From: Aulosira sp. ZfuVER01 | Lineage (GTDB): Bacteria > Cyanobacteriota > Cyanobacteriia > Cyanobacteriales > Nostocaceae | Assembly: GCA_034530615.2 (NCBI GenBank) | Contig: JAVRCV020000034.1 | Location: 32,001-96,000 of the forward strand | Direction of reading: 5' to 3' | Length of the DNA stretch: 64,000 nt | Part shown: piece by piece, positions 1 to 64,000 of the stretch | Position numbering within the stretch: the stretch's first letter is position 1 | Layout: each line of letters starts with the position of its first letter | Made by a program: the position numbers and the translations under genes | Notes under the pieces: generated by a model | Told to the model about the DNA's origin: nothing | The model's input: the letters and a program-made list of their open reading frames with translations, nothing else | The model's database searches: none

Positions 1-150
1 TAGTTCAATAATATCTGCCCCACTGCGATCGAGAGTGCGCAAAGCTGCTGCTGTTGTTTCTAAATCAGGATCGCCAGCTGTGATAAACGGAATTAAAGCA
101 CACTCTTTATTGCGTCCAAGAGTTTCAAAGCAGTGGGAAATGGCAGTCAT
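1..150 (-). CDS. trpA: Tryptophan synthase alpha subunit, 5' part (runs off window edge)
   Basis: Manual translation from ATG at 150: [61 protein letters not shown] and GADIIEL are TrpA motifs. Not in the ORF track. Confidence 0.93.
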
Positions 151-223
151 TGGTCAAGATTCACTCAGTCAGTTGTCATATAGTATCAAACAACGGACAA
201 CGAACAAACGACCAATGCGCCCT

Positions 224-535
224 CTAAACCTGAGTTTGTTTTTCCTGTTCAATCTCAGCTTGAATTTTTTCTAGTTCTTCGGGAGTAAGTTCGTCCAGCC
301 GCTTTTGGAAAAAGGCTTGCTCATAATCTTCCCGTTGTTGATGGTAGGTCATGTTTTTCCCCACCGCACGGAAGATATAGGTGGCTAACCAGCCAAGCAA
401 TCCACTGACTAGCAAGACTTGGCTCCATATACCAGCTTTTTGACTATCTAAACCTACTAGCTCCAAGCCTAGATATGCTATCCCTCCAGCAACAAAAACC
501 CCCAAGCCAATACCTATAGCATCAATGCGTCGCAT
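224..535 (-). CDS. DUF3007 family small membrane protein
   Basis: Two hydrophobic helices then MTYHQQREDYE...LQKRL-like tail; usual ndhL-DUF3007-trpA order. Confidence 0.8.
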   Translation of the reverse strand: MRRIDAIGIGLGVFVAGGIAYLGLELVGLDSQKAGIWSQVLLVSGLLGWLATYIFRAVGKNMTYHQQREDYEQAFFQKRLDELTPEELEKIQAEIEQEKQTQV

Positions 536-559
536 GAGAATTATGACCTACCAATCTTG

Positions 560-772
560 TTAAACTTCAATTTGTCGCCGCTGGGGTCGAATATTTATAA
601 ATGGCGATAAAACCAACAACCCCGGAAAGAAGAAGAACACCAGAAAGTACATAAAGGTGCGCTCTATAGAACTAGCCACATACCAGCGCTGCTTCAGATA
701 AAATAGAACAGCCACTGGGATGACCAACAAGTAAGCTCCAGCTAAAATCAGATACAGCAGGGCTACAATCAT
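560..772 (-). CDS. ndhL: NDH-1 complex subunit L
   Basis: 70 aa [19 protein letters not shown]...[24 protein letters not shown]; true start ATG at 772 (ORF-track extension is repeat-derived). Confidence 0.92.
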
Positions 773-851
773 AATTTTTTTCTGAGATAGACAAGAACGT
801 TCAGTACATTTATTCCCATCATAGGCTGAATGCCCAGACTCAGGGAAGTAG

Positions 852-991
852 GGGAACTGGGAATTGGGAATTGGGCATTGGGAACTGGGAATTGGGAATT
901 GGGAATTGGGAATTGGGAATTGGGCATTGGGAACTGGGAATTGGGAATTGGGAATTGGGAATTGGGCATTGGGAATTGGGCATTGGGAATT
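852..991. repeat. Heptamer tandem repeat (STRR), 20 units of GGGAATT/GGGCATT/GGGAACT
   Basis: Counted directly; typical of heterocystous cyanobacteria. Confidence 0.97.
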
Positions 992-1352
992 GGACATTTC
1001 TTCCCCCTGCTTTTTCATCGGGACTGTCTTGTGAATCTTTTTGCTTGCAATTAATTATTTGATTGTGTTATCCTTGGAAAGGCTTTTGCGAAAAAGACTT
1101 TGGTATCACCAAATAAATTAAATGCAGATGCCAATATTAGGTGGCGATCAGGAAATATCCAAAGCTAAAAAGCGATCGCACAATACTGTTACTCTTTCAA
1201 GCAGTATTTGGCGTAGCCACCAAAACCAGTACAATTGCTTTTCGTGAACAAAATTTTTTAAATCTAGTTGCACAAAAGACACAATTGATGCTGGAATGTA
1301 TGAGGAGGTATTTGCTACTTCCAAATGACAATTAGCTCCTAATAAATATTAG

Positions 1353-1714
1353 GGGGGTGTGGCGGAATGGTAGACGCTACGGACTTAGTTAACTGAGCCT
1401 TGCTGGAGAAATCCTTCAAGTGTAAGCTCTCAAACTCAGGGAAACCTAAATCTGGTAACAGACATGGCAATCCTGAGCCAAGCCCAAAAATTATAGATTT
1501 TTGATTATTGATTGAAATTCAATTCAAAATCTAAAATTCAGGGAAGGTGCAGAGACCCGACGGGAGCTACCCTAACGTTAAGTCGAGGGTAAAGGGAGAG
1601 TCCAATTCTTAAAGCCGAAAGTTGTTGAAGCGATTAGGCAGTAGTGAAAACTACGGGAGAATGAAAATCCGTTGACCTTAAACGGTCGTGTGGGTTCAAG
1701 TCCCACCACCCCCA
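1353..1714 (+). tRNA. trnL: tRNA-Leu(UAA), exons 1353-1386 and 1664-1714
   Basis: Acceptor GGGGGTG/CACCCCC+A; joined exons give anticodon arm ACGGA-CT-TAA-AA-TCCGT; T arm GGGTTCAAGTCCC. Confidence 0.97.
1387..1663 (+). ncRNA. Self-splicing group I intron in the tRNA-Leu anticodon (277 nt)
   Basis: Inserted after U of UAA, ends in G; conserved core segments GGCAATCCTGAGCCAA, GTGCAGAGAC, GAGAGTCCAATTC. Confidence 0.96.
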
Positions 1715-1817
1715 TTACAACAATTCGTAATTAAATCCTGTTTCAGACTGAGATTTAGACGTTGATCGAAACAAAGCCACGTAAATACAAGCTGTGCTTC
1801 ACCAAAGATTACGAATT

Positions 1818-1893
1818 ATAGCAATTTGAAAAAAGAATGCGACAGATGCATCTGTGGGGGCGGAGAAACCCCGCTCCTTACGACAGTTGGTAT
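1818..1893 (-). mobile_element. MITE-like element (shared 31-bp end) carrying a GC-rich REP-like hairpin
   Basis: Ends ATAGCAATT / AGTTGGTAT; 31-bp end matches copies at 6291, 23704 and 60992; internal GGGGCGGAGAAACCCCGCTCC. Confidence 0.5.
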
Positions 1894-1997
1894 TTCACAA
1901 TTATTAATTGAATCGGAATTACGAATTAATAATTAGTTCCATCAACTTTAGAGTAGGAGAATTGTCAAATCAACTCAACCACAGGATGGGATGAGCG

Positions 1998-3347
1998 ATG
2001 GCTGAACACTATACATTGAAGAAAGTTAAGAAATCCCTTCAAGAAGCTGGCGTTAAATTTGTTCGCATTCTTTGGTGCGATAATGCCAACATCATTCGCG
2101 GAAAAGCTGTTCATTTAGGGATGTTATCTCACTATTTTGAACATGGTGTTGGCATTTCCGCCGGGGAACAGGGTATACCTGTGATGTATGATGCGATCGC
2201 TCCTAACAGTGGTTTGGCTCCAGTGGGTGAGATTCGCTTAGTACCAGATTGGTCTAGCCTCACACCTTTACCTTATGCTCCCGGTCATGCCCGTGTTATG
2301 GGAAACATGGTACTTGATGGGCAACCTTGGGCTTATTGTCCGCGCAATTTCCTGATGCAGATGATAGCGGCGGCGAAACGTGAGGGTTTGGAAATTCAAG
2401 CAGCATTTGAAAATGAGTTTTACCTACTACGGCAAACATCTGAGGGAATTTTACCTACAGACTCAACGGTTTTTGGTTCGACGCAATCAATGGATATTAA
2501 TCGTGAAGTCATTGATGCGATTGCCGATGCCCTCATTACCCAAGGAATTCCTGTAGAGCAGTATTATCCAGAATCAGGCCCCGGTCAACAGGAAATTTCT
2601 ATGCGGTATACTGATGCTTTACAGGCTGCTAACTGGCAAATTGGATTTCGCGAAACAGTCAGAGCGATCGCTCGTCAACATCAGCTTACAGCTTCTTTCT
2701 TACCGAAAATCTTTCCTGATGCGGCTAGTAGCGGTTGTCACATCCACCTCAGCCTTTGGCGTGATGGGAAAAATCTGCTACCAGATCCGCAAGGTGTTTG
2801 CGGTCTTTCCCAGTCAGCCAGAGCATTTATTGCCGGGATACTACATCATCTGCCAGCACTGATGGCATTAACTACCCCTAGTCCTAATTCTTACCGCCGC
2901 ATCCGTCCTCACACTTGGAGTGCTGCTTTCCGTTGTTGGGGATTAGATAACCGCGAAGCCGCTGTCAGAGTACCCAGCGACCCAGGATTAGAAAGTTCTA
3001 GCCATTTCGAGGTAAAAACCGTGGATGCGTCAGCTAATCCTTTTATAGCTTTAGGCGCGGTGATTGCAGCCGGATTGGATGGTGTACAGCGAAGTCTAGA
3101 ACCCCCAAACCCCGTAAACGAAGACCCCGGAAACTTGCTAATTGAACAACGTACAGCTAATGGAATTGACCCCTTACCCACAAATCTGGGGGAAGCACTA
3201 AACCATTTCAAACAAAACAATGTCTTGTTAACTGCTTTAAATCCACAATTATCACAAGCGTTTTTGGCAGTACGTCAAGCCGAATGGGAAGCCATGAAAG
3301 ATTGGGAATTAGATGCAGAAGTAAAGTTGTTATTGGAGAGATATTGA
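1998..3347 (+). CDS. Glutamine synthetase-like gamma-glutamyl ligase (FluG C-terminal type)
   Basis: Motifs FENEFYL, ESGPGQQEI, SGCHIHLSL, NSYRRI, WGLDNREAAVRVP, DASANPF. Confidence 0.88.
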   Translation: MAEHYTLKKVKKSLQEAGVKFVRILWCDNANIIRGKAVHLGMLSHYFEHGVGISAGEQGIPVMYDAIAPNSGLAPVGEIRLVPDWSSLTPLPYAPGHARVMGNMVLDGQPWAYCPRNFLMQMIAAAKREGLEIQAAFENEFYLLRQTSEGILPTDSTVFGSTQSMDINREVIDAIADALITQGIPVEQYYPESGPGQQEISMRYTDALQAANWQIGFRETVRAIARQHQLTASFLPKIFPDAASSGCHIHLSLWRDGKNLLPDPQGVCGLSQSARAFIAGILHHLPALMALTTPSPNSYRRIRPHTWSAAFRCWGLDNREAAVRVPSDPGLESSSHFEVKTVDASANPFIALGAVIAAGLDGVQRSLEPPNPVNEDPGNLLIEQRTANGIDPLPTNLGEALNHFKQNNVLLTALNPQLSQAFLAVRQAEWEAMKDWELDAEVKLLLERY

Positions 3348-3452
3348 TTGGGCATGGGGCATTGGGCATAATTTTTCCTTGTCCCCCTTGTCCCCCTTGT
3401 CTCCCTTGTCTCCCCACACTCTCCCTTGCTCCCATTCCCCAACTAAGCGAAT

Positions 3453-4577
3453 ATGCGAATCAATCTTGCTGATATTCCCTTAATTGACCAACACGCCCAT
3501 AACATACTTCGACCGGAAGTAGCTGCGCGTTATCCTTATGCGGCTGCTTTTACGGAAGGATATGACGAGGAAATAGTTAACAATCATGCCCGTCACACTC
3601 TATTTTATCGGCGCAGTCTGCGGGATATTGCGGCGCTATTGGAATGTGATGCCGAGGAAACTGCGATCGCAACACGTCGGCAAGATTTAGGATTAGAAAA
3701 TCTGACGCGACTTTATTTCCGTGCTGCTAACCTGGAAGCAATTTATTTAGATGACGGATTAGATGTTGAAAGTATCCTACCTCTCTCATGGCATGAAAAA
3801 TTGATTCCCGTCCACAGAATTCTGCGGTTGGAGGTGGTAGCAGAACAGCTAATTCCTCAAATCGCAGATTTTGAGAGTTTCTTAGCAAGATTCACTAGCG
3901 AAATTGACCCGCCACCACCTGGGGTTATCGGCTTTAAAAGTATTGTTTGTTATCGTACTGGTTTGGATGTCCAACCTGTGACTTTTGAAGTTGCAGCCTC
4001 TCGCTTTGACGCAATTAAACAACAGCTTACCGATCAACCATTGCGTTTGGTTGATAAACCTCTGATTGATTTTTTACTGCAACAAGCTTTATTAATTGCT
4101 GCTAAATATCAGCTACCAGTGCAATTACATACTGGCTTTGGCGACCCCGATCTAGATTTGCGATTAGCTAATCCTTTAAACTTGCGATCGCTCTTAGAAT
4201 TACCCCAGTACCGTCATGCACCTTTAGTACTGCTACACGCTTCTTATCCATATATGCGAGAAGCTGGATATTTAGCTTCTGTCTACCCCCAAGTTTATTT
4301 AGATTTTGGTTTGGCAGTACCATCTTTAAGTGTATCTGGAATGCGAGAAGCCATCAGGCAATTACTAGAGTTAACTCCTACTAGTAAACTCATGTATTCC
4401 TCTGATGCTCACTCAATTCCAGAGTTGTATTATTTAGGAGCCAAGTGGGGTCGTCAGCTATTGGCAGAAGTGCTAAACCAGGCAATTCAAGATACTGATA
4501 TTACTGTGAATGAAGCAGAGGCGATCGCTACTGCAATTTTACGCGAAAACGCCTTATCTCTGTATTTAAAAAAATGA
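3453..4577 (+). CDS. Amidohydrolase family protein (FluG N-terminal type)
   Basis: IDQHAH, GFKSIVCYRTGL, QLHTGFGDPDL, VLLHASYPY, YSSDAH. Confidence 0.88.
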   Translation: MRINLADIPLIDQHAHNILRPEVAARYPYAAAFTEGYDEEIVNNHARHTLFYRRSLRDIAALLECDAEETAIATRRQDLGLENLTRLYFRAANLEAIYLDDGLDVESILPLSWHEKLIPVHRILRLEVVAEQLIPQIADFESFLARFTSEIDPPPPGVIGFKSIVCYRTGLDVQPVTFEVAASRFDAIKQQLTDQPLRLVDKPLIDFLLQQALLIAAKYQLPVQLHTGFGDPDLDLRLANPLNLRSLLELPQYRHAPLVLLHASYPYMREAGYLASVYPQVYLDFGLAVPSLSVSGMREAIRQLLELTPTSKLMYSSDAHSIPELYYLGAKWGRQLLAEVLNQAIQDTDITVNEAEAIATAILRENALSLYLKK

Positions 4578-4601
4578 CGTACTTTTAAAGCTTTATTGTA
4601 G

Positions 4602-4624
4602 TATGGTGGGCAATGCTCACCATA
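4602..4624. repeat. REP-like palindrome TATGGTGGGCAATGCTCACCATA
   Basis: Imperfect palindrome; second copy at 63503-63525. Confidence 0.7.
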
Positions 4625-4707
4625 TACAGATTTTCGTGAGCATTACCTATAACCTCATATTTCAAAAATTAAATAGTAATCCTATATCCAGATTCTCAAG
4701 AAAATTT

Positions 4708-5490
4708 ATGCTAAGTGAAAATGGCTCAATTCTAAATCTTTTTACTAAGCCGAAACCTGGTCTGAAGATGAGAGAAAATACCAAAATAAACTTTAAATCT
4801 AGTTATGGTATAGAGGAAGATATTAATGCTAATCCTATAAGCCCTAGACAAGTTTTAATTGTCAGGTATGAAGATATTGTAGAACTAGCAATTCCTCCCG
4901 GTGAATTACGAGAAAATCTGGTTATCCAAGGCATAAAAGCTGAAACTTTTCAGCCTGGTTCTCTCATAACTTTTGAAACTGGTGCTGCGGTTCGCCTTAC
5001 TTTCTATTGTGAACCATGCAAAAGAATAAACCATTTAGTTAAATCACTAGCTAGCATCCAAGGTAAACGAGGAATTTTAGGTGTAGTTATTAAATCAGGA
5101 GAAGTTCAGGTTGGTAGTCATTTTCAAATTACACCTCATCAATTTCCTGCATTATCAGAAAAGCCTTATGAGCGGTTTCTCGAAGTTCTCCTAAAACTTC
5201 CACCTGGAAAAGTCGTGACCTATAAGCAAATACTTCAAATAATAGGAGTAGATAATAGCTATATGCGAGCTATTCCTATATACATCAAGAAAGCCTCTGC
5301 ACTTGATTATCCCATACATAGAATACTAGACTCTCAAGGTAATTTAATATCTCATGTTCCCGAACAGAAGAATAAACTAGAAGCTGAAGACATTCAAGTA
5401 TTGTGCAAGACAGAGCTATTGACGAAACACAATAAATATTCGGTCAATCTCAAAGATTATCTATGGAAAGACCAAGCGATTTATTCGTAA
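4708..5490 (+). CDS. MOSC domain fused to an MGMT/ATL-like DNA-binding domain
   Basis: MOSC motifs RQVL, GELRENL, CEPC, RGILGVV; C-terminal LPPGKVVTYKQI...YPIHRILDSQG. Start moved to ATG 4708 because the 4603 start lies in a REP palindrome. Confidence 0.75.
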   Translation: MLSENGSILNLFTKPKPGLKMRENTKINFKSSYGIEEDINANPISPRQVLIVRYEDIVELAIPPGELRENLVIQGIKAETFQPGSLITFETGAAVRLTFYCEPCKRINHLVKSLASIQGKRGILGVVIKSGEVQVGSHFQITPHQFPALSEKPYERFLEVLLKLPPGKVVTYKQILQIIGVDNSYMRAIPIYIKKASALDYPIHRILDSQGNLISHVPEQKNKLEAEDIQVLCKTELLTKHNKYSVNLKDYLWKDQAIYS

Positions 5491-5652
5491 TATGTATATA
5501 TAGTTATTCAGAGTTAATTTGCAAAAATTTTAGATATTAAGTATGCAATCTGCTTATACAACTAATATAAGAATCTTTAAAAGGAATTACGAAAAGATGA
5601 AGATGCGTCAAAAAAGCTTAAAGTAAAAACTGTAGCGTATGTAGCAGTTTCC

Positions 5653-6009
5653 ATGAAACTTTCCTTTATTCCCACGGCAATGACTCTTACCCTCTCACTA
5701 GGAATAACCTGGCTGAATGCATCTTTCAGTAATACCGCCTATGCTGTAGATGATGGCAAAACAGGAGTTTGTGAAATTCCAACAGTTAGACCTAGTGGTG
5801 GAAATACTCTGCAAAGAATGCTGGCTATGCAACTGTGCGAACAAGCTCAGTTAAATCAGCAACAAAAACTTACCGTAACACCCATAAAACAGAGTAATCC
5901 AGCTTCTTCTATAGCCTTACCAACGCAGAGTAACCAAGCCCCTACTAGCGGAGTTAATGATTCTAATACATCCCAACCTACCCCTCCACCAGAACCAATA
6001 GGGAAATAA
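5653..6009 (+). CDS. Small secreted hypothetical protein
   Basis: Signal-peptide-like N-terminus (AYA cleavage), two Cys, low-complexity Pro/Ser/Gln tail. Confidence 0.6.
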   Translation: MKLSFIPTAMTLTLSLGITWLNASFSNTAYAVDDGKTGVCEIPTVRPSGGNTLQRMLAMQLCEQAQLNQQQKLTVTPIKQSNPASSIALPTQSNQAPTSGVNDSNTSQPTPPPEPIGK

Positions 6010-6075
6010 GATTGGGCATACAAAAATGTCTCCTAGTTCCTTAAAGTGAACAATTGGTATTAGAGTACTTTGTAC

Positions 6076-6118
6076 GGGCAGTTTGCTCAAGTCGGCAAAG
6101 CCGCCCACGCAACTGCCC
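6076..6118. repeat. Small dispersed hairpin repeat
   Basis: GGGCAGTT...AACTGCCC inverted ends; a related element is at about 36341-36388. Confidence 0.55.
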
Positions 6119-6220
6119 TCGTCTTTGTGGTAAAAAATCATAGAACCACAGAGACACGGAGACACAGAGAGAAGAGAGATTTTCATGCCCTCGTTGTGTG
6201 ATTTATTACATAACCGTCTA

Positions 6221-6321
6221 ATACTATTTTGGATTTTGGATTTTAGATTTTGGATTGTAAAAGATTGATTGACCAAGCTTTTGGACGATCCATCTGTCGC
6301 AATCATTTTTTAAATTGGTAT
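6221..6321 (+). mobile_element. MITE-like element with TTTTGGA heptamers
   Basis: Ends ATACTATTT / AAATTGGTAT; shared 31-bp right end. Confidence 0.5.
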
Positions 6322-6354
6322 AACTTAAAAAAGTTGTTTGCGCAGAGATAACTC

Positions 6355-8772
6355 CTAGACAATTATTATGTCAGCAGCAGAGATAAAGCCAGAATTAGTA
6401 TTGAGGCTAGCAAATTGAATGATACTTGCCCCATTATTAAAGCTTAAAGCTCCTGTATCGCTTTGGTAGCTGAACTTGTTAATATCTGTGGCAGTTATAC
6501 CAAAGCCAGAGCCGTTAATCTGAATTTTATCTCCAGCTTGACTAGAAAAGTCTGCGATCGCATCAATTCCTTCTGATACAGAATTGAAAATAAAAGTATC
6601 GGCTCCCGCAGCACCTGTGAGGGTGTCATTACCAAAACCGCCTGTAAGGATATCGTTACCGGAACCACCTACCAAGGTGTCATTTCCATTACCACCTATC
6701 AGGATGTCATTAGTAGCATCGCCATCAAGGGAGCCATTTTCATTTTGTCCGTAGAGAAGGTCATCACCATCTCCGCCATCGATGTAGTCGTTACCCTGCT
6801 CACCATAAATACTGTCATTGCCAAGACCACCTGTGAGCGTATCATCACCAGCACCGCCATAGATGGAATTATTATCGGCATTACCTGAAATATTGTCACT
6901 ACTGCTACTACCGTAAGCCGTGTTTGTGGGAATCAAGTCAACATAGTTGATATTGAAATTATCCGCGAGCATTTCCAGGCGCAGTTCATGACTACCTGCA
7001 CTCAAGCTCAGTCCGTTTGCGATCGCATCACTCCAATTTTGATATCCTCCTGTAGGAGCGATATTCAAGATTCGCTCTTGCTGATTGTCAATTGAAGTTT
7101 TGAGTTGTTTTTGAGTGTTTTCTGCAGTAGCAACTCTGGCTACAAGGTTATAAAATCCATTCTCTGGTATCTTCAGATCGTAGGTAAGCCATTCTCCAGC
7201 CTTAATCCAGCCCACATTGAAGCCACCGTCAACATCACTGGTCTCCTCAATATCTACATTTAAATCATGGCGATATTTGCCACCTGCATTACCATCTGTT
7301 GTATCGTAGGCGTTTTTGTAGTTCTCTGCTTCAATCCGAATTGTAGACCCATTCACAGAATTGGTCGATCCACCATCAGGCCTGGCTTGATTATTTCCAG
7401 CAACCTTTTGATAGGCTTTCAGTACATTCAAGCGACCGCCAGTGTTGATTTTGCCTTGCAAAGAACTAACCTTGTCAACACTCGAAAGTAAGGCGTTTCT
7501 CAGCTCTAAAACGCTAAGATTGGGGTTAGTAGCTAAAAGTAATGCCGCCGCACCACTGACATAGGGAACAGCCATTGATGTACCACTCCAGCTAGCATAC
7601 TGATTGTTAGGAAAGGTACTGTCAATATTTAACCCAGGTGCGGCTAGATCTACGGAATTTTCACCATAGTTAGAAGCACTTCCGTTGGGAAAAGAGGCCA
7701 GGTTGTCATTTTCATCTGTAGCTGCAACGGTAATGATATTCGGTAGATTGTAGCTTGCTGGATAATGTGGTTCGTTATCAATATTTCGATTGCTATTACC
7801 TGCTGCTGCTATAAATAAAACGTTTGCATATTGACTAATAGCATCATATTGAGCTTGATTGAAAGCGCTAGAGCCAAAACTAAGATTGATGATTTTGGCT
7901 CCGTTCTTTACAGCATATTTAATCCCATCCAAAATATTCCATAAATAACCGTCTGGGTCACTTGATTTGAAATGCTTCGTAGGCATGATTGAGACATTCG
8001 GACTGACCCCAATCACACCTAAGTTATTGTTACCTACAGCACCAAGGATACCTGCAACGTGAGTTCCATGTCCTGCTAGTGAGTGATCGTCTGTGGGATT
8101 ATTATCGTTATCGCCAAAGTCCCAACCGTGGATGTCATCAATATAACCGTTATTATCATCATCAATTCCATTTCCTGCTATTTCTCCGGGATTCGTCCAG
8201 ATATTCGCAGCTAGATCGGGGTGAGTAATATCAACACCAGTATCAATAACGGCAACTATTACGCTCCTACTACCTGTGGTATAGTCCCACGTGGCTGGTG
8301 CATTAATCTTTTTTAAACCCCAGAGACTGTTAAAAGATGAATCGTTAGGTGTCCAGTCGGGTGTTACTGCATTATTATCTGCATCTTTGTTGATATGACT
8401 TGTTGGAAAGTCATTTTTAGCAATGATTGAGCTATTTTGCCTGACTCTTAGGACATTTAGGCTATCTGAAAAGTGATTTCCATGTTCTTTGGGTGTTGGA
8501 TAATAATCTCTAATACCAAAGTCCCCTATTTCTCTGGAATTCGCCCAGATATTAGCAGCTAAATCAGCTACGACTAAATTGCTGCTGCCTCTGGTATCGT
8601 CCGATGCTACTGTTGCATTAATTTTATTTAAATCCCAGAGACTACCAAAATATGAATTGTTTCGTATCCTTTCAGGTGATACTGACTCATCATTATTTGC
8701 ATTTGTCTCTTTATGACTAGTACGCAGGTAATCGCTCATCCTGAAATGAGCATCGTTATATAGTTTCCGCAT
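6355..8772 (-). CDS. Subtilisin-family (S8) serine protease with CBM6-like domain and RTX Ca-binding repeats
   Basis: Triad VIDTG / HGTHVAG / GTSMA; IRIEAENY...VGWIKAGEWLTY; GGxGxDxL repeats. Confidence 0.9.
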   Translation of the reverse strand: MRKLYNDAHFRMSDYLRTSHKETNANNDESVSPERIRNNSYFGSLWDLNKINATVASDDTRGSSNLVVADLAANIWANSREIGDFGIRDYYPTPKEHGNHFSDSLNVLRVRQNSSIIAKNDFPTSHINKDADNNAVTPDWTPNDSSFNSLWGLKKINAPATWDYTTGSRSVIVAVIDTGVDITHPDLAANIWTNPGEIAGNGIDDDNNGYIDDIHGWDFGDNDNNPTDDHSLAGHGTHVAGILGAVGNNNLGVIGVSPNVSIMPTKHFKSSDPDGYLWNILDGIKYAVKNGAKIINLSFGSSAFNQAQYDAISQYANVLFIAAAGNSNRNIDNEPHYPASYNLPNIITVAATDENDNLASFPNGSASNYGENSVDLAAPGLNIDSTFPNNQYASWSGTSMAVPYVSGAAALLLATNPNLSVLELRNALLSSVDKVSSLQGKINTGGRLNVLKAYQKVAGNNQARPDGGSTNSVNGSTIRIEAENYKNAYDTTDGNAGGKYRHDLNVDIEETSDVDGGFNVGWIKAGEWLTYDLKIPENGFYNLVARVATAENTQKQLKTSIDNQQERILNIAPTGGYQNWSDAIANGLSLSAGSHELRLEMLADNFNINYVDLIPTNTAYGSSSSDNISGNADNNSIYGGAGDDTLTGGLGNDSIYGEQGNDYIDGGDGDDLLYGQNENGSLDGDATNDILIGGNGNDTLVGGSGNDILTGGFGNDTLTGAAGADTFIFNSVSEGIDAIADFSSQAGDKIQINGSGFGITATDINKFSYQSDTGALSFNNGASIIQFASLNTNSGFISAADIIIV

Positions 8773-9519
8773 TTAGTGAAAAACACCTTTAAAAGTAATG
8801 TTAAATACTAGAAAAAAAGGCCAAGAAATTTTTATTCACGAGAGAAAACTCTAAGCAAGTATTTCCAGAAGAACTAAATCAACAAATATCGGGCTTATTT
8901 AGTTTCTGATTACTCGCTTAATCCTAGGAATTCATACCAACGATAGAGAGATGTAGTTGTTAGTTGAGCCTACATACTTAGTAAGTTACTAATTATTTCA
9001 GTATGTTTTTTTAGCAATAAATTTAAATTTTAAGAAAATTCTTGTAAGAAACATATCATGTAATTTAAAGCACGTCAATAAAAAAATATGTATTGGGGAT
9101 CGGAGTCTATTATAGGTCAAGATGCTTACAAGGCAGAGGTTAGGGGAAAATAGAATCGAAATTAATCTTTGGTATAAAATTTCAAAAAAGAAAATATTTA
9201 AGATGTAAACTAGTCCGATACTGCTAATTTTTGGAACATATTACTGACAGGCTAGAGCAAAGCAGCAAGACTGTTATTTGCTTACTATGTATAATTGGAA
9301 AAATTAAACTGCGTAAATGTAGTACTGCTTTGTAGCCCTAAAAACTAATATATCAAGCGTGGTACATACCAGGCTTGATATTAGCTGCCTATGATTTTAG
9401 GTTTTTGCAATAAATAATAATAGAAGTAAGCTGATTTCTGCTGTCCTATTATCAAGAAATTATTTTTAAGCTTAATACTCAAGCACAACTCAAAAAAGAA
9501 CAGATATAACCAAAAAGTA

Positions 9520-9560
9520 AGGCGATCGCTCTCATCTTACCCCTAAAAGAGCGATCGCCT
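9520..9560 (-). terminator. HIP1-containing hairpin, probable terminator of the radical SAM gene
   Basis: AGGCGATCGCTCT...AGAGCGATCGCCT 13-bp stem followed by a T-rich run on the minus strand. Confidence 0.6.
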
Positions 9561-9574
9561 CAAAAAGCATCGAT

Positions 9575-11143
9575 TTAACTAACAGGCTCTAGCTGATAAC
9601 TGACTTTCTCTTCTTGTTGCTTCTGCTTTAAATCAGCCAGTTTCGCTCGCAACTGCGCTCTAACCTCATAGCGGTAGTTGAAGAAGTGTTCGCCAACACC
9701 TAAGGTTGTTAGATAATCATATAGCAAGCGGGGTTTAGCAAAGGCGATCGCTACCAATTGCCACCAGAACCGCCACCTTGTTGAACGCACCACACCTTGT
9801 CGCCAGCAAATTGCTGAAAACAACCGGATTTCATGCGAAGTTATTTTACGCTGAGATTTCCCCCGCCACCCGTTCATCATCATAAAGTGGCGGAAAGTGC
9901 GTTTCAAGTAAGGCATCGGTTCATAGATGTTCCAAAATGCTTGGATGTATTCCTCTGTAATTTCCTCCACTGGGCGCGTTGGTTTAAAGTTCATCAGTGC
10001 GCCTTGGTGGAAGGTTCCCAAACCATCAACCAATCGCTCTTCCTGCTGGAGACGGTTCCACATTGCAGTATTCTGCAATGCTTGCAGCATACTAAATTGC
10101 CCTTGGGGAATGCCAGTCTCCTCAATAAATTCTTGAATTCGTTCTCCCGCACCAGGACGTTCGTTGTCGAAGCCGATGATAAAACCAGACATAATCTGCA
10201 ATCCTGCCCGGGTAATTTTGTGGCAAGATTCAATTAAGCTTTTGCGTGTATTCTGGACTTTGTGAATCCCTAAAAGACTATCTGTGTCTGGGGTTTCGAT
10301 ACCCATAAATACAAGGGTGAAGCCAGCTTTCACCATCAACGCAATTAATTCATCATCCTCAGCTAAATTAAGTGAAGCTTCTGTGAGCAACACAAACGGG
10401 TAATCATGTGCTTCCATCCAGGGAATCAGGGCTTGTAAAAATACTTTGGCATTACGCTTATTGCCGATAAAATTATCATCGACAACAAACACATACCGCC
10501 GCCAGCCTAAATCGTAGATAGTTTGAAATTCCCGCAGCATCTGTTCTGGCGTCTTGGTGCGAGGCTTGCGTCCATACAAGTTAATAATGTCGCAAAATTC
10601 GCATTGGAACGGACAACCACGGGAAAATTGTAATGTAATTGCCAAGTATGCATCGAGATTGAGTAAATCAAACCGTGCAATTGGCGTTTGAGTGACATCG
10701 GGTTTTTCTGGAGAACGGAAAATTCCCCGTTCATCTCCCCGTGCCAAAGCTTCTAAAAACAGGGGAATAGTGCATTCCCCTTCATCTAAAATTAGATATT
10801 GCGCTCCTGCTTCTAAAGCAAATTCGGGTACTGAAGTAGGGTAGGGGCCCCCAACTGCTACCTTTTTACCTAACGCAATTCCCTTTTGAATTAACTCTCT
10901 AAAATCCTGTTTCTGGATAATCATCGCAGAGATGATTACCATATCACACCAATCCCAGTCTGCATCCGTCTCTAGAGAGACATTGCGATCGACAAATCTA
11001 ATTTCCCAATCACTAGGCAGCATTGCTGCTATAGTTATTAAACCCAGTGGTGGATTGGTAGAACGTAAACCTGCCAAATCAAGGGTCTCTTGGTAAGACC
11101 AAAAAGAATTGGGCATTATCGGCCAGAGTAGTAAGGCTCGCAT
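9575..11143 (-). CDS. B12-binding radical SAM protein (DUF4070 C-terminus; HpnP-like family)
   Basis: PPLGLITIAAMLP, VAVGGPY, RGCPFQCEFC motif. Confidence 0.88.
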   Translation of the reverse strand: MRALLLWPIMPNSFWSYQETLDLAGLRSTNPPLGLITIAAMLPSDWEIRFVDRNVSLETDADWDWCDMVIISAMIIQKQDFRELIQKGIALGKKVAVGGPYPTSVPEFALEAGAQYLILDEGECTIPLFLEALARGDERGIFRSPEKPDVTQTPIARFDLLNLDAYLAITLQFSRGCPFQCEFCDIINLYGRKPRTKTPEQMLREFQTIYDLGWRRYVFVVDDNFIGNKRNAKVFLQALIPWMEAHDYPFVLLTEASLNLAEDDELIALMVKAGFTLVFMGIETPDTDSLLGIHKVQNTRKSLIESCHKITRAGLQIMSGFIIGFDNERPGAGERIQEFIEETGIPQGQFSMLQALQNTAMWNRLQQEERLVDGLGTFHQGALMNFKPTRPVEEITEEYIQAFWNIYEPMPYLKRTFRHFMMMNGWRGKSQRKITSHEIRLFSAICWRQGVVRSTRWRFWWQLVAIAFAKPRLLYDYLTTLGVGEHFFNYRYEVRAQLRAKLADLKQKQQEEKVSYQLEPVS

Positions 11144-11309
11144 CAGCACATACCCCGGAGTAGAAAAGTTACTTATTCCCAGGTTACTGCTACTCGATCT
11201 GACGCGACTTTAACTTTTATCGACTTTTGTAAAGTAAAGGTACATAAATTTTGGGGAATGGGCATTGGGCATTGGGGAGTGTGGGGAGTGTGGGGAGTGT
11301 GGGGAGTGT

Positions 11310-11486
11310 CTCACAAGTGTAGGTTTTTTATTTGCGTATGAGTGGGCACTCTCAAACAGAGTGATAAACGTGGTTCAAATAACGAAATTTCGTTCTTGGG
11401 TGGGAAATCAGAAACTAAAATTTGAGTTCTTAACCAACGCAAAAACCCCATTTCAGCCAAGTTTGTAAAATACCTACACCTGTCAG
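11310..11486. mobile_element. 177-bp MITE with 22-bp imperfect TIRs inserted in a GGGGAGTGT repeat
   Basis: Left CTCACAAGTGTAGGTTTTTTAT vs reverse complement of right CTGACAGGTGTAGGTATTTTAC (18/22); GTGGGGAGTGT on both flanks. Confidence 0.75.
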
Positions 11487-11653
11487 GTGGGGAGTGTGGG
11501 GAGAAATGACAATTGCCTTTTGACACTTGACTTTTGACTCTGGACTCTTGCTTAATGCCCAATGCCCACTTGCCCAAGAAAATGTCAAAATAAAATTTGT
11601 TTTGTAACCGCTGCTTTACATAGCGCGGATTTGAGATAACTAACTTGAAATTT

Positions 11654-12664
11654 ATGGGCAAGCAGCGCGTTCTGTCGGGAGTTCAACCAACTGGAAATTT
11701 ACATTTAGGCAACTACTTGGGAGCAATTCGTAACTGGGTAGAAGCCCAGAGTGATTACGAAAATTTCCTTTTTGTCGCTGATTTACACGCGATTACGGTG
11801 CCACACGACCCTAAAGAGTTGGCATCTAATACCTATACCCTTGTGGCTCTCTATCTCGCTTGTGGTCTAGATTTAAATTATTCCACTATCTTTGTACAAT
11901 CTCACGTCTCGGCACACAGCGAACTCACTTGGTTGCTCAACTGTATTACACCCCTCAACTGGCTGCAAGACATGATCCAGTTTAAGGAAAAGGCGGTCAA
12001 ACAGGGCGAAAATGTCGGTGTCGGCTTATTGGACTACCCGGTGCTGATGTCTTCTGATATTTTGCTGTACAAGGCAGATTATGTCCCTGTGGGTGAAGAC
12101 CAAAAGCAACATTTAGAATTGACGCGGGATATTGTCAATCGCTTTAATCACTTATTTGCTAAACCAGATCAACCAGTGCTGAAGCTACCAGCACCTTTGA
12201 TTCGCAAGGAAGGCGCAAGGGTGATGAGTTTGACTGATGGTACTCGCAAAATGTCCAAGTCTGACCCGTCGGAATTAAGCCGGATCAATTTGTTAGATAC
12301 ACCAGAACAAATTGCCAATAAAATTAAGCGCTGTAAAACCGATCCAATTCGTGGTTTAACTTTTGACGATCCAGAGCGTCCAGAGTGTAATAATTTGTTA
12401 ACGCTATATATGCTGCTGGCTGGTAAAACAAAAGAAGAAGTAGCGGCTGAATGTCAGGATATGGGTTGGGGAAAATTCAAGCCATTATTGACCGAAACAG
12501 CGATCGCAGCCTTAAAACCGATCCAAGATAAATATCAGGCTGTGATGGATGACAAAAGCTATCTAGAGAAGGTGTTGCAGGAGGGACGGCAAAAAGCTCA
12601 AGCAGTTGCTAACCAAACTTTGGCAGAAGTGAAAGCTGCTTTAGGATACTCTATGCCTCTTTAA
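11654..12664 (+). CDS. trpS: Tryptophanyl-tRNA synthetase
   Basis: SGVQPTGNLHLGNYLG, VPVGEDQKQHLE, KMSKS. Confidence 0.97.
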   Translation: MGKQRVLSGVQPTGNLHLGNYLGAIRNWVEAQSDYENFLFVADLHAITVPHDPKELASNTYTLVALYLACGLDLNYSTIFVQSHVSAHSELTWLLNCITPLNWLQDMIQFKEKAVKQGENVGVGLLDYPVLMSSDILLYKADYVPVGEDQKQHLELTRDIVNRFNHLFAKPDQPVLKLPAPLIRKEGARVMSLTDGTRKMSKSDPSELSRINLLDTPEQIANKIKRCKTDPIRGLTFDDPERPECNNLLTLYMLLAGKTKEEVAAECQDMGWGKFKPLLTETAIAALKPIQDKYQAVMDDKSYLEKVLQEGRQKAQAVANQTLAEVKAALGYSMPL

Positions 12665-12724
12665 GGATTTCGCTTTTAGGGGTAATTTGATTTACCCTGT
12701 AAGAAAATTGAAATCTTGAATGTT

Positions 12725-13654
12725 ATGCCTGATACCCAGAGTAAGACAGTCTTGAATGCCTTTCGCCGAGCCGCGCAAGCCGGCGAATTTTTAGTAACTG
12801 CTGAAGTTGCTCCTCCCAAAGGCGGAGATGCAACACACATGCTCCAAATGGCGGCGACCCTTAAGGGGAGGGTTCATGCCGTCAATATTACCGATGGTAG
12901 CCGAGCAGTATTGCGGATGTCTTCGTTAGTGGCTTCAGCAATTTTATTGCAACATGGAATTGAACCGATTTGTCAGATTGCTTGCCGCGATCGCAACCGA
13001 ATTGGTTTACAAGGTGACTTAATGGGTGCTCATGCTTTGGGTATCCGTAACATTTTAGCTTTGACTGGCGACCCCGTAAAAGCAGGCGATCACCCTGATG
13101 CTAAAGGTGTCTTTGATTTAGAAGCGGTGCGACTGCTGCAACTAATTAGAAAGATGAATCAAGGTTTTGACTGTAATGAAAAACCGCTAACAGATGGCGC
13201 ATTAGATTTATTTACAGGTGCAGCAGTTGACCCACAATGTGCGAGTTTGTCAGGCTTGCAAAGTCGCTTTGAACGCAAAATAGAAGCCGGAGCGCAATTT
13301 TTTCAAAGTCAATTAATCACAGATTTTGAGCGCTTAGAAAAATTCATGGACACCATCGCCGCTGGTTATAAAAAACCAATTTTGGCAGGAATTTTTCTGT
13401 TGAAATCGGCAAAAAATGCCCAGTTTATTAATAAATGTGTTCCTGGAGTAAATATTCCCCAGCACATTATTGATAGATTGGCACAAGCAAAACATCCGCT
13501 TGAAGAAGGCGTAAAAATTGCCGCCGAGCAAGTGCAAATTGCTCGGCAATTGTGTCATGGTGTCCACATGATGGCAGTGAAGCGAGAAGATTTGATTCCG
13601 CAAATTTTGGATTTAGCGGGAGTAGCACCAGTTAATTTGGTGGGAGTTAAGTAA
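12725..13654 (+). CDS. metF: Methylenetetrahydrofolate reductase
   Basis: TAEVAPPKG, VNITDGSRA, CRDRNRIGLQ, LALTGDP, AGAQFFQSQ. Confidence 0.9.
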   Translation: MPDTQSKTVLNAFRRAAQAGEFLVTAEVAPPKGGDATHMLQMAATLKGRVHAVNITDGSRAVLRMSSLVASAILLQHGIEPICQIACRDRNRIGLQGDLMGAHALGIRNILALTGDPVKAGDHPDAKGVFDLEAVRLLQLIRKMNQGFDCNEKPLTDGALDLFTGAAVDPQCASLSGLQSRFERKIEAGAQFFQSQLITDFERLEKFMDTIAAGYKKPILAGIFLLKSAKNAQFINKCVPGVNIPQHIIDRLAQAKHPLEEGVKIAAEQVQIARQLCHGVHMMAVKREDLIPQILDLAGVAPVNLVGVK

Positions 13655-13673
13655 AAAAGTAATTACATTTTTG

Positions 13674-13706
13674 AAACCCCAATCTCTTTGAGAGATTGGG
13701 GTTTTT
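13674..13706 (+). terminator. Rho-independent terminator after trpS-metF
   Basis: AAACCCCAATCTCT-TTG-AGAGATTGGGGTTT then TT. Confidence 0.85.
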
Positions 13707-13846
13707 CTGTTAAGTTACTTGTAAAAGTATGAGTGTATTATTTTTGTTATTAAGAATGTTTGAATATTTGGGGTTTCTGGCTAATCTATGGTAGTTTAAA
13801 CCAAAATCCAGCAAATACTCTGTTGTTAAACTGACTTAAAATTTTT

Positions 13847-16561
13847 ATGGCGGATAACAGTACAGGTAATGCAGATTCTCGACAAGAGTCTATTCTGAAT
13901 GCTAGTGTCAGCGATCAAGCAACAGAGTCAGACTCTCTTGGTTTTGAACCTTATGTTAGTGCGATCGCAGAGTTTTTAACCAATCCTGTAACTCAACCTC
14001 CACTCACTATTTCCATAGAAGGTGCATGGGGTAGCGGTAAGTCTTCTTTTATGAAGCAACTCCAGAAAGCTATTGAAGAAAGTCAACAGAAAAAGTTTGA
14101 GAAGAAGTTACAAAATAATTTGGGAAAGTTTGACAGGAATGCAAGGGCAAATATTAAAAATTTTAGGAAGCGCTTAGAACAAAGATTTTATAATACTTTT
14201 AAGATACGTTTAACAAGTCGGCTTGGTGACATTTTTGAATTTATTTCTATTAAAGGTTTATTTGTTTTAACTACTATATATAAATATTTATACTTAAATT
14301 TTAACAAGCTTAAACCTAAGCCAAAAACAGTTTGGTTCAATGCTTGGAGACATGATAAAGCTGAAGCTTTATGGGCAGCCTTTGCACTTGAATTTTTGCG
14401 TCAGATATCCACATCTCGCTATAGTTCTGATTCTTTAAATATTGGGATTGGTCACGTTAAACTATTCTTATCTCGCTTCAATTTGAAAGAGGGTTGGCTA
14501 GATTTTATTCGGACACTTGCCCAATTAGGGATTGGTATATCCGCTATTGTAATAATTGGGATTCTTTCTTTTTTAAAAGGGCCAGCATGGGTTGATGAAT
14601 TGTCCAAGGGAGTAAAAAATTTAAATATACGCCTAGAACAGACTAATAAAACTCAAGAAAGAAATAGTAGTTCTCAGTCAAAAAATAGTATCAAAGAAAG
14701 AAAGAACGATACTTCATCTCATCAAAATAATAACTCTAATCAAAAACATCCCACAAATCAAGATAGAACAGAAAATTCCCTGCCAGAAAATCCCTATTCT
14801 ATACCTATCGGAGCCGCTAGTATTGGAGGTTCAACTTTAGCTGTTATATCACTATGGCAGCAACTTCGTAAATTAGTTGGAGACCCAAAAAAAGCCCTGA
14901 TTAAATATCTCCAGGCTCCTAATTATAAAAATCAGGTTTCTTTTGTAGAGAAGTTCCATGAAGATTTTAAGAAAATTGTCGATGCTTATGCAGGTAAAAA
15001 CAATAAAGTCTATGTTTTTATTGATGACCTCGATCGTTGTGAGCTTCCTAAATCTGCTGACCTGATGCAGGCTCTTAACTTGATGATATCCAACGATCCT
15101 CATATAATTTTTATTCTTGGCATGGATAGAGAGAAGGTAGCAGCAGGTCTTGCAGTCAAATACAAAGATATTCTCCCTTATCTGCCTTCATCCTCAATCG
15201 CACCTAACACCGACAATCAAGATACCAGAAGTTCATTCTTGAGTGGTATAGAATACGGTTATGCTTTTCTGGAGAAGTTTATCCAAATTCCCTTTCAAGT
15301 ACCACAACCTGCTGAGTCAGACTTTAAGCGTTTTTTATCTACAATCGCCCTTCCTATTCAGCAAAAACAGAAACCCAGTTTTTTGAAGTCTGTTTATAAT
15401 AATATTTCCACATTATTCAGGAAATTGAATCATAAGCAGCAGCCAGAACAAGCTTCACAAGGAGAATCGTCAACAGAAAAATCCCAAACAACAGAGAAAA
15501 AAGATAGAGAAGAGCATCGTGAGAAAATCAAACTTGATGTAACCGAAGATTCTAAAACAGTTCGGAATATTGTGTTAATGGTAGCTCCTGCTTTGGATTA
15601 TAATCCGCGTCGTTTGAAGCAATTTATTAATTTGTTCAGACTCAAAACCTATATTGCCAGTAATACAGGACTATTTGATGAAATAGTCAAACAATCGCAG
15701 GAATCATCTATTAATCAACCTTTGACCTTAGAACAATTGGGTAAGTTTACTGCTATTAATGTAAAATGGCCGCGGCTACTTGCTGATTTAGATGTAGACC
15801 GTAAGTTACTCACAAATTTACAAAAGAGAGCGCTTAATACTGCTGACTTTGATTTTAGTCAGTGTAATGAAATTACAAAAGATTGGGCTGATAAACCAAA
15901 GTTATTGGAACTACTGCGCTGCTATCCGGGAATCATTTCTTCTGCTTTACCAGATGAATACATACTCGAAGATAAATATAGCCTGGAAAAAGTAGATGTA
16001 AATAAACTCTTACAGGTGTCCCCAGGAACACAAGATGATCTGAGTTCTGAAAGAGGCGTAGACTATACAAAATTGCGCGACTTACTAGCAGCCAGAAATT
16101 GGAAAGAAGCTGATCGAGAAACTCATAAAGTGATGTTGCAAGCTGTCGGGAGATCAGAAAACGACTTTATACTTATAGATGAACTTTCAAACTTCCCATG
16201 CACTGACCTTCATACAATTGACCGCTTGTGGGTAAAATATAGCAATGGGCGTTTTGGCTTCAGCGTTCAAAAGAACATTTACTTAGAGGTCGGCGGTAAG
16301 CTGAACGCTGAACAGACTGAAGAAAGCATCGATGAAGAGATTGAGAATAGATTGAAAGCCCATAATGATTTTTGCGATCGCGTAGGATGGAGAGAGGAAA
16401 GCAGCCTAGCTACAAGCAACTGTGATACCGCAGATCCAATAGGACACCTTCCCACGCTGATACTCACATATTACCCACGCACTTACCGCATCACGCTGCG
16501 TGACATTACATCAGACTCCGCTTCTTACATCACTCTCTTCTCTCGTTATCAAAAATTGTAA
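13847..16561 (+). CDS. KAP-family P-loop NTPase with transmembrane segments and C-terminal GUN4 domain
   Basis: Walker A GAWGSGKS, WFNAWRH, Walker B VFIDDLDRC, FLEKFIQIPF, NPRRLKQFIN; GUN4 motifs DYTKLRDLL..WKEADRET, FPCTDLHTIDRLW..YSNGRFGFSVQ, GHLP. Confidence 0.9.
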   Translation: MADNSTGNADSRQESILNASVSDQATESDSLGFEPYVSAIAEFLTNPVTQPPLTISIEGAWGSGKSSFMKQLQKAIEESQQKKFEKKLQNNLGKFDRNARANIKNFRKRLEQRFYNTFKIRLTSRLGDIFEFISIKGLFVLTTIYKYLYLNFNKLKPKPKTVWFNAWRHDKAEALWAAFALEFLRQISTSRYSSDSLNIGIGHVKLFLSRFNLKEGWLDFIRTLAQLGIGISAIVIIGILSFLKGPAWVDELSKGVKNLNIRLEQTNKTQERNSSSQSKNSIKERKNDTSSHQNNNSNQKHPTNQDRTENSLPENPYSIPIGAASIGGSTLAVISLWQQLRKLVGDPKKALIKYLQAPNYKNQVSFVEKFHEDFKKIVDAYAGKNNKVYVFIDDLDRCELPKSADLMQALNLMISNDPHIIFILGMDREKVAAGLAVKYKDILPYLPSSSIAPNTDNQDTRSSFLSGIEYGYAFLEKFIQIPFQVPQPAESDFKRFLSTIALPIQQKQKPSFLKSVYNNISTLFRKLNHKQQPEQASQGESSTEKSQTTEKKDREEHREKIKLDVTEDSKTVRNIVLMVAPALDYNPRRLKQFINLFRLKTYIASNTGLFDEIVKQSQESSINQPLTLEQLGKFTAINVKWPRLLADLDVDRKLLTNLQKRALNTADFDFSQCNEITKDWADKPKLLELLRCYPGIISSALPDEYILEDKYSLEKVDVNKLLQVSPGTQDDLSSERGVDYTKLRDLLAARNWKEADRETHKVMLQAVGRSENDFILIDELSNFPCTDLHTIDRLWVKYSNGRFGFSVQKNIYLEVGGKLNAEQTEESIDEEIENRLKAHNDFCDRVGWREESSLATSNCDTADPIGHLPTLILTYYPRTYRITLRDITSDSASYITLFSRYQKL

Positions 16562-16627
16562 AGTATAACATATAAGGCTTTCGCAAGTTTGTAAACATTT
16601 ATTAAAGCTCAATTTTCCACGTATTTA

Positions 16628-16939
16628 TCAACATTTCATCGATCCGATACCTGTCACTGTGGGCTGATAGCAGTGTGCCTGAACAAATTTTTCTGCTACC
16701 TGATGCACCTCCGTACTTTCAGTTACTTTTTGGTTATTCCAAGGTAAACTCATTTGCCCAGGCGAAGACTTTTTAGCCTTACCAGCCTTAATCATCGACG
16801 GTAAAAAGCGACTACCCCAATAATTCCTCTTTTCAGGTTTTGCTTGCGGTAGATATTTTTGACAAAATCTGCGATACTTCGCCGCGCATTCATCCAAAGT
16901 TCTTCCCATTTGCAAAAACGCTGGATGCCATTGAGTTAA
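16628..16939 (-). pseudogene. 3' remnant of a cyanobacterial Y1 (IS200-like/REP-associated) transposase
   Basis: LTQWHPAFLQMGRTLDECAAKYRRFCQKY...PEKRNYWGSR resembles the C-terminus of that family (recalled, not searched); in-frame stop at 16949-16951 upstream and no HUH domain. Confidence 0.65.
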
Positions 16940-17027
16940 TGTGTATGGTTAGAGAATATTTATAGAACGCTTCTCTAAACAACTTTATGTGGTAAAGCCT
17001 ATGTAAACATTGTCCTTTCCCCTTAGA

Positions 17028-17077
17028 TTGCTAAACTAAAAAACAACCCTGACCCCTGCAAAGGTAATATTATGACC
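17028..17077 (+). repeat. 50-bp direct repeat of the Uma2 gene leader and start (second copy 17442-17491)
   Basis: TTGCTAAACTAAAAAACAACCCT...CCCTGCAAAGGTA...TTATGACC, 45/50 identical. Confidence 0.9.
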
Positions 17078-17100
17078 ACAGAAAAGGGTTTTCAGCTTCG

Positions 17101-17367
17101 CAATTGCCGTTTCGGACATTACAATTGCTGTTTCGGACACTACAATTGCTGTTTCGGACACTACAATTGCTGTTTCGGACACTACAATTGCGATTTCGGG
17201 CACTACAATTGCGATTTCGGGCACTACAATTGCTGTTTCGGACACTACAATTGCCGTTTCGGACACTACAATTGCCGTTTCGGACACTACAATTGCCGTT
17301 TCGGACACTACAATTGCCGTTTCGGATACTACAATTGCGATTTCGGACACTACAATTGCGATTTTGG
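17101..17367. repeat. 21-bp tandem repeat, 12 full units plus a partial unit (consensus CAATTGCYGTTTCGGACACTA)
   Basis: Units start every 21 nt from 17101 to 17353. Confidence 0.97.
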
Positions 17368-17485
17368 CGATCGCAAAAACAGGCTCTTGACAACTTAAAT
17401 TAGTTTCATCTAATGAGTGCGATCGCCCTTTTTCTTGCGAGTTGCTAAACTAAAAAACAACCCTTATCCCTGCAAAGGTAGCCTT

Positions 17486-18229
17486 ATGACCTCTGCAACC
17501 AATTTCACAGACGAACTCACGCCTTTCCCCGACCATACGCAGCTACCAGAGTCCGATGGCACTTTTGTGAAAAATTGGCAAGAGCATCCTCAAAGCATTT
17601 TACTGACAGACTCAATTACACCAGTACTGAAAAAATTACATCCCGATAATCAATATTGTATTGGTCAAGACTTAGGTATTTATTGGCGCTTAACCGATCC
17701 TCCAGAAAAAGGCCCAGAAGCACCGGATTGGTTTTATGTAGGCAATGTACCGCCCTTGCTTGATGGGCAAACGCGACGTTCTTATGTACTGTGGCGAGAG
17801 TTTATTGCCCCATTAGTTGTCTTAGAATTTGTCTCTGGGGATGGTAGTGAAGAACGAGACACAACTCCTTGGAAAGGAAAATTTTGGATTTATGAGCAGG
17901 TGATTCGTCCTCCCTTTTATGGCATTTATGAAGTGAATAAAGCCAGCGTCGAAGTTTATAAATTTATTGGTGGGCAATATCAGTTATTAGCAGCAAATGA
18001 GCGCGGACATTATCCCATTACTCCGTTGGGAGTTGAGTTAGGTATTTGGCAAGGACAGTATCAAAATGCGGAATTACCTTGGCTGCGCTGGTGGGATGAG
18101 CAAGGTAATTTGTTGTTAACTGGTGAAGAAAGAGCAGAACAAGAATCCCAACGGGCGGAACAGGAACGCCAACGAGCCGATCGCCTAGCTGCACAATTGC
18201 GATCGCTCGGCGTTGAACCAGAAGCCTAG
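17486..18229 (+). CDS. Uma2 (DUF820) family PD-(D/E)xK endonuclease
   Basis: PDHTQLPESDG, APDWFYV, VLEFVS, WLRWWD, RAEQERQRA tail; start ATG 17486. Confidence 0.9.
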   Translation: MTSATNFTDELTPFPDHTQLPESDGTFVKNWQEHPQSILLTDSITPVLKKLHPDNQYCIGQDLGIYWRLTDPPEKGPEAPDWFYVGNVPPLLDGQTRRSYVLWREFIAPLVVLEFVSGDGSEERDTTPWKGKFWIYEQVIRPPFYGIYEVNKASVEVYKFIGGQYQLLAANERGHYPITPLGVELGIWQGQYQNAELPWLRWWDEQGNLLLTGEERAEQESQRAEQERQRADRLAAQLRSLGVEPEA

Positions 18230-18448
18230 TACTGCTACGCGGAAGTCAAAAGTCAAAAGAATTATCCATTAATTTCGTAGTCAGGACTTTATTTCTGATT
18301 TTCATCGCCTCAGTGCTGACTAAGAACTGTTAATAAAAAAATACAATTACGCTTTGATAACTTGATGACAAAACGAGTAGCAAATTGTGTAGTCTCTGAG
18401 TTATTTTGCACTAGCACAATACAATAAACAATCATTTGGGCTGGTGAA

Positions 18449-20680
18449 ATGTGGACAAAAGTTAGGCAACTACTTTGGCAATGGCGTAGCTTATGGATTA
18501 TTACCCCTAGTGTTGCCGGATTGATTCTCTTGCTCCGCTTATCTGGGTTTTTACAGTTCCCAGAGTGGACATTATTCGATCAATATGTGCGTTTACGTCC
18601 CCCAGAACCACCTGACGATCGCATTGTAATTGTTGGTATTGATGAAGAAGATTTACACGAACTAATTGGACAGGACTACATTCCAGATAGTTTACTCGCT
18701 AAGTTACTCGTAAAACTACAACAGAGAAAGCCTAGAGCCATAGGTTTAGATATTTATCGCGATTTACCTGTAGAACCAGGACATACAGAATTAGTCAAAG
18801 TTTTTCAAAATAGTTCCAATATAATTGGTATCCAGCAACTTACCGGAGCAGGCGTTCCTCCTTCCCCTGTACTCAAAGCTAAGGGACAAATAGGCGCTAA
18901 TGGTTTACTGATTGACGCAGATGCTAAAGTCAGGCGGGGATTTTTGTCTATTAGCGATCGCAAAGGCGAAAAGATTTGGAGCTTTGGAATGCTGCTGGCT
19001 TTACGTTATTTGCAACCGCAAGGAATCATTCCTCCCCCAATTGATGCACCTAGATATCGCTTGGGAAAAACTTTATTTCCGGCTTTTGGTGCAAATGATG
19101 GTGCTTATGTGCGAGCTGATGCTAGCAAATACCAAATTTTATTGAATTATCGGGGGTCAAAACAGTCCTTTCACTCGGTTTCGATGAGAGATGTGTTGCA
19201 AGATCGTCTACCAGCAGATTGGGGACGCGATCGCATCATCTTAATTGGTAATGTAGGAGAAATCTTTGAAGATTTCGTCTTTTCTCCCTTCAATAGCGGT
19301 TTTCCTTTGGGTATCGAACGCACACCCAGGGTAGAAATCCATGCTAATCAAATTAGCCAAATTATTAGCAGTGTAATCGATCGGCGTCCTTTGATTAAAA
19401 CTCTATCAGAACCATTAGAATGGTTGTGGATTTTGTTATGGTCGGGAGTGGGTGCTACCCTGATTTGGGAATTGCGATACGTTGGTGGAATAACGAAAGT
19501 TTCATTTCATAAAGTAATCGCTCCTTTTCTCGCGGCGATCGCTTTAATAGGTATGACTTTTCTGGCTTTTTTAGGCGGTTGGTGGATACCAGTTGTACCG
19601 CCATTATTAGCTTTAGCAGGAAGTGCGATCGCGGTTACAGCTTACCTGGCGCGCACAGCTGGTGCAATTCGCAAAACTTTTGGTCGTTACTTAACTAATG
19701 AAATAGTTGCGAATTTATTAGAAAATCCTGAAGGACTCAAGCTAGGGGGTGAACGACGCAAAATTACCATCCTTACCTCCGATTTACGCGGATTTACAGC
19801 CATATCTGAGCGCTTACCTGCTGAAGAAGTTATTAAAATTATCAATCTCTACTTAGGTTACATGGCTGATGTAATTACCCAGTACCAAGGAACGATTGAT
19901 GAATTCATGGGAGATGGGATTTTGGTGCTTTTTGGCGCTCCCACCAATAGAGAAGATGATGCCACAAGAGCGATCGCTTGTGCCGTAGCCATGCAATTAG
20001 CGATGGAGCCTGTTAACGAAACCATGAAACAACTAGGATTACCCCATTTGGAAATGGGGATTGGGATTAATACTGGTGAAGTTGTAGTAGGTAACATTGG
20101 CTCAGAGAAACGCAGTAAATATGGCATTGTTGGCAACCAAGTTAACCTTACCTATCGGATAGAATCCTATAGTGTTGGCGGGCAAATTTTGATTTCTGAA
20201 TCAACCTTCCAAGAGGTAGGTTCGTTAGTCAGAATTGATGAACAAAAAGCAGTTCAACCAAAAGGTGTACAGCAACCTATCACAATTTATCAAATTGGCG
20301 GTATTGGTGGAGAATATAATCTTTATCTACCTATAGAAGAAGAGATATTTTTTAATTTACCGGAAGCAATTCCGCTACAATATGCAGCTTTGGATGGTAA
20401 GCATATTGATACCTCAATGATGGCAGGAGAGTTGATAAAGATTTCATTAAAATCAGCAGAAATCAGTGTTGAGCATAGTGCAAATTCTGTAGTTTTAGCT
20501 CCTTTAACTAATCTCAAGCTGAATCTACTGATGCCTGATAGTGAGGCATTCAGCGAAGATATATATGCTAAGGTTGTAAAACAAGCAACAAAAAATAGTT
20601 TTTATATTCACTTTACAAATAAGCCACCAGATCTTGAAAAACAATTAAGCACACTATATAACTCAATCAAAACAAGTTGA
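18449..20680 (+). CDS. CHASE2-domain adenylate/guanylate cyclase
   Basis: IVIVGIDE/AIGLDIYRD (CHASE2), three TM helices, SDLRGFT, DEFMGDGIL, GINTGEVVVGNIGS, GNQVNLTYRIE. Confidence 0.92.
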   Translation: MWTKVRQLLWQWRSLWIITPSVAGLILLLRLSGFLQFPEWTLFDQYVRLRPPEPPDDRIVIVGIDEEDLHELIGQDYIPDSLLAKLLVKLQQRKPRAIGLDIYRDLPVEPGHTELVKVFQNSSNIIGIQQLTGAGVPPSPVLKAKGQIGANGLLIDADAKVRRGFLSISDRKGEKIWSFGMLLALRYLQPQGIIPPPIDAPRYRLGKTLFPAFGANDGAYVRADASKYQILLNYRGSKQSFHSVSMRDVLQDRLPADWGRDRIILIGNVGEIFEDFVFSPFNSGFPLGIERTPRVEIHANQISQIISSVIDRRPLIKTLSEPLEWLWILLWSGVGATLIWELRYVGGITKVSFHKVIAPFLAAIALIGMTFLAFLGGWWIPVVPPLLALAGSAIAVTAYLARTAGAIRKTFGRYLTNEIVANLLENPEGLKLGGERRKITILTSDLRGFTAISERLPAEEVIKIINLYLGYMADVITQYQGTIDEFMGDGILVLFGAPTNREDDATRAIACAVAMQLAMEPVNETMKQLGLPHLEMGIGINTGEVVVGNIGSEKRSKYGIVGNQVNLTYRIESYSVGGQILISESTFQEVGSLVRIDEQKAVQPKGVQQPITIYQIGGIGGEYNLYLPIEEEIFFNLPEAIPLQYAALDGKHIDTSMMAGELIKISLKSAEISVEHSANSVVLAPLTNLKLNLLMPDSEAFSEDIYAKVVKQATKNSFYIHFTNKPPDLEKQLSTLYNSIKTS

Positions 20681-20783
20681 GTAAACTCGCTCTGACTGCT
20701 GATGCTGGAGAAATTATTCTTGCGGCATTATCTCCCATTACAATAAAACCTAGCAAAGGCAAATTAGTATCTATTTTAGGTAT

Positions 20784-21362
20784 ATGTCTATTAAAAATCA
20801 GAAACTTTTGTATCACTTGACTTCTTTGGATAATTTTGAGTCTATCCTGAATAATGGTTTATTAGCACGTAACAATATTGGAGACTTTGATGATGTAGCT
20901 GAATTGGATATTATTAATTTTAGAAAAGAAAAGAATTTAACTAGATATGTTCCTTTTCACTTTTTTGCCAAAAATCCCTTTGATGGAAGAGTTCAAAAAA
21001 ACTTTCCTGATAAAGAGTTTATTTACATCTGCGTTAAGAGAGATTTTGCGAAAAATAATAATTTTCTCATAATCCCTAAACATCCTAGAGCTATGAAAAG
21101 TTTAATCTTATATGAATATTTAGAAGGCTATCAAATGATAGAATGGGATATAATGGATAAAAGAGATTATGCAGATGACAATTGCAGACATATCTGTATG
21201 GCAGAGTGTTTGTCACCCAAGACAATTAGTCATAGTGACTTCAGCCATATTTTCGTTAGAAGTCAGGATACTCAAGATTTTATTAACGAAATATGTTCCT
21301 ATATCTTAGGGGATTTGCCTAATTTTTATGTCAACGTTAATCCCAACATGTTTATTGATTGA
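20784..21362 (+). CDS. darT: DarT ssDNA ADP-ribosyltransferase toxin (DUF4433)
   Basis: LYHLTSLDNFESIL..GLL, YVPFHF, catalytic-type MAECL; directly upstream of a macrodomain gene. Confidence 0.82.
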   Translation: MSIKNQKLLYHLTSLDNFESILNNGLLARNNIGDFDDVAELDIINFRKEKNLTRYVPFHFFAKNPFDGRVQKNFPDKEFIYICVKRDFAKNNNFLIIPKHPRAMKSLILYEYLEGYQMIEWDIMDKRDYADDNCRHICMAECLSPKTISHSDFSHIFVRSQDTQDFINEICSYILGDLPNFYVNVNPNMFID

Positions 21363-21365
21363 TCT

Positions 21366-22385
21366 ATGTTCAAATTTACTGTTGGCGATATTTTAGAATC
21401 TACCACAGAATGCTTGGTCAACACAGTTAACTGTGAGGGATACATGGGCAAGGGAATTGCCTATCAGTTTAAATTAAGATTTCCTGAGAATAACAAAGAA
21501 TATATTAAAGCTTGTAGGAATAAATCTCTTAAGATAGGGACAATACACTATTTTTGTGAACAAGGAAAGTTAATTATAAATTTTCCGACAAAGGATAAGT
21601 GGAGACAAAAATCAAAAATTGATTATATTCATCAAGGTCTGACAGAATTAGTTAAATTGATACCAATATTAAATATTAAATCTATAGCTATTCCACCATT
21701 AGGTTGTGGTAATGGTGGTTTAAATTGGACTGATGTGAAGCCAATTGTAATTAAGTATTTAACTCCTATTTCCGATTCAATAGAAATATTAATTTATGAA
21801 CCATCTCAATATTATACAGCAAAGACTACAGAAGCTCCAAAACTAAATGCTTCACATTTAGTTTTGATGAACTTTAAGTCAAAACTACATAAATTTAATA
21901 AATTGCGACTACAAAAAACAGGGTACTTTATGAATATATTTTTGGATAAAGCTTACTTCAAGTTTTCCAAGAATAATTATGGACCTTACGCTCATTCTAT
22001 TGATATTCTCTCAAAAGATATTAAAGAATTCCAAGATTTTTATAGTGTTAATACAGAAGAAGCCTTACGTTTAGCACAAACTATGCTAATTAGTGAATCG
22101 GTAGAGCAAAAACTTAAAAGTCTTAGTAGGGCTATTGATGAAGCTACAGTCTTCGTGAATGAAATTGATAATGATGAAGATTTAGAGCTACTTTCAACAA
22201 TTTGCTATCTGTTGGAAGATGAGCAAGAATTAACAGTACAAGATATTGGTAGGAAGATAAAAGAATGGTCTCTAAGAAAGGCTGATAAATTTACTGAAAC
22301 CGATATTTTGGATGCACTCATTTTTTTGCAAAATAAACATATCATTCAACAAAATTTATTAGGCTTATATAGCCTAATAAAATAA
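21366..22385 (+). CDS. darG: DarG macrodomain antitoxin
   Basis: LVNTVNCEGYMGKGIAYQFK, IINFPTKDKWR, SIAIPPLGCGNGGL; C-terminal LQK..YF...YGPY domain. Confidence 0.88.
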   Translation: MFKFTVGDILESTTECLVNTVNCEGYMGKGIAYQFKLRFPENNKEYIKACRNKSLKIGTIHYFCEQGKLIINFPTKDKWRQKSKIDYIHQGLTELVKLIPILNIKSIAIPPLGCGNGGLNWTDVKPIVIKYLTPISDSIEILIYEPSQYYTAKTTEAPKLNASHLVLMNFKSKLHKFNKLRLQKTGYFMNIFLDKAYFKFSKNNYGPYAHSIDILSKDIKEFQDFYSVNTEEALRLAQTMLISESVEQKLKSLSRAIDEATVFVNEIDNDEDLELLSTICYLLEDEQELTVQDIGRKIKEWSLRKADKFTETDILDALIFLQNKHIIQQNLLGLYSLIK

Positions 22386-22547
22386 TGTCTTGTTAAAGCT
22401 AGCTAAGATTAGAGAACTAATTCAAAAATTCGGTTTTGCATTTGATCGTTTCTATTGTGCAAAAGTTCTCGCCTTTGTGTTTACTAGTGTTGCCAGGTAG
22501 AAAAACCTTCCTACCTAGCAAATTTTTAAAGACGAATTTTGAATCGC

Positions 22548-22916
22548 TTACAATCCCACTAATTCACGAGATTCAAAATCAGTGAGTTGTTGAGCGATCG
22601 CTAATCTTGCTTCTAACTTCGCTACACTAAATTGGTTACGCAGATATTCTAAATGCGCGATCGCATTCGCTTTGTCTGCGGTTAGTCGTAGCTGTGTATC
22701 TACTGCCTTTTGATATTCTGGATTAACTAGTAGCACTTCAAAGCGACGAGCTTTCCGTTGTGCATCGTTTTTTAAATCCATATCAAAGGAGGCGCTACGA
22801 TCTGCATTACCTTCAAATCGGTTAATTTGCTGTTGAACTGCCATCAACTGAGAATCTAATTCATTTACCCGTTGGGCAGCTTGTACTATTGCATCTGGAT
22901 AATAACTCAGTTGCAT
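22548..22916 (-). CDS. Conserved cyanobacterial coiled-coil hypothetical protein
   Basis: MQLSYYPDAI...LKNDAQRKARRFE; upstream ORF extension is heptamer-repeat derived. Confidence 0.7.
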   Translation of the reverse strand: MQLSYYPDAIVQAAQRVNELDSQLMAVQQQINRFEGNADRSASFDMDLKNDAQRKARRFEVLLVNPEYQKAVDTQLRLTADKANAIAHLEYLRNQFSVAKLEARLAIAQQLTDFESRELVGL

Positions 22917-23084
22917 AATCAAATAATCTTCCTCTTGCTTGAAAATTGAAATTGGGAAATAGGGCATAGGGCATGGGGCATTGGGCATTGGTCAAGAGTC
23001 CAAAGTCCAGAGTCTAGAATCAAAAGGCTATAGTGGTTTCTTCCTTGTCCCCCTGCTCCCTGCCCCTCTGCTTCTTCTGCCTTC

Positions 23085-23348
23085 TTAAGCTGCTTCTCGT
23101 AATTGTGATGAAGCACTCATCTCTGGAAATGAGAGCGATAGTTGTTCAGCTTGTGGTACAGCAGCTTGTTCCAACACTGTCACTTCGATATTCACACTCA
23201 CCAAATAACTGCCTGTATCAGCACCAACCGCATCAGCGATTAATTTGGCAATATCTGGGCGTTTTGCAGTGAGTGGATCGCGTAAAATACACCGATCCCA
23301 TTCATGTTTGGCAGTGGGATTGAGGCTGAGAATGTAGTGCTTCATCAT
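23085..23348 (-). CDS. Small hypothetical protein
   Basis: 87-aa ORF just downstream of a consensus promoter, co-oriented with the 22548-22916 gene. Confidence 0.65.
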   Translation of the reverse strand: MMKHYILSLNPTAKHEWDRCILRDPLTAKRPDIAKLIADAVGADTGSYLVSVNIEVTVLEQAAVPQAEQLSLSFPEMSASSQLREAA

Positions 23349-23432
23349 AGAACTAACCGTTTATTCCATCTTCCTGAAAACTGCCACAGAGCCATTCTGC
23401 GCTTAACCAGGCTTTGTGGGGGCTATACTGCT

Positions 23433-23463
23433 ATTATAGTACATTTGTACTTAATTGTGTCAA
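23433..23463 (-). promoter_or_regulatory. Sigma70-type promoter (TTGACA 23463-23458, TATAAT 23438-23433) with a LexA box AGTACATTTGTACT (23438-23451)
   Basis: Perfect palindrome matching the cyanobacterial LexA consensus RGTAC-N3-DGTWCB, lying in the 19-bp spacer. Confidence 0.8.
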
Positions 23464-23566
23464 AAATGCAGGTAAAGCTCAACTTTGGTGAGGTTTGGTT
23501 CTTCTTGTACTTGGCTTGGGAGGGAAATTTTGGATGAGCAAATGCAGCCACCAAACCGAAGAAGTA

Positions 23567-23734
23567 ATACCAATTCAAAAATCTCTCTTGGAAAGTTCTG
23601 ATGCCTGCGGCAACCCCTTCAGTGTACGGAGGAAACCTCCGCTCAGACTTTCCGCAAAATTCAAAATTAGGAAAGCCAGATTTAGTTTAGGTTTCAAGGT
23701 TTGTATCTGTTGCTTGATTTTGGAGAATTGCTAT
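23567..23734 (+). mobile_element. MITE-like element with an internal hairpin
   Basis: TIRs ATACCAATTC / GAATTGCTAT; internal CGGAGGAAACCTCCG and CAAAATT heptamers; shared 31-bp end. Confidence 0.55.
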
Positions 23735-24134
23735 AAGCCCTCTTTTGTTACTTTCAGCAGAGAATAATCCCTAAGTCTTATTATTGGGTTATTTATCAAC
23801 AAGCTAAGTTAAATGAGAAAATGATCATGCGATCGCTCAATTGATGATTTTGTCTAAGGTTCAGATTGGGTAGAGTATTATTCTCTCCCCGTAGTGATAA
23901 AAGAGGGATAAGTCTACTTCAATAGACTCAGCTGCATATTTCAGTCCAATTGAGTGGACTTTCGCTAGAAGCCTTTGAACTTCAGTGTAGGCGAGATGAC
24001 AGTCAGTACTATACTTTGACTGTTGCAAACATGGGACTAACAACAAGACATCAAAGAGAAGAAGTCAATAACAACGCTCGCGTTTTCCGTATTTAATACT
24101 ACTTATATTCTATCGCATTGTATTGAGATTGAGG

Positions 24135-26228
24135 TTATTCATTCCCGAATTCCTCTCCTATCAAGTTAATAAAAGATTGCTCCCCTGCAATATCATCAAA
24201 ATCAAGATCTGTTGCGGCTTCTTCTTGATATTTTGGGTTTAATTTAATCGCCTGTTGGAGATTTTCTAAAGCTAATTCTAGGTTTCTTTGGAGTGCATAA
24301 CAAGCGGCTTTGTTGTAATAAGCACTAGCATAATCTGGTTTAATTTCGATCGCTTTGGCAAAAGAGGCGATCGCTTCTTCGTCTCGTCCTAGCCGCACCA
24401 AACTATAACCGCGTTTATCCCAAACTTTGGGGGATTCTGGTTTAATTTCGATGGCTTTGTCAAAAGAAGCGATCGCTTCGTCGTATTCTTCCAACTCTAT
24501 CAAGGCCAAGCCGCGATTCATCCAAGCAACTGCATCATCAGGCTTAACTTTCGTGGCTTGATTAAACGAGACAAAAGCTTGTTGATGTTTGCGTAAATTC
24601 CCAAACGCAACACCGCGATCGCACCAAGCTTGATGGTCATTCGGATTGATTTTTAAAGCTGTATCATAGGATGCGATCGCGGTTGCGTAGCGTTTCAACC
24701 TGGCGAGAGCTAAACCTTGTTTAAACCAAGCAACGGCGTTATCTGGCTGGATTTTAACGACTTGGCTGTAAGCTGCGATCGCGTCTTCATAGCGCTTTTC
24801 ACTAAACAGCAAATCTCCCTGTCCTAGATATTCAGCAGCAGCAATTTCTTGTGATTGTGATGGCTCCTGAATATTTTCTACAACTTCAGATTTCGTAAAA
24901 TCTGGAAGCGATGGCCCTTTAATTTCCGTTAGTTCTCCCAGAATCAGATCCTTGCGTTGTTGAGCATCTAGCTGTAATTCCGAAAGTTGCGATACAAAAT
25001 CTGTTTCTAACTTTTCTAGTTTTTCCAGAATCAGAATTTTTTGTTGTTGAGCATTTAACTGTAGTTCTGAAAATTGAGATGTAAATTCCAAGCCAGATTT
25101 TTCTAAATTTTCAATTATGATCTGTTTTTGTTTTTGAGCATCCGCCTGTAATTCAGCTATTTGGCTGGCAAATTCTGTCTGTAATTTTTTTAAATCTGCA
25201 ATAATTTTATCTTTTTGCTGTTGACTGTCAGATTGTAGTTCTAATATTTGGGATTTAAATAAACTTTCTATTTCCCCAATGTTTGCTAGGGATGTGTCTT
25301 TTTGTTTTTGAGCCTCTACCTCTAAGTTTGAGATATGCGTAGCAAATTCTGTTTGGGACGTGGCTAAACTCTCAACAAATATATTTTTTTCCTTTTCAGT
25401 TTCAGACTGCAAGCCAGATAAATGCACCGTAAATTCCGACCTAGATTTATCCAAATTTTCAAGAGTTATATCTTTTTGTTGTTCAGCGCTTACTTGCAGT
25501 TTAGATAACTCCTCAGCTAAGTCAGATTCTAATTTACGCAAATTTTCAATAGTTATATTACTTTGATTTTGGGCTTCAGACTGCAATTTTGATAATTGAG
25601 CAGCAAATTCAGTTTCCAAATTTTCTAGATTTTTCTGGATGATTTGAATTTCTGATTCTAATTTATTGATAATATTATCTTTGGCTGCTGAAAAATCTGA
25701 TGTAATTATAGATAAATTATCTTGCTCAACTTTAATCTTTTCTTTTAGAGTATCAGCTTCTTTGCCTAAATCGGTAGTTATCTGTTTAACTTGTTGAATA
25801 GCATTTTCAGCTTCTTGTTTTACCAGAGTTAACTGACTTTGTAAGTTTTCTACGCCTTCTAGCTGTGACATAGCTTGATTAACAATTTCCCGAATTGCTA
25901 CCCGTCGTAACAGCCAAACTAAAGCAATTACTGCCACTGGAAACAAGCTTAATAAGACTAGCCAGATATTAAATAACATGGTGGTACGACTAAAGTTACG
26001 CTCAAAATCAGATTGGGCTGCTTCTTGAATCTGCTTTTCTGCCCGCAGTCTTGTCAATTCTTCCCGTTCCTGATTCGATATTACCGGAGTCGGTGTCACT
26101 GCTGGTGATACAGATGGTGTAGTTTGCCCACTGACTTTACCAGTAGACAGCAAAAAGGGCGAAAAGACCATAACGCTTTGCAAAACTAAAGCGTAGATGA
26201 CTGGATTTTTGCTCTTCATAAAGACCAT
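24135..26228 (-). CDS. Membrane-anchored coiled-coil protein with C-terminal TPR repeats
   Basis: Signal-like N-terminus, one TM helix, 29-aa coiled-coil repeats, about 6 TPRs (AIASYDTALKINP, AWMNRGLAL). Confidence 0.85.
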   Translation of the reverse strand: MVFMKSKNPVIYALVLQSVMVFSPFLLSTGKVSGQTTPSVSPAVTPTPVISNQEREELTRLRAEKQIQEAAQSDFERNFSRTTMLFNIWLVLLSLFPVAVIALVWLLRRVAIREIVNQAMSQLEGVENLQSQLTLVKQEAENAIQQVKQITTDLGKEADTLKEKIKVEQDNLSIITSDFSAAKDNIINKLESEIQIIQKNLENLETEFAAQLSKLQSEAQNQSNITIENLRKLESDLAEELSKLQVSAEQQKDITLENLDKSRSEFTVHLSGLQSETEKEKNIFVESLATSQTEFATHISNLEVEAQKQKDTSLANIGEIESLFKSQILELQSDSQQQKDKIIADLKKLQTEFASQIAELQADAQKQKQIIIENLEKSGLEFTSQFSELQLNAQQQKILILEKLEKLETDFVSQLSELQLDAQQRKDLILGELTEIKGPSLPDFTKSEVVENIQEPSQSQEIAAAEYLGQGDLLFSEKRYEDAIAAYSQVVKIQPDNAVAWFKQGLALARLKRYATAIASYDTALKINPNDHQAWCDRGVAFGNLRKHQQAFVSFNQATKVKPDDAVAWMNRGLALIELEEYDEAIASFDKAIEIKPESPKVWDKRGYSLVRLGRDEEAIASFAKAIEIKPDYASAYYNKAACYALQRNLELALENLQQAIKLNPKYQEEAATDLDFDDIAGEQSFINLIGEEFGNE

Positions 26229-26439
26229 CCCTATCTGTTGCTCAGTTTTTTAAAGCGGCGTACCTCTCCAATCTATAACAGATTATTAAGTTGTGAGATA
26301 TTAGCAGCAGCAATTCAGAACGCACTACCCGTTTGTGGGGAACTTGGGGTCTGAGACAGAACCAAGATGCGATCGCGTCAACAAGTTAATAATGTAGTTA
26401 AGCCTTGACCTGATTACATTGCCTCTGGATTCTTAGCAG

Positions 26440-27708
26440 ATGTCACAAAATCCCTTCTACGTTGGTGGCCCAGTACCTCCAGATTACTTTTTCGGCCGCA
26501 ATTCTGAAGTTAGAATCGCTTTCGACCAAATTTCCCGACGTGCCCATTTAGCAATCTATGGTAGTCCTGGGATGGGCAAGTCTTCTTTGTTACGCTACTT
26601 AGCTTCACCCATAGTCTGGCAAGCACGAGGACGAGATGCAAGCGCAGCATTTATTATTTCTATCAACTGTACAGGTATAAGTCCTTTCACACCTTCTGGT
26701 TTTTGGCGAGAAATTCTCAGTCTGTTGCAAGATGAAGCTGAAGGTGATGACTCTCTACAAGCTGATATTCAACAGTTATTGCAAGAAGAAAGGGTAGAGA
26801 AAGGAGACTTGCGCCGAATGCTGCGGAAAATTGGGCAGCGTGACAAGTTCTTATTGCTGTTGTTAGATGATTATGATGCGGCGCTGCACCCAAATGACCA
26901 ATACACTGAAGCTCAAATGCTCACCTTCTTGAGTGAATTCCGCGATCTAGCAGTTCACAGCAATGAAGGTAAATATCTTTCAACAATTGTTACTACCTTT
27001 CGCCGCCTCAACGAACTTGGCCCGACAATTACCCCTGGTGGTTCGCCGTGGTATAACCATTATCTCTTCCGGCTCCTGCGACCTTTACCCGCCAATGAGG
27101 TTAATTCCCGACTTAACATCTCTATTCCTGGTAATTTGCGAGCAGGAGTTTTAGAAATCATTGACGGGCACCCAGCATTACTGCAAAATGCAGGTTATCT
27201 GCTCTATGACACCATCCAAGCTGGACAAACTCCCGATATTCAGTCTTTTACAAGAGATTTTGAAAGCGCTACCGAGCAATACTTCCGAGATACATGGAGA
27301 TTTTCTACTGAAGAAGAGCAGATTCTCTTAATGCTGATTGCTCTTGTGCGTCTTCAGGGTCGCTTAAATAGAAATACCCGCTACTCTCTAGGTGACATTG
27401 ACCTAGTTTTCAGCCAACGGAGTCGAGAACTAATTGATTTGGAAGAACGAGGAGTAATTCAGCGCACATTAGATGAGGGGAAAACTGTTTACACTTTTAA
27501 TTCATCAATGATGGAGTGGTGGGTAATTCAAGAAATCTACAACACTAACGAGGCGCAACTGGAAGGACGGGAGAAAGTTTTTCTCAATTTAATGAGCCGC
27601 GAGCAAGCAGGTACAGTTAAAAAAGCGATCCGTTGGGTATGGCAGCATCGAGATATCGTCCAGTCCTTAGTATGGATTATTCGCAAACTCGGAGGCGACC
27701 CTACTTGA
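26440..27708 (+). CDS. STAND/AAA-like P-loop ATPase
   Basis: NPFYVGGPV...FFGR, Walker A GSPGMGKS, Walker B LLLLDDYD, GHPALLQ. Confidence 0.82.
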   Translation: MSQNPFYVGGPVPPDYFFGRNSEVRIAFDQISRRAHLAIYGSPGMGKSSLLRYLASPIVWQARGRDASAAFIISINCTGISPFTPSGFWREILSLLQDEAEGDDSLQADIQQLLQEERVEKGDLRRMLRKIGQRDKFLLLLLDDYDAALHPNDQYTEAQMLTFLSEFRDLAVHSNEGKYLSTIVTTFRRLNELGPTITPGGSPWYNHYLFRLLRPLPANEVNSRLNISIPGNLRAGVLEIIDGHPALLQNAGYLLYDTIQAGQTPDIQSFTRDFESATEQYFRDTWRFSTEEEQILLMLIALVRLQGRLNRNTRYSLGDIDLVFSQRSRELIDLEERGVIQRTLDEGKTVYTFNSSMMEWWVIQEIYNTNEAQLEGREKVFLNLMSREQAGTVKKAIRWVWQHRDIVQSLVWIIRKLGGDPT

Positions 27709-27779
27709 GAAGTAATTGTCACCTGGCTTATGCTTAAGGTATAGATGGATCTACTTCCTTCGGGGAGGAGTTGGCGAGA

Positions 27780-29795
27780 ATGGTTTCTGCAACCGATTGG
27801 GAAGATAATCCCTACATTATTGGTCGCCCAATTTACGAACCAGAGCTATTTTTTGGCCGTGAAGATCTATTCAATTTTATCCAAGACAATCTGAATAAAC
27901 GGGCACAGGTGATTTTGCTACATGGTCAGCGACGCATTGGCAAGTCGTCTGTACTATCCCAAATTCCTAACTTTATTAATCTAGAGCAGTTCTTGTTCGT
28001 GCCTTTGTCTCTCGAGGGTAAAAGTCAGAAGTCCTTGAGTGAAGTTCTTCATGAGTTAGGAAGAGATATTATTGATTACCTGGAATTATCCAAACTCCAA
28101 GTTATCCTACCTTCAAAAAGCGATTTGGCGGAAGATGCCCAAATATTTTTCAATAATTTCTTGCCCCAAATTTATCAAGCAATAAATGGTAAGAATTTAG
28201 TACTCTTGCTGGATGAATTTGATGTTTTGGGTGATTCTAACGAAGATTCAGCCGTTTCTCACTTCTTTCCCTGTCTCCAGTCGATAGTTTATTGGCACAA
28301 GGAACTTTTTATTATTCCAGTTGTGGGACGACAATTAGATGATATGCCTAACTTACTCACATTATTTAGGCAAGCTCCCCATAGAGAAATCGGTCTACTC
28401 GATAGACACAGTGCAGAACGGCTAATTGTTAAACCTGCTGAAGGAATTCTCAGATATGAAGCTGATGCTATAAACGCAATTTGGGAACTTTCAGCAGGGC
28501 ATCCTTATTTTACGCAAGTAATCTGCTTTGCGCTTTTCTCACAAGCCAGGGATGAGCAACGTTGGCAAGTGAATCGCCAAGATGTAGAAAATATTGTAGA
28601 GGAGGCGATTGAGATTGGCGAGGCTGGTTTAGCCTGGTTCCGGGATGGATTGCCAATTCCTGAACGAGTAGTTTTCTCAGCAGTAGCAAAAGCCCAACAG
28701 CAGCAAAACTCAGTAGTTAAAGGAGAACCTTTAACACAGCTTGTGCAGTGTGGTGTGGTTTTGACTGAACCATTTCATACAACAGAAGAACGATTGCTAG
28801 AATGGGGATTCTTAAAGCAATTAGGAACTTCAGAGAATTACCTAAATACCTATAAAGTTGCAGTAGAGTTAGTGCGTCGCTGGCTAATTAAGCGGTATCC
28901 ATTGCGCAGAGAAATTTGGGAATTAGAGAAACTCGATAGAGAAAGCGATCGCATCTATCAACAAGCAACAAAGCTATATCAAAATAATCATATACAAAAT
29001 TCACTCAAGCTATATGAACAAGCATTGCAGATTAATCCCAACCACTTTGATGCGCTGTTTAGGCTAGCTGAGGTTTGCATAGATATCAAAGATTTTGATC
29101 AAGCAGTAGAACTCTATGCCCGAGCTTATAAAGTCGATCCAATCCGTAATAAAGAAGGATTTGTCCAAGCTTTGCTCAGTTATGGGCAAGAACTAATGGA
29201 GCAAAATAGATTTGAAGCGGCAAAAGAACAATTTAGGCAAGCATTAATACTTCAGCCTGATAATACAGTTATACAAACAGCTTTAGTTGCGGCTCAAGAA
29301 GAAACAAGGATTTATCGAAGCGGTGAGAGAGTTGTCATTACAAATGGCAGATACGTTGAAAAAGTGAGCGACTCAATCATTAGTAGTCACCCAATTAATA
29401 TCGGTGAGCAAAGCATAAATATTAATCAAGGCATAGATTTAGGAGATGTGACAGTCGGTGATGCAACTTATTTAGTTAGTACTAGTATTGCTCAACTGCA
29501 AAATTTAGACGATCCAGATGCAGCAAAATTAGCAAACTTACTTCAACAGTTGCAAACAGAAATTATCAGTACCAGAGAATTAGATCTGGAAGATAAAGCA
29601 GAAGCTTTGGAGCAAGTAATTGCCTTAGCTGAAGCGGGTAAATATCCTGAGGAAGGACGGATGCGGAGGTTAGCAAGAACCTCGTTTAAGATTTTGATAG
29701 GTACGCTTGCAGGTTTACCTAGTTCGGCAACTTTAGTGAGAACTGCTAATCAATTATTGCCAGCAATTTCTAAATTACTAAATTTGAATTTGTAG
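27780..29795 (+). CDS. STAND/AAA-like ATPase with TPRs and a helical C-terminal domain
   Basis: NPYIIGRPI...FFGRE, GQRRIGKS, LLLDEFD, GHPYFTQ; TPRs; SD GGAGGAG 9 nt before ATG 27780. Confidence 0.82.
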   Translation: MVSATDWEDNPYIIGRPIYEPELFFGREDLFNFIQDNLNKRAQVILLHGQRRIGKSSVLSQIPNFINLEQFLFVPLSLEGKSQKSLSEVLHELGRDIIDYLELSKLQVILPSKSDLAEDAQIFFNNFLPQIYQAINGKNLVLLLDEFDVLGDSNEDSAVSHFFPCLQSIVYWHKELFIIPVVGRQLDDMPNLLTLFRQAPHREIGLLDRHSAERLIVKPAEGILRYEADAINAIWELSAGHPYFTQVICFALFSQARDEQRWQVNRQDVENIVEEAIEIGEAGLAWFRDGLPIPERVVFSAVAKAQQQQNSVVKGEPLTQLVQCGVVLTEPFHTTEERLLEWGFLKQLGTSENYLNTYKVAVELVRRWLIKRYPLRREIWELEKLDRESDRIYQQATKLYQNNHIQNSLKLYEQALQINPNHFDALFRLAEVCIDIKDFDQAVELYARAYKVDPIRNKEGFVQALLSYGQELMEQNRFEAAKEQFRQALILQPDNTVIQTALVAAQEETRIYRSGERVVITNGRYVEKVSDSIISSHPINIGEQSININQGIDLGDVTVGDATYLVSTSIAQLQNLDDPDAAKLANLLQQLQTEIISTRELDLEDKAEALEQVIALAEAGKYPEEGRMRRLARTSFKILIGTLAGLPSSATLVRTANQLLPAISKLLNLNL

Positions 29796-29972
29796 AGGTA
29801 CAGAGATATTTTCTCACCACGGGAGAAGGCAAGAGTTAAGAGAAGCGATCGCAATTGTTTATTAGTTAAAAATAGAGTAAAAAAACGAAAGTAAGGCTGG
29901 CGATTAAAGCCTAAAAGCTTACTTTCGTAAATTAGCATATTTGGTTGTTTATATTTAGACAATGCTCTAAAT

Positions 29973-31103
29973 CTATTTATTAACATCGAGCAAGCGCGAA
30001 GTTTGGAAGCGTTCCATCCACTTTTCTAAATAGACTTGATTCGCTTGTTGTTCAGATGGATCTTGGCTATCTAAAGGATAGGGCATTAATCCCAAAATCG
30101 CAGCTGAAGTTACACAGAACATTGATTTTTGGAAAGTTATACAAATTTGCACTCGCAAATCATCTTCACCTCGGGGAGTGCGGCGATACACTTCATGCAA
30201 ATATTCTGGCAGATAATGCCGCATATCTTGCATTAATAAAGTAGGAGGAATACCAGCACTGCCAATGGGTAAAGGATCGGCATATAATGCACCATATTGA
30301 AAGCGAGCTTGATCGGGGGGAATTTGATATGCTTGGGCGTTGTATGTAACTGTACCAGAGAAAGGAGTTCCCCGAAAGAAAACTGCTTCTACATAAGGTA
30401 TTGCTGTATCTGCTAAGAAAGTTAAACCAAGTTTCTTGGGAAGAATTTCATAGACTTTATTGTCAATTGTTACTTCGTAAGTAATAGGCCTTAAAGCATC
30501 TGCTACCAACCCAGCTTTAATATGTTCTACAACTTGCGGAATTGTTTTGATTTCGCCTCTGTCATAGCGGTCTGATAGGTTGAGGAAGATATCAGCCATC
30601 ACGCGCCAGAATTGCCCTAATCCACTGTAGTAGGCAGAAACACGTAACTGTTCGATTAAGAAATCGGGAAACAGTTTATTCATTCCCTGCACTAAGGGAT
30701 TATTTTTAAATTTGGCTGCAATTACAGCTTGGGCTGCTGCTTGAAATTCTTTACTATCTAAATATGTATCCAGTCCACCGCCACCATGCCACATCATGGA
30801 CTTCATGCAATACTCGGCATATTCAAAATTAATTCTATCATGCCACCAGTGACGGAATAATTTCTGCCAAGAAAATTCCCCGTTAAAATATTTGAAAAAA
30901 GGAAAAAATACTAAAAATTGATGATCGGCAATGTAGATAAGATTTTTGGAATAAGCATCTAGAACTACACCGTAGCTTTTGAGAATGCCAACTACTTCTA
31001 AAACATTCTGTGGGCTATCAGCAAGTAGTGCTTCTCCTGTTTGTAAGCGTTTGATATACTCAGCTAAAGGATTGTTATAAGGCTTGTTTTGTATAGCTAC
31101 CAT
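29973..31103 (-). CDS. cupB: CO2 hydration protein CupB (ChpX)
   Basis: 376 aa; HDRINFEYAEYCM..M.WHGGGG, GIPPTLLMQDMRHYLP; follows ndhF4/ndhD4. Confidence 0.9.
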   Translation of the reverse strand: MVAIQNKPYNNPLAEYIKRLQTGEALLADSPQNVLEVVGILKSYGVVLDAYSKNLIYIADHQFLVFFPFFKYFNGEFSWQKLFRHWWHDRINFEYAEYCMKSMMWHGGGGLDTYLDSKEFQAAAQAVIAAKFKNNPLVQGMNKLFPDFLIEQLRVSAYYSGLGQFWRVMADIFLNLSDRYDRGEIKTIPQVVEHIKAGLVADALRPITYEVTIDNKVYEILPKKLGLTFLADTAIPYVEAVFFRGTPFSGTVTYNAQAYQIPPDQARFQYGALYADPLPIGSAGIPPTLLMQDMRHYLPEYLHEVYRRTPRGEDDLRVQICITFQKSMFCVTSAAILGLMPYPLDSQDPSEQQANQVYLEKWMERFQTSRLLDVNK

Positions 31104-31253
31104 TATGATTTCTCCAAAAGAGTAAGAATATTATTCAGTTATTTGTCATTTGTTAATTGCTTTTCATCAGTAGCTGATTATTCATGGGTTACAAACTCGA
31201 TCGTTGTGTTTGTAGTAAGGATGAGGCAATACTACAAACCCAATATCTGACTT

Positions 31254-32753
31254 TTAATTTTTGTCTGCCTTATCTAAAGCAACTGTTGCCACTATGTTTT
31301 GCGTATCTACCATTGCTGTGATTGTTGGTTCAGTCCAGCGCGTTAACCAAGCAGGTTGGATACCAAAAATCACAATCAACACAGCTAAAACTATAGATGG
31401 GATGCGATCGCTCCAATACACCCGTGGTAAGTTGGTAACTTGTGCCGATAAGCGTCCAAAAAAGGCTTGATTAACGAGAATTAAGAAATAAACAGCAGTC
31501 AAACCTGTACCAATCATACATAACAATGTTTGGACTGGGAAAACTGGGAAACTGCCCCGAAAAATTACGAATTCGGAAATAAACCCTAGCATTCCGGGTA
31601 TACCAGCACTGGCCATGACTCCCAAAACCATCAAACTACCAATAACAGGCATACCGCGTTCTGGATTTAGCAGTCCACGGACGACATCTAAATCACGACT
31701 ACCAGCTTTTTTATAGACAACACCCACCAGCAAAAACAGTAGCGCCGAAATCAAGCCGTGGCTAATCATTTGCATGACAGTACCTAACACGCTTAACGGT
31801 GTAGCCGCCGCCGCCGCTAAAAGGATATAGCCCATGTGTCCAATAGAACTGTAAGCCACCATTTTTTTCATGTCTTTTTGGGCGATCGCACAAGATGCAC
31901 CATACAGTACACTTACTACTGCCCAAGTTGCCAGCCAAGGAGCCAAATAACCCCAAGCTTCTGGTAACAAGTTCATGCCAAATCGCAGTAAGCCATAAGT
32001 TCCCAACTTCAACAATACCCCAGCTAGTAGCACAGAAATTGGCGTAGACGCTTCAACGTGAGCATCTGGCAACCAAGTATGGAAAGGAACCAGAGGAATC
32101 TTAATGCCAAAACCAACTAAAATTCCTGCTAGTAACAAAAGTTGCGTTGCTAACGGTAGAGTCTTAGCATTCAAAGTCGCTAGGGCAAAGTTAGGTGCAT
32201 CACTTAGCCAAACTAGACCCAGGAAACTTGCTAAAATCAGAATCCCTGAAAGTGCTGTATAAATTAGGAATTTTGTGGCTGCATAACCCCGTTTTTGACC
32301 ACCCCAAATTGCAATTAAAAGATATAGGGGTATTAATTCCAACTCGTAAAACAGGAAAAATAGTAGTAAATCCTGAGCCAGAAAAGCTCCAGTTACCCCA
32401 GCACTCAACAGCAGTATCAATGAGTAATAAAATCTAGGACGTTGCAGGGATTCATCGCTGCTGTAGATGGCAATGCAGGTCAACAATCCATTCAAAACCA
32501 GCAAGGGTAAGGATAAACCATCTACTCCCAAATTATAGTTTAAGCCTAAGGTATCTACCCAAGGTAGGAACTCAGTAAATTGTTGACTGACTTGCCCTGG
32601 ATTAAATTGAATTGCTAAAACGACCGACCACGCGAAAGCAATACTAGCAATGACTAAAGCTATCCCACGGGAAAGTTTACCATTCATGCCAGTCGGCCAA
32701 AAACCGATCAAAGCAGCACCAAATAATGGCACTATAATCAACGCACTTAGCAT
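31254..32753 (-). CDS. ndhD4: NDH-1 subunit D4
   Basis: NuoM/NdhD motifs GVDGLSLPL, FYELELIPLY, PFHTWLPDAHVEA; between ndhF4 and cupB. Confidence 0.88.
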   Translation of the reverse strand: MLSALIIVPLFGAALIGFWPTGMNGKLSRGIALVIASIAFAWSVVLAIQFNPGQVSQQFTEFLPWVDTLGLNYNLGVDGLSLPLLVLNGLLTCIAIYSSDESLQRPRFYYSLILLLSAGVTGAFLAQDLLLFFLFYELELIPLYLLIAIWGGQKRGYAATKFLIYTALSGILILASFLGLVWLSDAPNFALATLNAKTLPLATQLLLLAGILVGFGIKIPLVPFHTWLPDAHVEASTPISVLLAGVLLKLGTYGLLRFGMNLLPEAWGYLAPWLATWAVVSVLYGASCAIAQKDMKKMVAYSSIGHMGYILLAAAAATPLSVLGTVMQMISHGLISALLFLLVGVVYKKAGSRDLDVVRGLLNPERGMPVIGSLMVLGVMASAGIPGMLGFISEFVIFRGSFPVFPVQTLLCMIGTGLTAVYFLILVNQAFFGRLSAQVTNLPRVYWSDRIPSIVLAVLIVIFGIQPAWLTRWTEPTITAMVDTQNIVATVALDKADKN

Positions 32754-32832
32754 ACACAGAACTAGTTAAGGATAGGGTATGAGGCAGACAAGGGGCGTGG
32801 GGAATGAAGGGGATGAGGAGGACAAATGACTC

Positions 32833-34689
32833 CTAAAAAGGCAACTTATCTAATAGTCCTAATGACCAACTAATGAAAAAGCCCAGTACGCTGACAACTG
32901 CGAGGATGGTCAACATATAACCTTGGGATTGTCCAGAAATGCTATACTTTAAGCCTTGTCCGCTGAGAATGGCTGCAAACCCAACCAAGTTTACTAGACC
33001 ATCAATCAAATAGCGATCGCTCCACGCAGAAATTTTAGAAAGCAACGCTACTGCACTTACCACGGTCACTTTATAAACTTGGTCGATGTAAAAATCGTAA
33101 CCCAACAAATCCTGCATAAATCTCCATGCTAGGATTCTCGACCTCGACCATGCTTTATGCAGATACATAGTAGAACCTACACCCACACCCATCAAAGTCG
33201 AAGACAGTAATATTGCCACTACATACCAATTAATACTTTCCCAATCAGGTAGTAAGTACCATTGCTGTAGCATCAAGGGTAATAACAGCGTCAGGATGGT
33301 CAAAGTTACCATTGGAAATGCCATTTGCCAACCCACTTCTGGCGCGCGGCGGGTTTTTTGTTGCGGTGTATCCCAAAAGATAAATCTGAACACCCGCGTT
33401 AAGTTTAGGGCTGTCAAACCATTGACGATCACCAATACGCCAATCACCCAAGGGCTAATATTCACAAAGCCGTCAGCCCAAGACAGCATTGCCCAAAAGC
33501 TTCCTAGTGGCAGTAGTGTGATCATTCCCGCAGAACCGACAACAAAGGCAGTGGTAGTAGCTGGCATCCGCGACCATAAACCGCCCATTTCTGTGAGGTT
33601 TTGCGTGTGGGTAGTATGAATTATAGAACCAGAACTCATAAATAATAGTGCTTTGGCGATCGCATGAGTTAACAGCAACATCAAGGCTACACCACCTTGC
33701 TGTAAGCCCATTGCCAAAAATACTAATCCCATGTATGCACTGGTGGAATGAGATAGCGCCCGCTTAATATCAATTTGCGCTAAAGACACTAAAGTTGCAC
33801 CAATTGCTGTCACCGTACCCATGATTACCAAGGCGTTCAATGCCACTGGGGACAGAGCTAACAAAGGTTGCATTTTATATAGTAAATAAGCACCACCAGC
33901 TACCACCAGTGAGTTCCGCAACACTGATGCAGGGTTTGGCCCTTCCATCGCTTCATCCAACCACAAATGCAGCGGAAACTGGGCACATTTACCCGCCGGC
34001 CCAGCAATCAATGCTAATCCTAACAAGGTTGACGTAACTGAATCTAAGTTAGCTGTTTGCGCCCACTCATATAAATCGGAAAAGTTCAGACTACCTGCCA
34101 AGCTAGAAAGCACCACTACACCCATTAGCAGCAACAAGTCTCCTACTCGTTTAGTCCAAAACGCATCCCTTGCTGCTGTCACCACTAAAGGCTGTGCATA
34201 CCAGAATCCGACTAATAAGTAAGTGGAAAGCGTCAGGACTTCTAAAAGGGCATAGCTAAGAAACAAGGAGTCACTGATGGCTAAACCACTCAGTGCAGCT
34301 TCAAAAAATCCCATCAGCGCAAAAAAACGTGCCAACGCCCAGTCCTTTTCCATATAGCCTAGGGCGTAAATTTGTGCTAAGACGCTTAATCCAGTAATTA
34401 AAACCGTAGCCCCAATACTTACAGGGGAAATTTCTAACCCAAATGACAAATCTAAATCTGCTACTTTGAACCAGTGAATCAACAAATTTTCTGGTTCTCG
34501 ATCCCAGATATGTTGAAATATAAATAGGCTATGAACAAAAGCCGCAATGGTTGTTAACAAGTTGAAATATGCCGCAGGTCTTGGCCCGGTTCTCCGAATA
34601 ATTCCCATTGCCCACGGCAAGGTTAAAATAGCACCTATCAAACCATAAATAGGCACAAACCAACTTGTAAGGTAGAAAAATTGATTCAT
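32833..34689 (-). CDS. ndhF4: NDH-1 subunit F4
   Basis: RRTGPRPAAY, AARDAFWTKRVGD, GKCAQFPLHLWLDEAMEGPNP. Confidence 0.88.
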   Translation of the reverse strand: MNQFFYLTSWFVPIYGLIGAILTLPWAMGIIRRTGPRPAAYFNLLTTIAAFVHSLFIFQHIWDREPENLLIHWFKVADLDLSFGLEISPVSIGATVLITGLSVLAQIYALGYMEKDWALARFFALMGFFEAALSGLAISDSLFLSYALLEVLTLSTYLLVGFWYAQPLVVTAARDAFWTKRVGDLLLLMGVVVLSSLAGSLNFSDLYEWAQTANLDSVTSTLLGLALIAGPAGKCAQFPLHLWLDEAMEGPNPASVLRNSLVVAGGAYLLYKMQPLLALSPVALNALVIMGTVTAIGATLVSLAQIDIKRALSHSTSAYMGLVFLAMGLQQGGVALMLLLTHAIAKALLFMSSGSIIHTTHTQNLTEMGGLWSRMPATTTAFVVGSAGMITLLPLGSFWAMLSWADGFVNISPWVIGVLVIVNGLTALNLTRVFRFIFWDTPQQKTRRAPEVGWQMAFPMVTLTILTLLLPLMLQQWYLLPDWESINWYVVAILLSSTLMGVGVGSTMYLHKAWSRSRILAWRFMQDLLGYDFYIDQVYKVTVVSAVALLSKISAWSDRYLIDGLVNLVGFAAILSGQGLKYSISGQSQGYMLTILAVVSVLGFFISWSLGLLDKLPF

Positions 34690-35279
34690 TTAAATTTCCT
34701 TGGACTACTCAGGATGGAATGCCTTGTTTAAAATTAGCTTTTCTAAAAAAATATTTTCTATAATTAGCTTGACATTGCACAGTGATAAAAACTGTAATAG
34801 CAGAATAAAAATATTTAATTCTTCCTCTATACTCTACTTATAGCATTGGAATTCCTACTTCTACATTGCCAATTTATATCGCCTATTATAAAAACTTATA
34901 TATTTTTTAGACTGTACTTGTATAAACAAAACAATTTCAGGAAAAGCAGTTCAGATAAAGTATCTAGGCTTCTGTTTTTCCGCTGGAGATGAAATTACAG
35001 AGGTTATTAATCTGGGTTTGACAAATGTAATTAAAAAATTATAAAGCGTAGTTGGACGCTCTAGCAATCCGTGAAATTTCATTAACCAAATGACAGCATT
35101 AAATTATGTTAAGTTTTCTTAAACGTTTTTATCATAAACTATTATAGTGATTTATATTGCCAGGAACGCCAAGCTTTCCTATGCTTAATTTGGAAGTGTT
35201 TTCTTAGCTCAAGATGAGCTTCCCCGTCAAAAATTTCAAATTTCAGTACTGATTGCATTAATTTTGTAGGAGTTCTGCG

Positions 35280-35588
35280 ATGCCAATTGCAGTTGGAATG
35301 ATTGAGACTAAAGGCTTTCCAGCAGTAGTAGAAGCTGCTGATGCGATGGTGAAAGCCGCTCGTGTAACATTGGTTGGATATGAAAAAATCGGTAGTGCGC
35401 GAGTTACCGTAATTGTGCGGGGAGATGTATCGGAAGTGCAAGCCTCAGTTGCCGCTGGGGTAGAAGCAGCCAGAAGAGTAAATGGTGGGGAAGTGGTATC
35501 CACCCACATCATTGCTCGTCCTCACGAAAATCTAGAGTACGTCTTGCCGATTCGTTATACCGAAGCCGTAGAACAGTTCCGCACTTAA
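35280..35588 (+). CDS. ccmK2: Carboxysome shell protein CcmK2
   Basis: BMC domain [27 protein letters not shown], 102 aa short form. Confidence 0.9.
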
Positions 35589-35676
35589 AAACCGGTTAAA
35601 CAAAATCATTAACGGGGTTGCCTTCTTGAGTGCTGTTGTTTCCAAATTTCAAAACTTTAAATAAGGGTTAGAACTA

Positions 35677-36021
35677 ATGTCGATCGCAGTAGGAATGGTA
35701 GAAACGCTAGGCTTTCCAGCAGTAGTAGAAGCCGCAGACGCAATGGTGAAAGCTGCTCGTGTTACCTTGGTAGGCTACGAAAAAATAGGGAGTGGTCGGG
35801 TTACAGTCATTGTGAGGGGAGATGTCTCGGAAGTACAAGCTTCCGTAGCAGCGGGCGTAGAATCGGTGAAGCGAGTTAACGGCGGACAAGTGCTGTCTAC
35901 CCACATCATTGCTCGTCCTCACGAAAACTTGGAATACGTCCTGCCAATTCGTTATACAGAAGATGTAGAACAGTTCCGGGAAAATGTCAACGCCATTCGT
36001 CCTTTCGGCAGAAGACCATAA
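35677..36021 (+). CDS. ccmK1: Carboxysome shell protein CcmK1
   Basis: BMC domain with a C-terminal extension, 114 aa. Confidence 0.9.
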
Positions 36022-36027
36022 TTTGTA

Positions 36028-36330
36028 ATGCAAATTGCCAAAGTTCGTGGCACAGTAGTTAGCACGCAAAAAGATCCAAGTCTTAGAGGTGTGAAACTAC
36101 TGTTGTTGCAATTAGTAGATGAAGAAGGAAACCTCCTGCAAAAATACGAAGTAGCTGCGGATATTGTCGGTGCTGGATTCGATGAGTGGGTACTTTTCAG
36201 TCGTGGTAGTGCCGCACGTCAAGTTCCTGGCAACGAAAATCGTCCGTTAGATGCAGCGGTGGTGGCGATAATTGATACTATTCATGTCGAAGATCGTCTC
36301 ATTTACAGCAAAAAAGACCAATATAGATAG
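36028..36330 (+). CDS. ccmL: Carboxysome vertex protein CcmL
   Basis: MQIAKVRGTVVSTQK...GSAAR...DAAVVAIID. Confidence 0.96.
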   Translation: MQIAKVRGTVVSTQKDPSLRGVKLLLLQLVDEEGNLLQKYEVAADIVGAGFDEWVLFSRGSAARQVPGNENRPLDAAVVAIIDTIHVEDRLIYSKKDQYR

Positions 36331-36459
36331 TCAAGGGTCAAGAGGAGCCACTGCGGTCTTGGGGTTTCCCCGAGTCGAGCAAGTGGCATTCAAAGGTCAA
36401 GGGTTTTGACTATGGACTATTGACCATTGACAAAAGCTTAATTTAGGAGGAATCTCGCA

Positions 36460-38103
36460 ATGGCAGTCAGCAGCACGGTGGCTCCCCCAACCCCGTGGTC
36501 TAGAACCTTAGCTGAGCCAACAATCCATGAAACCACATTTGTACATCCGTTTTCCAAGGTGATTGGAGACGTGCGCATAGGTGCAAATGTCATCGTTGCT
36601 CCGGGAACTTCGATTAGAGCAGATGAAGGTACACCTTTTTTTATTGGTGAAAACACTAATATTCAAGATGGTGTAGTGATTCATGGGTTGGAGCAAGGTC
36701 GAGTAATTGGTGACGACCAAGACCAATACTCGGTATGGATTGGTAAAAATGCTTCCATTACCCACATGGCCTTAATTCACGGGCCGGCTTATGTTGGGGA
36801 TAATTCGTTCATTGGCTTTCGCTCTACGGTATTTAATGCCAGGGTGGGTGCAGGCTGTATTGTGATGATGCACGCTTTGATTCAAGATGTAGAAATTCCC
36901 CCTGGTAAATATGTACCTTCGGGAGCGATCATTACTAATCAACAGCAAGCCGACCGCCTACCAGATGTACAAGCGCAGGATCAAGAATTTACCCATCATG
37001 TAGTGGGAATTAATCAGGCACTGCGAGCAGGTTATCTCTGTGTTGCTGATAGTAAATGTATTACACCCATCCGGGATGAATTAAAAAAATCTTCTACAAG
37101 TAATGGCATTACTGTTTTAGAGCTAGAAAGGAGTAGTGAAGTGGCGAGTAAGAGCTTGGGTGCGGAAACAATAGAGCAGGTGCGCTATTTGTTAGAGCAG
37201 GGATATAAAATTGGTACGGAACACGTAGACGAGCGACGTTTCCGCACCGGTTCTTGGACTAGTTGCAAACCATTAGATGCCAGATCTATTGGGGAAGCGA
37301 TCGCAGCTTTAGAAAGTTGTGTAAGAGACCACAGCGGCGAGTATGTGCGGCTGTTTGGCATCGACAAAAATAGACGGCGGGTGTTGGAAACCATCATCCA
37401 ACGTCCTGATGGTACAGTGGGCGCACCTAGCAACTTTAGAGCGCCTGCTGCTCAATCTAATGGCAGCTACAAAGCTAATACTAACGGTAACGGCTCTGGT
37501 AGTGGGCAACTCAGTGCTGACACTGTAGACCAAATCCGCCAGCTATTGGCAGGTGGTTACAAAATCGGTACAGAACACGTAGACGAGCGCCGCTTCCGCA
37601 CGGGTTCTTGGCAAAGTTGTGAGCCAATTAACTCTACTTCTACCAATGACGTAATTGCCGCTTTGGAAGATTGTATCAACAATCATCAAGGCGAATACGT
37701 GCGCTTGATTGGGATTGATACCAAAGCCAAACGTCGGGTATTGGAAAGCATTATTCAACGTCCTAATGGCCAAGTTAGTTCATCTGGTAGCCAGAAGTCA
37801 TTTACTAGTGCTTCAACAGCCACAGCAACCGCAACTAACACCCGCTTGAGTGGCGAAGTCGTAGAACAGTTACGGCAATTACTCGGTGGTGGGTATAAGA
37901 TTAGCGTTGAACACGTAGACCAAAGAAGATTCCGTACAGGTTCCTGGACAAGTAGCGGCCCCATTCAAGCCAATTCAGAAAGAGAAGCGATCGCAGCCTT
38001 AGAAGCACATCTTGCTGAATATCAAGGCGAATATGTGCGCTTAATCGGGATTGACCCCAAAGCCAAGCGTCGGGTATTGGAAACCATTATTCAACGCCCA
38101 TAG
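36460..38103 (+). CDS. ccmM: Carboxysome protein CcmM (gamma-CA domain plus three RbcS-like domains)
   Basis: [16 protein letters not shown]; three repeats of [18 protein letters not shown]...GEYVRL.GID. Confidence 0.97.
37129..37143 (+). promoter_or_regulatory. Internal ribosome-binding site and GTG start for the short CcmM isoform
   Basis: AGGAG at 37129-37133, in-frame GTG at 37141 just before the first RbcS-like domain. Confidence 0.75.
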
Positions 38104-38290
38104 CAGTACGAGTGACAAGTGCTGAGGAGCCAGTGCTGTTGGATTGGTAAAATAATTTTCCGAATTGAATCAACTAGCTTTGCTGAGTTGAGTAGGTTGT
38201 GGATACCAGCCAGACTATAACTACGACTCAGCACTAACAACTCAGCACTCAGAACTTTCTAATTTTCTGGCTTCCGAGGTGACAATTTCC

Positions 38291-39070
38291 ATGTCTGTGC
38301 CGCCACTGCGCCTCAGCAATAATTTTGATTCTTATATTAGTGGCGAGGTGACTATTCATCCGAGTGCGGTACTAGCGCCAGGAGTGATACTCCAAGCGGC
38401 TGTAAAGGGCAAGATCGTTATCGGTCCGGGGGTTTGTATTGGTATGGGGTCGATTCTCCAAGTCCATGAAGGAACTCTAGAAGTAGAAGCAGGGGCAAAC
38501 TTGGGAGCCGGTTTTCTCATGGTTGGTCAAGGTAAAATCGGAACAAATGCTTGTATTGGTTCAGCAACAACAGTATTTAACTGTTCGGTTGCAGCGGGAC
38601 AAGTAGTTCCACCTGGTTCAATTTTGGGAGACACCAGTCGCCGTATTGGTACTACAGAACCGGAACCATCAACAATTAATGCTTCTACAGCAACGCAGGC
38701 GGCGAAGGCAGGAAAAAATTTGATCGGCAGAAAAAGAGACAATGGGGTAAATAGAGATCGGGACACAACTATTTCCTCAACTAACTTATCTGCTGGAGTT
38801 TTTGTAGAATTACAGCACACATCTATTTCCCAACCTCAGCCTGCTACTAATCCGGTAGATGAATCTCTTCCCATTGCAGAAAACCCTACTGTGCCCGCAG
38901 AAGCCGCACCAGAACTTAGCCAAGACTCAGAATCTAGTCAAAATCCCACCGAATCACCTAGTATTGGGACTCACATTTATGGTACAGGGAGCATCCAAAG
39001 GCTGTTAGTCACATTGTTCCCCCATCGGCAATCCTTAAATGAACCAATCTCTGACGATCAGTCTGAATAA
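38291..39070 (+). CDS. ccmN: Carboxysome protein CcmN
   Basis: Hexapeptide-repeat N-terminus and C-terminal IYG...RLLVTLFPHRQ peptide. Confidence 0.93.
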   Translation: MSVPPLRLSNNFDSYISGEVTIHPSAVLAPGVILQAAVKGKIVIGPGVCIGMGSILQVHEGTLEVEAGANLGAGFLMVGQGKIGTNACIGSATTVFNCSVAAGQVVPPGSILGDTSRRIGTTEPEPSTINASTATQAAKAGKNLIGRKRDNGVNRDRDTTISSTNLSAGVFVELQHTSISQPQPATNPVDESLPIAENPTVPAEAAPELSQDSESSQNPTESPSIGTHIYGTGSIQRLLVTLFPHRQSLNEPISDDQSE

Positions 39071-39117
39071 GTGTTAATTGTAAGTTGTTAGTTTCGTGAG
39101 TATCTTGGAGACTCTAC

Positions 39118-39900
39118 ATGGAAACATCAAATCAACGGGCTATTAGCACTGTTCAGTCCTCCCGACGTCGAGATAGCCTTAAGGACACTGCTTTAGGTTT
39201 AGTATCTACTCTGAGCTTCCCGGCGATCGTGGGGACGGCTGATATGATGCTGAAATCGGCAGGAGTTCATTTAGTTGGCTATGAAAAAATAGGTGGTGGT
39301 CATTGTACAGCAATTGTGCGGGGTGGGATCGCGGATGTGCGTCTAGCTGTAGAAGCTGGCGTGCAAACGGCTGAACAGTTTGGTCAATTGGTTTCTAGCT
39401 TGGTAATTCCCCGTCCTTATCCCAATTTAGAGGTAGTTCTACCTATCACTAATCGCCTGAGCAAAATCATGGAAGAGGGAAATTACAGCCGTTTGAGCAA
39501 TCAAGCAGTTGGTTTGGTGGAAACGCGGGGATTTCCAGCGATGGTAGGAGCCTGTGATGCCATGCTCAAATCAGCTGATGTGCATTTGGCAGCCTATGAA
39601 AAAATTGGTGCGGGTTTGTGTACAGCGATTATTCGCGGCTCGGTGGCTAATGTTGCCGTAGCAGTAGAAGCGGGGATGTATGAGGCAGAACGCATTGGAG
39701 AGTTGAACGCAGTAATGGTGATTCCTCGACCGTTGGATGAATTAGAGCAGACTTTGCCATTAGCTAGTTGTTGGATAGAACAACGTCAACCATTGAATTT
39801 GCCAGTAAATATTAAGGAGCAAGTTGCCGAAATCGAGATGCTTCAGTTACCTGATTTAACTCAGTTACCCGTCAAAATTTTAGAAGAATTAGAAGAATGA
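39118..39900 (+). CDS. ccmO: Tandem-BMC shell protein CcmO
   Basis: Two BMC domains, follows ccmN. Confidence 0.93.
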   Translation: METSNQRAISTVQSSRRRDSLKDTALGLVSTLSFPAIVGTADMMLKSAGVHLVGYEKIGGGHCTAIVRGGIADVRLAVEAGVQTAEQFGQLVSSLVIPRPYPNLEVVLPITNRLSKIMEEGNYSRLSNQAVGLVETRGFPAMVGACDAMLKSADVHLAAYEKIGAGLCTAIIRGSVANVAVAVEAGMYEAERIGELNAVMVIPRPLDELEQTLPLASCWIEQRQPLNLPVNIKEQVAEIEMLQLPDLTQLPVKILEELEE

Positions 39901-40066
39901 TGAATGGTGAATGACGAATTAGGAATGATGGATTGTAGGCGATCCGCATTCAGGATTCAGTATTCAGCATTCATCTAGAGCTGGAAGGCATCTTACGCTG
40001 TGCTTTGTTGTTTTGATAATAACTGTTCAAGTCTATAAGTAAAAGACCTTTTTTGTAATAGGGTTA

Positions 40067-40082
40067 ATAGATTTTTATCTAT
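40067..40082. promoter_or_regulatory. Candidate CbbR-family LysR operator ATAG-N8-CTAT
   Basis: ATAGATTTTTATCTAT about 100 bp upstream of the LysR gene. Confidence 0.5.
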
Positions 40083-40183
40083 ACATATTAATCATAACTT
40101 TTGTATGAGCAGTGCTATCTCTAATGCAAGTGTTCAGTGATACTAGATTTATAGCTATGAATCACTACTAGAGGAGAATCACC

Positions 40184-41125
40184 TTGAACCAAGCGACGCT
40201 ACACCAGTTGAAGGTGTTCGAGGCGGCAGCAAGGCATGGGAGCTTTACTCGTGCAGCTGAGGAATTGTTTCTCACCCAACCTACCGTTTCCATGCAGATT
40301 AAGCAATTAACAAAATCGGTCGGGTTGCCTTTATTTGAGCAGGTGGGTAAGCGCTTATATTTGACGGAGGCGGGACGCGAACTATTTGCTACTTGTCGCC
40401 AAATTTTTGACACAATAGCCCAATTTGAAATGAAAGTAGCAGATTTAAAAGGGCTAAAACAAGGTCAATTAAAATTGGCAGTAATTACAACAGCAAAATA
40501 TTTTGTACCGCGCTTTTTGGGTGCATTTTGCCAGCTTTATCCCGGAATAGATATATCGCTGCAAGTCACAAACCACGAACGAATTTTAGAGAGAATGGTG
40601 AATAATCTGGACGACTTGTATATTATGAGCCAAGTTCCAGAAAATCTTGATGTGACTTGTCAGCCATTTTTAGATAACCCTTTGGTTGTCTTTGCTCCTT
40701 ATAATCATCCACTAGCGAAGGAGAAAAATATCCCTCTCCCACGCCTTGCTCAAGAACCTTTTATCATGCGAGAACCAGGTTCAGGAACACGCCGTGCTGT
40801 CCAAAGTCTGTTCGATGAACATGAAATGAAAGTGAACGTAAAGCTGGAATTGGGAAGTAATGAGGCAATTAAACAAGCGATCGCCGGGGGTTTAGGAATT
40901 TCGATTTTATCTCGTCATACCTTAATGCCAGAATCGTCTGAGTTAACTATTTTGGATGTACAGCACTTTCCGATTCAGCGCACTTGGTACATGGTTTATC
41001 CTTCTGGTAAACAGCTATCAATTGTTGCGCGTACTTATCATGATTACCTCTTAAATACGGCAAAGAGTTTCATTGAGCAAAATACTTCTTTTGCCTGGGG
41101 TACATTTGAGCAAAGTCAAACATGA
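40184..41125 (+). CDS. cmpR: CbbR-subfamily LysR regulator, CmpR-like
   Basis: ATLHQLKVFEAAARHGSFTRAAEELFLTQPTVS; directly after ccmO; SD GAGGAG before TTG. Confidence 0.7.
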   Translation: MNQATLHQLKVFEAAARHGSFTRAAEELFLTQPTVSMQIKQLTKSVGLPLFEQVGKRLYLTEAGRELFATCRQIFDTIAQFEMKVADLKGLKQGQLKLAVITTAKYFVPRFLGAFCQLYPGIDISLQVTNHERILERMVNNLDDLYIMSQVPENLDVTCQPFLDNPLVVFAPYNHPLAKEKNIPLPRLAQEPFIMREPGSGTRRAVQSLFDEHEMKVNVKLELGSNEAIKQAIAGGLGISILSRHTLMPESSELTILDVQHFPIQRTWYMVYPSGKQLSIVARTYHDYLLNTAKSFIEQNTSFAWGTFEQSQT

Positions 41126-41419
41126 AGAATAGGCTAGTACAAGAAGGCAAAGCTAAAAGAAATGCCACTTGTGCAGCCAGCTTTTAACCTATGTTAGGGA
41201 CTAGAGAAAAACAGATTTTTAGCAGCTTTTATTGACGTACTCTACTTTACTTTTTTCTTCTCCTGTCCAAGAGGCTGCAAGGTAAGCTGCCTTCCAAGTA
41301 TTAATATTGGCAATTAATGATTGATTTCTTTTCAATTCATAATTCTCAATGGCTTGACGGATAGAGTTACAAGCATTAACAATTAACCAGCATAAGCATC
41401 AAAATGGGGGAAACTGGCA

Positions 41420-43039
41420 GTGGTTAACCCGGAAACACCATCTTTACGCAAAACAGTAGAAAGCCAGATTGTAGCTGTGACGGTATACACTAATACAGCC
41501 CTAGTGACAAGAAGGGGTACTGTTTCCTTAACAGGACAAGAACAGGAATTAGTTATTAGCTCACTACCAGTAACTTTAGAAACTGATTCGGTGAGGGTTG
41601 GTGGTACAGGTACAGTAGGAGTGCGGTTGCTAGGAGTCAGCAGCGATCGCACTTATACCACAGAACCAGTTGCAGAACGTGTGGCACAATTAACAAGGCA
41701 GATTCAGCAGTTAGAAGCAGAACAGCGCCACCTGCAAGCACAAATCGATGCTTTAGCATTGCAGTCTAGTTTTATCGCTGGTTTACGGGAAAAGACAGAG
41801 GAACCTTTTTCTCATAGTTTGGCGCGTAAAAACCTCAGTCTCAGCGAAACCCTGGATTTTCTCAACTTTCTGGGAAGTCAGTATAGCGAATATGCGATCG
41901 CTTCTGGAGAATGCAAAAGCCAACAAGAAGAACTAGAAAAGCAGTTACAAGTCCTCCGCACTTCATTACAAAAAATTCAAACACCCCACCCTAAAGAAAG
42001 TTTGAGCTTAATTGTAGCAGTGGAAGTTGTTGGTGCAGGCGAGTTTGAGCTAGAGCTATCTTACATTGTGAATCGCGCCAGTTGGACTCCGCTTTATGAC
42101 TTACGTTTTAGCCATACCAGCAACATTGTCAATCTCAGCTACTTAGCGGAAGTCACCCAAAGCACAGGCGAAGATTGGAAAGGCGTAGCTCTCACTCTTT
42201 CTACAGCTAGACCAGGATTAGGTACACTCCCACCAAAGCCAGAACCTTGGTATATAAGTACTTTCAGCCCAACAGTACGATTTGCGGAGCGTAAGTTTAG
42301 ACAAATGCCGAAGATGGCAAATCAATTAGCTGCTACTGGTGGAATGAATGAAGAAGAAGACGAAGTTGTGCAAGACAGTTTTATAGAAGCTGAAACTGTA
42401 GTTGCTGAAGTATCTAAAGAAGGAAGTGTAGTCACCTTTAAACTCAATGGTGGGGGTAACATTCCCAGTGATGGCGCACCCCATAAAACTACAATTTTTA
42501 ATGATGATTATCCTAGTAGCTGCGATTATGTAGCAATGCCGCGCTTAGTCAGCTTCGCTTATCTACAAGCTAAAGTAAAAAATAGCCCCAACAGTGCAAC
42601 TTTATTATCAGGAAAAGCAAATATTTTCCGTGACAATATGTTTGTGGGTACAACCAATTTAGAGAATGTTGCTCCAGGACAAGAATTCAAAATTAATTTA
42701 GGAATTGACGAAGGTTTAAAAATTGAGCGTGACTTAGTTGAGCGTCAAGTTGATAAAAAATTGATGAGTAGCCAGCGCCGTATTACTTATGGTTATCGGT
42801 TGATAATTACTAACTTGCTCAATCGAGAAACTCAGATCACTTTAACTGAACAATTGCCAGTTAGCCGCAATGAGCAAATAAAAGTACGTCTCACCCGCAG
42901 CAATCCCCAAATTCAACTTGGAGAAATGGGGATTTTGGAATGGGAGTTAACTCTATTAGCACAAGAAAAACGAGAGATATATTATCAATTTAATGTTGAG
43001 CATCCACCTGAATTAACAGTTATTGGTTTGGATATTTAG
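41420..43039 (+). CDS. DUF4140/DUF4139 (MuiA-like) protein
   Basis: IVAVTVYTNTALVTR, ASWTPLYDLR, QSTGEDW...LTLSTARP. Confidence 0.85.
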   Translation: MVNPETPSLRKTVESQIVAVTVYTNTALVTRRGTVSLTGQEQELVISSLPVTLETDSVRVGGTGTVGVRLLGVSSDRTYTTEPVAERVAQLTRQIQQLEAEQRHLQAQIDALALQSSFIAGLREKTEEPFSHSLARKNLSLSETLDFLNFLGSQYSEYAIASGECKSQQEELEKQLQVLRTSLQKIQTPHPKESLSLIVAVEVVGAGEFELELSYIVNRASWTPLYDLRFSHTSNIVNLSYLAEVTQSTGEDWKGVALTLSTARPGLGTLPPKPEPWYISTFSPTVRFAERKFRQMPKMANQLAATGGMNEEEDEVVQDSFIEAETVVAEVSKEGSVVTFKLNGGGNIPSDGAPHKTTIFNDDYPSSCDYVAMPRLVSFAYLQAKVKNSPNSATLLSGKANIFRDNMFVGTTNLENVAPGQEFKINLGIDEGLKIERDLVERQVDKKLMSSQRRITYGYRLIITNLLNRETQITLTEQLPVSRNEQIKVRLTRSNPQIQLGEMGILEWELTLLAQEKREIYYQFNVEHPPELTVIGLDI

Positions 43040-43139
43040 AGATAGATTGAATCTAAAATAACTAAATGCCTAGCCTCTGCGCCTATAAACTCTTTTAAAG
43101 CCTATAATTAGAGCAATCATATACACCAGACGCTCCTGC

Positions 43140-43718
43140 ATGAACAGCGATCATCCAATTAAAATCCTGTTTTTAGCATCCGATCCCAGCGATGAATCTC
43201 GGCTACGCTTAGGGCAAGAGTTACGTGAAATTCGTGAGCGGCTGCAACTATCAAAAAACCGAGATAGATTTGTACTAGAGTCTCGTGAATCTGTACGTCC
43301 AGGAGATATCACTCAAGCAATCTTTGATGTTGAGCCACAGATTGTACATTTCTCTGGACATGGAAAAAGCACAGGCGAGATTTACTTTGAAAATTTATTA
43401 GGGAAAGCCCAGCCTGTAACACTCGATGCCTTAGCAGCGCTATTTAAAGAAGTAGCTGACCAAATCAATTGTGTAATATTGAATGCTTGTTATTCAGAAG
43501 CCCAAGCGAAAGCAATTGCAGAACACATCGAATTTGTAATTGGGATGAATCAAGCAATTGGAGATAACGCAGCTATAGCATTTACTGTTGGTTTTTACAA
43601 AGCATTAGGAGCAAATCGTTCCATTGATAAAGCTTACAAGTTTGGTTGTGTGGAAATTAATATACAAGGTATTTCAGAGCATTTAACTCCTGTTCTTTAC
43701 GAAAAAAAAAACAGCTAA
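43140..43718 (+). CDS. CHAT-domain caspase-like peptidase
   Basis: IKILFLASDP, RLRLGQE.REI, catalytic His IVHFSGHG and Cys LNACYS; ends in an A10 tract. Confidence 0.9.
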   Translation: MNSDHPIKILFLASDPSDESRLRLGQELREIRERLQLSKNRDRFVLESRESVRPGDITQAIFDVEPQIVHFSGHGKSTGEIYFENLLGKAQPVTLDALAALFKEVADQINCVILNACYSEAQAKAIAEHIEFVIGMNQAIGDNAAIAFTVGFYKALGANRSIDKAYKFGCVEINIQGISEHLTPVLYEKKNS

Positions 43719-43747
43719 AGAATAACCTAGAACCAGCTAAATATATA

Positions 43748-45280
43748 TTGGTATTAAGCGCCACTATTGATGAAGTTAACAAGCCACTAGCAGAAGCTAT
43801 TGTTGCCCATTTGCGTCAAATATCTGGAGATGCATCATTGACACTACAGAGAATTGAGGTTGGTAGTGTAAAACTAGTCTTAGAAGGTTCTCAAGAGGGA
43901 TTGGAGCGAATTTTGGCTCTACTTAGAGAAGGAAAGCTGACTGAGATATCAGGAATTTCTGTCCAGGATGTGCAAGTTGTCGCTTCGTCTAAACAGGAAA
44001 GCAATAGTCCACCACTTAGAAGAGTAACTATAAACTCACAACCAGAAGAAATTGTTGTTGAATCTATTAATGATGCTGCTTCTAGGAGACAGGGAATCGC
44101 TACCCTAAGACAGGGTTTTGAGGAACGGAATCTGCCTATGCTAACAGAAGCAGAAAAACTGGCGCAATATTGGCGAACTCGTCTATTAGCGGAGTGTCCA
44201 GAACAAAGCGCAGCAGATCAAGAAAGTATCATTCTCTGGTTATTGGGACGTGATTCCCAACGGTTGGATCTGCTCAACCCCAAGGAACTTGAGATTGCCA
44301 AGCAAGCAATGGAATATCGCTATCGAATTTTACTGCAACGTTACCTGGGAGTAGCACGAGAACGTGCTTATCGCAACCTAATCACGCGGCTGGCCAGTTT
44401 GATGACATTGCGCAATAAAATTCAGACTTGGGTTTCCCTCAGCCGTGATCGCCAGCGGAGTGTAATAGATGTATTACAAGAAATCATCCAGGAATTACTG
44501 CAAAGCGATAGCTACATCCAAGATCAAATGGCTTGTATCGCTGAAATTACCACCGACAGGCGGCTGCGAGATACGCTACTGTTTGCCAGTATCGAAGAAT
44601 ATTGTTTGCGCCCAGTACGCAATCAGCCGTTGCTGGTTTACCGCTTTGTCAACTACCTGCGCCGTACTCAACGGGGTGGGTTAACTCAAGTGCCTGGTAG
44701 CGACTTGATTAGGCTAGTTTCCGAAGAAATTCTCACCGATGACAGCGACAATCGAGTTAACTTGGTTGATAGTCAGGCGATCGCAGAATATCAAGAAGCG
44801 CAGGAACTAGAAGAACAACAAGTATTGCGTCAAGCTGTACAACAAGAATTTGAAGAATATTTACAAGAAAACCTCGGCACAGAAGCCGTAGAGTGGCTAC
44901 GCCTGTATCTGCAAGGTAAGTCCCAAGACGAAATCGCCAAGAAACTAAATAAACAAATTAAAGAAGTATACCGACTGCGGGAAAAAATTAGCTACCATGC
45001 AGTGCGTGTGTTTGCTCTCAAAGGGAAACCGGAACTAGTGGAAAACTGGCTGGCAATTTCTTTGCAAGAACACAACTTGGGGTTAACACAAAACCAATGG
45101 CAGCAACTCTATGAACAATTGACTCCACTTGGGCAGCAGATTTTAGATTTACGCAAAGCTGGCAACTCAATCGAAGCAATAGCTCAACAGTTAAATATCA
45201 AAACCTATCAAGTGATGGGTGAATGGACAAAAGTCTATCTTGTCGCCCAAGCTTTAAGAACTCAAGATCAAGCTAAGTGA
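43748..45280 (+). CDS. TRADD-N-like adaptor domain fused to a HetZ-related protein; probably reached by frameshift from the CHAT ORF
   Basis: HetZ-related part starts near 44098 (TLRQGFEERNL...LAECPEQS...YRYRILLQRYLG, C-terminal HTH-like SQDEIAKKL); N-terminal LRQISGDASLTL..IEVGSVKLVLEGS; TTG start lacks an SD; frame stays open back through the A10 tract. Confidence 0.75.
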   Translation: MVLSATIDEVNKPLAEAIVAHLRQISGDASLTLQRIEVGSVKLVLEGSQEGLERILALLREGKLTEISGISVQDVQVVASSKQESNSPPLRRVTINSQPEEIVVESINDAASRRQGIATLRQGFEERNLPMLTEAEKLAQYWRTRLLAECPEQSAADQESIILWLLGRDSQRLDLLNPKELEIAKQAMEYRYRILLQRYLGVARERAYRNLITRLASLMTLRNKIQTWVSLSRDRQRSVIDVLQEIIQELLQSDSYIQDQMACIAEITTDRRLRDTLLFASIEEYCLRPVRNQPLLVYRFVNYLRRTQRGGLTQVPGSDLIRLVSEEILTDDSDNRVNLVDSQAIAEYQEAQELEEQQVLRQAVQQEFEEYLQENLGTEAVEWLRLYLQGKSQDEIAKKLNKQIKEVYRLREKISYHAVRVFALKGKPELVENWLAISLQEHNLGLTQNQWQQLYEQLTPLGQQILDLRKAGNSIEAIAQQLNIKTYQVMGEWTKVYLVAQALRTQDQAK

Positions 45281-45381
45281 TAGTTGTATTTCGCCCGCTA
45301 AAAGCTTGGTTCTAGGTTAAGACGGTAATGACATTGGTGAAATAGCAGGTTCTATTATCCGGTTTAGGAGAGCGATAGTAG

Positions 45382-46362
45382 CTAACGTAAAACTAAGTCA
45401 GTAATTAATGGTGCATGGTCAGAATTAGCATTTGCGCCTGTATAGATTTGAGCTACACTAAAATGCTTACTGACGAAACAATGGTCAATAGGAATATTCA
45501 TCAACGGGATGATCCAGCTTGGTAGAGTTACGTGAGTTGCTGGTCGTGGCCAGCTTGGTAAAATACCAAAACCTAAGCGAGTATTGTGCAAATTTGTTTT
45601 ATTGATAAATCGTCGGTAATAAGGCGACCAAGGTGTTAAGTTAAAATCTCCCATTAAAACTACTGGCTGATTCAGTTCTCGAATATAATCACTCAACGCT
45701 GCTAGCTGAAGATTACGTCTATGAAAATTATTGCGAGTTATAGGTACTATGGGATGAGTTCCAATTAACTTAATAGGCTGTTTATCGACTGTTAAGGTTG
45801 CTATAAGGTTATGACCGCCTTTGCCATTGAAATTATCTGCCTTTACATCTTGAATGGGTAAGCGACTAAATATTGCCAGTCCACCACCAGGACTTCTAAA
45901 AGAATAAGGCAGAGTATTTTTTAAACCAGCGTTTAAATTGTCGAAGCCACTGCGATTAATTTCCAAAAATAAAGCTACATCAGGGCGATTATCCTGCACT
46001 ACATTAATAACTTCTTTGTCATCATTATTTTGAATATTAATGTTAAAAGATAAAAGCCGAATTTGTTTAGTTGGATTACCAGCTAACTGTTGCGAATGAG
46101 GTAGATACCAAGGAAGCACCTCAATTACATTCAAACCCACAAGTAATAAAGCTGCAAGAACTATGATTTTACTCTTGAGATGGAGGGTTTTCCAAAGAAT
46201 ACTTAAAATCAGAGTAGCTATTAACGATAAAACTAAATAGTGAACTCGAAAATGAGCGAGTAGTTCTAGCGGCCAGAACCAAGCCATGTAGCTACCGAAA
46301 GATAGCAATCCTAAAATCAAAATGGTAGCGGTTGCGACAATTAAAAGTATTCGTTGGTTCAT
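45382..46362 (-). CDS. Membrane-anchored endonuclease/exonuclease/phosphatase family protein
   Basis: Three TM helices; LLSFNI, MGDFNLTPWS, PIDHCFVS, SDHAPL. Confidence 0.88.
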   Translation of the reverse strand: MNQRILLIVATATILILGLLSFGSYMAWFWPLELLAHFRVHYLVLSLIATLILSILWKTLHLKSKIIVLAALLLVGLNVIEVLPWYLPHSQQLAGNPTKQIRLLSFNINIQNNDDKEVINVVQDNRPDVALFLEINRSGFDNLNAGLKNTLPYSFRSPGGGLAIFSRLPIQDVKADNFNGKGGHNLIATLTVDKQPIKLIGTHPIVPITRNNFHRRNLQLAALSDYIRELNQPVVLMGDFNLTPWSPYYRRFINKTNLHNTRLGFGILPSWPRPATHVTLPSWIIPLMNIPIDHCFVSKHFSVAQIYTGANANSDHAPLITDLVLR

Positions 46363-46565
46363 GGTTAATTGATTGGAGCAAATACAGCCTCATCAATTAA
46401 CATCAAATATCATTCACTATTTTTCGGAAAGATAAAAGGACAGGTGATTGAATTACCACAATCAGCTGTCCAGATAGAACGCCAGCTTAAGCAGCTAACT
46501 TAGCGGCAAAATGCGAGAATTGAGGAATTGCACCCAATGCTATTGTTTCGTTTGCGAGAAGAATG

Positions 46566-46766
46566 CTACTGATCCTCTGGAAGAACCCATTTTGGCGGTT
46601 CCGTCATTTTTCGTCGCAGTCGTTCTTCTGCTATCTCCAGCATTTTATCTAAAGAAGTATCTTCAATAAATTGTGCTGCTGCTTCTCTAAACTCAACATT
46701 GGGGCATTTATCCCCTAAAACACAACCATTAACGCAGGCCTCAGCGCAGTTAATCTTTTGCTCCAC
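46566..46766 (-). CDS. Small Cys-rich conserved cyanobacterial protein
   Basis: NCAEACVNGCVLGDKCPN; SD-like GAGGGA before the GTG start. Confidence 0.65.
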   Translation of the reverse strand: MEQKINCAEACVNGCVLGDKCPNVEFREAAAQFIEDTSLDKMLEIAEERLRRKMTEPPKWVLPEDQ

Positions 46767-46995
46767 AGTGAATCCCTCTCTATCAGAGCGTTTGTCTACT
46801 CTTCAGATAAATCTTACCTTGCTACTTGCCCTCCTAGTAGTTTAAATACTAACCATCTAATTTGGACTTCTGTCCATAGTAGGAGAAAACCTAAAGGTTA
46901 AGGGAAACAGGAAAGTCCAGCCCTTGAACCCTTTCCTTACCTCATGCAAAAGTACTTGTTACGCTAACCATATATATTTGCTTGCAAGGGCGCTC

Positions 46996-48390
46996 ATGTC
47001 GGAAATATTTGCCACTACTGGAACCATCGCCGCGATCGCAACTGCTGTTGTCCCCCAACAGGGTAGCGTGGGTATTGTGCGGGTGTCTGGTTCTCAAGCG
47101 ATCGCGATCGCCCAAATTCTTTTTCAAGCGCCTGGTCGTCAGGTTTGGGAAAGTCACCGCATTCTCTATGGCTACATCCGCCACCCCAAAACGCAAGAAC
47201 TAGTGGATGAAGCTTTGTTGTTGATTATGCAAGCACCCCGTTCTTACACCCGTGAAGATGTGGTGGAATTCCATTGTCACGGCGGAATTATGGCAGTGCA
47301 GCAAGTGTTGCAACTGTGTTTGGAAAATGGCGCCAGGCTGGCACAGCCGGGAGAATTTACGCTCCGCGCCTTTTTGAATGGGCGATTAGATTTGACACAA
47401 GCCGAAGGTATTGCGGATTTAGTGGGAGCGCGATCGCCGCAAGCTGCTCAAACTGCCTTAGCTGGCTTACAAGGTAAATTAGCTCATCCGATTCGACAGT
47501 TACGCGCTAACTGTTTGGATATTTTGGCAGAAATCGAAGCTCGAATCGATTTTGAAGAAGACTTACCTCCGCTGGATGATAAAGCGATCGTATCAGCAAT
47601 TGAGAACATCGCCGCAGAAATTAGTAAATTACTGGCAACCAAAGACAAAGGCGAACTGCTACGCACAGGTTTAAAAGTGGCAATTGTCGGGCGACCAAAT
47701 GTCGGTAAATCGAGCTTGCTGAACGCTTGGAGTCGGAGCGATCGCGCCATCGTCACCGATTTACCTGGTACAACCCGCGATGTTGTCGAATCTCAGTTAG
47801 TTGTTGGGGGTATTCCCGTGCAGGTGCTAGATACGGCGGGCATTCGGGAAACAACAGACCAGGTAGAAAAAATTGGTGTCGAGCGATCGCGCCGTGCCGC
47901 TAATGCTGCCGATCTAGTGCTGTTAACCATCGACGCTGCCGCAGGTTGGACAGAAGGCGATCGCGAAATTTACGAACAAGTGCAACACCGTCCTTTGATT
48001 CTCGCGATCAACAAAATTGATTTAGTAGAAGAAAGTGTCAAAAACAATCTTCAATCCCAAATTGAAAATCCCAAATGTAAAATTTTGACAGCAGCAGCAC
48101 AAAATCAAGGTATTGAAGATTTAGAAACAGCAATTTTAGAAATAGTTCAGGCTGGTAAAGTCCAAGCTGCTGATATGGATTTAGCGATTAACCAAAGACA
48201 AGCAGCAGCCTTAACCAAAGCAAAAATCTCTTTAGAGCAAGTGCAAACTACCATTACTCAGCAACTACCCTTAGACTTTTGGACAATTGACTTACGAGAT
48301 GCAGTTTATGCATTAGGAGAAATTACTGGCGAGGAGGTTACAGAATCAGTGCTTGACAGAATTTTTAGTAAGTTTTGCATTGGTAAATAA
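46996..48390 (+). CDS. mnmE: tRNA modification GTPase MnmE
   Basis: [49 protein letters not shown]. Confidence 0.97.
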
Positions 48391-48720
48391 ATATAAGCAG
48401 GCAATAGGTAATGGTCATTTGTCATTGGTTAATGGGCATAGGGCATAGGGCATTGAAAATTGCTATTTCTCCTTTGTCCCATTTTTCCCCACACTCCTTT
48501 GCCTCTGTGCCCCTTTCAAGGATACGTCTGGGGAATAGCAGAAGTTAAAGTTTTGTGATTGCCCAGATTCTGAATAGATGCCAGCAACCCATACATACAA
48601 GCCTTTGAGTAAATGTTTAGTCAATTTTAAAAAGTAACGTTGGGGAAAAACACCCACTAATAGCCCCATAAGGCTGATGTACAATGCAAAGAAATGTGTA
48701 AATTATGAGTGGCCGATCTA

Positions 48721-49086
48721 ATGATGTCATCAGAAGCGAATACAAAATCCAGCGATAAAAGCCTAGAGGCAATGCGGCATTTTTCCGAACAATACGCCAA
48801 GCGTACTGGAACCTACTTTTGTTCTGAACCTTCTGTGACAGCAGTTGTGATCGAAGGGCTAGCCAAACATAAAGACGAACTTGGTGCGCCTTTGTGTCCC
48901 TGCCGTCACTATGAAGATAAAGAAGCTGAGGTACACGCCACCTACTGGAACTGTCCCTGCGTGCCCATGAGAGAACGCAAAGAGTGCCATTGTATGCTGT
49001 TTCTCACCTCAGACAATGAGTTTGCTGGAGACAAGCAAGACATTACTCTAGATGTAATCAAAGAAGTGCGAGAAAGTATGGCATGA
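48721..49086 (+). CDS. ftrC: Ferredoxin-thioredoxin reductase catalytic subunit
   Basis: CPC, CPC and CHC motifs. Confidence 0.95.
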   Translation: MMSSEANTKSSDKSLEAMRHFSEQYAKRTGTYFCSEPSVTAVVIEGLAKHKDELGAPLCPCRHYEDKEAEVHATYWNCPCVPMRERKECHCMLFLTSDNEFAGDKQDITLDVIKEVRESMA

Positions 49087-49481
49087 GTGAAACCATGCCC
49101 CAAGAGTTTTGGCTAGGCGTAGAACAGTTCAATTCTGGGCAGTTCTATGCCTGTCATGATACTTTAGAGGCTTTGTGGATTGAAGCCAGCGAACCGGAAA
49201 AAAGCTTCTATCAAGGAATTCTCCAAATTGCTGTAGCGCTTTATCATTTGGGTAATCATAACTGGCGAGGTGCTGTAATTCTATTGGGAGAAGGCACTAA
49301 TCGTCTGCGACGCTACCCTGATGATTATGCTGGCATCGATTTAGAAGCGTTATTGAGCCACAGTGTGGCATTGTTGCAAGCATTACAGCAAACAGGCCCG
49401 GATCGGATTGCTGCTGATGATTCGGGTGAAGCTGATACATTACCTTTGCCCAGGATTGACTTAATCAATGATGAGCAATAG
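49083..49481 (+). CDS. DUF309 protein
   Basis: FYACHDTLEALW, YQGILQIAVALYH; ATGA overlap with ftrC. Confidence 0.88.
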   Translation: MSETMPQEFWLGVEQFNSGQFYACHDTLEALWIEASEPEKSFYQGILQIAVALYHLGNHNWRGAVILLGEGTNRLRRYPDDYAGIDLEALLSHSVALLQALQQTGPDRIAADDSGEADTLPLPRIDLINDEQ

Positions 49482-49528
49482 TCAGGGCTGACCAAAAAGA
49501 CAGGGGAGCAGGGAAAGGTGTAGATTTT

Positions 49529-49560
49529 TCATAAAAGCGTGAGTTAAGACGCTTTTATGA
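49529..49560. terminator. Hairpin between convergent genes
   Basis: TCATAAAAGCGT-N8-ACGCTTTTATGA. Confidence 0.6.
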
Positions 49561-49617
49561 ATACGATAATCAGCTTTTTCATTCTTCCCCGATCGCACTT
49601 CCCACATTCTGTGATCT

Positions 49618-50346
49618 CTATCTCTTCAACACCAACACTTCATGCAGCATCACAGCTAAATCTTGCAATGCACGTTCGCCATCCCCCACAAACGTTGAAC
49701 CATGCATTGTTGCTAGTGTCCGTGGCTTGAGTGCTGCTAAATCTCGAAGAATGCGCTCTGTATGTGTTGTGTAGGGAATGTAATTAGGAAAGGGGCTAGC
49801 TTCATAATTGACAATTGTTTGACGCGATCGCTCAATGACATCAGACTCAGTTACTGGCTCTACATCTCCGAACTGATGACAAAGGTCAGAACACAGCAGT
49901 GTTTTATGGGTAGTTTCAAACAACAATCCTGCGTCCCAACCGTGGGGAACTTGTGGTGTATGCTGAAACTGAAAGCGATATTTCCCAGTGTTCAAGACTT
50001 CAGTATGTTCCAAAGTTTTCGATGGACGAATGGCAAAGTCATCTACACTGACAAAAGCTGCGATCGGGCTACAAACAGTCTGAGCATTTGGTGCAATAGT
50101 TAGCCATTCATTGAGCGCTCCACACTCGTCCGCTTCAAAATGACTAAAGCTAATCCAGCGCATCTGTGACGGATCAATAATCTTTGCTACTGCATCCCGT
50201 ACTAGTGGAAACATCCCTTTCAAACCAGTATGAAACAATAATGGTTCTTCGTCCTTAACCAAAAACTGAATAAATTGCATATCTATTTTTGGTTCATAGG
50301 TAGAGAGGCGATAGATATCCGGAGCAATTTCGGTAATGTTAGTCAT
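49618..50346 (-). CDS. Metallo-beta-lactamase fold protein (flavodiiron N-terminal/ODP-like)
   Basis: [27 protein letters not shown]. Confidence 0.8.
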
Positions 50347-50452
50347 ACACAATTCAAAACTTTCTATTAAATTAGAAAAGCTAGATAATAAAAAGATTTC
50401 TGAAGAAAGTATCTGTTGCTGAATTTTGGCTAATTGATATTAGTCTTGCAAT

Positions 50453-50839
50453 TCATATAGGTAACAAAGAAACATGGGCAGAAACCACCTTCCATCCTTC
50501 AGAAAATCTGTACCAAGTTTGGCTTTGTCGTCCAAAACGCTCTACACCATTGATAATCCGGCGAAATTCTAGCGTTACAGTTGCTGTATCTTTGCCAAAC
50601 GTCACAACTTTGAGATTGAAAATTTCGCGCTCAATTGTTGGGTTCGGTCGAGAGGCACGAAAATTACGAATCTCTTCACTACCGTAGAGGTTTTCTGCTA
50701 AACCAAAGCGTACTACTTCTGATGCATCCCAAAATAGACTATCCATCACCTCTAGATTGTTATTGACTAAAGCTTCTTCGTACTTGAGGTACAAAGCAGT
50801 GACTTCATTCACAACAGTAGGGTCATTAACTATAGTCAT
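50453..50839 (-). CDS. AtzH/HpxZ-like (DUF3225) protein
   Basis: YEEALVNN, VRFGLAENLYG..EI..FR, GRQSQTW, WKVVSAHVS. Confidence 0.85.
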   Translation of the reverse strand: MTIVNDPTVVNEVTALYLKYEEALVNNNLEVMDSLFWDASEVVRFGLAENLYGSEEIRNFRASRPNPTIEREIFNLKVVTFGKDTATVTLEFRRIINGVERFGRQSQTWYRFSEGWKVVSAHVSLLPI

Positions 50840-51151
50840 TGTTATTATAAATTTGGGTGAGATAGCTGATTATGTCATTTTAATTAGTCATCCAAGTGTT
50901 GAAAAATCTCACAATAGTCTTGGTTGATTATTTGCAACAATTACAAATGACAAGTCTGGAAATATCCTCTGGAGAATGGGCAATAAAATCAGCGCCCTAA
51001 GTCTTCAATTCTTTCTTAGTTCTATAGCGATATCATACCAATTGCATTGTTGAGATTGAGTTATAAAACGAAGCCCGGTAAGCTGACTCATATACCGTAG
51101 TTTATCTGACTAGGAACTCAGCACAAATCTATCTCAGGAAGCAAGTAATTT

Positions 51152-51598
51152 ATGACTCAAAAAGCAGAAGTATATCGATTTATCCTCGCTTTTGTGGCTG
51201 GCTTTCTGGCAGTGCTGGTATTTCACCAAGGTTTACTCGCACTGCTACACGCCATTAACTTTACCCCGCGTCCAGCCTATCAAACTACACCCACACAGCC
51301 TTTTGGTATCCCGCAATTTCTCTCAAGTGCTTTTTGGGGAGGAATTTGGGGTTTAGTTTGGGCAGCGATCGCAGTACGCTGGCAAGTAAACAAAAATTAT
51401 TGGTTAGCAGCGCTGATTTTTGGTGCAGTTGCACCAACATTAATTGCCTGGTTTATTGTTGCACCATTAAAAGGTCTGCCTATAGCTGGCGGTTGGAAAC
51501 CAGCTGCTATGATTACAGGTTTATTGATTAACGGTGCTTGGGGATTGGGAACAGCTTTATTATTTAATTGGTTTGCCAGAAGACAAATATTGCAGTGA
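51152..51598 (+). CDS. Four-TM hypothetical membrane protein
   Basis: AGFLAVLVFHQ, PFGIPQ..S.AFWGG.WG, NGAWGLG. Confidence 0.75.
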   Translation: MTQKAEVYRFILAFVAGFLAVLVFHQGLLALLHAINFTPRPAYQTTPTQPFGIPQFLSSAFWGGIWGLVWAAIAVRWQVNKNYWLAALIFGAVAPTLIAWFIVAPLKGLPIAGGWKPAAMITGLLINGAWGLGTALLFNWFARRQILQ

Positions 51599-52194
51599 AG
51601 ACGACAATCAGACTAGCCAATGAAAAAGATGCATCCCCAATGCTGGCAATTTATGCACCGATTGTCCGCGAAACAACAATTTCTTTTGAATTAGAACCAC
51701 CTAGCGAAACTGAGTTTCAACAGCGGATCAAAAGCTATCAACAGCAGATGCCTTGGCTAGTTTGCGAAATCAATGGTGAGGTTGCAGGCTACGCTTATGC
51801 TAGCCCCCATCGTACCCGTGCTGCTTACCAATGGTCTGTAGAATCTTCCGTGTACGTCGGTAAGAATCATCGCCGAAAAGGAATTGCCAAAGCCTTGTAT
51901 ACTTCGCTGTTTAAGTTGCTGCAACTGCAAGGATTTTATAATGTGGTGGCTGCGATCGCTTTACCTAATCAACCCAGTGTAGCTGTACATGAGGCTGTTG
52001 GTTTTTTGCCTGTAGGTGTGTTTCATCGGGTTGGGTTTAAGTTTGGTAAGTGGCGTGATATAGGATATTGGCAGTTATCTCTAACTCATAGCAACAGTTA
52101 TACAGAACCGATAAACCCACCTATTTCTTTGCCAGAAATACAGAAATCGCCTCTGTGGGATGAAGCATTAACTAGTGGACTTTTGTTACTGTGA
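51595..52194 (+). CDS. GNAT N-acetyltransferase, phosphinothricin/arsinothricin type
   Basis: TISFELEPP, GYAYASPHRTRAAYQWSVESSVY, ALPNQPS..HEAVGF, GFKFGKWRD; GTGA overlap with upstream gene. Confidence 0.85.
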   Translation: MKTTIRLANEKDASPMLAIYAPIVRETTISFELEPPSETEFQQRIKSYQQQMPWLVCEINGEVAGYAYASPHRTRAAYQWSVESSVYVGKNHRRKGIAKALYTSLFKLLQLQGFYNVVAAIALPNQPSVAVHEAVGFLPVGVFHRVGFKFGKWRDIGYWQLSLTHSNSYTEPINPPISLPEIQKSPLWDEALTSGLLLL

Positions 52195-52315
52195 GTTTGA
52201 CTTTATACAGATAATAAAATCTCTAGTGTTTTATAGAATAGGTACTTGTCAATACTGACACCGTAAACAGCCAGTATAATATTGGACAGTCCATCTATTT
52301 ACCAGAAAGACTAAA

Positions 52316-55300
52316 ATGCGACAGTCCACTCCAGGTTCTCAACAAAACCTTGCTCAAAAAATTGCAAAGTGGAAAGCTGGACTGGCTGACTTGGGAAAAC
52401 GAAATCCTCTCATCAAGTTTCGGCAAGATAGCCCTCGAATTTTAGAAATTCTCACAGAAGAACCAGATGTTCTCTTCAACAGCCTTATAGAAGAGAAAAA
52501 ATCGCTGCGTTTTAGAATCGTTGATAGCGAATATCAAGATGTTATTCAGTCGAGAAAAACTAAAGCATTACCAGCAGAAAAAAATCCTCTTGAATTAATT
52601 ACTCGTCAAATAGGTAACGAGCAACTAAAACGGCTGAATAAATTGCGTCTTGAGGCGCGACGCTCATTTGAAGAACGAGGTGTAAACAGCTTATTTCTGG
52701 TGCTTGGAACATTGACTTGGTATGACAAAGATAAACCAGAGGATGCTTTGCTCTCACCATTGATTTTAGTTCCTGTAGAGTTAATTAAGGAACCTAGAAG
52801 AGATGCTTATAAAATATCTGTATTAGATGAAGATGTTGTATTGAATCCAACATTGGTACAAAAGTTAAAGCAAACTTTCGGGATTGAGTTTCCAGATGGA
52901 GAAGCTATACAAACACTAACTTATAACGAAATTATTGCTGAGATAAGGAAGCTATTAGCAGAACAAAAGACATGGCAAATTAAAGAGAATGTATTTCTTT
53001 CTCTATTTTCCTATGCAAAGGCTGCAATGGTTCGGGACATTATCGAAAATGAAGCTCGAATTTTTGCTCACCCAATTTTACAAGCAATTAGTGGCGATTT
53101 AACTAACTATCAGTCTAACTATAGAGAACCCCTACCTGCATCTGCTCTAGATTCACAAGTTAAACCTGAACGAATATTTCAAATTCTTGATGCTGACTCC
53201 AGCCAACAAGTCGTAATTGAAGCAGCAAAAGCTGGTTCAAGCTTCGTGGTTCAAGGGCCACCAGGAACGGGAAAAAGTCAAACTATTGTCAATATAATTG
53301 CGGAACTGATTGGCAATGGTAAATCAGTTTTATTAGTTGCAGAAAAAGAGACAGCGTTGAGTGTGGTTTATCAACGTATGGCTGAATGTGGTTTAGATCA
53401 TGTCTGTCTTAATATTCACCACAGCGGTACAGATAAGCGAGAACTGATCAATAATTTATCAAAAACTATTGAATATATTAAACAAATTTATGTTGAAGAA
53501 AACAATCACCTTTTATTTGAGAGGCTGGTTTCTACTCGTCAATTACTAAATTTATATCTTACTAGCTTACATACTAAAGAAAAGCCTTTAGAAAAATCAC
53601 TTTTTGAGCTATTTGGTGAGCTTTTGCAAAAAGAACGTGAAGCAGTTTCCAGTATCAATGTCATATTTTCCAACTTCAGTCAATGGAATTATAGTAGATT
53701 ACAGGAAGCAAAAGCTTTGTTAAATCAATTAGCGCAATTCCTCCCTTTCTTCAAGAGAGAAAAAACAACTATTTGGGCAAAAAGCTCTCTAGATGTTTAT
53801 TCTTATGAGCTTGAATTACAAATTAGAGAAAAAATACAAGAATTTCAGCAAGCTATTTTTTCAGCCAAAAAAATTAATCAAGAATTGCAAGAAACTCTAA
53901 AAATTCAAAGTTTGTTGAATTTAGAGTGTCTAGAAAAGTTTTATACTACCCTAGAACACATACAAAAAGCTCCATTAAATTTACCAGAAAACTGGACTAA
54001 AGTTGATATATCGATTTCTCAAAATGCTTTTAATATTCTGCAAATAGACGTTCAAGAAATCGAAAGAAATCAGCTTTCGTCAGAAGCACAAAACTTACTG
54101 GGTCGGCTTGCTTCATTTCTACCTTTTTTAAGAGGAGAAAAAACAACTATTTGGGCGCAAAGTACTTTGAAATCTTGTTCGGAGACGTTGGAGTTAGAAA
54201 TCAATCATAAAATCAATAAATTTCAACAAGCAATTTCTTTGATTCAGAGAGCTAATCAACATATCTTATCAATTATTAGGAATCAATCTTTGTTGAATTT
54301 GGCAAATTTAGTAGACTGCTTTCCTGTACTTCAACATATACTGAAAGCTCCAGATAATTTACCTAATAATTGGGCTGAATGGAATATTGCAAATATTCAG
54401 GAGAATTTTAGGAAGTTACAAAGCGATGTTAAATACCTGGAAGAAAATGAGCCACTTCTAAAACAAAAATATCGTCCTGAGTTGTTTTCCTCAGAATTAC
54501 CTGCTTTAGCTAATCGATATCAGAAATATAGTCGCTTTTGGTTAATTAGAATTTTTAATCCCAGATATAGACGCGATATTAAGCTTTTGAAGAAACTAAG
54601 CCTTAAAGAAGGACAGATTTCTCACAACGAATTAAAACGTGATTTGTTACAAGCCGTTCAAATACAAGCCGCACGAAATGAGCTATATCAAAGCAATTAC
54701 CCAGCCTGCCAGGTTTTTGGCTCTTTATTTAACCCAAAAGTTTCTAGTGAAGCAGAATTAAAAGGAATTGAACAAGCCTTAAGTTGGTTTACTGGCTTAC
54801 AAAAGTATTCACTTTCTGCTGAGTCAGTCCAAAACATTCTCAATTCTCCTTCTAAGCGAGGCGAACTAGCTGAAATAGTTAAACAACTTGAATTACTGAC
54901 TGAAGATATTAAGGAGGGTATGAATTTCTTATTCTCATACTTTAATGAGAATGATATTACTGGACAATATGTGCCCCCCAATCAAATTTTATTTACTGAA
55001 ATAGCAAATTTTTTAAACATAGCTCAATCCAATTTATCCGACTTCCGTAAATGGTTGACATATAAAGAAATATATGAGCAATTAGAAATTTTAGGAGTTC
55101 ACGATTTCTTAAATGCTTTGCGAGATAACAAACCTAATCCTATTTTGGCTGTGCGCAATAGGCTACGTCATATGGACTACCAGCCTCGCCAGGTTTTTGG
55201 CTCTTTATTCAATCCAGAAGTTTCTAGTGAAGCAGAGTTAAAAGAAATTGAACAAGCTTTAAATTGGTTGATTGGCTTACAAAAGTATTCACTTCCTGCT

Positions 55301-57244
55301 GATTCCGTTCAGCGCGTTATAAGTTCTCCTGCTAAACGGCGCGAACTTGCTGAATTAGTTAAGAAATATGAGTCAGTTTATCACAGTATTAAACAAGGAT
55401 TAGATTTCTTATTATTGCACTTTAATGAAAGTGACATTACAGATTCTTACCTACCTCGTCATCAAATTAATTTTGTTGAACTAGAAACATTCTTAAACTT
55501 GGCTCAATCTGAACTACCTTATTTTCAAGAATGGCTGACTTATAAAGAAACCTACCAAAAACTCGAGAATCTTGGTAACAATAAATTCTTGGATACTTTG
55601 CGTGACAACCAGATTGAGCCAGAGAAGTGGTTTCCAGTTCTTGAAAAACGAATTTATCAAATATGCCTTGATGCTATTCTTGCCAGAAAACCTGAGTTAA
55701 AAAATTTTAACTTTGAAGTACACGAACGACAAATCAAGGAGTTTTCTCAACTCGATTATAATCAACTAGATACTGCTAGAGAGCATCTAAAACAACTTCA
55801 TGTACAACGCTGGCAAAACTGGGAAAAGACTTCACTGGCTGAAGCTGAATTGCCAAATTTGAAAAGAGAAACGAATAAGAGAAGCCGACATTTGCCCATC
55901 CGTAAACTCCTCAACGATACACAAAAGGGGATGCCAAATTTAGTCAAAGCTTTAAAGCCTTGCTGGATGATGAGTCCGCTTTCAGTTAGCCAATACATTA
56001 ATGCAGATGTAGTTCATTTTGATGTTCTCATTTTTGATGAAGCATCTCAGCTTCGGACTGAAGATGTTGTGCCTTCGATTATCCGTTCTAATCAAGTTAT
56101 TGTAATTGGCGATAAACAACAGCTTCCTCCGACTTCATTCTTTTCAACCGGAGACAGCGAAGAAGATAATAATGATGAGGATGATGCAAGCTATGAAAGC
56201 GTTTTAGATGAATGTTCAAATTTTATGTTTGGGCGAACGCTGAAATGGCATTATCGCAGTCAAGATGAGCGTTTAATAGCTTTTTCTAATAAGTATTTTT
56301 ATGACTCTCAATTAGTTACATTTCCAAACCCAATTCAGAATCAGGATTTGGGGGTATGGTTCCGACACGTTCCTGATGGTGTATACGATCGCGGTGGACG
56401 CAGAGATAATAGACGTGAAGCACAAGTAGTTGCTCAGTTAGCCTTAGAACATTTTCAACGGTTTCCTGAACAATCACTTGGTATTATTGCGTTTAGCGAA
56501 GCTCAAGCCGATGCGATTCAGCAGCAAATTGAGATTTTAGGCAAAGAAAATCCGGAATTGGAGATATTTTGCAGCGATAACTCACCGCAGTTTTTTCTCA
56601 AAGCACTGGAAAACGTTCAGGGTGATGAGCGAGATGCAATTATACTCAGCGTAGGCTATGCTCGTGACGATCAAGGTAAGCTTTCTCTTAACTTTGGCCC
56701 TTTAAATCGCCAAGGTGGAGAAAGACGGCTCAATGTAGCTGTAACGCGGGCAAAAAGTAAAATTACTCTGGTTTCTTCCATATTAGCTGGTGATATTGAT
56801 GTAACACGTTCCCAAAGCAAAGGTGTACAAGCACTGCGTAATTACTTGGAATATGCAGCGAGTGGTGGAGAAAGACTGCAAGGAAACTTTTACACAGATA
56901 CGCTTCAGTTTGACTCGCCATTTGAAGAAGATGTCTACCATGCTTTAGTCCAACAGGGATACACTATCCGCACTCAAGTTGGATGCTCAGGATATCGGAT
57001 TGACCTAGCTGTGGTTAATAATAAGCACCCAGGAGAGTTTTTGCTGGGGATTGAGTGTGATGGTGCATCTTACCATAGTTCCCCCACTGCCAGAGATCGC
57101 GATCGCCTCAGACAACAGGTGTTGGAAAGGCTAGGTTGGAAAATTCATCGGATTTGGTCAACAGACTGGTTTCGTAATAAACCTGTTCAAGTTCGTCTAC
57201 TGATAGAAAGAATCAAACAAGTACAACAATTAAAAAATTTGTAA
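52316..57244 (+). CDS. DUF4011 superfamily-1 helicase with C-terminal Vsr/MTES_1575-like nuclease
   Basis: L.DLGKRNPL, DADSSQ, QGPPGTGKSQTI, FDEASQ, GDKQQLPPT, WHYRS, ENVQGDERD, RRLNVAVTRA, SPFEE..IDL..IECDG..YH. Confidence 0.92.
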   Translation: MRQSTPGSQQNLAQKIAKWKAGLADLGKRNPLIKFRQDSPRILEILTEEPDVLFNSLIEEKKSLRFRIVDSEYQDVIQSRKTKALPAEKNPLELITRQIGNEQLKRLNKLRLEARRSFEERGVNSLFLVLGTLTWYDKDKPEDALLSPLILVPVELIKEPRRDAYKISVLDEDVVLNPTLVQKLKQTFGIEFPDGEAIQTLTYNEIIAEIRKLLAEQKTWQIKENVFLSLFSYAKAAMVRDIIENEARIFAHPILQAISGDLTNYQSNYREPLPASALDSQVKPERIFQILDADSSQQVVIEAAKAGSSFVVQGPPGTGKSQTIVNIIAELIGNGKSVLLVAEKETALSVVYQRMAECGLDHVCLNIHHSGTDKRELINNLSKTIEYIKQIYVEENNHLLFERLVSTRQLLNLYLTSLHTKEKPLEKSLFELFGELLQKEREAVSSINVIFSNFSQWNYSRLQEAKALLNQLAQFLPFFKREKTTIWAKSSLDVYSYELELQIREKIQEFQQAIFSAKKINQELQETLKIQSLLNLECLEKFYTTLEHIQKAPLNLPENWTKVDISISQNAFNILQIDVQEIERNQLSSEAQNLLGRLASFLPFLRGEKTTIWAQSTLKSCSETLELEINHKINKFQQAISLIQRANQHILSIIRNQSLLNLANLVDCFPVLQHILKAPDNLPNNWAEWNIANIQENFRKLQSDVKYLEENEPLLKQKYRPELFSSELPALANRYQKYSRFWLIRIFNPRYRRDIKLLKKLSLKEGQISHNELKRDLLQAVQIQAARNELYQSNYPACQVFGSLFNPKVSSEAELKGIEQALSWFTGLQKYSLSAESVQNILNSPSKRGELAEIVKQLELLTEDIKEGMNFLFSYFNENDITGQYVPPNQILFTEIANFLNIAQSNLSDFRKWLTYKEIYEQLEILGVHDFLNALRDNKPNPILAVRNRLRHMDYQPRQVFGSLFNPEVSSEAELKEIEQALNWLIGLQKYSLPADSVQRVISSPAKRRELAELVKKYESVYHSIKQGLDFLLLHFNESDITDSYLPRHQINFVELETFLNLAQSELPYFQEWLTYKETYQKLENLGNNKFLDTLRDNQIEPEKWFPVLEKRIYQICLDAILARKPELKNFNFEVHERQIKEFSQLDYNQLDTAREHLKQLHVQRWQNWEKTSLAEAELPNLKRETNKRSRHLPIRKLLNDTQKGMPNLVKALKPCWMMSPLSVSQYINADVVHFDVLIFDEASQLRTEDVVPSIIRSNQVIVIGDKQQLPPTSFFSTGDSEEDNNDEDDASYESVLDECSNFMFGRTLKWHYRSQDERLIAFSNKYFYDSQLVTFPNPIQNQDLGVWFRHVPDGVYDRGGRRDNRREAQVVAQLALEHFQRFPEQSLGIIAFSEAQADAIQQQIEILGKENPELEIFCSDNSPQFFLKALENVQGDERDAIILSVGYARDDQGKLSLNFGPLNRQGGERRLNVAVTRAKSKITLVSSILAGDIDVTRSQSKGVQALRNYLEYAASGGERLQGNFYTDTLQFDSPFEEDVYHALVQQGYTIRTQVGCSGYRIDLAVVNNKHPGEFLLGIECDGASYHSSPTARDRDRLRQQVLERLGWKIHRIWSTDWFRNKPVQVRLLIERIKQVQQLKNL

Positions 57245-57279
57245 AGAAAATTGTAGGGAGTAAGAAGCGCGTCTATTTT

Positions 57280-57864
57280 TTAAGCCGAACTTCCGCTTTC
57301 TCCAGTCATGACAGCAGCTGTAATTAAATGAGCTAACCGTAAAGCTTCTGGTACTTTGCCACAGTCAGTTAAGCATTGCAGCACCTTGGCTACTACAGCA
57401 GGTTCTTCACCGCTAACTTGAAAGAAAAAGGGTGAATAATCATAAATCGGGCCTGCTTGCTGCAAAAGTTTCTGTCGTTGCGGGAAATCTGGCAAATTAC
57501 TCATTGCTTCTGCAACAGCAGCTAAATCGGGTTGGCGGCGCATCAGGGTGACACAGGGTAATTGCAGGCGCAAGGCTAATTCTGGAAGATTGATAACATT
57601 AAACCCACCAAACCCAATTCCATCTAAGAGCAAGATATGTAGTTGTGGTAAAAACTTCCTCCCTATCAACAACTTGCAGATGACTTCTGTTGCATCGAAA
57701 CCATCTTGTTGGATTTTTCCCCACACCATACCTTCAAATCGAGTTCCTGCACACACCACTCCGGCTATAGATACATTTTCATCAACACCCCGATTGAAAG
57801 GAGCATCATCGAAGCCAATAACGCGAATAGTACGATTGAGTTTCAGTAGAGATTCGAGCTTCAT
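57280..57864 (-). CDS. DUF99 family (endonuclease V-like) protein
   Basis: IGFDDAPF, LLDGIGFGGFNV, VPEALRLAHLI. Confidence 0.85.
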   Translation of the reverse strand: MKLESLLKLNRTIRVIGFDDAPFNRGVDENVSIAGVVCAGTRFEGMVWGKIQQDGFDATEVICKLLIGRKFLPQLHILLLDGIGFGGFNVINLPELALRLQLPCVTLMRRQPDLAAVAEAMSNLPDFPQRQKLLQQAGPIYDYSPFFFQVSGEEPAVVAKVLQCLTDCGKVPEALRLAHLITAAVMTGESGSSA

Positions 57865-57902
57865 TAAGCTGTTGTTTGCTGGCTTATCTAACTTGTTATG
57901 GA

Positions 57903-58676
57903 TTAAGGCATCGTACCAAAAACTTCATTACATTCCGTTGCAACGCGCTGGTGAGACTGCATTAACTGCGCTGCGGAGCGATCGATTCCCATACCATAAC
58001 GCCATTCCCCATTGAGATATAACCAGGTTGGCACCTGACGCACAAGATCGCGATCGCCTTCAAAATCAATTTTCCCTTGCTTGAGAGCAGAATTTAGATG
58101 AGTAAAGCCCATCCAGACATGAGTAAAAGCACTCAGATCGGCTGATACTAAGACATCGACTTTAAAACCTGGATCTTTTTGGCAGACATCCACCTCTCTC
58201 TCCTCAATTACCAACCACCAACTACGCTGGGTTTTGCGCCCTTTGGTTAATCCACGAAAGTTAAACTGAAGCACAATTTTTTGTGCTGGTACAGCCTCAA
58301 CATTGATTCGCCGCCGCATACCCCACATCAACAAGGCATCATCCAAGTCTTCTGGGGCAATTTGTTCGCTTCCCCATTGTTGTGCCCAAACCCCCATCGC
58401 TTCAATAATGGGTCGCAGGGCTTCTCCGGCGGGTGTGAGTATATACTCGTATCCTTGACCTGTCTCTTTTTCATGGCTAACTACAACCCCCAATTTCTCA
58501 AGTTCTTTGAGTCGTTGAACTAGGAGGGCACGAGACATTAATGGTACGCCTCGGCTAATGTCATTAAAGTAACGATTGCCATACAGCATTTCTCGCAACA
58601 CCAAAGGATTCCAGCGCTCGGCAAGTACTTCGGCAGCCTTTGCCACCGGGCAGAATTGACCATATCCCTTTTTCAT
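57903..58676 (-). CDS. HxlR-family winged-helix regulator with SCP2-like C-terminus
   Basis: YGQFCPVAKAAEVLAERW, RLKELE, Y.LTPAGEAL; start ATG 58676. Confidence 0.87.
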   Translation of the reverse strand: MKKGYGQFCPVAKAAEVLAERWNPLVLREMLYGNRYFNDISRGVPLMSRALLVQRLKELEKLGVVVSHEKETGQGYEYILTPAGEALRPIIEAMGVWAQQWGSEQIAPEDLDDALLMWGMRRRINVEAVPAQKIVLQFNFRGLTKGRKTQRSWWLVIEEREVDVCQKDPGFKVDVLVSADLSAFTHVWMGFTHLNSALKQGKIDFEGDRDLVRQVPTWLYLNGEWRYGMGIDRSAAQLMQSHQRVATECNEVFGTMP

Positions 58677-58703
58677 AGCGCATTTCGGAAGATAACAAGA
58701 CAG

Positions 58704-58718
58704 GTTCAGATATTGAAC
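58704..58718. promoter_or_regulatory. Candidate operator palindrome GTTCA-N5-TGAAC
   Basis: Lies between the divergent regulator and dehydrogenase genes. Confidence 0.5.
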
Positions 58719-58780
58719 TTGTAGCACCCTATTAAACAAATCAGAATGAAAGTATCACAAGACTTAAAGGAAATATTTTT

Positions 58781-59932
58781 ATGTCTGAACTACACACTAT
58801 CCCTACGATGGAGCCGCAAGCTGTCGATTGGTTATCCTTGGCAGAGTCTTTAGGAAAACAATTTGCAGCCAGAGATACTGAAGCAGATGAGTCTGACTTA
58901 TTTGTTGCTGATAACATTGCCAGATTGAAAACAACTGGATTAATTGCTGCGGGTGTTCCAATTGAATTGGGTGGTGGCGGAGCCAGCTATACAGATCTTT
59001 GCGCCGTGCTGCGGATTTTAGGTCGCTATTCCAGTTCAACAGCACTTGCTTTTTCAATGCATACTCATCAGGTGATGGTACCAACCTGGCGATGGCATCA
59101 TCAAAATGCTCCAGTTGAGGGATTGCTTAAGCGGGTGGCGACTGAGCAACTTGTACTTCTCAGCAGTGGCGGATCGGATTGGTTACAGAGCAGCGGCTCG
59201 GCTATCAAAGTAGAAAATGGATTTGTGATTACAGCTCGCAAAGTATTTGCTAGTGGTGCGCCTGCTGCGAATTTATTAATGACCAGTGCTGTTTATAAAG
59301 ACCCAGAAAGAGGTTCTACAGTCTTACATTTTGCGGTTCCTATGAATAGTCAGGGCGTTTCTATTGAGTCAACTTGGCAAGCAATGGGAATGCGGGGAAC
59401 AGGTTCTCATGATGTTGTCCTCACCGATGTTTTTGTTCCGGATGCTGCCGTGACTTTGCGACGAGAGCAAGGCAAGTGGCATTTTATTTTCCATCTCATC
59501 TCGATGATCGCCATTCCGTTAGTTTATTCGGTTTATGTGGGAGTTGCCGAAGCGGCGCGCGATCGCGCGGTTCAACTGGCAAGAAAACGCTACACGGATG
59601 AACATCTCTGCTATATGGTGGGAGGTTTAGACAACGAATTAACGGCGGCAAAATTAGCACTTGAACACATGATTTCTACTGCTGTGGTGAGCCAACCTAG
59701 CTTTGAGATTACGAACCAAATCATGACAGGACGGGCACTAGTTGCCAAAGCCGTGCTAAATGTCGCTGATTTAGCAATGGAAATTGCCGGGGGAAGTGCG
59801 TTCTACCGCAAACTGGGTCTGGAGAAATTGTTCCGTGATGTGCAAGGTGCCCGCTATCATCCTCTGCGGGAGGAAGCGCAGCGTAAGTTATCGGGGCAAC
59901 TGGCGCTTGGGTTAGATATGTCTTCTTTATAG
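58781..59932 (+). CDS. Acyl-CoA dehydrogenase family flavoprotein
   Basis: VPIELGGGG, RKVFASG, WQAMGMRGTGSHDV, LEKLFRDV. Confidence 0.87.
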   Translation: MSELHTIPTMEPQAVDWLSLAESLGKQFAARDTEADESDLFVADNIARLKTTGLIAAGVPIELGGGGASYTDLCAVLRILGRYSSSTALAFSMHTHQVMVPTWRWHHQNAPVEGLLKRVATEQLVLLSSGGSDWLQSSGSAIKVENGFVITARKVFASGAPAANLLMTSAVYKDPERGSTVLHFAVPMNSQGVSIESTWQAMGMRGTGSHDVVLTDVFVPDAAVTLRREQGKWHFIFHLISMIAIPLVYSVYVGVAEAARDRAVQLARKRYTDEHLCYMVGGLDNELTAAKLALEHMISTAVVSQPSFEITNQIMTGRALVAKAVLNVADLAMEIAGGSAFYRKLGLEKLFRDVQGARYHPLREEAQRKLSGQLALGLDMSSL

Positions 59933-60218
59933 AGTTCTTTCTTTCATCTAGAGCCATCGCTCAGTTTTGGTGCGAGCAAACAAAGGAGCGATCGCTCATT
60001 TACTGCCAACTTTCTCAGCTACTCATAGACTAATAGTTCAACTTATTTTTGCGTGGCTTCTAGGGGAATTCCGGCTGTTCTGTTTTCTCAGTAATCTTAC
60101 TGAATTAAAAATTAGTTTTTAAAAAATAAAAAAATAGTTTAGTAATTATACGATGTTTTTATCTGAGGATGGTTGTACTTTTAGAGGTGCAACAGATTGA
60201 TGGAAGAAGATTTGATTT

Positions 60219-60506
60219 ATGAATTTATCAAATAAAGCTCAACTGAATAACAGTTTATTAAATCAAATACGATCTCAACTTGAGGGCATAGAAATACATG
60301 ATTCTAAGCTAGCTAGACTATTATGTAAAGTCATCCCTTCCCATTGTCCTTTTGAAAAAACTGTGACCCTTTTAGGTCGGACACTTTTTCATATCCCACC
60401 TTTATGTAAACTGAACCCTTTCTATGAAGAAATAATTGGCCTTCGCTTTAAGTGTTTATGTTATTTAGTAGATGAATGTGGTGAGGATGTGACCAAATAC
60501 TGCTAA
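60219..60506 (+). CDS. Protein with 'Mo-dependent nitrogenase C-terminal' domain (function unknown)
   Basis: CKVIPSHCPFE, HIPPLCKLNPFYEEIIGLRFKCLCYL.DECGEDV. Confidence 0.85.
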   Translation: MNLSNKAQLNNSLLNQIRSQLEGIEIHDSKLARLLCKVIPSHCPFEKTVTLLGRTLFHIPPLCKLNPFYEEIIGLRFKCLCYLVDECGEDVTKYC

Positions 60507-60811
60507 TTAGTAGTGAGTAGGTTTCCTCAACAAAAATCAGCAAGAATTTTCAGACTAGGTTTTTAGCCTGATTCTAATGCTGTTGGACAAAAGCTTATAC
60601 TGAAGCAATAACAGTAAATTCACATAAGTTGTAGATAGCTTCTCAAAAAATCCAGTATATTCTCTTATGTCAATTTAGCTTCATGCTCAGTAGGATATAG
60701 CGAAATAGAGTTAGTTGGATCTGTCGTTACTCATCTAAATGTAGTAGTTTCAGCAGACAACAACTTATAAGTATCTTTTATAACTAACCATTGGGAAAAT
60801 ATCATCCCATC

Positions 60812-60842
60812 AAAAGCCCGGTCATCATGACTGGGTTTTTTG
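60812..60842 (+). terminator. Rho-independent terminator-like hairpin
   Basis: AAAAGCCCGGTCAT-C-ATGACTGGGTTTTTTT. Confidence 0.6.
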
Positions 60843-60899
60843 GTGAAAAAGGGCAAACTTTTTAAATAGGGAACACAGCGATCGCATCGCTGACACTTA

Positions 60900-61022
60900 A
60901 TACTATCCAGTTTTGGGGCTGTGCGATCGCTAGGAGCTAACTCCTCAAATTGCTGCTTCTTTGGCTGGTTACGACTTCATCCTAGATGCCTTATCTGTCG
61001 CAAACATTTTTTGAATTGGGAT
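60900..61022 (+). mobile_element. Degenerate MITE-like element
   Basis: Shared 31-bp right end TATCTGTCGCAAACATTTTTTGAATTGGGAT; left end ATACTATCC is uncertain. Confidence 0.4.
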
Positions 61023-61171
61023 TATTTTTTAGGCTACCATTTACATAAAAAGAAGTGGCAAAGCCACTTCGTAATTCCCAGGTAGAACCTAGAAACGAGT
61101 ATAACCATTCTAAAAACTGCAAATCGTATAAATCAACACTGATTAACTGTATCTAAATATTTCAGTGCCGA

Positions 61172-62212
61172 TCATTGCAATTCCAACTCAAGCTGATCTA
61201 GTTCATCACCTAGATGAGCTAGTTTTGCCTCTTCATCAAGTAACTGCTGTTCTAATTGAAACTTAACTGCTGTTCCAGCCTCAATTGCTAAAGCTTGGCG
61301 CATCTGCTTGACTTTCTCAGTGCGGAGATTCCATTCTGCTTGTAGTGTATGTAATTTCTGCTGCGATCGCCTGCGTTGTCCGGCCGTTAAACCTAGAGGA
61401 ATGGGGCTATTTTGTCTAGTTGCTGCTTCGCCAGGTAAAAATTTACTCCCACCAGCATAGTAGCAAAGGGGAAAATTATCGCCCAAATCCAGCACCTTAT
61501 TCACAAATGGGTGTTGTGGCCCCGAAGCTTTTTTCGGTACTTGGTCAAATAAGTACACTAAAATATCAAGAATCCGAGCATAGCCATCTTGATTAAACGC
61601 AGCTTTACCTTGCAAAGCTTCTAACAAGCAATCGGTAAAAGCACTATAAGGTTGACCCGTGTAAGAATATTCATCTTCTCGTGAAGAAGCAACCACAACC
61701 CGACCGCTTCCCGTTCCCAGCACATTCAACAGTTCTGGCGGTAAGGGTGATTTCACAAACACTTCCCCTGGTTCCTTTAAAGCTGGAACGCCGCCAGCGT
61801 GACAGCAATCTAACAAAACTACCAACTTCCGCGCTGTAATTGCTTCAATTTTTTGGGTAAATTCTAAACCCGATATCGCTGTACTAATCCGTTGGCTGGG
61901 GTCGTAACCATAAGGTACAAGGAAGTATTCATTGGTGCGCTTGATGCGTCCACCGTGACCAGAGTAATAAATGATGACAGTTGCATCAGGATTTTGATTG
62001 ACTTGGGAGATGATTTGGTCAAAAGCTCCGAGGATATTTTGCCTAGTTGCTGCGGTTTCGGTTAGCAGCGTCACCTGTGCTGGTGGATAAGCAGCGCGAT
62101 TTGGGTCAACCAGTACATCTCGTAAGGCGGTTGCATCTTTGACAGTAACAGCTAAATCTGCGCCTACGCCAATGAGTAATGCATAACCGTTGGAGAAAGT
62201 TGCGTTTGTCAT
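61172..62212 (-). CDS. Caspase-family (C14) peptidase with C-terminal helical adaptor-like domain
   Basis: YALLIGV, catalytic YYSGHG and LDCCHAG; C-terminal LRTEKVKQMRQALAIEAGTAVKFQLEQQL. Confidence 0.88.
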   Translation of the reverse strand: MTNATFSNGYALLIGVGADLAVTVKDATALRDVLVDPNRAAYPPAQVTLLTETAATRQNILGAFDQIISQVNQNPDATVIIYYSGHGGRIKRTNEYFLVPYGYDPSQRISTAISGLEFTQKIEAITARKLVVLLDCCHAGGVPALKEPGEVFVKSPLPPELLNVLGTGSGRVVVASSREDEYSYTGQPYSAFTDCLLEALQGKAAFNQDGYARILDILVYLFDQVPKKASGPQHPFVNKVLDLGDNFPLCYYAGGSKFLPGEAATRQNSPIPLGLTAGQRRRSQQKLHTLQAEWNLRTEKVKQMRQALAIEAGTAVKFQLEQQLLDEEAKLAHLGDELDQLELELQ

Positions 62213-62491
62213 ACCCTGTTTAGTTGTGGTGTTGAATGCGTAGCTGCTTCGCAGCTTATGGTTAGAGTTCGCCTTTTATACTCTATAACTTGAGGGCAGA
62301 CCTCGCGCTCAATCTTATTGATGTACTGGTATAAATAGTAAGCATATAACAACTTGTCCTGGCTACACAGGAAAGCGATCTCCTTTTGCTTTTTCTAATC
62401 AATTGGCCATACTTTTGCGAGATTTAGTTTATATAGTTACTTCAAGCAGTAATTTACCATTTCCAGATCCAAGTGTTACCAGGCGCCTAAA

Positions 62492-62524
62492 AGATTCCCG
62501 GCTTCTTGAAAAAGCCGGGAATCT
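62492..62524. repeat. REP-like palindrome AGATTCCCGGCTT-N7-AAGCCGGGAATCT
   Basis: Perfect 13-bp inverted repeat. Confidence 0.75.
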
Positions 62525-62725
62525 AAGTATTTCCATTTTTCTTAGTTAAGCTTGCATAAATTATTGATCCCCGACAGATAAATATACAGGTTGGATGATT
62601 TAACTTTTTTACACATTATGAAGAGCTTGGGTTTGATCCCAATCATCGCGAATCCGATCGATGCATGAATAGCATTTCATTCTTACCAACCTGAATCAAG
62701 TTTATCTATATACAAAGAGAATATT

Positions 62726-63484
62726 ATGTTAGCTAACAACACTGATGAAGTTATCCAGTACTTAGACACTATTATTGCCGAAGCTATAGAAGAACGTAGC
62801 CGCAGAGGATTTTTTGCTGCACTCTATCGTCAAGTAACGTTGAAAGTAAAGATAGGTATTAAACATGGCTTTTTTGACGATGCAGTCAGAATGGAGGAAT
62901 TCACTACGCAATTTGCTAATCGTTACTTTCGTGCTTGGGATGATTACCAAAAAAATATTAAATCAACCCAAAGTTGGCAAATGACATTCGACGCAGTACA
63001 AAAACCAGAGTTACTAATTGTGCAACACTTACTGTTGGCTATTAACGCTCATATTAATTTAGATCTGGGTATTGTAGCTGCCGAACTTTGCCCTGGTGAT
63101 AAATTACAAACTCTACAAGATGACTTTATTAAAATCAACGCCATCCTGATTGATTTGCTTGAGCCTGTCGAGTTGGTTCTTGGGCAAATGTCACCTCTAA
63201 TTGAAATTCTGGATAAGTTTGGCGGCAAAAAAGATGAAATTATCTTCAATTTTAGTATTCGTAAAGCTCGTCAGGAAGCTTGGAATAATGCGAAAATTTT
63301 GGCTTATCAAACCCCTAATGTACAACAAGCTATCATCAAAATAATTGATAGTAAGGTAGCATTTCTAGGTCGCGCGATCGCTAATCCTAGCCGTAGCTTT
63401 GATAAAGCGCTCGACTTGATTAAAAAATCGGAGAGTGATGATATTATTACTATTATCAAGGCTCTAAATAGTATTGTTGATTGA
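62726..63484 (+). CDS. DUF5995 family protein
   Basis: GFFAALYRQVT, FANRYF, QHLLLAINAHINLDL, DF.KIN.IL. Confidence 0.8.
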   Translation: MLANNTDEVIQYLDTIIAEAIEERSRRGFFAALYRQVTLKVKIGIKHGFFDDAVRMEEFTTQFANRYFRAWDDYQKNIKSTQSWQMTFDAVQKPELLIVQHLLLAINAHINLDLGIVAAELCPGDKLQTLQDDFIKINAILIDLLEPVELVLGQMSPLIEILDKFGGKKDEIIFNFSIRKARQEAWNNAKILAYQTPNVQQAIIKIIDSKVAFLGRAIANPSRSFDKALDLIKKSESDDIITIIKALNSIVD

Positions 63485-63502
63485 ACCTATTACAAACGTA
63501 AG

Positions 63503-63525
63503 TATGGTGGGTAATTCCCACCATA
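63503..63525. repeat. REP-like palindrome TATGGTGGGTAATTCCCACCATA
   Basis: Second copy of the 4602-4624 element; both lie just after a stop codon. Confidence 0.7.
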
Positions 63526-63833
63526 AATGGATTTTTATTAGCAATAGCTACCCTATAGGATTATTACTTTTATGCCAAAGTTTTAGAATTCCTGTAATAC
63601 TCTACATTCATATAGCACACTAATAAAATTGGTATAAGTCTAAACATCAATAATGTCTGCGTGTATAAAAAGATATTTAAACGCTGCAAATAGTTTGGCA
63701 CAAATCTTTAATTCCAATGTCAGCAAAAATCAACATACTAGATTGGTTAATGCATGATTATTTTTGGCTAAAGCATAGTTTAGCAAAGGATTTACAGACC
63801 TGACATTTATTATCTTACTAGCGTAATGTAAGC

Positions 63834-63862
63834 GCGATACCTACGGTAAACTACGCGAACGC
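63834..63862. repeat. 21-nt small dispersed repeat inserted into a HIP1 site (SDR5-like)
   Basis: GCGAT + ACCTACGGTAAACTACGCGAA + CGC. Confidence 0.6.
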
Positions 63863-64000
63863 TTGACAAACATTTGTAGAAAATACTTTGCTGTTTTATT
63901 ACACAGGAGACTAAAAATTAAAAAAAAAGTATTTATATGCAGTTTGAAGTTAATTACCTGTATGTTTGTTGTGTTTAACAATGCACAAACAAATTTATGA

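Follow-up and report, generated by a model that had tools for sequence, protein, structure and literature searches.

Organization of the locus

The window, a 64,000-nt stretch of DNA from Aulosira sp. ZfuVER01, contains a CHAT protease ORF that runs, at an uninterrupted A10 run, into a long open frame encoding a TRADD-like N domain and a HetZ-related protein 2 domain (Table 1).

Table 1. Features of the CHAT locus, with positions in the window.
Feature	Position	Strand	Evidence
DUF4140/DUF4139 gene, upstream of CHAT	41420..43039	+	conserved CHAT neighbour in other genera
CHAT (caspase-like) protease ORF, 192 aa, 0 frame, TAA at 43716-43718	43140..43718	+	PF12770, PADLOC
-1 frame, open from stop to stop, 525 residues from 43703	43661..45280	+	continues CHAT in in-frame relatives
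Uninterrupted A10 run at the frame junction	43702..43711	+	sequence; contigs at 129x and 816x; rarity in genome
TRADD-like N domain, predicted RRM-like beta-alpha-beta-beta-alpha-beta fold	43736..43981	+	PF20694; AlphaFold2 model
TTG encoding L16, sole common start codon close to the junction, not conserved	43748..43750	+	alignment; AlphaFold2 model
HetZ-related protein 2 domain, sigma-70 region-4-like HTH regulator	44165..45262	+	NF037965

The CHAT ORF scores 33.4 bits against PF12770, above the cut-off of 24, and matches the PADLOC 'chat' profile with an E value of 4.4e-18. Residues His74 (SGHG) and Cys117 (NAC), which we take from the caspase fold to be the catalytic pair, are present in every one of the 74 aligned CHAT modules, in agreement with the first-pass annotation, a reading of the DNA letters that had called a CHAT domain with both residues intact. 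The linker C-terminal to the CHAT domain is lysine-rich (Y-E/V-K-K-K), which explains why an A-rich run occurs at this place; the K-K-K linker may also be a putative self-cleavage site of a protease with a preference for basic residues. The DUF4140/DUF4139 gene lies upstream of the CHAT gene in 8 of the 18 related loci examined.

The translation of the -1 frame includes RKKKQLKNNLEPAKYILVLS. Its first domain scores 49.9 bits against PF20694 (TRADD-like_N; cut-off 23.7, E value 2.7e-13). In the AlphaFold2 model (mean pLDDT 76), strand 1 (AKYILVL) comprises residues 12-18 counted from 43703, and the predicted strand order is that of an RRM-like two-layer alpha+beta sandwich, the fold given for TRADD-N in the relevant passages of PMC8195603. 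The top VIA-align fold matches of the model are generic RRM domains, with Z scores of 8.0-8.6; TRADD is absent from the best 50 matches listed, and a Foldseek search of the domain against solved structures gave no match at E <=0.001. The TRADD-N label, which had been assigned from motifs, is thus backed by the profile score and is consistent with the modelled fold.

The C-terminal part matches the HetZ_rel_2 profile NF037965 with 625.3 bits (cut-off 400) over residues 140-505. A canonical HetZ-related protein 2 copy, located elsewhere in the genome, is 95% identical to the domain in the fusion gene, and the latter tracks this resident copy. HetZ itself was rejected as the identity of the partner, with 79.8 bits against NF037963 versus an equivalog cut-off of 550. 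The first-pass annotation had therefore been right in calling a HetZ-related regulator, but not in linking it to the HetZ of heterocyst differentiation; judged by profile scores, the partner is HetZ-related protein 2, and a link of the locus to heterocyst development is not established.

An A10 run at the junction of two frames

The CHAT ORF ends TAC GAA AAA AAA AAC AGC TAA. Direct sequence reading places the 0-frame stop 4 nt past the run, and the 0-frame product of an A10 message ends two codons past it. In phase with the CHAT frame, the junction contains the heptamers A_AAA_AAA (43703-43709) and A_AAA_AAC (43706-43712). The second frame is open through the run, so that the slippery run lies at the exact frame junction, as in recoded genes. 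One additional A creates a single ORF of (2141+1-3)/3 = 713 codons. Re-reading of the sequence and the ORF coordinates confirm what had been noted at first about the run, both heptamers, the end of the CHAT ORF, the open -1 frame and the 713-aa product.

Homopolymers are prone to error, and relatives most often have a run one nucleotide shorter than the in-frame length, as would be expected if the true run were A11 and the gene an ordinary in-frame fusion broken by a sequencing or assembly error. This explanation is already largely refuted, and we consider it very improbable. Specifically, Logan contigs from two runs, X1 (depth 129) and X2 (depth 816), assembled independently from k-mers, show no differences and no gaps over 43100-44171 and read A10, run length being judged here from contigs, in which minority variants stay hidden. 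The allele type of the sister species (G006), recovered in contigs from two other studies, is also A10, in a different phase. Moreover, the 8.03-Mb genome contains only 4 A/T runs of at least 10 nt, compared with ~54 expected from base composition by our arithmetic; among its 60 runs of at least 9 nt, the A10 is the sole one that separates two open frames of at least 100 codons in different frames, and none of the other 59 breaks a long frame. Most split relatives are many-contig drafts, which we take as typical of short-read assemblies. The A10 is accordingly real DNA and not a misread A11, the doubt that the first-pass annotation had raised.

The fold of 43695-43800 contains no RNA structure 3' of the run beyond that of shuffled sequences (z 0.36), which gives no indication of efficient -1 ribosomal frameshifting. 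A promoter and terminator scan of 42900-45500 remained at chance level (4 sites versus 5.6 expected), with no terminator between the ORFs.

The two ORFs as halves of one gene

Four relatives (P0037, G135, G138 and G111) encode CHAT, TRADD-like_N and the HetZ-related-2 HTH in a single in-frame ORF of 670-708 aa, in which the A run is interrupted (GAAAAAACAAAG). The junction KKKQLKNNLEPAKYILVLSAT of the window aligns with EKTKHVNKNLEPAKYILVLSAT of P0037. The shifted product is thus homologous to proteins made from single ORFs, a hallmark of recoded genes, and the comparison supports the conclusion that the CHAT ORF and the downstream ORF are halves of one CHAT-TRADD-N-HetZ-related gene, as originally proposed.

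The sister species G006 has an A10 followed directly by a 1-nt deletion. There, a -1 slip meets a stop, and fusion requires A9 or A12. The G006 junction is at odds with a conserved -1 frameshift signal.

The first ATG, GTG or TTG past the run is the TTG at 43748, 30 nt 3' of the CHAT stop. It is common to the window and G006 and could start a separate TRADD-N-HetZ-related protein 2 gene, perhaps by re-initiation, beside a free CHAT protease; a non-standard start codon would serve the same arrangement. The effector-adaptor logic in the relevant passages of PMC8195603 permits such separate chains, which would meet via adaptor domains. We nevertheless regard two genes as improbable on several grounds. 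First, the codon is TTA in G062 and CTT in G141, and by sequence inspection no Shine-Dalgarno-like sequence lies 5' of it; the promoter scan likewise remained below its expectation. Second, in the AlphaFold2 model L16 falls in the middle of strand 1, and initiation there would remove the invariant K13 together with half of that strand, while the residues from the run to the TTG are conserved in the shifted frame. Third, 3 of 8 relatives in the TRADD-N-HetZ2 group have no start until codon 33-42. Among 21 split loci from the survey described below, 3 have no ATG, GTG or TTG within the first 100 downstream codons, and 7 further loci have none until codon 33-86; with NTPase partners, the first start codon is positioned beyond or near the P-loop. 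The TTG, which the first-pass annotation had described as lacking a Shine-Dalgarno sequence and falling within the first strand, matches that description and is in addition not conserved. By alignment and model, it is not credible as a conserved start.

Recurrence among CHAT genes of the order

Altogether, 756 genomes of the order were surveyed. The DNA pattern CCNRTNNTNYWYGWAAAAAAAA matched 34 times in 389 family genomes, versus 2 matches for the reversed pattern used as control. CHAT junctions account for 27 of the 34 matches, of which 20 are split with an intact downstream ORF, 2 are in frame, and 5 are decayed, truncated or not fetched. A search of 401 genomes of the order added 6 matches, including 3 CHAT junctions (2 split, 1 in frame), and a protein search added 3 split loci. 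The first-pass annotation had pointed to related genomes, and the arrangement indeed recurs there: across the 756 genomes, 25 CHAT genes are split at a pure A7-A12 run and followed by an intact downstream ORF. These downstream ORFs are full-length (116-651 aa), without stops, and encode at least six kinds of partner, namely TRADD-N-HetZ2, TRADD-N-histidine kinase-receiver, STAND/AAA NTPase, coiled coil, WD40 and GUN4.

The run at split loci is A7, A8, A9, A10 or A12 long, and the phase needed for fusion is -1 in 18 loci and +1 in 7, G006 among the latter. Only G146 (A9), G195 (A8) and G438 (A9) have a long run in frame, giving a ratio of out-of-frame to in-frame long runs of 27 to 3, or 19 to 3 after rough clustering of near-copies (P = 0.035 against 2/3).

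Selection and history of the split

The downstream half shows the signature of coding constraint. Its dN/dS is 0.09-0.26 among seven TRADD-N-HetZ2 split loci and about 0.4 between these and the kinase-type locus L064, where dS is saturated. Comparable NTPase pairs give 0.11-0.44, with values up to 0.62 in pairs that include L071, which has a different partner. Close pairs sharing the split have dN/dS values of 0.15-0.44 at dS 0.10-0.41. Furthermore, since its divergence from G006 the window lineage has acquired 13 synonymous and 7 non-synonymous changes (P = 1e-4 versus the 76% non-synonymous expected). These values support purifying selection on the downstream half in the split state.

In a tree of 74 CHAT modules, the split label has to switch 12 times, and well-supported branches force at least 4 of these switches. 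A single origin, with the split loci forming one ancient clade around a conserved site, is rejected by this tree; by its branching, the split has been gained or lost on several occasions. With several origins and a variable run length and phase, the arrangement is not proven to be 'programmed', and the variation looks more like mutational dynamics at a hot spot than like a fixed signal.

Such a hot spot could by itself account for the clustering of breaks at the run, if a high indel rate of A runs repeatedly broke an ordinary fusion gene, leaving a free CHAT piece that is functional or not, and the downstream half were now decaying. Among the long-run copies, at least G147 and G380 have decayed, and G377 breaks off soon past the run, so that the long-run split state can end in gene loss; G018 is broken within CHAT, and G230 has decayed. 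Constraint is weaker in the G006 lineage, which gained a second indel and shows 10 synonymous and 14 non-synonymous changes (P = 0.04). Mere breakage is nevertheless quite unlikely in our judgement: it sits poorly with 25 downstream ORFs kept stop-free at full length, with the low dN/dS of close split-sharing pairs and the constraint on the window lineage, and with the excess of out-of-frame over in-frame long runs, which persists after clustering.

Purifying selection, the missing start codon and the retained run are predicted equally by DNA-level phase variation, in which the run would gain and lose A's as the DNA is replicated, most cells would be OFF (A10), rare ON cells (A11) would make the fusion, and selection, for example by phage, would favour one or the other. 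Poly-A tracts are known sites of phase variation (PMC3711429, in the passages on such tracts), and the differing run lengths, the occurrence of both phases and the several state changes on the CHAT tree are consistent with it. However, no ON allele of matching type turned up at the long-run junctions of the 756 genomes, with neither an A11 among the TRADD-N loci nor an A10 among the NTPase loci. Within each of the 4 close split pairs (dS 0.06-0.2) the two runs are equally long, which argues against fast DNA-level switching, and every contig set reads A10, within the limits of contigs, which hide minority variants. An OFF state would also leak, since RNA polymerase would still slip on A10. We regard phase variation as unlikely, and it is not exclusive of slippage.

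Proposed slippage across the run

With one gene, a real run, no credible TTG start and selection on the downstream half, slippage across the run is the best reading of the locus. We give about an even chance to a single gene with two products: free protease, read in the 0 frame, and the complete fusion, reached by RNA-polymerase slippage or by -1 frameshifting at the run. The locus would then be a CHAT protease-TRADD-N adaptor-HetZ-related-2 regulator gene whose coding DNA lacks a single A for an unbroken frame. Read without a slip, the A10 message would produce the free 192-aa protease. RNA polymerase, slipping on a run of at least 9 A's, would add A's and thereby reach the -1 frame; alternatively, ribosomes would slip -1 on A_AAA_AAA. 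Either event would turn part of the output into the 713-aa fusion.

According to the relevant passages of PMC5009743, runs of 9 A's or T's give rise to mRNAs with up to 6 extra bases, and poly(A) frameshifts of endosymbionts are corrected in 12-50% of transcripts. The slippery sequences listed in the corresponding part of PMC3711429 include A_AAA_AAA, A_AAA_AAG and A runs longer than 7. A literature search found no slippage measurement for cyanobacterial RNA polymerase. Slippage in this organism and its rate are presumed here from the sequence, as is the notion that the two-product state is advantageous and not merely tolerated. Little slippage is expected on A7-A8 runs, which counts against slippage at the shortest split loci.

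A broader and more tentative possibility is that a slippage site is built into the lysine-rich linker of CHAT modules of filamentous cyanobacteria and is used family-wide to make free and tethered protease. The tethering partners would be the TRADD-N regulator, STAND NTPase, WD40, GUN4 and kinase, and the ratio of free to tethered protease would depend on run length and perhaps on the conditions of transcription. If this broader reading is true, a recoding device would operate throughout a prokaryotic cell-death or immunity system.

Relation to known systems

Slippage on A runs is an established route to recoding, with examples in IS elements, dnaX, Shigella secretion genes and insect endosymbionts. 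The poly(A) frameshifts of Buchnera and Blochmannia (ref. 244 in PMC5009743) are likewise out of frame with the downstream part kept; as that review describes them in the passages concerned, RNA polymerase corrects them by adding or dropping A's, a step that we infer for the present locus, and the genes affected have housekeeping roles, in very small A+T-rich genomes where selection is weak. The split CHAT genes, in contrast, belong to a paralogous conflict-type protease family in free-living cyanobacteria with genomes of 6-12 Mb, and the break falls at a domain linker, leaving a complete protease domain as the unshifted product.

Another parallel is provided by IS-element OrfA/OrfAB and by Thermus thermophilus dnaX (A9-A10), in which, in the relevant parts of PMC5009743 and PMC3711429, an upstream ORF and a fusion arise from one message. 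Their slip sites are an A run or A_AAA_AAG with the 0-frame stop just past the run, as here. These sites are conserved by descent in a fixed phase, whereas the CHAT runs vary in length and phase and have several origins, and the window contains no stimulatory structure 3' of the run. Homopolymeric-tract contingency loci, in the account of PMC3711429 that bears on them, resemble the split CHAT genes in having a hypermutable run at a frame junction and strain-variable lengths, but the survey of split CHAT genes turned up no in-frame ON allele of matching type, and run length stays stable from one close relative to another.

The domain architecture also has precedents. The TRADD-N conflict proteins of Kaur et al. 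2021 (PMC8195603) likewise combine, in the sections that describe them, a caspase, TRADD-N and an ECF-sigma-like HTH, of the sigma-70 region-4 type; such systems are typical of multicellular bacteria, and their architectures vary among close relatives, as they do here. The HTH part of the present gene differs in being HetZ-related protein 2, and in the portions of that article covered by a term search neither 'frameshift' nor 'HetZ' occurs. In the titles and abstracts searched, we found no slippage recoding for cyanobacterial caspase-like conflict genes; the supplementary clusters of PMC3711429 could include the family.

If the split is functional, dozens of such genes would be mis-annotated as a short CHAT protein plus a startless "hypothetical" or pseudogene, and transcription fidelity would set the dose of free versus sensor-bound forms of a potentially lethal protease. 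As a single run with two predicted products, of 192 and 713 aa, the locus would also be a compact case to test.

The HetF-PatU3-HetZ pathway of Anabaena PCC 7120, as presented in the pertinent passages of PMC9457339, functionally ties a CHAT protease to a HetZ-type regulator, likewise in a cyanobacterium that forms heterocysts. HetF is a different and much larger CHAT protein (27 bits versus a cut-off of 1200), and the partner here is not HetZ. The locus also joins a CHAT protease physically to a HetZ-type regulator whose sequence is repeatedly homogenised with that of the resident copy, a hint that it could act as guard or decoy.

Organization of the CHAT locus

The CHAT ORF of the window ends TAC GAA AAA AAA AAC AGC TAA, and a second frame, shifted by −1, is open through the run of ten A's; one A added to the run gives a single frame of 713 codons, both as read in the first-pass annotation. 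The three domain labels proposed there all pass their profile cut-offs, with CHAT at 33.4 bits (cut-off 24), TRADD-like_N at 49.9 bits (cut-off 23.7) and HetZ-related protein 2 at 625 bits (cut-off 400), and the His and Cys dyad, said to be intact, proves invariant (His74 and Cys117) in 74/74 related CHAT modules. HetZ itself was ruled out as the partner, at 79.8 bits against a cut-off of 550. In an AlphaFold2 model of the downstream domain (15-row input alignment, mean pLDDT 76), the predicted fold is beta-alpha-beta-beta-alpha-beta with AKYILVL as strand 1, and the TTG after the run would encode a leucine in the middle of this strand, consistent with its earlier placement; initiation there would also cost one invariant lysine.

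Coordinates of features in the window and at two compared loci
Feature	Sequence	Position	Strand	Remark
CHAT ORF	window	43140–43718		192 aa
A10 run	window	43702–43711
Open −1 frame	window	43661–45280		from the run onward, KKKQLKNNLEPAKYILVLSAT...
TTG codon	window	43748
HetZ-related protein 2 domain	window	44165–45262
Presumed MnmE ORF	window	46924–48390	+	488 aa; 1.6 kb downstream
L021, ATPase and fusion ORFs	same genome, contig C61	489–1832 and 1829–4420		4-nt overlap; fusion 863 aa
L023, orthologue of another genus	G018, contig C55	1–1687	minus

Comparison with relatives indicates that the CHAT ORF and the downstream ORF form a single gene. A 670-aa protein from a metagenome (P0037) reads through without interruption (...LYEKTKHVNKNLEPAKYILVLSAT...), and in-frame genes of 670–708 aa with all three domains are present in three genomes of other genera (G135, G138 and G111), with linkers that are A-rich yet interrupted, e.g. 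GAAAAAACAAAG. In addition, the DUF4140/DUF4139 gene upstream of the window's CHAT gene recurs in 8 of the 18 related loci that were compared, at split loci (partner ORF out of the CHAT frame at the run) and in-frame loci alike, so these loci are orthologues. L023 keeps the frame across the junction (LLCEKENESKAKVRWSIVLEAT) and carries a frameshift within the CHAT domain (..NQAIGDKAA followed by IAFAVGFYKALG..), at a site without an A run.

Authenticity of the A10 run

Logan contigs of two sequencing runs (depths 129 and 816) show 0 differences and 0 gaps over 43100–44171 and uphold A10; since the assembly may itself have been built from these runs, their agreement is a check on the assembly rather than on the sample. 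Two runs of other studies carry the allele found in the sister species (G006), which also has A10, with one base absent at 43717 and three at 44070. Given both observations, sequencing or assembly error at the run is very unlikely and ranks last among the explanations weighed. The genome (A 0.29, T 0.29) is strongly depleted in A/T homopolymers, with 4 runs of at least 10 versus ~54 expected from composition by our own estimate and 60 of at least 9 versus ~186. Among its long A/T runs, only that of the window separates two long frames of different phase; seven others lie within long ORFs and keep the frame. Contig C70 carries one in-frame A10, inside a polyketide-synthase-like ORF of 1829 aa.

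Recurrence of the break in related genomes

The main new result is that the split at the A run recurs in related CHAT genes. In G006, the CHAT end and A10 are identical but CTAAAG is one A shorter, and the downstream ORF lies in the +1 frame; a −1 slip there would reach TAG. TRADD-N-HetZ2 orthologues of other genera are split at A10 with −1 (G278, G062, G141 and G305) or at A12 with +1 (G139), and a TRADD-N-histidine kinase-receiver gene at A9 with −1 (G110). In a second large group, the CHAT module is joined to a STAND/AAA NTPase; ten loci have the end ..Y-V-K-K-K after A9 with the partner at −1, three have it at +1 (A8 or A9), and in-frame relatives (442 aa) have A7 or broken runs.

A degenerate pattern, comprising the last CHAT codons and at least 8 A's, gave 34 matches in 389 genomes of the family versus 2 with the reversed control, 27 of them at CHAT junctions and 7 elsewhere. 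At twenty of these junctions the gene is split and the downstream ORF intact; two keep the frame (G146, A9; G195, A8), and the other 5 either lack an intact ORF or could not be assessed (G147 and G380, decayed; G377, diverging; G378, at a contig end; and G379). Among 401 genomes sampled from the order, there were 6 new matches versus 6 control matches; three are CHAT junctions, in G519 (WD40 partner of at least 499 aa, A10, −1, no start codon in 100 codons), G728 (GUN4 partner, A9, −1) and G438 (STAND partner, A9, in frame). Protein search added three split loci, in G375 (A9, +1), G128 (A7, +1) and G138 (contig C3; coiled-coil partner, A8, +1).

Altogether, the proposed search of related genomes yields 25 loci, of at least 6 architectures, in which the run divides the gene and the partner ORF is intact; only 3 long-run CHAT junctions are in frame. 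The −1 phase attributed to the partner holds at 18 of the 25, and the remaining 7, including G006, need +1. As the genomes are kin and counts not independent, near-copies were roughly clustered; with decayed copies counted, out-of-frame exceeds in-frame by 19 to 3 (P = 0.035 against 2/3) and −1 exceeds +1 by 16 to 5 (P = 0.013 against 1/2). The in-frame A9 gene of G146 (contig C13, L102/L128), a CHAT-NTPase gene, has seven residues (NYIKQNF) behind the run that are absent from its relatives, and has the appearance of a frameshift that a second indel corrected.

Constraint on the downstream half

In a survey of 21 split loci for ATG, GTG or TTG within 100 codons downstream of the run, three have none, four others have the first start only at codon 52–86, at or past the P-loop of NTPase partners, and 3 of 8 TRADD-N loci lack one before codon 33–42. 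At the position of the window's TTG, G062 has TTA and G141 has CTT. The shifted frame preserves the stretch K-N-x-x-E-P-A-K-Y from run to domain, as do the in-frame relatives.

For the downstream ORF, dN/dS (Nei-Gojobori) is 0.09–0.26 among seven HetZ2-type loci, ~0.4 against the kinase-type L064, 0.11–0.44 in comparable NTPase pairs and up to 0.62 in pairs with L071, which has a different partner. Close pairs with an identical junction in common give 0.15 (L075/L077, dS 0.18), 0.16 (L078/L079, dS 0.21), 0.44 (L074/L076, dS 0.10), 0.23 (L073/L074, dS 0.41) and 0.26 (window/G006, dS 0.15). With G278 as outgroup and 76% non-synonymous changes expected, 13 synonymous and 7 non-synonymous changes fall on the window lineage (P = 1e-4), and 10 and 14 on that of G006 (P = 0.04), suggesting some relaxation of constraint in the latter.

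Constraint, conserved shifted-frame residues and lack of a start together indicate that translation of the second half, with no start codon belonging to it, still takes place or ended only very recently. That the ORF is constrained although it lacks a start codon counts against a dead gene; a mutation that is leaky or decaying, ranked third, is improbable. It likewise counts against two independent genes, a reading ranked fourth and quite improbable.

Expression across the run

We rank first, at roughly even chances, the reading that this is one split gene whose expression across the A run would depend on slippage. It is placed there because RNA polymerases are known to slip on A runs of nine or more, usually with a gain of bases, and 12–50% of transcripts of frameshifted endosymbiont genes are corrected (PMC5009743; PMC3711429). 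Rapid DNA-level switching of run length (phase variation), ranked second, is unlikely, since run length is equal within 4/4 close pairs and an in-frame allele of the same type was not seen among the long-run junctions surveyed.

A rapid maximum-likelihood tree of 74 CHAT modules, computed without the junction columns, requires 12 changes of the split label, of which at least 4 are forced by well-supported branches. Split alleles are scattered among in-frame ones, so this state has been gained or lost repeatedly. Such gain and loss, run lengths of A7–A12 in both phases, dead copies, and the finding of no RNA structure after the run argue against a tidily "programmed" site. Between the two ORFs, neither a promoter nor a terminator signal was found.

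If slippage is the mechanism, the locus joins a known kind, as the same mechanism operates in IS OrfA/OrfAB, Thermus dnaX and endosymbiont poly(A) genes. Its domain set matches that of bacterial TRADD-N conflict proteins (Kaur et al. 2021), which combine a caspase-type protease, TRADD-N and a sigma-like HTH; among the terms searched for in that text, neither "frameshift" nor "HetZ" occurs. The HetF-PatU3-HetZ pathway (PMC9457339) is a parallel that is only suggestive.

HetZ-related protein 2 copies and a neighbouring ORF

The window's HetZ-related protein 2 domain is 95% identical to the canonical protein of the same genome, and less so (70–82%) to fused copies of other genera; the comparison covered L024 (contig C52, same genome), L022 and L055–L069. 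In a 31-row tree, 12 fused copies are interleaved with canonical ones (8 changes, of which at least 5 are forced), suggesting repeated gene conversion or re-acquisition, the pattern expected if the fused domain mimics the resident regulator or serves as its decoy. Over 44148–45171, in the HetZ-related protein 2 part, public contigs of two sequencing runs (X1 and X2) form short paired variants, with 0 versus 10–18 differences per 141–209 nt, the signature of two near-identical paralogues collapsing in k-mer assembly.

The ORF downstream of the locus is one that we take, from its translation, to be the tRNA-modification GTPase MnmE. That enzyme modifies tRNA-Lys, the reader of AAA/AAG, at the wobble base; the closeness of the ORF to the A run is probably coincidence. 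A third HetZ-related protein 2 copy (L021) is an in-frame fusion behind a TPR region, preceded by an AAA_16-like ATPase ORF, and looks like a further conflict-type architecture around this regulator.
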